DNA from: an uncultured Mageeibacillus sp.
Lineage (GTDB): Bacteria > Bacillota > Clostridia > Saccharofermentanales > DTU023
Direction of reading: 5' to 3'
Assembly (NCBI GenBank): GCA_964346695.1
Contig: CAYFVK010000005.1
Location: 7,155-39,154 of the forward strand
Length of the DNA: 32,000 nucleotides
Shown here: positions 1-32,000 of the stretch, piece after piece
How positions within the stretch are numbered: the stretch's first letter is position 1
How the letters are laid out: each line of letters starts with the position of its first letter
Program-made: the position numbers and the translations under genes
The notes under the pieces: model-generated
Told to the model about the DNA's origin: nothing
Databases searched by the model: none
Seen by the model: only the letters and a program-made list of their open reading frames with translations

Positions 1-1209
1 GATGTTTTAGTCGAACGTGGATATTTTGCTCAGGCAACTCATCCTGATGAAATTCGGGAGTATTTGGCAAAACCCGGAGCGATTTTTTATATCGGTTTTG
101 ATCCGACCGCAGACAGCCTGCATATCGGTCATTTAACTCAGATGATGGTCATGGCTCTGATGCAGAAGGCGGGGCATATACCGATTGCGCTGATGGGCGG
201 CGGTACAGGCTGGATCGGCGATCCGTCAGGACGTTCCGATATGCGCCGGCTGATGACTGCGGAAACGATCAATCACAATGTCGAGAAATTCAAAGAACAA
301 ATGTCCCGTTTGATCGACTTTTCCGACGGAAAAGCCATTATGGCGAATAATGCCGACTGGCTGCTCAATATCAACTATGTTGAATTTTTGCGAGAGATCG
401 GCGTTCATTTTACCGTTAATAAAATGCTGGCTACCGATATTTATAAAAATCGTCTGGAAGATGGTTTGACTTATTTTGAATTCAGCTATATGCTCCTGCA
501 AAGTTATGACTTTTTAGAATTATATCGCCGCTATGGCTGCCGTCTGCAAATGGGCGGTCAGGATCAATGGGCTAATATCATCGGCGGTGTCGAACTCATT
601 CGCAGAACGGAACAAGCGGAAAGTTTCGGCATGACCTTCAAATTGCTCGAAACAGCTTCGGGACAAAAGATGGGCAAAACAGCAAAAGGAGCGCTCTGGC
701 TGGACGCGGATAAGTTAAGTCCTTTTGAATTTTATCAATATTTCCGCAATCTGGAAGACGCTTCGGTGATCAAAACAATGAAGACTTTGACTTTTCTGCC
801 TTTGGAAGAAATCGCGCGCTATGAGAAGCTGGAGGGTCAGGAAATAAATAAAGCGAAAGAAGTTTTGGCCTTCGAAGTAACCAAAATCGTGCATGGCGAA
901 GCTGCCGCTAAGGCCGCCGCCGAACAGGCGAAACAATTGTTTTCCGGCAGCGGACGTTCCGATGATCTGCCAACCACGGAATTAACGCGGGATATCGCCT
1001 TTCAAACTCCCCTGCTCGATCTCTTGGCAGAAGAGAAAATCGTACCCTCAAAAAGTGAAGGCAGACGTCTCATGAAACAGGGCGGAATCTATCTCAATGA
1101 CGCAGTCGTGAATGATCCGGATTATGCGCTGAGTGAAAGCGATTTTTCGGAAAATGAAGCGATCCTGCGCCGCGGCAAGAAAAAATTCTTCCGTTTCGTA
1201 TTGAAATAG
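1..1209 (+). CDS. tyrS: Tyrosine--tRNA ligase (5' end lies outside the window)
   Basis: Frame 1 is open from base 1 (DVLVERGYFAQATHPDEIREY precedes the listed Met), so the gene is truncated by the window edge. Class I HIGH motif (SLHIGHL), KMSKS-type loop (KMGKT) and a C-terminal S4-like domain (EGRRLMKQGGIYLND). Confidence 0.95.
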   Translation, partial: DVLVERGYFAQATHPDEIREYLAKPGAIFYIGFDPTADSLHIGHLTQMMVMALMQKAGHIPIALMGGGTGWIGDPSGRSDMRRLMTAETINHNVEKFKEQMSRLIDFSDGKAIMANNADWLLNINYVEFLREIGVHFTVNKMLATDIYKNRLEDGLTYFEFSYMLLQSYDFLELYRRYGCRLQMGGQDQWANIIGGVELIRRTEQAESFGMTFKLLETASGQKMGKTAKGALWLDADKLSPFEFYQYFRNLEDASVIKTMKTLTFLPLEEIARYEKLEGQEINKAKEVLAFEVTKIVHGEAAAKAAAEQAKQLFSGSGRSDDLPTTELTRDIAFQTPLLDLLAEEKIVPSKSEGRRLMKQGGIYLNDAVVNDPDYALSESDFSENEAILRRGKKKFFRFVLK

Positions 1210-1242
1210 TAAAACAGATAGCATTAACCCTTTGGATAATCC

Positions 1243-1283
1243 AAAAGAGCAGTTTCGGAATATTCTAAAACTGCCCTTTTTTT
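1243..1283. terminator. Rho-independent terminator between convergent tyrS and the ImmA-like ORF, likely bidirectional
   Basis: Stem GCAGTTT (1249-1255) pairs with AAACTGC (1268-1274), with inner GAATATTC pairing. T7 run at 1277-1283 on +; A4 run at 1243-1246 gives a T run on -. Sits 34 nt after the tyrS stop and 4 nt before the minus-strand ORF stop. Confidence 0.65.
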
Positions 1284-1286
1284 ATT

Positions 1287-1595
1287 CTATTTCGAGAAAT
1301 TATATTGCACTTTAAGCTTATTCAAGGTTAAAAACTCTTCTTTGTAACCAAAATCATTTTGTAAACGACCTGCAACAATACCCGGATGAACTCCCTCATT
1401 TCCCGCAAAATCTTTCACAGCAGGTATGGAAAAATTACTGTTTGACAGAAAATTTCGATAGTCATCCGGGTTGATTAAGAAATCGCTTGCGAATTGATCA
1501 GCCTGGCCTTCACGCAGCTGATATTCTTTTTCACTTAACTCTAATGAAAAATCTCTCTTGAGAATATGCCCTATTGCATAAAAAAAGAGAACCAA
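1287..1595 (-). pseudogene. ImmA/IrrE (peptidase M78)-like fragment, N-terminally truncated with degenerate zinc motif
   Basis: Contains the family's third-ligand motif E-x-x-A-x-x-F-A (REGQADQFASDFLINP) about 20 aa after the position of HEXXH, but HEXXH reads YAIGH. Only a TTG start with no SD. Overlaps the upstream HTH ORF by 25 nt in a different frame inside T-rich homopolymer tracts. Confidence 0.5.
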
Positions 1596-1819
1596 AAAAT
1601 ATAAGACAGATCAACGCTTGTCCCCAACATTTTAGAAAGTTTATTCGCAATGTCGATACTGATATTAGCTTCTCCATTAACCAGTTTACCGATTGTTTCA
1701 GGTGTTGTTCCTAATCTGTTTGCGAATTCTTCTTGGATTATATTCAAATCTTCAATTTCTTTCTTAATATAAACACCGGGGTGAAAAGCTATTAACTCTT
1801 CATAACTTTTAGTCACCAT
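1571..1819 (-). CDS. HigA-family / XRE-type helix-turn-helix protein (ImmR-like repressor or orphan antitoxin)
   Basis: FHPGVYIKKEIEDLNIIQEEFANRLGTTPETIGKLVNGEANISIDIANKLSKMLGTS matches the HigA/VapI HTH pattern (HPGE..L.E......S...LA..LGV....I..I.NG...I....A..L....G.S). Start moved to the ATG at 1819 (MVTKSY), 8 nt after GAGGGGAG; the listed start at 1837 is a GTG. Confidence 0.75.
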   Translation of the reverse strand: MVTKSYEELIAFHPGVYIKKEIEDLNIIQEEFANRLGTTPETIGKLVNGEANISIDIANKLSKMLGTSVDLSYIFWFSFFMQ

Positions 1820-1844
1820 TATGATTGCTCCCCTCACATATTTA

Positions 1845-1867
1845 TAAATTACCTTTTTGGTAATTTA
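1845..1867 (-). promoter_or_regulatory. Candidate operator: 9-bp perfect inverted repeat TAAATTACC-N5-GGTAATTTA upstream of the HTH gene
   Basis: Read directly from the sequence. Lies 26-48 nt upstream of the ATG at 1819 in an AT-rich promoter-like region. XRE/ImmR-type repressors are typically autoregulatory. Confidence 0.35.
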
Positions 1868-1920
1868 CCTTTATCAGTTATAAATATAAAATTCAAGCAT
1901 GAAATAATAAAAAATGAAGA

Positions 1921-1967
1921 CAAAAAATTCCGAAAGTCTAATGTTTTGTAAGTAAGACTTTCGGAAT
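1921..1967 (-). terminator. Rho-independent terminator of pheST
   Basis: Perfect 13-bp stem ATTCCGAAAGTCT (1927-1939) / AGACTTTCGGAAT (1955-1967) with a 15-nt loop. On the minus strand it is followed by TTTTTT (plus-strand A run 1922-1926). About 107 nt downstream of the pheT stop. Confidence 0.8.
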
Positions 1968-2073
1968 CCACAATGATAAATTTAATTCTTTCATCGTTAT
2001 TAGCGGTTTGCAAACCTGTTTACTCAATAGTAACTAATAATCAATTACTTAAATTTTGATCAATTTTCCTTTT

Positions 2074-4527
2074 CTATGAACGCAGTTCAATTCCTTTCTT
2101 TCTCATGGCGACGATAATTTTTTCAATAATCGGGTTTACATCCTGATCACTCAATGTTCTCTCCGGCGAGCGGAAAACGAGCGAGAAGGCGACTGATTTT
2201 TTACCTTCCTCAACTCCCTTGCCCTGATACACGTCAAACAGACGAATGTTGACCAGCAAATCTCCGGCTAAGAGTGTGATCGCTCTTTCAATGTCGCCGA
2301 CCAGAACTGATTGTTCCATGACAAATGCCAAATCTCTTGATGATGAAGGAAATTTCGGCAGCGGCTGAAAGCTGACGGCTTTGCGCTTCGCGCCCAATAA
2401 CAGATAAAGATCAAGATCCGCCACAAAAACTGTATCGGTGACAGCGAAATTCTGCTTTAGGGACGGATGAATGCTGCCCAGATATCCGATCGGATAATCA
2501 TAATCGGGCAGATAAACCAAGGCGGATTGGCCCGGATGCAGATAAGGATAATGTTCATCTGTTCTCGTCAAATGATAATCTTCAATGCCGAGCTCCCTGA
2601 ATAACTCCTCCATAATTCCCTTAACTTCAAAAAATCCCTCGGCGGATTCCTTTTTATTTGCCGTAAATAAAGCAAGCGTCAAGTGTTGTCTTTCATCAGG
2701 CAAAATCTGATCACGCTCCTGCGGTTCATCTGCTTTGATCCCCAGAGCGCCGCGCGGGTGATAAGTTTTTCCTATCTCATAAATCAATCCCTCTTGATTG
2801 CCGTGTGAAAGATTGTACTCAACAACCTGTAATAAGCTCGGCAAAACGGTGGTGCGCATTTTGGAATATTCCTCGCCGAGCGGATTGAGAATCGTCAATT
2901 CTTCTCTCAGGACATCATCTTCCGTCAGATTCAGCTTGTCGATCTGGCTTGGCGAAACAAACGTATAGGTAAAGGTTTCAAAAGCACCGCAGCCATTCAT
3001 AATTTTGTGAATTTTTTCCAAATCTTTTTGTCCGGGGCTTCTGCCGCCTAAGGTACGGGAATTATTTTTGCTGAATTTACCGGGGATTCGATTGTAGCCG
3101 TAGATTCTCGCTACTTCTTCCGCTAAATCCGCTTCTAATTGCAAATCCTGTCGAAAAGCCGGTATAACAGCTTCATAAAGATTGTCTTTGGCCTGAACCG
3201 AAACTTCCAAATCTTCTAAAATCTTGATAATTTCTTCCGCCGAAAGATTTAAACCGATTAATTTATTCAGGCGCCGATAATCGAACAAAATGCGATGAGG
3301 TTCAGGGAGAATGCCTCCGGAAACGATTTGAGTAGACGCAACTTTTCCGCAGTTTAACAGTTCGATTAAATAGCAGGCGTAATCGATGGCTCTTTGTGCG
3401 TTTTCGATCGGCAAACCCTTTTCAAAACGCAAAGAGGATTCTGAGCGTAAATTATATTTTTTGGCCGTACTTCTGACAGAATGGCAATCAAAATTAGCGG
3501 ATTCAAACAAAATACTCTTAGTGCTGTCCCTTACTTCCGAATTTAATGCGCCCATGACGCCGGCTAAGGCAACAGGCCCTTTTGTATCCGCGATGACCAG
3601 ATTTTCGGCATTCATAGTGATTTCCGTTTTATCTAAAAGCGTCATCCTCTCGCCTTCTTCAGCCCGGCGCACGATAATCGCGTGATCATTCAAGAAATCC
3701 AAATCATAGGCATGCATCGGCTGACCTAAACTGAGCATGACAAAGTTGGTAATATCGACAATATTGTTAATCGGACGCATTCCGGCGGCACGCAGACGTT
3801 TTTGCATCCAGATCGGTGATTGCTCAATCTTGATATCCGTCACAACCCGACCGATAAAGGTTGAACATAAATCGGACGCCTCATTAGTGACAGAAGCAAT
3901 ATCCTCCGTTTTAAGTTCAGAGCAATGTTCGGGTTTTTTATCAATCGGTTTGAATGAATTGCCGAAAACAACGGCTGCTTCTCTCGCTAAACCCTCGACA
4001 GATAAACAATCCGGTCTGTTGGACGTTATCTCGAATTCGACGATTTCCTGTCCTATGCCGAGCACATCCAGAGCGTTGACGCCGACTTCCGTATCTTCCG
4101 GCAGCACATAAATCCCATCCGCTGCGGCGCCGGGAAAATCATGCACGCTGAAACCCAATTCATCAATGGAACAGATCATGCCGTCAGACTCAACGCCGCG
4201 CAGTTTGGCTTTTCCGATCTTGAAATCTTTGCCCAGAGAAGCGCCCGGTAATGCTACGATCACCTTTTGACCCGCTCTGACATTCGGCGCGCCGCAAACG
4301 ATCTGCTTCACTTCAGAGCCGACATCGACCCGGCAGACAGAGAGATGATCCGAATCGGGATGAGCCACACAATCTTCAATATAACCCGTAACGAGATGCG
4401 ATAAGTCGCGGCCCTCTATTTCAAAGGTCTCCACTTTCGAGCCCGCCATCGTCATGGCATCGACAAATTCTGTCAACGTTCCTTGATAATCTGTATAATC
4501 TTTTAACCACTCTAAAGAAATTTTCAT
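2074..4527 (-). CDS. pheT: Phenylalanine--tRNA ligase beta subunit
   Basis: About 817 aa. N-terminal tRNA-binding domain (MKISLEWLKDY..., CGAPNVRAGQKV), B3/4 and B5 domains, C-terminal FDX-ACB domain. Immediately downstream of pheS. The ATG at 4527 is preferred over the TTG at 4530 (GGGGTG 5 nt upstream). Confidence 0.95.
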   Translation of the reverse strand: MKISLEWLKDYTDYQGTLTEFVDAMTMAGSKVETFEIEGRDLSHLVTGYIEDCVAHPDSDHLSVCRVDVGSEVKQIVCGAPNVRAGQKVIVALPGASLGKDFKIGKAKLRGVESDGMICSIDELGFSVHDFPGAAADGIYVLPEDTEVGVNALDVLGIGQEIVEFEITSNRPDCLSVEGLAREAAVVFGNSFKPIDKKPEHCSELKTEDIASVTNEASDLCSTFIGRVVTDIKIEQSPIWMQKRLRAAGMRPINNIVDITNFVMLSLGQPMHAYDLDFLNDHAIIVRRAEEGERMTLLDKTEITMNAENLVIADTKGPVALAGVMGALNSEVRDSTKSILFESANFDCHSVRSTAKKYNLRSESSLRFEKGLPIENAQRAIDYACYLIELLNCGKVASTQIVSGGILPEPHRILFDYRRLNKLIGLNLSAEEIIKILEDLEVSVQAKDNLYEAVIPAFRQDLQLEADLAEEVARIYGYNRIPGKFSKNNSRTLGGRSPGQKDLEKIHKIMNGCGAFETFTYTFVSPSQIDKLNLTEDDVLREELTILNPLGEEYSKMRTTVLPSLLQVVEYNLSHGNQEGLIYEIGKTYHPRGALGIKADEPQERDQILPDERQHLTLALFTANKKESAEGFFEVKGIMEELFRELGIEDYHLTRTDEHYPYLHPGQSALVYLPDYDYPIGYLGSIHPSLKQNFAVTDTVFVADLDLYLLLGAKRKAVSFQPLPKFPSSSRDLAFVMEQSVLVGDIERAITLLAGDLLVNIRLFDVYQGKGVEEGKKSVAFSLVFRSPERTLSDQDVNPIIEKIIVAMRKKGIELRS

Positions 4528-4537
4528 CAAATCACCC

Positions 4538-5584
4538 CTACACCTTGAATTGTTCCAGGAAACGCAAATCGTTTTCGTAGAAAGAACGAATATCTTTAAT
4601 ATCGAATTTTGCCATGGTCACCCGTTCAATCCCGATTCCGAAGGCAAAGCCTGAATATTTTTTAGAGTCGATACCGCAGTTCTCAAGAACTTCCGGATGC
4701 ACCATACCGGCGCCTAAAATTTCGATAAAACCTTCACCGCGACAGGTCTTGCAATCAGGATCATGACCGCCGCAGGTCCAGCAGGAAATATCCACTTCAC
4801 AACTCGGTTCAGTAAACGGGAAGTGATGAGGACGCAATCTGATTCTGGTATCTTCGCCAAACAATTTTCTGGCAAATAATTCCAGCGAAGCCACCAAATC
4901 GGACATACTGATATTTTCATCTATCACGAGTCCCTCAATCTGATGAAACACAGGTGAATGTGTCGAATCGACCGCGTCGGAACGATAGACTCTTCCGGGA
5001 CAGACAATGTAAATCGGAGGCTTCTTTGCTTGCATAACCCGAATTTGTACCGGAGAAGTTTGAGAGCGCAGCAATATGCCCTTTTCATAGTCAAGATAAA
5101 ATGTATCCTGTTCATCCCTTGCCGGATGCCCTTTCGGCAGACGCAGCATCTCAAAATTATAATAATCCAGCTCAACTTCAGGGCCTTCTGCTATTTCATA
5201 GCCAAGGCCGATAAAAATATCACAGATTTCCTTTGACATCAACGCTAAAGGATGGCGCGATCCCTGCCTTCTCACTTTGCCCGGCAAAGTGATATCAATG
5301 GTTTCAGCCGCAATTTTCTTTTCTTCAGCCAGCAGAGCTAATTCCGCTCTTTTTTCTTCCAGCCCCGATTCAATCAACTGTCTTATTTTATTGGCAGCCT
5401 GACCGAGTTTCGGTCGATCTTCGCCGGAGAATGAACCCATTTGCTTCATGATGGCGGTCAAAGCGCCTTTTTTTCCAAGCAGCTTCACTCGCAGCTGATC
5501 CAGCTCCGCCTCGCCATAGACATTTACTAAATCAGACGTAAATTTTTCTTTAATCGCTTGCAGATCAGATAATAACTTTTCCAT
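4538..5584 (-). CDS. pheS: Phenylalanine--tRNA ligase alpha subunit
   Basis: Class II motifs (HPARDEQDTFY; FRSDAVDSTHSPVFHQIEG; GFAFGIGIERVTM), 348 aa. GGAGGG SD upstream of the ATG. Confidence 0.95.
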   Translation of the reverse strand: MEKLLSDLQAIKEKFTSDLVNVYGEAELDQLRVKLLGKKGALTAIMKQMGSFSGEDRPKLGQAANKIRQLIESGLEEKRAELALLAEEKKIAAETIDITLPGKVRRQGSRHPLALMSKEICDIFIGLGYEIAEGPEVELDYYNFEMLRLPKGHPARDEQDTFYLDYEKGILLRSQTSPVQIRVMQAKKPPIYIVCPGRVYRSDAVDSTHSPVFHQIEGLVIDENISMSDLVASLELFARKLFGEDTRIRLRPHHFPFTEPSCEVDISCWTCGGHDPDCKTCRGEGFIEILGAGMVHPEVLENCGIDSKKYSGFAFGIGIERVTMAKFDIKDIRSFYENDLRFLEQFKV

Positions 5585-5759
5585 AAGCCCTCCGAAATAT
5601 TAATTAACCATGTTATCATAACACACTATCGAAAAAGGCGAACCATTTTCCCGGAGATTTTTCGAATTGGCAATACAGTTCTCCCCCTCATTCGGCAAAT
5701 GTGGACATGAAATCAGAATGAATCAGGGAGCTTGATTTTTTCAAACATGGAAGAAGGCG

Positions 5760-6404
5760 CTAAATAAATTGTAAAATATAGGGATTGTAATGAAAGGCAT
5801 CTTTAATTTTAAACGGAGAACCGTGTCCCGGCAACACCGGTAAATCCGCTGGCAGATCGCGCATTATTTTAATCAGTCGCCTCAGCGACTCCCACATCGC
5901 CTCAGAACTGCCGCCCTTTAAATCTGTACGGCCGATACTATCCGCGAACAAAACATCTCCCGAAATCAGGGCAATCGGCTTTGCTTCCGCGGTCTCACGG
6001 ACCAAGATAACTGAAGAACCGGGAGAATGCCCCGGCAAATGATAGGCTAAAAAGGATAATTCCCGATCCGCCAAAAATTTTTCCTGATCGGAAAAATAAT
6101 GTTCGGGCTCCGAAAAAACAGTCGGTCTGCCGAACATGATCGAGCAATTCGCCTCCGTGTCTTTGAGCAGAGGAAACTCCGCTTTCGGAATATAAAATTC
6201 CGCCTGTGCGCGTTTACGCCAAACATCGGACTGCTGTATATGATCATAATGGAAATGCGTGGCGATGACAGCCGCCAGGTTCTTCGCGATTTGCGCGTCA
6301 AAATCGATAGAAGGATCAATCAGATAATCCTTCTCTCCGTGCACGATATAACAATTGGCATGCGTCCAATTTTCAGGGATATAGCTAACTTTTTCCGATC
6401 GCAT
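5760..6404 (-). CDS. MBL-fold metallo-hydrolase, YcbL/GloC-like (glyoxalase II-type)
   Basis: THFHYDH (HxHxDH), PGHSPGS, SGDVLFADSIGRTDL, PGHG. The length (214 aa) and motif order match the YcbL/YqgX subgroup. The start overlaps the stop of the upstream gene (TAATG). Confidence 0.85.
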   Translation of the reverse strand: MRSEKVSYIPENWTHANCYIVHGEKDYLIDPSIDFDAQIAKNLAAVIATHFHYDHIQQSDVWRKRAQAEFYIPKAEFPLLKDTEANCSIMFGRPTVFSEPEHYFSDQEKFLADRELSFLAYHLPGHSPGSSVILVRETAEAKPIALISGDVLFADSIGRTDLKGGSSEAMWESLRRLIKIMRDLPADLPVLPGHGSPFKIKDAFHYNPYILQFI

Positions 6405-6793
6405 TATTTTATCAATTCACGCCAGTCAAGGTCACCGCGGTCAATTGCCAGAACCAGTACTTCCGCCGTAGCAATATTCGTAGCGTAGGGAATACTCTGT
6501 GTATCACAGGCTTTCATCAGCGAATTCGGAGCGTCGTATGAACGCAGCAACGGATCCCTTAGATAAATGACCGCATCGATTTCATTATAATTGGCTTTGG
6601 ACGCCAACTGTTCAACCGAAGCTGAAATATCCGTTGCCAAGGTCTCAACCTTTAAGTCCGTATTCTCGCGAATGGAACGCGAAAGATTAAACAATGAGAT
6701 CAGGTGATGCTTGGCAAGTATCTGTTTATATGCAATACAAAAATTAATCAATAAATCATATTTTCTCGGATCTGCAATTAATATGATATTCAT
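6404..6793 (-). CDS. Methylglyoxal synthase-like (MGS fold) protein lacking the catalytic residues
   Basis: Collinear with MgsA over its whole length (ILIA..., IDAVIYLRDPL, SIPYATNIATAEVLV). However AHD reads ADP, ATGTTG reads SLFNLS, GGDQQ reads SASVEQ and PHEPD reads SYDAPN. Strong AGGAGG SD. Confidence 0.8.
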   Translation of the reverse strand: MNIILIADPRKYDLLINFCIAYKQILAKHHLISLFNLSRSIRENTDLKVETLATDISASVEQLASKANYNEIDAVIYLRDPLLRSYDAPNSLMKACDTQSIPYATNIATAEVLVLAIDRGDLDWRELIK

Positions 6794-6822
6794 TGTTTCC
6801 TCCTAAAGAATAATCTTATTTG

Positions 6823-6851
6823 ATTTTATACACTTTGGCTAAAAATTTCAA
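6823..6851 (-). promoter_or_regulatory. Candidate sigma-A promoter for the MGS-like/MBL genes (possibly also pheST)
   Basis: On the minus strand: TTGAAA (6851-6846), 17-nt spacer, TAAAAT (6828-6823), about 25 nt upstream of the AGGAGG SD. Confidence 0.35.
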
Positions 6852-6880
6852 TATTGCAAACGAATTATTTGTATTTTTTA

Positions 6881-9100
6881 CTAATTTTCCGCAACATTTT
6901 TAGGTTCAAAGCCAAAATAAGCATCTAATATTTTTCTTGCTACTTCAGGTAACCCGCTGCCCTTTTCCGAATTCTCAACAACTCCGGCAAAAACCACCTC
7001 CGGATTATCCGCAGGTGCGTAGCAGACGAATAAAGAGTTAATCTGAATATTTTCGCTGGAACTATTTTGCACCTCTGCCGTACCTGTTTTCATCGCAACC
7101 GGAACAGGATAATCATTAAATTGATTGTATGTCGCCAGCCTTTGATCATAAGCCAAACCCTCCATCGCTTCTCTGACCATCGCGATTGATTCGGCAGAAA
7201 TACCGAGATTTTCTACAGAAATGACTTCCGGCTTGACAATTCTGCCATCAACATCAGTAATTTCTTTGATCACGTGCGGCTGTACCAAATTTCCTGTTGC
7301 AATCGCACCGACTCCTCTTGCCATCTGCATAATGGTATAGGAATTATAAGATTGCCCGATCGCGGATTGCGCAGTGTCCGCCGGAAACCATATTTGATCC
7401 TCCGGCAAAATCTGTGTTTCCCGCTTGAGCTGCGGACTCGGTCTGTAACCTTTTACTTCACCCGGCAGATCAATATTGGTATATTCACCCATTCCCAGCA
7501 TTTTATAGGTCGCGGATAATTTATCAATTCCCGTGTCGATCCCCATTTTAAAGAAATAGAGATTGCAGGAAGTAACCATAGCGTCATGCAGGGTCAGCGG
7601 TCCATGACCGGTTTCCGGCATACTGTAGCATTTCCAGACACGATATCCTATCTCTTCTATGCCATTGCATACATAGACTTGATTATTCCTGTCAATTACT
7701 CCGTTTTCCAGCGCGGCAATCGAGGTAAACGTCTTAAAGGTAGAAGCCGGAGCATAAATCTCAGAAATAGCCCGATTCAGCATGGGTTTCGTTTCATTAT
7801 CATTAAAATAATCTTCAACCCGGTCCGCCGCCTCCTGGTCAAAATCAGCCAGAGAGAAATCCTGCGGATTATAATAGGGAATTGAAGCCATCGAAAGCAC
7901 AGCGCCTGTTTTTACATCCATCAAGACAGCAACAGAAGCATTCGGATGATTTCCGGCCGCTCTCAGTTTATCCAGATTGGACGACAAAGCGTCCAGTGCA
8001 GCGGATTGTAAATCTTTAGATAAAGTCAGGCGAACTTTATTCCCCGGTTTCGGATCAATACCGCCCCGACCTCTGATATATTCCGCTTCTCCTTCGCTGT
8101 TGCGCTGCCAATAACCATAGGGAATTGTTCCCGGCGTACCGTGTAAATACCTTTCCGCGGAATATTCAACGCCGCTTTTCCCGACAACATCATTATAGCC
8201 ATACGACAATTGCTTTAACTGCTGATATTCAGATTCCGAAATATTTCCCGTATAACCGAGAACATGGGAAAAAAGCTGACTGTCTTCCGTGTATTGTCTG
8301 CTTGAAACATCGGCGATTAATACCCCCGCATACCGCTGATTTTGTTCCTCGATCGTATTGATGATTTTTTGATTGACAGGCCCGCCGACTTCGATTGCTT
8401 CCCCTTGCAAAAATTGCCAGTTATGCTCGAGAATTAAATAGCGTAACTGCATAATGCGAAACGCTTCATCAACCGTATAGATCAGATCGCCGCCCGCCTC
8501 CTTGCTCTCGATCTCGAATTTATCAAACAATAAATAATCATAAAATTCAGCCGGATCCAACTTAACCTGTTCGCTTTTTCGATCCGTTTCCGCTTCTGTT
8601 TTAAGATTAAATAAATCTTTGTTCTGCTGCCATTTTTCAATATCTGAAAAATCTTTTTTGAAGACAAAATCCGTTTTGCTTTTAACCGTTTTAGATCTGG
8701 CGTCACTCGCATAAGCAAAATAATTGGTCAGATTGTTCGGCAGCTGTACCCCGTTCTCAATCAGTAAATTCGACAGTTCCAGCAAAGAGCTGTTCAAAGC
8801 CCGATTGGGCAGATTGGCATTGGAAATATAAAGCATCGGCTGCGTAATCGAGTAAGCAAGAGTTTCCCCGTTCAAATCGACTATATCGCCTCTGGGAGCT
8901 TGTACCCGCATCTGAGCCCGCTGTCCGACCGTTTCCGGAATTTGTTCAACCTCGGCCGAGCTGAGTTGTAAAATGGAAGTACGCACAAAAATAATGATCA
9001 GCATAACGACCATAAACAGAGCGACTATCAGAAAACGTGAACTATATTTCTTCTCCTTTGTTCTATGCTCTTTATTTGAAAACGCTGAAAAGTTCGCCAC
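6881..9100 (-). CDS. mrdA: Penicillin-binding protein 2 (class B transpeptidase of the elongasome)
   Basis: N-terminal TM anchor. SxxK (ASTFK), SxN (TSCN), KTG (MKTGTAE). Directly after mreD with a 1-nt overlap (TAGTG, GTG start). Confidence 0.9.
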   Translation of the reverse strand: MANFSAFSNKEHRTKEKKYSSRFLIVALFMVVMLIIIFVRTSILQLSSAEVEQIPETVGQRAQMRVQAPRGDIVDLNGETLAYSITQPMLYISNANLPNRALNSSLLELSNLLIENGVQLPNNLTNYFAYASDARSKTVKSKTDFVFKKDFSDIEKWQQNKDLFNLKTEAETDRKSEQVKLDPAEFYDYLLFDKFEIESKEAGGDLIYTVDEAFRIMQLRYLILEHNWQFLQGEAIEVGGPVNQKIINTIEEQNQRYAGVLIADVSSRQYTEDSQLFSHVLGYTGNISESEYQQLKQLSYGYNDVVGKSGVEYSAERYLHGTPGTIPYGYWQRNSEGEAEYIRGRGGIDPKPGNKVRLTLSKDLQSAALDALSSNLDKLRAAGNHPNASVAVLMDVKTGAVLSMASIPYYNPQDFSLADFDQEAADRVEDYFNDNETKPMLNRAISEIYAPASTFKTFTSIAALENGVIDRNNQVYVCNGIEEIGYRVWKCYSMPETGHGPLTLHDAMVTSCNLYFFKMGIDTGIDKLSATYKMLGMGEYTNIDLPGEVKGYRPSPQLKRETQILPEDQIWFPADTAQSAIGQSYNSYTIMQMARGVGAIATGNLVQPHVIKEITDVDGRIVKPEVISVENLGISAESIAMVREAMEGLAYDQRLATYNQFNDYPVPVAMKTGTAEVQNSSSENIQINSLFVCYAPADNPEVVFAGVVENSEKGSGLPEVARKILDAYFGFEPKNVAEN

Positions 9101-9672
9101 TAAATATCCCCTTTCACACCGGCCAGATCCTCGGCATAAATATCCTTTTCCGATTTTATGAACGGCAGCATTGTTTTGAAAATTAAAGTCCAGACAATTG
9201 TCGCCAATAAATTCAGCCCGACGCCCCGGACAACAGCTTTAGAAAAAAGATCCAGATTGTAAAGATTGATTGATAGATCAAATTGCAGAAAAGCTGAAAA
9301 TTGAAAAATAATCTTCTCTAAAATAACAGAGACAACCGTCGCGACCGTGATTTGCAGGGGCAGAAAAACAAGTTTTCGCTGCCAGATCAACTGTAAGAAG
9401 TGACCGGCCAGATAATAAGTAAACAAACCGACTAAAAGGCTGATCCCAAAGATCGGACTGTAAAGCCAGTCACGTAGCAGGCAGCTTGCGATAGCGAGCG
9501 GAATCCCGAAATTGTCGCTGTAGAGATAGGCAAATACCCAGATTAACGTGAAGAAAAAATCCGGCATTACCGGAAGTCGCGGGAAAAAGACCTGGCAAAT
9601 CTGGTTTAAAAGAAAAGCGATCACCAAATAAGCGATTATTTTAATAATTTTGTTAATTCTATTTTGATCCAT
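9100..9672 (-). CDS. mreD: Rod shape-determining protein MreD
   Basis: 190-aa polytopic membrane protein located between mreC and pbp2. The pattern of hydrophobic helices is typical of MreD. The call rests mostly on position. Confidence 0.75.
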   Translation of the reverse strand: MDQNRINKIIKIIAYLVIAFLLNQICQVFFPRLPVMPDFFFTLIWVFAYLYSDNFGIPLAIASCLLRDWLYSPIFGISLLVGLFTYYLAGHFLQLIWQRKLVFLPLQITVATVVSVILEKIIFQFSAFLQFDLSINLYNLDLFSKAVVRGVGLNLLATIVWTLIFKTMLPFIKSEKDIYAEDLAGVKGDI

Positions 9673-9679
9673 CTTCCCG

Positions 9680-10555
9680 CTATTCTGTTTCTATTGTCTC
9701 AGGTCTATGAAATTCACGACCGGACATTATAAAGACTACATCGGTATCTTTAAAATCTATGGAAACTTCTACCAGTGCCTGTCGGAATCCTTCCTGATTG
9801 ACCGGCAAAATTTCTTTGACCGTCCCGAGCTCCAGTCCGTAGGGGAAAATCCCTCCCTGCCCGCTGGTGATAATGCTGTCGCCCACGTTGATGACCGCCG
9901 TTGTCGGAATTTCATCCAATACGCATAAATTCTGCTTTTTGTAAATAGGATCGCCGCGCAAAAGAAAAGCCTGTCCCCGATTTTGCTCAAGATAGCAACT
10001 GACCGAGAAACCCTCATGGGTTATCGGCAGTACTTTTGCACTGAACGCGTCTGCATTATAAATTCTGCCGAATACCTTTGCCTCGGCATTGACCACCGGA
10101 TAACCCTCTACTTCCGCGAGATCAATCCCCGCATTGCTACCCTGATCGATCCGATACAGTCCCATCTGCTCATTCAGGGGACGTTGGGTAATCCTGGCAG
10201 CGATCAAACTGGCATAATCATAACGGTTGGATAAATTATAGACTTCTTTTAATTTTTCAAGCTCCGCGGCGGCTACTTCATTTTCTTTTATTTTAAGGCG
10301 CAAAGCGATATTTTCTTCGACCAGTGAATCATTCTGCCTGATTAAATCCTGATTTTTTTTATTGGTTTCAAAATAATTCTCTGCCGAGACTCGAATGGTC
10401 GAAATCAAGTTTTCGACCGGTTTGAAAATGAAAGATAAAGGAGCAGTCCCGCGATTGACTATACTGTTCGGCAAAATAGAATAGACCATTAAAATAACCG
10501 CGATAACAGCGACAACAAATACAATTAGAAATCTCTTTCGGCGAGTCTTATTCAC
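9680..10555 (-). CDS. mreC: Rod shape-determining protein MreC
   Basis: N-terminal TM, coiled-coil (ENIALRLKIKENEVAAAELEKLKE), C-terminal beta-barrel domains (GDSIITSGQGGIFPYGLELGTV). GTG start. Confidence 0.9.
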   Translation of the reverse strand: MNKTRRKRFLIVFVVAVIAVILMVYSILPNSIVNRGTAPLSFIFKPVENLISTIRVSAENYFETNKKNQDLIRQNDSLVEENIALRLKIKENEVAAAELEKLKEVYNLSNRYDYASLIAARITQRPLNEQMGLYRIDQGSNAGIDLAEVEGYPVVNAEAKVFGRIYNADAFSAKVLPITHEGFSVSCYLEQNRGQAFLLRGDPIYKKQNLCVLDEIPTTAVINVGDSIITSGQGGIFPYGLELGTVKEILPVNQEGFRQALVEVSIDFKDTDVVFIMSGREFHRPETIETE

Positions 10556-10591
10556 TTAATTTATCCTCGTATAGTTCATTTCAGCCAACTG

Positions 10592-11281
10592 TTAAAAATA
10601 TCCTTCAGCCTTAAAACTGATTGATGCCTTGGTTCCGACAATAATATGATCCAGTACCTCGATGTTTAAATCTTTGCCCATCGCAACAATCTTTCGGGTT
10701 GTCAGTATATCATTTTGAGAAGGCGTCGGATCGCCGCTGGGATGGTTATGGGCAAGAATCAGACCTGCCGCATTGCTCCTGATCGCTTCTCTGAAAATCT
10801 CTCTGCCATCGACATCAATCGATTGTATGTTACCGGTCGATACCTGCACCGTGCGAATCAGATTATGTTTTAGATTCAGCAACGCCACATGAAATTCTTC
10901 CCGCGGTAGGTATTTCATTTTGCCGGCAAAGTAAAAAATCGCTTTTTGATAATCTCCCAGGTTTTTCTGTTCTTGATGAATCAAAAAATCATTGATTCTT
11001 TTGCCGATCTCCATCGCCGCCTTTAAACGAATGGCTTTCACCCTGCCGATCCCGTTTATTTGCTGCATATCCTCCAGACTTGCCGTATCGAGGAAACCGA
11101 TATTTTCTACGGAAGATAATAATTTCAGGGCAATCTCCATTGAGGTGTTACCATTGGTGCCGGATGTTAAAATAATCGCTATTAATTCAGCATCCGACAG
11201 TTTATCGGCGCCAAGCTGTTCCAGCTTCTCATAAGGCCTCTCGGCAAGAGGCCATTCCTGCATTGTCAATTTTCTGTCCAT
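10592..11281 (-). CDS. radC: RadC-family JAB/MPN domain protein (UPF0758)
   Basis: ERPYEKL...LSDAELIAIIL HhH region and JAMM motif HNHPSGDPTPSQND. Start set to the ATG at 11281 (MDRKL), 7 nt after GGAG; the listed start at 11293 is a TTG. Confidence 0.9.
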   Translation of the reverse strand: MDRKLTMQEWPLAERPYEKLEQLGADKLSDAELIAIILTSGTNGNTSMEIALKLLSSVENIGFLDTASLEDMQQINGIGRVKAIRLKAAMEIGKRINDFLIHQEQKNLGDYQKAIFYFAGKMKYLPREEFHVALLNLKHNLIRTVQVSTGNIQSIDVDGREIFREAIRSNAAGLILAHNHPSGDPTPSQNDILTTRKIVAMGKDLNIEVLDHIIVGTKASISFKAEGYF

Positions 11282-11368
11282 ATCAAACTCCAATCTATAT
11301 TTCTTCTTTTACCCATATTTGTAAGAACTGATTTAAGATAAAATAATTGAAGTTTAACGGATCATAAT

Positions 11369-12763
11369 TTAATATTCTGCGTGTCCCACCGTTCTGGCAA
11401 AGGGCAACACATCTCGGATATTGTTGACTCCCGTCAAATACATAATCATTCGCTCGAAACCCAGCCCGTAACCGGCATGGCGAACCGTACCGTATTTTCT
11501 CAAGTCGAGATACCAGCTGTATTCTTCCTCTTTTAAGCCCAATTCATGGATTCTTTGTGTCAGCAATTCAAGATTTTCTTCTCTCTGACTGCCGCCAACA
11601 ATTTCGCCGATCCCCGGGACCAGACAATCCATCGCGGCAACGGTCTTCCCGTCGGGATTCAATTTCATATAAAAGGCTTTAATATCCTTAGGATAGTCCG
11701 TTACGAAGACCGGACCCCGGCAAACTTTTTCCGTCAAATAGCGTTCATGTTCCGTCTGCAAATCAGAACCCCAGCTAATCGGATACTCAAACTTCTGATC
11801 CGCTTTGGCCAATTCTTCAATCGCTTCCGTATAGGTCATATAGGCAAATTTGCTGTTCAAAACCAGCTTCAATCTGGCCAACAATCCCTTATCCACAAAT
11901 TGATTGAAAAATTCCATCTCCTCAGGACATTGAGCCAAGACATGACGAATAATCGCTTTAATCATATCTTCCGCCAAGTTGGCACAATCCTTTAAATCGG
12001 CGAAAGCGATTTCCGGCTCGATCATCCAGAATTCCGCGGCGTGTCTCGGCGTATTGGAGTTTTCCGCCCGGAACGTGGGACCGAAGGTATAGATATTGCG
12101 GAAAGCCATCGCATAGGCTTCTCCCGCTAATTGTCCGCTAACCGTAAGATGAGTTTTTTTGCCAAAGAAATCCTGACTGAAATCGACCCGACCCTGCTCA
12201 TTTAACGGCTGATGATCCGGATCAATCGTGGTGACGCGGAACATTTCGCCTGCACCCTCGGCGTCGCTTGAGGTAATAATCGGAGTATGCACATAGACAA
12301 AATTCCGCTCATGAAAGAATTGATGAATTGCGAAAGCGGCTTCCGAGCGGACTCTGAATACCGCGGAAAGTAAATTCGTGCGAGGTCTCAGATGAGCTAT
12401 TGTGCGCAGGAACTCGGGACTGTGCCGTTTCGGCTGCAGCGGATAATCTTCGGGAGCATCTCCCTCCAGAATTACCTGCTTCGCTTTCATCTCGAAAGGC
12501 TGTTTGGCATCGGGCGTCAGAATGATCTCACCCCTGACGCTGACCGCAGCGCCATTACCGATTTTTGCCACCTCGTCATAATTATCCAAGGTTGATCTTT
12601 CAAATACAATTTGCAGAGGCTTAAAAAAACTGCCGTCATTCAAAGTTATAAAGCCGAAATTTTTCTGATCGCGCAGTGTGCGAATCCAGCCCCCTACCAG
12701 GACTTCCTGATGTTCATATCGTTCCGTATCGCGGTATAAATCGCGCACCAATGTATAAGACAT
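11369..12763 (-). CDS. asnS: Asparagine--tRNA ligase
   Basis: OB-fold N-domain ([23 protein letters not shown]), class II motifs ([21 protein letters not shown]; [15 protein letters not shown]), C-terminal [11 protein letters not shown]. Start placed at the Met of MSYTLV (12763), just after GGTGGAGGAG; the listed ATG at 12790 is an alternative. Confidence 0.93.
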
Positions 12764-12837
12764 ATCTCCTCCACCCTTTTTATCTGTCATGATGATTTAA
12801 TTTTTTCTTCCAATGGACAAACACATGCTTTTTCGCG

Positions 12838-13347
12838 CTATACATTTTTGCCGCAGCATTTTTTATATTTTTTGCCGCTGCCGCAAGGACATGGATCATT
12901 TCGTCCGATTTTTTCAGAGCGCACAATCTTGGACTGACGCCAGTCATAAAGCATTTGCTGCTGCTTGGCGGGATCAATGATATTATCCCATGCTTTGATA
13001 TGATAGAGCCAATCTGCTTTCGCTTCATGCATTGCGATGAATAATTTTTCAAAATCAATATCCAGTCGGATTTCCGTATCGTCCGCGATCTCTTCTAATT
13101 CAAGTTTTTCGCGCAAACTCTGATTGAGACCTTCCAAAAAACCGGTGAAGATGATACTTTGATCGGCGAATCCCAATTCCTCCCGCAAATCGGCAAAACT
13201 GCCCTGCCGGATTTTTTCCGGATCCTCTAATATTATCTTATAGGCCGCTTCTTCTAATTTATAATAAAGATCAATATCCGACATATGTTTCTGCTGACTT
13301 TGCTGATCTTGAAACATTTCATTCCATTGTTTAAGATAATTGCTCAT
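12838..13347 (-). CDS. SEC-C metal-binding motif protein of unknown function
   Basis: C-terminal [16 protein letters not shown] (SEC-C zinc motif, as at the SecA/YecA/YchJ termini). The acidic alpha-helical N-terminal part has no motif I recognise. Confidence 0.8.
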
Positions 13348-13381
13348 ATTTTGCCTTTCTTCTTTTGAACTTTAGTTTCTC

Positions 13382-13411
13382 ATTATAAATCAGTTTGATT
13401 TTCAACGTCAA
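13382..13411 (-). promoter_or_regulatory. Sigma-A promoter for the SEC-C gene (and probably asnS)
   Basis: On the minus strand: TTGACG (13411-13406), 18-nt spacer, TATAAT (13387-13382), about 35 nt upstream of the ATG. Confidence 0.5.
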
Positions 13412-13472
13412 ACCGGTGATTTTTTACCTTTTCAATATTCATTTTACTGTTGAAATTCCGATATATTTCAGA

Positions 13473-14531
13473 CTATCCTGTCTTGGCAAACGCCAAAGCT
13501 GCCTCAATCAGCAGGGTTTCAAAAGCGAGCTGTTCATCCATCCGGCCGCTTTTTACCCGCCATTCCGAAAGAAAAGCGCGGCGGTACAAATCTTCCAGCT
13601 GCTCGATCCGCATATGCCGCGCCTGCTGAATCAGACGTTTGGCTACGAATGGGTAGACGCCCAATTGAGCAATAATCGCCTTCTCCTGATTCAGTTCCTT
13701 TGCCACGATCAGCTGTTTAATATGACGAACCAGCATAAAGCGCAATAATGGAATCGGCTCTTTCAGGGCGAGCAATATATTCAATATTCGCAAGACCTCT
13801 CCCGGCTTTCCGGCAGCTACGGCATCAGTCAAATTAAAAACCGTTCCTGTCAAATCCGGACGGCAAACCAGTGCGATCATCTTTGAGTTAATTCTATCTG
13901 CCTTCTTATATCCGGCATACAAGGCAACTTTCGAAAATTCTTTATCTATTTGCTCCATATCCGATTCACAGCGTTCAATCAAGGAATCAGCCGCGTCCGT
14001 ATCAATCCTGAGCGAGGCCTGATCAGCCTTTAATTGCAGCCATTTTCTTAAAACAGATAATTCTTCACGGCCCACTTCAACAATGACGCCGTCCGAGTTT
14101 TGCCAATCCGTCAAAAGACCTTTACGCCTTTTATCTATATTTTCTTCCCAAAAAATCAAACAGGCAGCTTCATTCAACAAGGGGAAAATCTCCTCCAGCC
14201 TGCTGATCATCTCTTTATGCTGGGCGGCGGAACCTTTTTCGGCTTTTCCGAAAACATGGCTGTTTCGCACAATAATTACTTTTCTTTGAGAGAGAAAAGC
14301 CGGAGTCTGCAGTTCCTGCTTCAGGCGATTGATCTGTTCTGTGCTGATAAAGTTATCCACTTTGATTTGAATCCGATCGATTGCCTGCATTCCCGGAGCG
14401 ATGAACGCGTCTTCAATCTGATCGATCAATTGTTTGATCAGATAATTTTCTGCACCATAAATAAGATATCCTTTATGCCAGTGCTGCTCCAGCATCTCTT
14501 TTTTTATCATGCGAAAATTATATGTCGCCAT
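13473..14531 (-). CDS. holA: DNA polymerase III delta subunit
   Basis: 352 aa, N-terminal YLIYGAENYLI pattern, and the conserved Firmicute position directly after comEC. Confidence 0.85.
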   Translation of the reverse strand: MATYNFRMIKKEMLEQHWHKGYLIYGAENYLIKQLIDQIEDAFIAPGMQAIDRIQIKVDNFISTEQINRLKQELQTPAFLSQRKVIIVRNSHVFGKAEKGSAAQHKEMISRLEEIFPLLNEAACLIFWEENIDKRRKGLLTDWQNSDGVIVEVGREELSVLRKWLQLKADQASLRIDTDAADSLIERCESDMEQIDKEFSKVALYAGYKKADRINSKMIALVCRPDLTGTVFNLTDAVAAGKPGEVLRILNILLALKEPIPLLRFMLVRHIKQLIVAKELNQEKAIIAQLGVYPFVAKRLIQQARHMRIEQLEDLYRRAFLSEWRVKSGRMDEQLAFETLLIEAALAFAKTG

Positions 14532-14559
14532 ATTACTCTCTTTCTTCTTCCCGATTCTG

Positions 14560-16920
14560 TCATTTATAATGGCTGATCCGCCATTTCTTATTTTTTAATT
14601 CTATCATAATTGCCCCGTCAATATCCGTGCGATGACAAGTGATCTGTTGATTTTTCAAGCGCTGCAGCAAATCCGGATGTGGATGTCCATAACGGTTAAC
14701 ACCAACTGAAATTACGGCATGTTCCGGCTTCAGAGCTTCCAAAAGTTGCTCACTGCCGCCATATTTCGAGCCATGATGAGGAACCTTCAGAATGTCGACG
14801 TCGGATAATGTGTGATCCCGCAGCATTTTCCCCTCCACTTCAAAATCGATATCCCCGCTGAAAAACAGGGTTAAACCTTCAATTTCCAAAATAAAACAAA
14901 GGCTGGTTTGATTGTCGTTATCCGGCTTTAACAAATCTTCCCTGTAAGGTGCGAGCAGTTCGATCTCCAGCTCTGATTTTCTCAAGCAAAAGCGATCCCC
15001 TTTTGCGACCTCCTGAACAGGGATATGCCCGGCTTCCGATAGGCGGCGTAATTCATCCTGCGTGGCGGGTGAAACGGCAGGTCGGATTTTCGGTATAATG
15101 AACCGATCAATCATTTTGCTTTCCAGTAAATCGATCATCCCGCCGGCATGATCAAGATCAAAATGGCTGATCACGGCATAGTCAATTTGGTCGATGCCGA
15201 GTTCACGCAGTGCGGGCATGATAACCTGATAGCCCTGACCGGTTCTGCCGCTGTCAATCAACAAAGTTTCCTGTTCGGGCGAAATGATGAGACAACTGTC
15301 TCCCTGCCCGACGTCAAGGAAGAAGATCCGCCAATCAGCTCGAAAAAATCTCTGACCGAGCGTAAAAACTCCGGTCAGCAGCAAAATAAAAAGCAAGGAC
15401 ATTCTGAGCCTGATCTTTTCTTTGCCGAAGACGTAGAGATTTCTTTTCATCACAAAAAGAGTCAGGCAAAATATCAAAAATATTAAAATTCCGACCGTGA
15501 GGAAGCTCTGACGATATTTAACCAAAAATTTAGCGACCGGAGAGTCGGACATCTTTTCGATTAATTCAAAACAATGTTCTCCCAGCCAATCCGGAAAGCG
15601 AAAAAGCGGATCCGGCAGATGCAGATTAGCCGTTTTTTCCAAGAGAAAAAAACCGAAAAAAAGATAGCCTCCGAAAAAGAAAATCAACAGCGGAATAAAC
15701 AAAAAATAGTTGAGAAAAACAGCACTTAACTGCCAGCTGTTAAAATGAAAAAGCAGCAATGGCAGCATGCTGAGCTGAATAATCAAAGACAAAACGACGC
15801 TCTGCACAAAGAGATGCGTTTCTAAATAAGTGTTTTTGAAATAAGGTATCGCCGAATAGATCACAAAGCCGGCCAGAAAGCTCAGCTGAAAGCTAAATCT
15901 TAAAATCGAAAACGGACTGATCAAGAGCCACAGGCAGAGGATGAGCAAAAGAATATTTCTTTTGGGAATTTCAATGCGTGCGATACTTGCCAGCTGATCG
16001 ATGAGAAAAACCGAAGCCGCCCTGATCAATCCGATCGGATAAGCGGTCAAATAGGTAAATAAAAATAGCAGCGGCAAAAGGGTGATCAGGCGGATTCCGG
16101 TTCTGCTTTTATGTTTTTTGAAAAAGGCATTGAAAGGTAAAAGAAACAATTCGAAATGAAAGCCGGAAAGAGCTAAGATATGCTGCAGGCCCAAGATGCG
16201 AAATTGCTGATTCAGCGTCTTGGAAAGATATACTTTTTGTCCAAAACAGAAACTTAGGATAAACTCTACGATTTTCGGATCAAAACGCATATTTAACCAG
16301 TCCGCGAAATTCGCATACAGTATTTCCCGATCGAACTTGAATAACCTTCTATCGCGAATCATTTGCACCGATCCCGCCATTTGTAATTCACCGCGCAGAT
16401 AGCAGTTATATTGCGCCAAATACTCGTCTTCCGCAAAGCCACCTGGATTTCTTTGCGGTTCAGCAGCTTTAATCAAAAATTGTCCGCTCAGCTCCCGGAT
16501 ATTTTTTTGCTCTTTCTTAAGCCAGACGGCAATTCTCGCTCCTTCATCTGTTTCAAAAATCACGAATTGCGAGCCTTCTTCCGTGTTGAATAATGATCTT
16601 TTTTTCTTCAGGCGCAAATTGACCGTTTGATTAAGATAAGGCGATATGCTCTTGGCATTTTCTTTTTGATGTTTCACTGCCAAGCCCTGAACAAAAAGCG
16701 TGACAAAAATCAGCCAGAAAATCAGCTGATCCCGCCTTTTAATAAATTCCGAGGCATAAAGAAAAACTCCGCACAGGAAAAGTAAAAGCAGGACAAAACC
16801 AAGCAGCGAATGCAGCACGAGCAAAGTACCGATAATCAGCAGTAAAGCCAGGGCAGGCAAGCCGAAACGATAACTTTCAAAAAAATAAGCGAGAATTCTT
16901 TTTAAATAATACTTTTCCAT
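14560..16920 (-). CDS. comEC: ComEC/Rec2 DNA internalisation channel protein with C-terminal MBL domain
   Basis: Polytopic competence domain followed by an MBL nuclease-like domain (FFLDVGQGDS, SHFDLDHAGG, KVPHHGS). 786 aa. Confidence 0.9.
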   Translation of the reverse strand: MEKYYLKRILAYFFESYRFGLPALALLLIIGTLLVLHSLLGFVLLLLFLCGVFLYASEFIKRRDQLIFWLIFVTLFVQGLAVKHQKENAKSISPYLNQTVNLRLKKKRSLFNTEEGSQFVIFETDEGARIAVWLKKEQKNIRELSGQFLIKAAEPQRNPGGFAEDEYLAQYNCYLRGELQMAGSVQMIRDRRLFKFDREILYANFADWLNMRFDPKIVEFILSFCFGQKVYLSKTLNQQFRILGLQHILALSGFHFELFLLPFNAFFKKHKSRTGIRLITLLPLLFLFTYLTAYPIGLIRAASVFLIDQLASIARIEIPKRNILLLILCLWLLISPFSILRFSFQLSFLAGFVIYSAIPYFKNTYLETHLFVQSVVLSLIIQLSMLPLLLFHFNSWQLSAVFLNYFLFIPLLIFFFGGYLFFGFFLLEKTANLHLPDPLFRFPDWLGEHCFELIEKMSDSPVAKFLVKYRQSFLTVGILIFLIFCLTLFVMKRNLYVFGKEKIRLRMSLLFILLLTGVFTLGQRFFRADWRIFFLDVGQGDSCLIISPEQETLLIDSGRTGQGYQVIMPALRELGIDQIDYAVISHFDLDHAGGMIDLLESKMIDRFIIPKIRPAVSPATQDELRRLSEAGHIPVQEVAKGDRFCLRKSELEIELLAPYREDLLKPDNDNQTSLCFILEIEGLTLFFSGDIDFEVEGKMLRDHTLSDVDILKVPHHGSKYGGSEQLLEALKPEHAVISVGVNRYGHPHPDLLQRLKNQQITCHRTDIDGAIMIELKNKKWRISHYK

Positions 16921-17004
16921 GGGAAAAGTATCGCTGAATATTTAAAGAAGATGTCGGGAAAAAATCAGAAAAAGCAAAATAAATGAGAAAACGATATCCT
17001 CCGG

Positions 17005-17601
17005 TCAAAACTCCAGCACGGCGCTGATAGCCGATTTTAATTGCTCTATCCCCTCTTTGGCGGCGGCGGAAGTCACAATCGGCTCGAAATCATCGCCCAA
17101 TTTCTCAGATAAATAACTTTTAATCAGCTCTACCTGCGGTTTGATTTTTGTCTTTTTCAACTTATCGGCCTTGGTCAAAACAATCACATAGGGCACATGT
17201 GCGTGATTAATCCAATTCAGCATGTCCAAATCCTCCGCGCTCGGTTTGTGACGTATGTCCAAAAGCTGAATAATCAGGCGAAATGAAGCGGTTTCAATGT
17301 ATTTTTCCGTCAGTTCGGAAAATTTTATTTTTTCTTTTTGCGAAACTGCGGCATAGCCGTATCCCGGCAAATCGACCAGAAAAAATTTTTGATCGATATT
17401 GTAGAAAATAACCTGTCTTGTTTTTCCGGGACTCTGACTGACCCGGGCTAAATTTTTGTTGTTGCATAAAGCGTTGATCAGAGAAGATTTGCCGACATTT
17501 GATTTCCCGGAAATCGCGATCTGAGGCAGGTTGCTTTGTGGAAACTGCTCAGAAAAACCGGCAACTTGTTCTAATTTTGTATTTTGATAATTGATCTTCA
17601 T
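17005..17601 (-). CDS. engB: Ribosome biogenesis GTPase YsxC/EngB
   Basis: G1 GKSNVGKSSLINAL, G3 DLPGYG, G4 TKADK. 198 aa. Confidence 0.9.
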   Translation of the reverse strand: MKINYQNTKLEQVAGFSEQFPQSNLPQIAISGKSNVGKSSLINALCNNKNLARVSQSPGKTRQVIFYNIDQKFFLVDLPGYGYAAVSQKEKIKFSELTEKYIETASFRLIIQLLDIRHKPSAEDLDMLNWINHAHVPYVIVLTKADKLKKTKIKPQVELIKSYLSEKLGDDFEPIVTSAAAKEGIEQLKSAISAVLEF

Positions 17602-17607
17602 TTCTTT

Positions 17608-17636
17608 TTGTATCCCTTCTTAAACATTGATATAAT
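17608..17636 (+). promoter_or_regulatory. Candidate promoter of the Prs-like operon (extended -10)
   Basis: TTGTAT (17608-17613), 17-nt spacer ending in TG (17628-17629), TATAAT (17631-17636). GAGG SD before the ATG at 17672. Confidence 0.45.
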
Positions 17637-17660
17637 AGCTTTACTCGGAAATTGAAACAA
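17632..17660 (-). promoter_or_regulatory. Candidate engB promoter, back-to-back with the Prs-like promoter
   Basis: On the minus strand: TTGTTT (17660-17655), 17-nt spacer, TATTAT (17637-17632). Its -10 occupies almost the same base pairs as the plus-strand -10. Confidence 0.4.
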
Positions 17661-17671
17661 GTGAGGTACTT

Positions 17672-18922
17672 ATGGCGTCACAGCAAAATGAACCGACATC
17701 TACTACAGAGATGATCCTCCTTCGCAATTATGACGAAAGGATTCTTAAGCCAAACGCTCCAATTGCCATAATCAGCGATCAGCTTGATCCCGTATTATCG
17801 GATACCATTAATTTTTATCTGAATGAAAGACGTGCCAAAATTATCAGGGATTATCCCGAACAGGAGGATATTCCCGGTTATTTTCGGGAAGATTACCGCA
17901 TTCCGGTCAATTTAGGCCGCTACGCCTCAGGTGAAGGCATGGCCAGAATTCTGGAATCCGTGCGCGGACATGACCTTTTTATCATTACCGATGTTTTGAA
18001 TTACGGGCGCAGCTATACCCGCTTCAATCAAGAGGTTTCGCTGAGTCCCGATGAGCATTTCGAGGATTTATGCCGTCTGATAACCGCAGCTCACGGTGTC
18101 GCGAGGCGGATCAATGTGATCATGCCTTATCTTTATCAGGGACGCCGCTATCGCCGCGAATCCCGCGAATCACTGGACTGTTCCGTCATGCTGAAACGTC
18201 TGTTTTACTTGGGAATTAATCATTTTCTGACTTTTGACGCCCATGACGACCGTATTGCGAACGCAGTCCCCACCAAAAACTTCGAATCCGTGCAAACTTC
18301 TCTGCAGCTCATTGAAGCGCTTTTATCGACCTATCAGAACCTGACCATCGATAAAGATCATTTTATGATCACCAGCGCCGATGAAGCCTCTATCAAACGC
18401 TGCGTTTATTACGCTTCGGTTATGAAGGTACCCTTGGGCATTTTTTATCGACAATATGATCCCCGCCTGACCGGCAACGGTCAATATTCCGAAAGATATC
18501 TGAAACGCAACGCTAATAAGGCATTCCTCGGCGACAATGTGGCAGGCAAAGATATTCTGATCGTCGACGATATGATCGATACCGGCAAAACCGTTTTGGA
18601 ATGTGCCGCTAAATTAAAGGCAATGCAGGCAAAAAGAATTTTTGTCGCCGTTTCTTTCGCACAATTTTCCAAAGGTCTGGAAAAATTTCATCAGGCTTAT
18701 GCCGAAAATATAATTACCAAAATTTTTGCTACAAATCTTTCCTACCGCCCGCCGGAGCTTTTACAGGCGGAATGGTTTCATGATGTGGACGTGGCTGAAT
18801 ACTTGGCACTGTTAATTGACGGTTTTAATCATAATGCCAGTCTTTCAAGGCTGATTGATCCCAATAAGAAAATTAATGAATTAATCAATACGTATAAAAA
18901 TAAAGGAGACTGCAATGCCTAA
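17672..18922 (+). CDS. Ribose-phosphate pyrophosphokinase (PRPP synthase) family protein, long form, catalytic-loop KRR replaced
   Basis: Prs-fold motifs ASGEG..VRGHD, RRYRRESRESLD, FDAHDDR, TSADEAS, IVDDMIDTGKT. 416 aa versus about 315 for classical Prs. RQY sits at the position of the catalytic KRR. Confidence 0.8.
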   Translation: MASQQNEPTSTTEMILLRNYDERILKPNAPIAIISDQLDPVLSDTINFYLNERRAKIIRDYPEQEDIPGYFREDYRIPVNLGRYASGEGMARILESVRGHDLFIITDVLNYGRSYTRFNQEVSLSPDEHFEDLCRLITAAHGVARRINVIMPYLYQGRRYRRESRESLDCSVMLKRLFYLGINHFLTFDAHDDRIANAVPTKNFESVQTSLQLIEALLSTYQNLTIDKDHFMITSADEASIKRCVYYASVMKVPLGIFYRQYDPRLTGNGQYSERYLKRNANKAFLGDNVAGKDILIVDDMIDTGKTVLECAAKLKAMQAKRIFVAVSFAQFSKGLEKFHQAYAENIITKIFATNLSYRPPELLQAEWFHDVDVAEYLALLIDGFNHNASLSRLIDPNKKINELINTYKNKGDCNA

Positions 18923-20129
18923 CAATAAGATCATTTTTCGCGGGGACAAGGACTATTATCGCTATGATCAATACGGCGACAACCCGATGCCCGCCGATGC
19001 CCCGGTAGGAATTATTTCTTTGGTCGGCGCCAAAGAATTCGGTGCTGAAGTCAACCGCCATTTAGTCAAAAGGCGTCGTGAGTATTTGGATCTTTCGCAT
19101 GAAACCAGCTTGAGTCCGGGCTTTTTGCGTGATGATTATCAAATCAGCGCAGACGCCATCCGTTTTTCCTCGGGCGAAGGGAAAGGTGTGATCAATCAAA
19201 CCGTGCGCGGTCATGATCTGTATGTTATCTGTGATGTGACGAATTATAACTGCACCTATAAAATGCGCGGTATAATTAATCATTATTCTCCCGATGATCA
19301 TTATCAGGATCTGAAAAGAATTATTTTAGCTTCTATCGGGCAGGCACATCGAGTCAATGTGATTATGCCTTTTCTTTATGAGAGCAGACAGCATCGCCGC
19401 AGCGGCAGAGAATCCTTGGACTGCGCCTATATGCTGGAAGATATTTTCGATCTCGGAATCCGCAATTTTATCACCTTTGACGCGCATGACGACCGGGTCG
19501 CCAATGCTGTACCCACAGCGGGTTTTGAATCGATACCCTCCACCTATCAAATTCTGAAAGCCTTGATCAAAGCCGTACCGGATGTCAAGATCAATCCCGA
19601 ATCTCTGATGATCATCAGTCCTGACGAGGGCGCGATCAGCCGCTCCATGTACTACGCTTCCATGCTCAACGTACCTCTGGGAACTTTTTATAAAAGAAGA
19701 GATTATTCTCAGGTGATCGACGGCAGAAATCCCATCATCGCACATGAATTTTTAGGTGATTCGGTAAAAAATTATGATGTGTTAATTGTCGATGATATGC
19801 TTTCTTCCGGCGAATCCATGCTGGATTTGGCAAAGTCCTTAAAGCAGAAAGGCGCCAAACGCATTTTCTGTGCTACCACTTTCGCCCTCTTTACCGACGG
19901 AATCAAGGAATTCGATAATTATTATAAAAAAGGTCTGTTGGATAAAGTGATCGCTACAAATTTAACCTATTTGCCGGAGGAAGTCCTCAACGCCCCCTGG
20001 TTCGTGATGGCCGACATGACAAAGTTTGTTGCTTTATTGATCGATGCCATCAATCATAACGCGTCGATGGCGTCCTTGATCACACCGACCCATAAGATCA
20101 ATAAATTGCTCATGAAAATTTCCGGATAA
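18915..20129 (+). CDS. Ribose-phosphate pyrophosphokinase (PRPP synthase) family protein, long form, KRR loop retained
   Basis: SSGEG..VRGHD, RQHRRSGRESLD, FDAHDDR, SPDEGA, FYKRRD, IVDDMLSSGES. 404 aa. The ATG overlaps the upstream stop by 8 nt (ATGCCTAA). Confidence 0.8.
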   Translation: MPNNKIIFRGDKDYYRYDQYGDNPMPADAPVGIISLVGAKEFGAEVNRHLVKRRREYLDLSHETSLSPGFLRDDYQISADAIRFSSGEGKGVINQTVRGHDLYVICDVTNYNCTYKMRGIINHYSPDDHYQDLKRIILASIGQAHRVNVIMPFLYESRQHRRSGRESLDCAYMLEDIFDLGIRNFITFDAHDDRVANAVPTAGFESIPSTYQILKALIKAVPDVKINPESLMIISPDEGAISRSMYYASMLNVPLGTFYKRRDYSQVIDGRNPIIAHEFLGDSVKNYDVLIVDDMLSSGESMLDLAKSLKQKGAKRIFCATTFALFTDGIKEFDNYYKKGLLDKVIATNLTYLPEEVLNAPWFVMADMTKFVALLIDAINHNASMASLITPTHKINKLLMKISG

Positions 20130-20184
20130 AGATCGGAGTCGTTCTCCGCGAATAATCCCGCCCTTTCGGATGCTCGGATACACA

Positions 20185-20232
20185 GAAAAAATCCGGTTAA
20201 AGATTTGACTTGATCTTTAACCGGATTTTTAT
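20185..20232. terminator. Bidirectional rho-independent terminator between the Prs-like operon and nagB
   Basis: Perfect 15-bp stem AATCCGGTTAAAGAT / ATCTTTAACCGGATT with an 8-nt loop, flanked by A6 upstream and T5 downstream. Confidence 0.85.
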
Positions 20233-20248
20233 TGTTACAATTAATAAT

Positions 20249-20977
20249 TTATTTTAAGGCGGAGGCGGCTTCCTGATCCAGAATCACAAGCACATCTCTG
20301 TGCAGTTGCAGGATAGATGCAGGAACATGCGGATCTACCGGCCCCTGTAAAGCCCTTGCGACAACTTCCGCTTTTTGTTTTCCGGATACGATAAAGAGAA
20401 TTCTTTTAGCCTGCATAATCGATTTAAAGCCCATCGAGATCGCTGTTTTAGGCACTTCATCCTCGGAGCTGAAAAAGCGTGAATTGGCTTTGATGGTCGA
20501 TTCGGTCAGATGTACCACATTGGTCGGTACGACAAAAACATTATTCGGTTCATTGAAACCGATATGACCGTTGTTGCCCATACCCAGCAGCTGCAAATCA
20601 ATACCGCCCGCATCTTCGATCATCTGATCATAATGCAGACCTTCCTGTACAGGATCCTCAGCCATACCGTCGGGAACATGAGTGTTTTTCTTATCGATAT
20701 TAATATGATCCAGCAGCTGCTGATTCATAAAATAATGATAACTCTGCTCATGGGTTTCCGGAAGACCGATATATTCATCAAGGTTATAGGTCTCCACGCA
20801 GGAAAAATCAAGACCCTCTTCTTTGCATTGTCTGATCATCTCCTGATAAGCGCCGACCGGTGTCGAGCCGGTTGCCAGACCCAAAACCGTATGTTTATTC
20901 AGACGAATCAGACTGGCCATCAAATCGGCCGCTCTTTTACTTAATTCCTGATAGTCTTTAACTACTAAGATACGCAT
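20249..20977 (-). CDS. nagB: Glucosamine-6-phosphate deaminase
   Basis: LGLATGSTP, GMGNNGHIGFNEP and the length are typical of NagB. Start set to the ATG at 20977 (MRILVV), 8 nt after GGAG; the listed start is a TTG. Confidence 0.9.
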   Translation of the reverse strand: MRILVVKDYQELSKRAADLMASLIRLNKHTVLGLATGSTPVGAYQEMIRQCKEEGLDFSCVETYNLDEYIGLPETHEQSYHYFMNQQLLDHINIDKKNTHVPDGMAEDPVQEGLHYDQMIEDAGGIDLQLLGMGNNGHIGFNEPNNVFVVPTNVVHLTESTIKANSRFFSSEDEVPKTAISMGFKSIMQAKRILFIVSGKQKAEVVARALQGPVDPHVPASILQLHRDVLVILDQEAASALK

Positions 20978-20979
20978 AT

Positions 20980-21306
20980 TCAATTCTCCGTTTCTTCATC
21001 AACTTCCTGATCTACATTTCTCTTTAATAGAAAAACTGTCCAGCCGGCTATCATACCGATAATAAATTCAATACCGGTAATCAAAGCAAATGTTTCCAAT
21101 TTATTTTGAGATAAGGCGATATTAAAAAAAATCAATAAGATCAGCAGCAGCAAACCGGCCAAAAACCGACCAAAGGCATTATAGCGAAAAAAAATCAACC
21201 AAGTATGGAAGGAACTGACTGACGAAGCGTTGTTCTCTCCTGAAACGGACTTGTTATCTGATTTTCGCTTTCCTTTTTGGGCTTTTGTCGTAGATTTCCC
21301 GCTCAT
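20980..21306 (-). CDS. Small membrane protein of unknown function (K/S-rich N-terminus, two TM helices, acidic tail)
   Basis: 108-aa ORF with a GAGG/AGGAG SD. Two clear hydrophobic helices. Its stop lies 2 nt before the nagB ATG. No recognisable family. Confidence 0.55.
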   Translation of the reverse strand: MSGKSTTKAQKGKRKSDNKSVSGENNASSVSSFHTWLIFFRYNAFGRFLAGLLLLILLIFFNIALSQNKLETFALITGIEFIIGMIAGWTVFLLKRNVDQEVDEETEN

Positions 21307-21454
21307 ACTCCTTACCTCACGAAAATTTTACAACGAATGGTATGATTATACAAATTACACTTATATTAAAAATCTTCTCTATATTGTAAAGATTAACGCA
21401 ATAGCTAATTTGCAATTTACTTAAAAGTCTTCCCCGGTCATTGTGCATGCAGCG

Positions 21455-23365
21455 TCAAGATCCGATCATCCTGCCTGAATCGTTTTGTTTTCGCTCAGGC
21501 AGGCCCGCTTTAACAAAATAGGTTCTGTGATGATCATAAATCACCATACCGGGCTTTGCTCCCCTGACTTTTCTGACATGCTTAGCCAGACAGGAATCAA
21601 CCGCAATATTCCCGCCGTGGCCGGTCTTTATCTGATTGGCTTCCGAATACCAGGCGGCAATTTGCGCCGCTTTTTCAATATGCTCGGTTTCGATCAGTTC
21701 CGGATCCTCGGCTTGGAGAATAACATGAGCCCCGGTTAAATCTTTGACATGAAACCACCGGTCATCCGGCCTGGCTTTCTGCAAGGATAAATAATCATTC
21801 TGAATATTGTTTCTGCCCGCATAGGCAACAACACCTTCTGCCAGAACAAATTCCCGCGGAGGCAGCGCTTGTTCCTTTTTCGATTTTTTCGTTTTCTGCT
21901 TCTTTTGCCGTTCCCGATATTTTTTGCTTTTTTTACCCGGTTTCCCCGGATTTAGTGCGTTCTTTAGCAAATGCGCCGGATTTTCGGTCTGCTCTTCCGC
22001 TTTTTCTTTTACTTGTTCTTTCTCATAAAGCTCAAATTCATATTGTATCGCTTTTAGATCCGTCAGATTCTCTGCCTGATCGAGGGCATTCAGCAAAGAA
22101 AACAGCCATTGCAGCTCAGCCTGATCCTCTTTCAAAAATTTTGTCGCACTCTTCAGCTTGGACCGGGCTTTGCGATATTTTCTGAAATATAAAGCCGCGT
22201 TCTCGGATGGTGTCAGATGAGCTTTGAGTTTCACCTTGAATGGTTTTTGCTCAGGGTCATAATAATCGATCAGCAAGACTTCCTCAGCCGCTTTTTTGAC
22301 AAGATAAAGCTGCGAAGTCAGGAGTTCGCCGGTCTTTTTATACAACTCCGCATTTTGTCCCTCGGCAAAATCCTGTTGATGCAGATCGATTTTCTTTTGC
22401 GTATGTTTGATCTGTTTTGTCAACTGACGTTCGATATCCTGTTTTTTATTATTGAAACTCAGGTCTTGTGCCTGCAGAGAATAAAAGACATCCATCGCCA
22501 GGCAGAGCGAATCCACCGTTTTGCGAAAAGGCAACGCTTTCAGCTCAAAAGCGTGAAATTCATAAGGTTTTTTATCCTGTTCCGATCTGAAATATAAGGT
22601 CGGTTGATCGGCCCCTGCCCGAATCATATCAATCACTTTATAAACGGAAGCGCTCAGTTTCTCTTTCTGTTCAAGCGTTAATTGATCGGGAGAAACTCTG
22701 CTTTCCAGACCGGAATCGGCAACGATCGCCTGTGCCAGCAGCGGGGAAAAACCAAGCAGATTATTTAAGATGGTCTTCTCCAAATTGGCGGGCGTGGAGC
22801 TCTGTTCGAGAAATGGAAGAACCGGCAGCGGATTTTCGGCATAATCATCAATGCTCCGCTTATTTTGAGAGGGCGGTAATTGATAATTTCTGGCAGGCAT
22901 AATTTCTCTTATGCTGGACATTTCATGATCGACATGGATCAGCGCGTCATGAATTTTTTTGTCCTGATTCAAAAAAATGATATTACTGTGGCGACCCATG
23001 ATTTCCGCAATTAGAAATTTGTTTTCCGGATCGCCCATTTCATTCAATACGGAAAACGTGAAAATAAAAACCCTTTCATATTCGGGCTGTTCAATTGCGG
23101 TTAAACGACCGCCCAGCAGATATTTGCGAAGCATCATGCAGAAATTGGGCGGAGTTTTCGGATTCTCGGTTTCCCGGCTGGTCAGATATAAAGATGGAGC
23201 CGCAGGATTCGCTGAAATCAATAGTTTTTTCAGGCGGCGTTCCGCGTAAAGATAAAGCAGCAAAGAAAAACGATCCGGTTGATAAATCCGATCAACCCGG
23301 GCATTCAGCAATTGATAACGCAGTTCTTTGACCAAAAATGACGAGCTGATTCCGTCTAAAGGCAT
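21455..23365 (-). CDS. rqcH: NFACT-family ribosome quality control protein RqcH (FbpA/YloA-like)
   Basis: NFACT-N ([15 protein letters not shown]...RIYQP...EIMGRHSNI), long coiled-coil middle region, NFACT-R (WFHVKDLTGAHVIL). 636 aa. Confidence 0.85.
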   Translation of the reverse strand: MPLDGISSSFLVKELRYQLLNARVDRIYQPDRFSLLLYLYAERRLKKLLISANPAAPSLYLTSRETENPKTPPNFCMMLRKYLLGGRLTAIEQPEYERVFIFTFSVLNEMGDPENKFLIAEIMGRHSNIIFLNQDKKIHDALIHVDHEMSSIREIMPARNYQLPPSQNKRSIDDYAENPLPVLPFLEQSSTPANLEKTILNNLLGFSPLLAQAIVADSGLESRVSPDQLTLEQKEKLSASVYKVIDMIRAGADQPTLYFRSEQDKKPYEFHAFELKALPFRKTVDSLCLAMDVFYSLQAQDLSFNNKKQDIERQLTKQIKHTQKKIDLHQQDFAEGQNAELYKKTGELLTSQLYLVKKAAEEVLLIDYYDPEQKPFKVKLKAHLTPSENAALYFRKYRKARSKLKSATKFLKEDQAELQWLFSLLNALDQAENLTDLKAIQYEFELYEKEQVKEKAEEQTENPAHLLKNALNPGKPGKKSKKYRERQKKQKTKKSKKEQALPPREFVLAEGVVAYAGRNNIQNDYLSLQKARPDDRWFHVKDLTGAHVILQAEDPELIETEHIEKAAQIAAWYSEANQIKTGHGGNIAVDSCLAKHVRKVRGAKPGMVIYDHHRTYFVKAGLPERKQNDSGRMIGS

Positions 23366-23979
23366 ACCACACGATCTTTCTTCAAGCGGGATTGCAAAGC
23401 AAAGGGAATTTGATAAAGCGCCTGATCCTTTACAATTTTCGGGCGAAAATCAGAATCAGCCAGCGAGATGGCGCAGCCGCAATATTTTTGCCGATAAAGG
23501 CCATCCTCTCTCGCCATTTGCTGCCCTTTGCGGAAGCCTTCAGCAAAGTTGGCCGCCAGATACTGTACACCGTATTTTTCAGCGTTGGCTTTGCCCGCCG
23601 CATGAATCAGATCATGTTTTTGATAGGGACTGACCAATAAAGTCGTGCTGAAAATATCATAATCATGCTCTTTGGCATATTCCGCCACCCGTTCCAGACG
23701 GTGGGCATAACAAAAGGCACAGCGCTCAATGCTCCTGCCATAAGCGCACCAAGTGCGGGGATCGCAGGCTTCTTCCACCAAAAGCGGAATTTTTCTGAGT
23801 TCCGCGAGGCGCATAGCCCCTTCTAAACGGCGATACCATTCTTTTTCCGGATGAATATTGGGATTGTAGAAAAACAGAGTAATCTCATATTTTTCCGAGG
23901 TTTTCAATAATTCAACCGGATATTCGGCACAAGGCCCGCAGCACATATGCAATAACATTTTTTGGACTTGCTCAGCCAT
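23356..23979 (-). CDS. queH: Epoxyqueuosine reductase QueH (DUF208)
   Basis: [15 protein letters not shown] and YCGC cysteine motifs. Start set to the ATG at 23979 (MAEQVQ), 7 nt after AAGGAG. Overlaps ruvB by 8 nt and rqcH by 10 nt. Confidence 0.85.
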
Positions 23980-25096
23980 TCTTTTGCTCCTTATCGTCAA
24001 AATCAAAGGTCATTTGTTCAGGACCGGCAGATGGCTGTTCGGGATCATGCGGCGGCTTCCTCTTCAAATGTTCCCAGCCCCGTTTGGTCAGCACCCTGCC
24101 GCGCGGTGTTTTCGAGATAAAGCCCAGCTGCATCAAATAGGGTTCGCAAATATCCTCGATTGTTTTGCTGTCCTCGCCGGTCATGGCGGCTAAAGTATCC
24201 AATCCGACCGGACCGCCGTTGAACACGTCAGCCATCGCCAGAATCAGATTGCGATCCGTATTGTCAAGACCTTTATCGTCAATTTCCAGGGCTTTCAGTC
24301 CCTTGACCACAATATCCCGGTCAATCACGCCGCTTCCTTTGACCTGCGCAAAGTCGCGCATTCGGCGCAGCAGTCTGATCGCGATACGCGGGGTACCGCG
24401 GCAGCGTGAGGATAAAATTTCAAGTCCCTCCGGATCCATTTGCACATTCATAAGCTCCGCGTTATGCGCGAGGATTTTAGCGATTTCTTTCGGCGAATAA
24501 AGCTCCAGACGATGAATCATGCCGAAGCGATCCCGCAGAGGTGCGCTCAGCAAACCGGCTCTGGTGGTCGCCCCGATCAATGTAAAATGGGGCAAATCAA
24601 GTCTGATCGATCTGGCGCTGGGGCCCTTGCCGATAATAATATCCACGACATAATCTTCCATGGCGGGATATAAAATCTCTTCCACCTGATAATTCAGACG
24701 ATGAATTTCATCAATAAACAACACGTCATTTTGCTTGAGATTCGTCAGCAGGGCGACCAGATCCCCCTGCCGTTCGATCGCCGGACCGGAAGTGATACGA
24801 ATATCCGAATTCATATTGTTGGCGATGATCCCCGCCAACGTTGTTTTGCCCAGTCCCGGAGGACCGTAAAGCAAAACATGATCCAGAGCGTCTCCCCGTT
24901 TTTTGGCAGCGTCTATAAAAACCTTGAGATTTTCTTTAATCGCAGTTTGACCATAGAAATGTTCAAAGCTTAAGGGTCTGCTTGCCCGTTCGGTGTTATC
25001 GTCGCTGCGCAATTCACGGTCAACTATTCTCGGTTCATATTCCGGCTCATAATCCTGATTAAAAATACTATAAAATCCGTCTTGTTCCATTTTCAT
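23972..25096 (-). CDS. ruvB: Holliday junction branch migration ATPase RuvB
   Basis: Walker [10 protein letters not shown], Walker [10 protein letters not shown], sensor GATTRAG, winged-helix C-domain. No obvious SD, so the start is less certain. Confidence 0.93.
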
Positions 25097-25187
25097 TTCG
25101 CTAAAAATCTATTCATTGAGATTTCACTTTTCCGATCAACTCAACAGCCAATAAAAGCGTTTCATGGCGCTGATGAACAGTTTATAA

Positions 25188-25823
25188 TTATAACACAGCT
25201 AATTGCTTCAGCGCATTTTTCAATAATGCTTCCAATACGATTTCTTCTTCACTCTCCTGCATCTGCTGATGCGCCTTCGCGACAGCCTGCGCGGCTTCTC
25301 TTTCGCTGTATCCGAGAACCATTAAGGCGGCGACGGTTTCATTGCGAATGCCGGACATCTCTTCGGCACTGAATAATTCGGCGGGGTTTTGACCATCAGC
25401 TATGCGGAAATCCGGCAAATTCTTTTTCAATTTATCCTTGAGTTCGAGAACAATGCGTTGTGCTCCCTTTTTGCCGATCCCCTTGATCCGGGTCAACATT
25501 TTATAATCATCGTTCAAAACGGCAAGCGCAAATGCTTCAGGACTGACGTTGCCGACAATGCTTCCCGCCACCTTGGGTCCGATCCCGCTGACCGTAATCA
25601 AGAGCTCAAACAGACTTTTTATTTCCTGACTCGGAAAACCGTACAACGAAATTTCATTTTCCCGCACATGCAGATAAGTCCAGACCTTCGCTTCCTCCCC
25701 GACCTGCGGAAACAAGCGGCTTAAACCGCTGTCACAATTTAACGCGAAGCCGATTCCCCGCGCACTGAGAATAATGCTTTCCGGATTTTTCTGAACAATC
25801 TTTCCTTCAATAAACGCGAACAT
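25188..25823 (-). CDS. ruvA: Holliday junction DNA helicase subunit RuvA
   Basis: MFAFIEGKI, HhH motifs (VSGIGPKVA, IKGIGKKGAQRI), C-terminal domain III. The ATG at 25823 follows GGAG by 6 nt. Confidence 0.9.
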   Translation of the reverse strand: MFAFIEGKIVQKNPESIILSARGIGFALNCDSGLSRLFPQVGEEAKVWTYLHVRENEISLYGFPSQEIKSLFELLITVSGIGPKVAGSIVGNVSPEAFALAVLNDDYKMLTRIKGIGKKGAQRIVLELKDKLKKNLPDFRIADGQNPAELFSAEEMSGIRNETVAALMVLGYSEREAAQAVAKAHQQMQESEEEIVLEALLKNALKQLAVL

Positions 25824-25904
25824 ATTTACTCCTGATTCCAACGAAAGCCTGATTTCTGATTTCCTGTTGTTGTCGAAACGCCGATCCCCTTCATCATTAA
25901 TCTT

Positions 25905-26408
25905 TTATTGATAACCGCCCACGGCAAGAAAAGATTTGTGATTTCCGCTGTGAGCGTGACAGATGGCGACTGCGATGGCATCGGCAACATCATCCGGCTT
26001 GGGGATTTTCTCCAGATTCAAAATCGTCTTGACCATTTGCTGAACTTGCGCCTTATCGGCGTGACCATATCCCGTAACCGCCAATTTGACCTGCTTTGGC
26101 GTATATTCAAAAACCGGCAGGCGATGTCTGGCACCGGTTACAACAGCAACTCCTCTGGCCTGCGCCGTACCGATCGCGGTAGTCGTATTGCGGCTGAAAA
26201 AGAGTTCCTCAATCGCCATTACCTGCGGCTGATATTTTTCGATCAGTTGCTCAAGACTCCGCTCAATCACCAGCAGGCGCTCCGGAAAATAGCTCTTCGC
26301 TTTGGTCGCGATAATTCCGTAATCGAGAACCTTGAAATGATTGTTCTGATACTCGATCAGAGCATAACCTGTCAGAGCATAGCCCGGATCAACCCCTAAT
26401 ATGATCAT
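25905..26408 (-). CDS. ruvC: Crossover junction endodeoxyribonuclease RuvC
   Basis: MIILGVDPG (catalytic Asp), AIEELFF (Glu), DDVADAIAVAICH (Asp/His). The ATG at 26408 follows AGGAAG. Confidence 0.9.
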   Translation of the reverse strand: MIILGVDPGYALTGYALIEYQNNHFKVLDYGIIATKAKSYFPERLLVIERSLEQLIEKYQPQVMAIEELFFSRNTTTAIGTAQARGVAVVTGARHRLPVFEYTPKQVKLAVTGYGHADKAQVQQMVKTILNLEKIPKPDDVADAIAVAICHAHSGNHKSFLAVGGYQ

Positions 26409-26422
26409 GTCTCTTCCTTCCC

Positions 26423-26444
26423 GCAAACATTTGTTCTTATTCTA
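26423..26444 (-). promoter_or_regulatory. Candidate -10 (TGtTAGAAT) followed by a Cheo/LexA-box-like GAAC-N4-GTTT upstream of ruvC
   Basis: Minus strand reads TAGAAT aa GAACAAATGTTTGC (box at 26436-26423). This is 7 of 8 core matches to GAAC-N4-GTTC, located between the -10 and the SD. Confidence 0.25.
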
Positions 26445-26513
26445 ACATATTTCCCCGCGGGTTTGTCATTCTCGTTATTAATAAGTAAAATCTATCTATA
26501 ATTAGAGGAATCT

Positions 26514-27593
26514 ATGAAAAAACAGGAAAGCAAAAAAAATCAGGGAAAAGACTATTTTACTTTGCCGAAAGAGAAAAAAGCCATTCGCAGAAAATCCTGG
26601 CTGCGCATCACAAAAAATTTTCTGCTCAAAGGCCCCGCATCGTGGCAGGGCAAGAAGGCAGGCCGCGTCTGGACTTATGTCGTGGATTTTCTGCAATTAA
26701 CAGTTCACTTTGACTTTTTCGGTCAGGCGTCTTCCGTTGTCTATTATCTGCTTCTGGCATTTTTCCCGTTTTTGATTTTGGCGATGTATTTTGTTTCCAT
26801 TTTAGCTGCCAACAGCAACCTGTCATCTGAATTGATTCATACCATCAAATCCTTTTTGCCGGGACCGATTCTCACTATCACCGAATCGTTAATTGAAAAT
26901 ATTTCGACTTCTTTATCGGGTTTCGCTCTGGTCGTTTCAGTATTAACAACCCTTTGGGCAGCCAGCAGAGGGATCGGTCAGGTCTTCAGCAGCATTGCTC
27001 AGATCTATCCGCGCCGTGAAAAAGGTCTGACCCTGCCCAACCGAATTATGGGTATTTTGCTGACCATCATCATCTTCCTCATTCTCGGTACGGCCACGAT
27101 TATGATGAGCTTCGGCAGAGTTGTGCTCGATTTTATCGATACGAATTTAAACTTTATCGAATTGAACAGAAGCGTCATAGATCTGATTACTTACGGGACC
27201 AGTTTGCTGCTGATCTTTTTAATATTATTGATTTTTTATTATATCAGTGCCAAGCGTTCCGCCGAAAAAATACCGAGTGTGCCCGGAGCGATTATCGCTT
27301 CGATCAGCTGGATAGTTTTATCCTATTTCTATTCTTTTTATATCGCCAACAAGGCGAATTTAGTCAGTCTTTACGGGAGTTTGGCGAACATCATCATTCT
27401 CATGCTGTGGCTGAATTTTTCCGTGCAGATTATCCTATCCGGAGCCATTATCAATTATCAGATCGCCTGGTATCGCGTACAGAAAAAAGAGTCTCCGCAA
27501 ATTCTGTACAGGACGATTCAAGAACATTTTGTCGATGACAATCCCTTTGATCATCTGGAAACGGATGATTCCGAGAACGATACCGCTAAGTGA
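26514..27593 (+). CDS. YihY/BrkB family membrane protein
   Basis: About six TM helices with the family pattern (SSVVYYLLLAFFPFLIL, WAASRGI, YGSLANIIILMLWLNFSVQIILSGA). Basic N-terminal extension. Confidence 0.85.
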   Translation: MKKQESKKNQGKDYFTLPKEKKAIRRKSWLRITKNFLLKGPASWQGKKAGRVWTYVVDFLQLTVHFDFFGQASSVVYYLLLAFFPFLILAMYFVSILAANSNLSSELIHTIKSFLPGPILTITESLIENISTSLSGFALVVSVLTTLWAASRGIGQVFSSIAQIYPRREKGLTLPNRIMGILLTIIIFLILGTATIMMSFGRVVLDFIDTNLNFIELNRSVIDLITYGTSLLLIFLILLIFYYISAKRSAEKIPSVPGAIIASISWIVLSYFYSFYIANKANLVSLYGSLANIIILMLWLNFSVQIILSGAIINYQIAWYRVQKKESPQILYRTIQEHFVDDNPFDHLETDDSENDTAK

Positions 27594-27645
27594 ATCCGCC
27601 TCAGACATGATCCAAAATATAGTCAGCGCTGTAAATCGGGATTTG

Positions 27646-28248
27646 TTAATTGCTCTGTTCAGCAATTTTAGCGATAAACATTTCTAAAAATTCTTCTGAA
27701 TTGCTCCAGCCCGCACCATCATTTACATCTGAAAAATAAAAACCAGATATTTCATCTAAAGCTTTGCTGCATACCCACTCATAAATTCCTGAATTTTTAC
27801 TTTCATAGATAATCAGAAACAATGGTTTCATTGCTTTATTGCCCAGTGATACAACTTCCTTGTATTGCTTAGAATTTACTACATCATTGTACCACTGCCC
27901 GGTCAACCAATAGTTTTTATCTTCTTTTCCTTTTTCATCAATTTCTGTACATAAATCCTGCAATTGTTGAGCAATATCCGTGAGAGTTTTTTCATCTATG
28001 TTCTTTATCAGCAAATCTGCATCTACACCATTTTCATTCACTTCGTTCCAGACAATTTCTTCGCTATTTTCCGTATTTTCTTCACTACCTACAGAAACCT
28101 GACTTTCTGTTTCTTCGACGCTTACAGAAGTCTCATTTTCTGTTCTCTCATTTTTATTGTCAAAATCATTTCCATTATGGCAGCCTGAAAGAAATAAGAC
28201 AAAACAAACGGTTAAAGTTGAAAAAATAATGCACTTAACGCTTTTCAT
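27646..28248 (-). CDS. Lipoprotein of unknown function
   Basis: Signal peptide with lipobox LSGC, an acidic E/T/S/N-rich linker, then a globular C-terminal part of about 110 aa. GAGGAA SD. Visibly more AT-rich than its neighbours. Confidence 0.7.
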   Translation of the reverse strand: MKSVKCIIFSTLTVCFVLFLSGCHNGNDFDNKNERTENETSVSVEETESQVSVGSEENTENSEEIVWNEVNENGVDADLLIKNIDEKTLTDIAQQLQDLCTEIDEKGKEDKNYWLTGQWYNDVVNSKQYKEVVSLGNKAMKPLFLIIYESKNSGIYEWVCSKALDEISGFYFSDVNDGAGWSNSEEFLEMFIAKIAEQSN

Positions 28249-28270
28249 TTATATTCCTCACATCTTCTTT

Positions 28271-29311
28271 TTATGGCTTATTCAGATAATCATAAATATC
28301 CAGAGAGATTTGCTGCATGACTGCGTCGGCTGAGTATCCGTCGGCATAACCCTCCGACATGATAACCAAAACATAGTCGCAGGCCGGACTTTCGATCAAA
28401 GCACTGTCATGGCTGAAATTATCCGCTTCCCCGGTTTTATTGTAAGTTACGGCTGTATCCGGCAATAAATAAGGTATTTTACCGATTCTTTCCTGCTCCG
28501 ACAAATAAGACAGCATACTTTCCGAAGCGGTTTCACTAACCAATGCGCCATGATAGAGGAGCGCATAAAAATGAGCTACGTCTTCCGCTGAAGTTGTCAG
28601 AGCATAATCCGTGAAATAAGCGGCTAAATAGTCAAAACCGCTTCCGGCAATATAGTAGTTATGAATATGCGTATGATCAAAACCATAGTCTGCACAAAAT
28701 TCATCCAGCAGCAAGAAAGGATTTTCCTCCGGATAAAGCTCTAAAAGCACGCCCAAAAGGCTGTTAAAAGCGGCATTGTCACTGACGGTAATCATGTTGC
28801 TGAGCAATTCATCGATCTCCGCCGAATACTCTAAATGACCGGCATCAATTTCCTGAAAAATCAAACCCATCAAATACAATTTAGCGACGCTCGCCGCGTA
28901 AACTTCCCGATCCTGATAGAGAAACTCATAGTCCGTATCTAAAATTTGAAAATCGATTTGCATGACGCCATTGTAAGAATCGACAGCAGGCAGAATAATC
29001 GTATCGATGATCTCCTGAAAATCTTTCTCCTTGAGGCTGTTGTCAGGTTCCGTCTGTTCCGTCGTCGGAACCGTCAGCGGCAAACTGCTCTGCTCTGTTT
29101 CAGATTGCACATCTGTATCGGTAACAGATTCGGTATTTTCCGTCTCAAGCGAATTATTTTCCTCGCTGAGGCTCTCTTCAGGCATTGTCCGTCTCGATAT
29201 TTTTTCTGAAAATAACTCCGGCTTTCCGCTTTTTAAAATCAAGATCGCGCCGCAGCCGATAATGATCAGCAGCGATACGATTAAGACAGTAATTTTTACT
29301 TTTTTATTCAT
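28271..29311 (-). CDS. Membrane-anchored serine hydrolase with class A beta-lactamase-like motifs
   Basis: N-terminal TM (VLIVSLLIIIGCGAILIL), acidic linker, then SxxK (SVAK), SDN and KTG (NKTGEA). Start set to the ATG at 29311, 5 nt after GGAGG. Confidence 0.75.
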   Translation of the reverse strand: MNKKVKITVLIVSLLIIIGCGAILILKSGKPELFSEKISRRTMPEESLSEENNSLETENTESVTDTDVQSETEQSSLPLTVPTTEQTEPDNSLKEKDFQEIIDTIILPAVDSYNGVMQIDFQILDTDYEFLYQDREVYAASVAKLYLMGLIFQEIDAGHLEYSAEIDELLSNMITVSDNAAFNSLLGVLLELYPEENPFLLLDEFCADYGFDHTHIHNYYIAGSGFDYLAAYFTDYALTTSAEDVAHFYALLYHGALVSETASESMLSYLSEQERIGKIPYLLPDTAVTYNKTGEADNFSHDSALIESPACDYVLVIMSEGYADGYSADAVMQQISLDIYDYLNKP

Positions 29312-29395
29312 ATTTCCCTCCCGGGGTTTTTGACTTATCATGATAACAGGCTCAATTACAATTATAACAGTTTGAGCGGAAAGGTTGCTTTTTAT

Positions 29396-29842
29396 ATGCG
29401 GGCAATAGTACAGCGGGTAAATTTCGCCAAGGTGATCGTTGATCAGAAAACTATCGCGGAGATCAACAGCGGTCTCTTGGTTTTCTTAGGTGTTTCAGCG
29501 GGGGACACAGAAAAAGAAGCCGAATTGATCTGGCGGAAAATTTCAAAATTACGGATTTTTGCCGACGAACAGGGAAAAACAAATTTAGATGTCAAAGCGG
29601 TAAACGGCAATCTGCTGATTGTTTCGCAGTTCACTCTTTACGCGAACTGCAAAAAGGGCAATCGACCGAGCTTTACAGAGGCGGCTCCCGCTGAATCGGG
29701 CAAGCGGCTGTACGAATATTTTCTCTCTTTGGCCGAAACGGAGTTTCCCGATCTGCAAAAGGGAAGCTTCGGCGCGGACATGAAAGTCGAACTGCTTAAC
29801 GACGGACCTTTCACAATCATTTTAGATAGCGACAGACTATGA
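29396..29842 (+). CDS. dtd: D-aminoacyl-tRNA deacylase
   Basis: MRAIVQRV, SQFTLYA, NDGPFTI. 148 aa when started at the ATG at 29396 instead of the listed upstream start. Confidence 0.9.
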   Translation: MRAIVQRVNFAKVIVDQKTIAEINSGLLVFLGVSAGDTEKEAELIWRKISKLRIFADEQGKTNLDVKAVNGNLLIVSQFTLYANCKKGNRPSFTEAAPAESGKRLYEYFLSLAETEFPDLQKGSFGADMKVELLNDGPFTIILDSDRL

Positions 29843-30079
29843 ACTTCCGGCAAATAAATCCGATCGCATTATAATATTTTGGATCAAACAGAATACTTAG
29901 CCTGCCTAATTTGTGATCCGATTGAAAACCCGGCGCACGATAAAACCGGCCGGTACAAGCTGCATACTCCGGGTTTAAGAGGTTTCAGATACCGCTTAAA
30001 CCGAAAATACCGTACTGAGAATGAACACACCATCTATCCGTGTTCAGGGAATTAAGAGCAGAAAGATACTGATCAGCGC

Positions 30080-31534
30080 TTAATGTTTTACTTCCTCAAG
30101 AATCGTCTGATACAGCTTGACATATTCCGCAGCGGACTGATCCCATGAAAAATCTTTGGCCATCGCCTGTCTGATTAATTGCCGCCAGGAATCCGGATTT
30201 TCTTTTCGGACTCTCAACGCTTCCTTAATCGTAAACAGAAATTCATGGGCATTGATATTCATGAACGAAAAACCGGTTCCGCTGCCGTCATACTTGTTAT
30301 AGGGCTGTACCGTATCTTTTAAGCCGCCGGTTTCTCTAACGACCGGGAGCGTGCCGTAACGCATGGCGATCATCTGACCCAGACCGCAAGGCTCAAACAT
30401 AGACGGCATCAGGAAAAGATCCGCAGCCGCATAAAGCCGGCGCGACAAATCCTCATCAAACATGATCAAAGAACGAACTTTTTCCGGATGATACCATTCC
30501 AGATCATGGAAAGCGTTCTCATAAAATTCATCGCCCGTACCTAATATCACAAACTGAATATTTTCCTGCAATAACTCTTCCGCGATATGGAGCAGCAGAT
30601 CCAATCCTTTTTGGGAAGTCAGTCGAGTGATCATGGCAAGCAACGGGATATCGGCGTTCTGTTCGAGGCCGATTTCCTCCTGTAAGGCTAATTTACAAGC
30701 GGCCTTGCCTTTTTTGAAGGTTCGAATGGTATAATTTTTGGCCAGCCGGCGATCCGTTTGCGGATCATAGGACTCCGTATCAATGCCGTTCAGAATTCCC
30801 TTGACCTTCCAGGCTTGTTCGCTTAATAAATTATTCAAGCCTTCACCATAATAATCCTGCATTATTTCTTTAGAGTAGGTCGGCGAAACCGTGGTAACCC
30901 GATTACTGTACAAGATACCCGCTTTCATAAAATTAGGAACGCCGTCCTTTAAGACGCCGTCCTCCGACATATAGCGATCCTGTAACTCCGTCAGATCCTG
31001 AATTCTTTCCTGACCGTGAATACCCTGAAATTTTAAATTATGAATCGTATATAAACATTGCACATTAGTGTGATAACCGTGCGTTTTATAATGCGCTTCG
31101 AGTAAAACAGGAATCATGCCGCATTGCCAATCATTGAGATGCAAAATATCCGGCTCGAATTTCATCGGATCTCCCAATGCTTCCAGCACAGCTCTCTGGA
31201 AAAAGCTGAAGCGTTCAATATCGAAAGCATAATCCAAATAGAGTGATTCATGGCCAAAATAATATTCATTATCTATAAAATATACCGGTACATCTTCGAC
31301 ATCCATCGTGAACAAGCCGCTGTACATCGTGCGCCAGCCCAGCTTATTCATCGACCAGCGCAGGAATTTCAATTTATCGCCATAACGATCTTTAATCTGC
31401 TTATAAAGCGGCAAGATTACACGCGCGTCCTGACCTGTCTTTCGGACAGCCTTCGGCAGCGCGCCGATCACGTCGCCCAAGCCGCCGCTCTTTGCCAGCG
31501 GCGACATCTCTGAACTAACAAATAAAATTTTCAC
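30080..31534 (-). CDS. glgA: Glycogen synthase (ADP-glucose type)
   Basis: MKILFVSSEMSPLAKSGGLGDV, C-terminal GT-B motifs (PSMFEPCGLGQMIAMRYG). GTG start overlapping the glgD stop (GTGA). Confidence 0.95.
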   Translation of the reverse strand: MKILFVSSEMSPLAKSGGLGDVIGALPKAVRKTGQDARVILPLYKQIKDRYGDKLKFLRWSMNKLGWRTMYSGLFTMDVEDVPVYFIDNEYYFGHESLYLDYAFDIERFSFFQRAVLEALGDPMKFEPDILHLNDWQCGMIPVLLEAHYKTHGYHTNVQCLYTIHNLKFQGIHGQERIQDLTELQDRYMSEDGVLKDGVPNFMKAGILYSNRVTTVSPTYSKEIMQDYYGEGLNNLLSEQAWKVKGILNGIDTESYDPQTDRRLAKNYTIRTFKKGKAACKLALQEEIGLEQNADIPLLAMITRLTSQKGLDLLLHIAEELLQENIQFVILGTGDEFYENAFHDLEWYHPEKVRSLIMFDEDLSRRLYAAADLFLMPSMFEPCGLGQMIAMRYGTLPVVRETGGLKDTVQPYNKYDGSGTGFSFMNINAHEFLFTIKEALRVRKENPDSWRQLIRQAMAKDFSWDQSAAEYVKLYQTILEEVKH

Positions 31535-32000
31535 ACAATCACTCCTTTTCCGATAATCACAGGATAATTCGGCGAACCCTGGAGGCGAACTCCTGATCTG
31601 ACTATGGTGTCTTTATCAATGATCACATTATTCAATTCAGCACCTTCCATAATCTGGGTATCCTGCATGATAATTGAATTCTCAACTTTGGCATGGCGGC
31701 TAACCCCTACTCCGCGGAAAAGGATGCTGTTTCTGACTGTTCCGGCAATATCGCAGCCATCGGAGATCAGGCTGTTCGAGATTGAGTTGCCTCGAAAATA
31801 TCTCGCCGGGGCTTCATTTTTAACTTTAGTATAAATTTTTTGATCGCTCTTATAAATACGTTTCAGAACATCCCGATCCAGCAGACGCATGGAGCTGGAG
31901 AAATAACTGGCAGTTGAATGAATACGCAAAACTAAATCCGTGTAGTTATAGCCTCTGATCTTTAACTGTTTATATTTATTCAATAAATATTCCACACTGA
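31531..32000 (-). CDS. glgD: Glucose-1-phosphate adenylyltransferase GlgD subunit (3' part; 5' end outside the window)
   Basis: Left-handed beta-helix C-domain of the GlgC/GlgD family. The frame stays open to the window edge. The GlgD call (rather than GlgC) rests on its position immediately upstream of glgA, as in the Firmicute glgCDA order. Confidence 0.7.
   Translation of the reverse strand, partial: SVEYLLNKYKQLKIRGYNYTDLVLRIHSTASYFSSSMRLLDRDVLKRIYKSDQKIYTKVKNEAPARYFRGNSISNSLISDGCDIAGTVRNSILFRGVGVSRHAKVENSIIMQDTQIMEGAELNNVIIDKDTIVRSGVRLQGSPNYPVIIGKGVIV

What the first reader, a model, noticed from the sequence alone, without database searches (positions are those of the whole stretch)
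17672..20129. Translationally coupled tandem pair of long PRPP-synthase-like paralogs with complementary active-site degeneration
Seen: two adjacent ORFs (416 and 404 aa) overlap by 8 nt (ATGCCTAA). They share one promoter and one strong terminator, so they form a two-gene operon. Both have the Prs fold (SGEG..VRGHD, RxxRR..RESLD, FDAHDDR, S[AP]DE, IVDDM). They align to each other without gaps through about residue 262, at roughly 40-50% identity by eye. Both are about 90-100 aa longer than classical ~315-aa class I Prs because of an N-terminal extension and internal insertions. The second paralog keeps K260-R261-R262 (FYKRRD, nt 19692-19700) at the position of DKRR in the catalytic flexible loop. 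In B. subtilis Prs, Lys197 and Arg199 of that loop are the established catalytic residues. The first paralog has R260-Q261-Y262 there (nt 18449-18457) and a loop 6 residues longer. Conversely, the ribose-5-phosphate loop is canonical in the first (DDMIDTGKT) and divergent in the second (DDMLSSGES). Both replace the Asp of the FSDGE ATP-site motif with Ser. Inference: an obligate hetero-oligomer with one catalytic and one regulatory or pseudo-enzyme subunit, analogous to eukaryotic PRPS plus PRPS-associated proteins or the yeast Prs1-5 complexes. To my knowledge this arrangement is not characterised in bacteria. Alternatively, the pair is a diphosphokinase with a different acceptor.
Basis: partly seen in the sequence, partly recalled or inferred. 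Interest (0 to 1): 0.7.

Follow-up and report, generated by a model that had tools for sequence, protein, structure and literature searches.

The report
Bacterial PRPP synthase with pseudo-subunit partner
Two adjacent, overlapping genes encode one intact and one catalytically crippled copy of a long form of PRPP synthase, a pairing conserved across a whole order of anaerobic Clostridia that resembles the enzyme-plus-inactive-partner complexes so far described only in eukaryotes, but the complex itself is not yet shown.

Summary
The sequence facts hold. Two ORFs (17672-18922, 416 aa; 18915-20129, 404 aa) overlap by 8 nt, are 45% identical, and both model confidently as PRPP synthases. Both pass the curated long-Prs model NF005299 and fail the class I models.

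The claim of complementary degeneration is wrong. The downstream protein's FSSGE, RQH and DDMLSSGES motifs are the invariant normal state of this family, including 38 single-copy Lachnospiraceae orthologues. It keeps every catalytic residue.

Only the upstream protein is degenerate. Catalytic Lys194 (E. coli numbering) is replaced in 40 of 40 scored pairs. In the window Arg196 is also replaced, by Tyr. Divergence is concentrated in the catalytic flexible loop, while the FLAG-region core that completes a neighbour's ATP site stays conserved.

The pair is adjacent in 40 of 42 related loci, in a fixed housekeeping neighbourhood. The partner evolves faster but is under purifying selection.

Best reading: a catalytic subunit plus a non-catalytic regulatory paralogue forming a hetero-oligomer, convergent with eukaryotic PRPS-PRPSAP. 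Assembly, activity and the presence of a class I prs in the genome are untested. I found no description of this in bacteria.

The parts
17608..17636 (+). Putative promoter: weak -35 (TTGTAT, 17608-17613), 17-nt spacer, extended -10 (TGaTATAAT, 17628-17636)
   Evidence: Read directly from the sequence. The consensus scan did not call it because the -35 matches only 3 of 6. It lies in the 70-bp divergent intergenic region shared with the EngB-like gene. No Rfam element in the leader.
17661..17667 (+). Shine-Dalgarno sequence of P1 (GTGAGGT), 5 nt before the ATG
   Evidence: Sequence reading.
17672..18922 (+). P1: 416-aa long-Prs paralogue lacking catalytic Lys194 and Arg196 (R260, Y262), with a remodelled catalytic loop 6 aa longer than in P2. 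Predicted non-catalytic partner.
   Evidence: ORF. NF005299 418.7 bits against a cutoff of 327. AF2 pLDDT 89.4. Foldseek best matches are Prs, TMt 0.88-0.89. Residue table. dN/dS 0.13 between close orthologues.
18449..18457 (+). P1 codons R260-Q261-Y262, at the position of the catalytic K-R-R
   Evidence: Alignments with E. coli Prs. R260 and Y262 are invariant in 12 of 12 closest orthologues.
18902..18907 (+). Shine-Dalgarno sequence of P2 (AAGGAG), inside the 3' end of P1 and 7 nt before the P2 ATG
   Evidence: Sequence. The same arrangement occurs in L084 and L086 with a 14-nt overlap.
18915..18922 (+). 8-nt overlap ATGCCTAA: P2 start codon and P1 stop codon
18915..20129 (+). P2: 404-aa long-Prs with all catalytic and substrate-binding residues. 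Predicted catalytic PRPP synthase subunit.
   Evidence: NF005299 539.7 bits. AF2 pLDDT 85.7. Foldseek matches Prs with TMt 0.85-0.90. FYKRRD is found in 120 of 120 homologues. Its signature is identical to the single-copy orthologues.
19692..19700 (+). P2 codons K260-R261-R262, the catalytic Lys/Arg of the flexible loop
   Evidence: HMMER alignment to E. coli Prs DKRR and MAFFT alignments.
20187..20230 (.). Bidirectional intrinsic terminator: 19-bp stem, 6-nt loop, A-run upstream and U-run downstream
   Evidence: RNA fold dG -27.8 kcal/mol, z -7.95, 0 of 200 shuffles as stable.

Best explanation
P2 is the catalytic subunit of a non-class-I 'long' PRPP synthase (NCBIfam NF005299 / PRK06827 family). 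[quoted passage not shown]

P1 is a paralogue that has lost the catalytic Lys (to Arg) and Arg (to Tyr) and has rebuilt its catalytic flexible loop. It keeps the fold, the ribose-5-phosphate loop, the C-terminal allosteric motif and the FLAG-region core, whose E39-equivalent glutamate lines the neighbouring subunit's ATP pocket.

The two are co-transcribed, and in this lineage translationally coupled, at roughly equal amounts. They assemble into mixed dimers or hexamers in which only the P2 sites turn over. P1 acts as a structural or regulatory subunit, for example a ligand-sensing half-site or a gate on the alternating loop cycle seen in class I enzymes. This would be a bacterial, independently evolved counterpart of eukaryotic PRPS-PRPSAP or yeast Prs1/Prs5 complexes.

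Shown: gene anatomy, family membership, fold, the residue asymmetry, conservation of the pairing, faster but constrained evolution of P1.

Inferred: PRPP synthase activity of P2, inactivity of P1, physical association, regulatory role.
For: Family and fold. Both pass NF005299 and TIGR01251. AF2 models have pLDDT 85.7 and 89.4. Foldseek top hits are all PRPP synthases at E about 1e-22.

P2 is intact. Its signature F[ST]E / RQH[KR] / H / D / KRR / DD / SSG.S is invariant in the catalytic-type member of every pair and in 38 single-copy Lachnospiraceae orthologues. FYKRRD is found in 120 of 120 homologues. Of 73 full-length 50%-identity representatives, 61 keep Lys194.

P1 is degenerate. Lys194 is never K in 40 of 40 scored pairs. 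Some clades also lose H131, D170 or D220. Of 105 columns at least 97% conserved in the catalytic type, 17 are lost in partners, and they cluster in the catalytic loop, the PP loop, RQH and the R5P loop. Catalytic-loop entropy is 2.09 bits in partners against 0.41 in catalytic types, while the FLAG core RFxsGEGK is equally conserved in both.

K194A and R196A abolish detectable activity in human PRS1, and both residues are conserved in all three classes (PMC4363470). The ATP pocket is built from the FLAG region of one subunit and the RF loop of the adjacent one (PMC13252144). Catalytic loops of neighbouring protomers move in anti-correlation (10.1101/2022.06.27.496812).

Linkage. The genes are adjacent and co-oriented in 40 of 42 Saccharofermentanales-type loci. 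They overlap by 8-14 nt in the window clade. At least 34 contig lengths are shared between the two top-120 hit lists. Partner clades mirror catalytic clades.

P1 is not a dead gene. dN/dS is 0.13 against 0.064 for P2. The remodelled loop has its own invariant residues in 12 of 12 close orthologues.

Overlapping unidirectional gene pairs often encode subunits of heteromeric complexes (PMC10666635).
Against: There is no direct evidence of association. Multimer modelling was not possible with these tools.

Lys194 to Arg is conservative, and no K194R data were found. Many partner clades keep Arg196 (RKR, RDR, RER), so some partners might retain activity.

In the window clade an invariant Lys278 and Arg265 in the enlarged loop could in principle substitute for the lost residues.

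One lineage (L027) has lost the partner cleanly, and Lachnospiraceae manage with a single copy. The partner is therefore not universally required.

Overlap, and hence coupling by reinitiation, is limited to a few lineages. Most pairs have 8-96 nt spacers.

No member of the NF005299 family has a solved structure. I found no biochemical study of one, so even PRPP synthase activity of P2 rests on homology.

Whether the genome also has a class I prs is unknown.
Confidence: 0.5

Rival explanations
1. Two independent isozymes. Both P1 and P2 are active PRPP synthases forming separate homo-oligomers. P1 uses Arg260, or a relocated Lys278 and Arg265, in place of Lys194 and Arg196, and differs in kinetics, nucleotide donor or feedback control.
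For: P1 keeps R96, H131, D170, D220, D221 and a fully canonical R5P loop. The enlarged loop has invariant K278, R265 and K284 in 12 of 12 close orthologues. P1 is under purifying selection, dN/dS 0.13. Many partner clades retain Arg196.
Against: Lys194 is replaced in every partner by varied residues (R, S, T, H, M, L). Other clades additionally lose H131, D170 or D220, a pattern of relaxed catalytic constraint. R196A and K194A abolish detectable activity in human PRS1. The catalytic loop is the most variable region of partners, at 2.09 bits. Isozymes would not need strict adjacency in 40 of 42 loci.
Confidence: 0.2
2. Neofunctionalised partner. P1 is no longer part of a Prs oligomer. It binds ribose 5-phosphate, PRPP or a nucleotide to do something else, such as acting as a sensor or regulator, catalysing a phosphoribosyl or diphosphoryl transfer to a different acceptor, or channelling the PRPP made by P2.
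For: The R5P loop and PRTase core are retained. The loop is clade-specific but conserved. P1 also gives sub-threshold matches to the PRTase families HGPRTase and UPRTase through the shared PRPP loop.
Against: P1 matches the long-Prs model NF005299 end to end, residues 27-409. The FLAG region and the C-terminal allosteric motif, which matter only in the Prs oligomer, stay conserved. No other pathway genes lie in the conserved neighbourhood, which is housekeeping synteny only. Partner loops differ between clades, which argues against one new shared chemistry.
Confidence: 0.15
3. P1 is a decaying duplicate (pseudogene in progress) with no function.
For: It evolves faster than P2 in 780 of 780 locus comparisons and has lost key catalytic residues.
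Against: The ORF is intact in more than 40 divergent genomes. dN/dS is 0.13. The P1-led alignment A4 (120 P1-type and 20 P2-type rows) has 30 invariant columns. The AF2 model is highly confident. The start context and Shine-Dalgarno sequence are conserved.
Confidence: 0.02

Closest known systems
Eukaryotic PRPS-associated proteins (PRPSAP1/2, also called PAP39/41) and yeast Prs1/Prs5, in heteromeric PRPS complexes
   Same: A PRPS-fold paralogue arising by duplication of the catalytic enzyme. It has lost catalytic-loop function and carries an insertion in the catalytic flexible loop (PMC12238573). It is retained alongside an active copy. Foldseek matches P1 to PAP39 (2c4k) at TMt 0.85.
   Different: Independent origin: P1 is 45% identical to its own neighbour P2 but only 18-22% identical to class I PRPS and PAP39. 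It derives from a non-class-I long family. The loop insertion is small (6 aa against tens of residues). The genes are linked in an operon. Physical association is not shown here. The published pseudoenzyme screen covered eukaryotes only (PMC13252144).
Class I PRPP synthase (E. coli Prs, B. subtilis Prs, human PRPS1)
   Same: Two-domain PRTase fold, FLAG-region Glu, RQ motif, His131, Asp170, Lys194/Arg196 (P2 only), DD ribose-binding pair, C-terminal S-x-S allosteric motif.
   Different: About 20% identity. Class I NCBIfam models score 63-102 bits against cutoffs of 297-460. P1 and P2 are about 90-100 aa longer, from an N-terminal arm, an insert after helix 1, a beta-hairpin insert at 107-125, a catalytic loop 8 aa longer and a C-terminal helix. 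Family-wide changes are D37 to S/T, D98 to H, and DTG.T to SSG.S.
Single-copy NF005299 long Prs of Lachnospiraceae (Blautia, Mediterraneibacter, Lacrimispora, Enterocloster and others)
   Same: Same family and the same catalytic signature as P2; 51-56% identity to P2; also in housekeeping neighbourhoods.
   Different: No partner paralogue within +-6 kb. They lack the conserved N-terminal DKxYYxYNQYGDNPM arm.
Newly proposed bacterial PRPS classes II and IV-XI (Karki, Meller and Cunningham, bioRxiv 2026)
   Same: That work recognises that bacteria hold several non-class-I PRPS classes. The long family here is presumably one of them.
   Different: It is not class II or IV, because the RF loop is RQH or RRY, not TTMER or STMER. 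I could not map it to a class number because the class sheets in the held supplement are truncated. That paper does not mention bacterial pseudoenzymes or operonic pairs in its main text.

Membership tests
PRPP synthase superfamily (TIGR01251 ribP_PPkin; Pfam PF13793 + PF00156/PF14572) | Profile score above the curated cutoff over both domains | tested here: met
   TIGR01251 gives 144.4 bits (P1) and 143.9 bits (P2) against a cutoff of 113. PF13793 and PF00156 are above cutoff in both.
PRPP synthase superfamily | Two-domain type I PRTase-like Prs fold | tested here: met
   AF2 pLDDT 85.7 and 89.4. Foldseek top 50 hits are all PRPS or PAP39, TMt 0.83-0.90, E 1e-19 to 1e-23.
PRPP synthase superfamily (catalytically competent member) | Catalytic-loop Lys194 and Arg196 (E. 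coli and human numbering) | tested here: met
   This row is for P2 only: K260 and R262, and FYKRRD is invariant in 120 of 120 homologues. See the next row for P1.
PRPP synthase superfamily (catalytically competent member) | Catalytic-loop Lys194 and Arg196, tested in P1 | tested here: not met
   P1 has R260 and Y262. Lys194 is absent in 40 of 40 scored partners. P1 should therefore not be filed as an active ribose-phosphate diphosphokinase without an assay.
PRPP synthase superfamily | His131, Asp170, Asp220-Asp221 and a phosphate-binding loop for ribose 5-phosphate | tested here: met
   Both proteins have H191, D237 and the DD pair. The loop is DTGKT in P1 and SSGES in P2; the latter is the invariant family form.
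PRPP synthase superfamily | ATP + ribose 5-phosphate -> PRPP + AMP activity | not testable with these tools
   No member of NF005299 has a solved structure, and no biochemical paper on one was found.
NCBIfam NF005299 (PRK06827) long phosphoribosylpyrophosphate synthetase subfamily | Full-length score above the 327-bit cutoff | tested here: met
   P1 scores 418.7 bits (residues 27-409). P2 scores 539.7 bits (residues 28-401).
Class I Prs (NF002320 and the class I equivalogs) | Score above the curated cutoffs | tested here: not met
   NF002320 gives 91.5 and 102.2 bits against 297. The equivalogs give 36-83 bits against 296-536.
Class II / Class IV PRPS (Karki et al. 2026) | RF-loop TTMER or STMER motif replacing Arg96 | tested here: not met
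   R96 is retained: RQH in P2 and RRY in P1.
PRPSAP-like PRPS pseudoenzyme (functional category) | PRPS fold with disruptive substitutions at catalytic residues and a remodelled or inserted catalytic flexible loop | tested here: met
   K194R, R196Y and a loop 6 aa longer than in P2. Loop entropy is 2.09 bits in partners against 0.41 in catalytic types.
PRPSAP-like PRPS pseudoenzyme (functional category) | Physical association with, and modulation of, the active PRPS | not testable with these tools
   Only genomic linkage is available: 40 of 42 loci adjacent, and overlap in the window clade.
PRPSAP / Prs1 orthologous group | Common descent with eukaryotic PRPSAP or Prs1 | tested here: not met
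   P1 is 45% identical to P2 and about 19% identical to PAP39. It groups within the bacterial long family.

The most novel reading that the evidence does not exclude
An entire order of Clostridia (Saccharofermentanales) builds its PRPP synthase as a hetero-oligomer of a catalytic subunit and a Lys-less pseudo-subunit encoded in one operon. This would be the first prokaryotic PRPS-pseudoenzyme complex, evolved independently of eukaryotic PRPSAP/Prs1. The partner would supply its FLAG region in trans to the catalytic site and use its rebuilt catalytic loop and retained ribose-5-phosphate pocket as an allosteric gate on the alternating 'reload' cycle.
Probability: 0.4. Interest if true: 0.7.

Novelty: new variant of a known kind. 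Interest (0 to 1): 0.55.

Why it matters
PRPP synthase is a chokepoint for nucleotide, NAD, histidine and tryptophan synthesis. Current literature treats multiple PRPS genes and PRPS pseudoenzymes as a eukaryotic hallmark and states that bacteria typically express a single enzyme (PMC12238573, PMC13252144).

A conserved bacterial operon pairing an intact subunit with a catalytically crippled one would show that this regulatory architecture arose convergently in prokaryotes. It would also offer a simple two-gene, easily expressed model for how inactive paralogues tune PRPS assembly, allostery and the alternating catalytic-loop cycle.

Annotation pipelines currently name both proteins as active ribose-phosphate diphosphokinases. 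That is probably wrong for the upstream one. It affects metabolic reconstructions of anaerobic-digester and rumen Clostridia.

Tried and rejected
1. 'Complementary degeneration' was rejected. The P2 SSGES, FSSGE and RQH motifs are invariant across the family, including single-copy orthologues and most 50%-identity representatives.

2. A pseudogene reading of P1 was rejected on dN/dS 0.13, intact ORFs in more than 40 genomes and a confident fold.

3. A leader riboswitch or T-box was not found. Rfam gives no hit in the leader, which is only about 30 nt long.

4. A mobile or defence-island context was rejected. The housekeeping synteny is conserved: PBP2-MreD-MreC-RadC-AsnS-SecC-HolA-ComEC-EngB on one side and NagB-RqcH-QueH-RuvBAC on the other.

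5. I looked for a class I prs in the window and in about 1 Mb of related loci and found none. This does not answer the genome-wide question.

6. I tried to map the family onto the class V-XI scheme of Karki et al. The supplementary class sheets are truncated in the held copy.

7. The review PMC5312242 is not held. Literature searches for PRK06827 and for bacterial Prs heteromers or pseudoenzymes returned nothing specific.

8. The number of duplication events is not resolved. The NJ tree with 60 bootstraps gives partners (without L045) monophyletic in 20% of replicates and catalytic plus L045 partner in 63%. Long-branch effects with the distant E. coli root are likely.

9. Multimer modelling is not possible, because structure prediction accepts only single window or database proteins and returns no coordinates.

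10. The look-up of encoding contigs holds no record for the exact P2 sequence.
Full report
**1. Observation**

The window carries two + strand ORFs, 17672..18922 (416 aa, called P1 here) and 18915..20129 (404 aa, P2). They overlap by the 8 nt ATGCCTAA. They are clear paralogues: BLASTP gives 45% identity over 388 residues, E 7e-119, colinear without gaps to about residue 260.

Both carry the Pfam domains Pribosyltran_N, Pribosyltran and Pribosyl_synth. Both exceed the curated cutoffs of TIGR01251 (ribP_PPkin) and of NF005299 / PRK06827 'phosphoribosylpyrophosphate synthetase'. P1 scores 418.7 bits and P2 539.7 bits against a cutoff of 327. Both fall far below every class I Prs model.

AlphaFold2 models built on alignments of 139-140 sequences are confident: pLDDT 85.7 and pTM 0.86 for P2, pLDDT 89.4 and pTM 0.88 for P1. 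Their best PDB matches are exclusively PRPP synthases and PAP39, with TM 0.83-0.90 on the target and E about 1e-22 at 17-22% identity. No solved structure belongs to this long family.

Downstream of P2 is a 19-bp perfect hairpin at 20187-20230, dG -27.8 kcal/mol, z -7.95. It is flanked by an A-run and a U-run, so it is a bidirectional terminator shared with the convergent nagB-like gene.

Upstream, the 70-bp divergent intergenic region holds an extended -10 (TGaTATAAT, 17628-17636) with a weak -35. This is my reading of the sequence; the consensus scan did not call it. No Rfam element lies in the short leader.

P2 has its own AAGGAG 7 nt before its ATG, inside the end of P1.

**2. Which active-site differences are real**

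I aligned both proteins with E. coli Prs (fetched) and with 120 family members from related loci. The result is an unambiguous table.

At the E. coli positions F35, D37, E39, R96, Q97, D98, R99, H131, D170, K194, R195, R196, D220, D221, D224, T225, G226 and T228, P2 reads F S E / R Q H R / H / D / K R R / D D / S S G S. That same string, allowing S/T at position 37 and K/R at position 99, is invariant in the corresponding paralogue of every pair and in 38 single-copy orthologues from Lachnospiraceae. It also occurs in most of the family's 50%-identity representatives, 61 of 73 of which keep Lys194.

They are not degeneration. P2 lacks nothing that class I enzymes need.

P1 reads Y S E / R R Y R / H / D / R Q Y / D D / D T G T. 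It has lost both Lys194 and Arg196. K194A and R196A each abolish detectable activity in human PRS1, and both residues are conserved in all three classical classes (PMC4363470). Cryo-EM places Lys194 on the ATP beta-phosphate and Arg196 on ribose 5-phosphate (10.1101/2022.06.27.496812).

**3. Comparative genomics**

A scan of one genome per GTDB species found at least 600 family loci. The best 80 were fetched. Among the 42 loci from Saccharofermentanales-type genomes, 40 carry two adjacent, co-oriented family genes. These genomes include Saccharofermentans, Mageeibacillus, Fastidiosipila and anaerobic-digester or rumen 'Clostridiaceae' and 'Clostridiales' MAGs. One further locus ends at the contig edge, and one (L027) has only the intact gene.

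In 34 loci the degenerate gene is upstream, as in the window. In six loci (L040-L045) the order is reversed. The 38 Lachnospiraceae loci have a single, intact-type gene.

In every scored pair, one member has the full signature and the other lacks Lys194. The replacement is usually R, and S, T, H, M or L in the window's sister lineages. Some clades additionally lose H131, D170 or D220.

Intact-type orthologues are more similar than partner orthologues in 780 of 780 locus comparisons, with mean identity 67.3% against 46.7%.

Of 105 columns at least 97% conserved in the intact type, 17 are lost in partners. They fall in the RQH motif, the PP loop, the K-R of the catalytic loop, the rest of that loop, and the R5P loop.

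By region, the catalytic flexible loop is the most relaxed part of partners, at 2.09 bits against 0.41. The FLAG-region core R-F-x-s-G-E-G-K is as conserved in partners as in intact copies. That matters because the ATP pocket is built across a dimer, from the FLAG glutamate of one subunit and the RF-loop arginine of the other (PMC13252144). A partner that still donates a FLAG region but no longer needs its own loop is what a mixed dimer predicts.

P1 is not decaying. Between two close relatives dN/dS is 0.13, against 0.064 for P2. In the 12 nearest orthologues the enlarged loop has its own invariant residues: R260, Y262, D263, P264, R265, L266, Y272, K278 and K284.

**4. Linkage and context**

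The three closest loci (L084, L086, L087; P2 82-84% identical) have identical synteny and a 14-nt overlap. Most other pairs are separated by 8-96 nt and have a strong Shine-Dalgarno sequence. Co-transcription is therefore the conserved feature, and overlap is lineage-specific.

The neighbourhood is core housekeeping: PBP2-MreD-MreC-RadC-AsnS-SecC-HolA-ComEC-EngB divergent upstream, and NagB, a small membrane protein, RqcH, QueH and RuvBAC convergent downstream. The Lachnospiraceae single genes sit in a different housekeeping context, with a DUF512 radical SAM protein, Der, PlsY, MurC and PgeF. Nothing suggests a specialised pathway, a mobile element or a defence island.

At least 34 contig lengths are shared between the two top-120 homologue lists. 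This confirms co-occurrence well beyond the fetched loci.

**5. History**

Partner clades mirror the clades of their intact neighbours, so the pairs have co-diverged. NJ bootstraps do not resolve whether there was one old duplication or several. Partners without L045 are monophyletic in 20% of replicates. The L045 partner groups with the intact cluster in 63%, which suggests at least one younger event. The distant E. coli root invites long-branch artefacts.

In L027 the EngB gene abuts the intact gene directly. The partner has therefore been lost at least once.

**6. Mechanism**

Most likely (confidence about 0.5), P2 is the catalytic PRPP synthase subunit. P1 is a non-catalytic paralogue that co-assembles with it, completes P2's ATP site in trans, and modulates activity. 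The modulation could work through P1's retained ribose-5-phosphate pocket, its C-terminal allosteric motif, and a rebuilt loop lying next to P2's catalytic loop. In class I enzymes, neighbouring loops open and close in alternation.

The anatomy, family, fold, residue asymmetry and conservation are shown. Activity, inactivity and association are inferred.

The rival explanations are:
- Two independent isozymes, with Arg260 or a relocated Lys278 serving catalysis (about 0.2).
- A neofunctionalised ligand-binding or transferase partner (about 0.15).
- A dead gene (about 0.02).

**7. Comparison with what is known**

Functionally the closest system is the eukaryotic PRPS-PRPSAP (yeast Prs1/Prs5) complex. 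Its inactive paralogues are also marked by catalytic-loop insertions and arose convergently several times (PMC12238573).

P1 is not a member of that lineage. It is a paralogue of a bacterial long Prs, 45% identical to P2 and about 19% to PAP39.

The 2025-2026 literature states that bacteria typically express a single PRPS and that multiple PRPS genes are a eukaryotic hallmark. It screened only eukaryotes for pseudoenzymes. It does recognise new bacterial classes, and this family is presumably one of them. It is not class II or IV by the RF-loop motif, and I could not assign a class number.

**8. Verdict**

The degeneration is one-sided, not complementary. The partner is probably regulatory, but it is not proven to be obligate, and the translational coupling is local to this clade.

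Novelty: a new variant of a known kind, namely a bacterial, operon-encoded analogue of PRPS plus pseudo-PRPS.

The main open questions are whether these genomes also carry a class I prs, and whether the two proteins actually associate.

Noticed in passing
window 18948-18989 (P2 aa 12-25); the same region in the L004-L045 catalytic paralogues: An N-terminal arm motif D-x-[NS]-Y-[YS]-x-Y-[DN]-Q-Y-G-[DN]-N-P-M is strongly conserved in the intact paralogue of all paired lineages. Only the least-diverged partners keep it, and it is absent from single-copy Lachnospiraceae orthologues. In the AF2 monomer it has pLDDT 35-41, so it may become ordered only in an oligomer.
   Followed up: partly
L027 4478-6366 (uncultured Oscillospiraceae MAG, CAZJXH010000072.1): The EngB-like gene lies directly upstream of the intact long-Prs gene, with no partner paralogue within 5-6 kb on either side. 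Its nearest relatives have the pair. This looks like a clean secondary loss of the partner.
   Followed up: partly
L040, L041, L042, L044, L045: Gene order is reversed: intact gene first, Lys-less partner second. The L045 partner is unusually close to the intact clade, which hints at more than one duplication or rearrangement event.
   Followed up: partly
window 18449-18526 (P1 aa 260-285): The enlarged P1 loop carries residues invariant in the 12 closest orthologues: R260, Y262, D263-P264-R265-L266, Y272, K278 and K284. AF2 predicts two short helices there. The loop is remodelled, not disordered, and has unknown function.
   Followed up: partly
window 20187-20230: The terminator hairpin is symmetric (A6 upstream, U5 downstream) and sits between convergent genes, so it probably terminates both. 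It gives a sub-threshold Rfam hit to SpF36 sRNA, 27 bits against a gathering score of 48. I take that to be the hairpin only.
   Followed up: yes
window 20980-21306 (-), 6404-6793 (-), 27646-28248 (-): These three ORFs are without recorded Pfam matches: 6404-6793 and 27646-28248 were scanned and gave none. 20980-21306 (108 aa) was not itself scanned; it overlaps the nagB-like gene by 4 nt. An ORF of similar size (about 111 aa, no Pfam match or none on record) sits just downstream of the pair in 17 tandem loci.
   Followed up: no
database names of P0008 (P1-type) and P0124 (P2-type): Public annotation names both members of the pair as active enzymes: 'ribose-phosphate diphosphokinase' for the partner and 'ribose-phosphate pyrophosphokinase' for the intact copy. 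The partner name is probably an over-annotation.
   Followed up: no
window 1-32000: The whole window is core chromosomal housekeeping DNA: TyrS, PheST, PBP2, MreCD, RadC, AsnS, HolA, ComEC, EngB, NagB, RqcH, QueH, RuvABC, GlgA and a GlgC/D-like gene. The closest genomes are uncultured anaerobic-digester Saccharofermentanales. No species-level match was among the returned loci from the GTDB representative scan; the best P2 match was 67% identical.
   Followed up: partly
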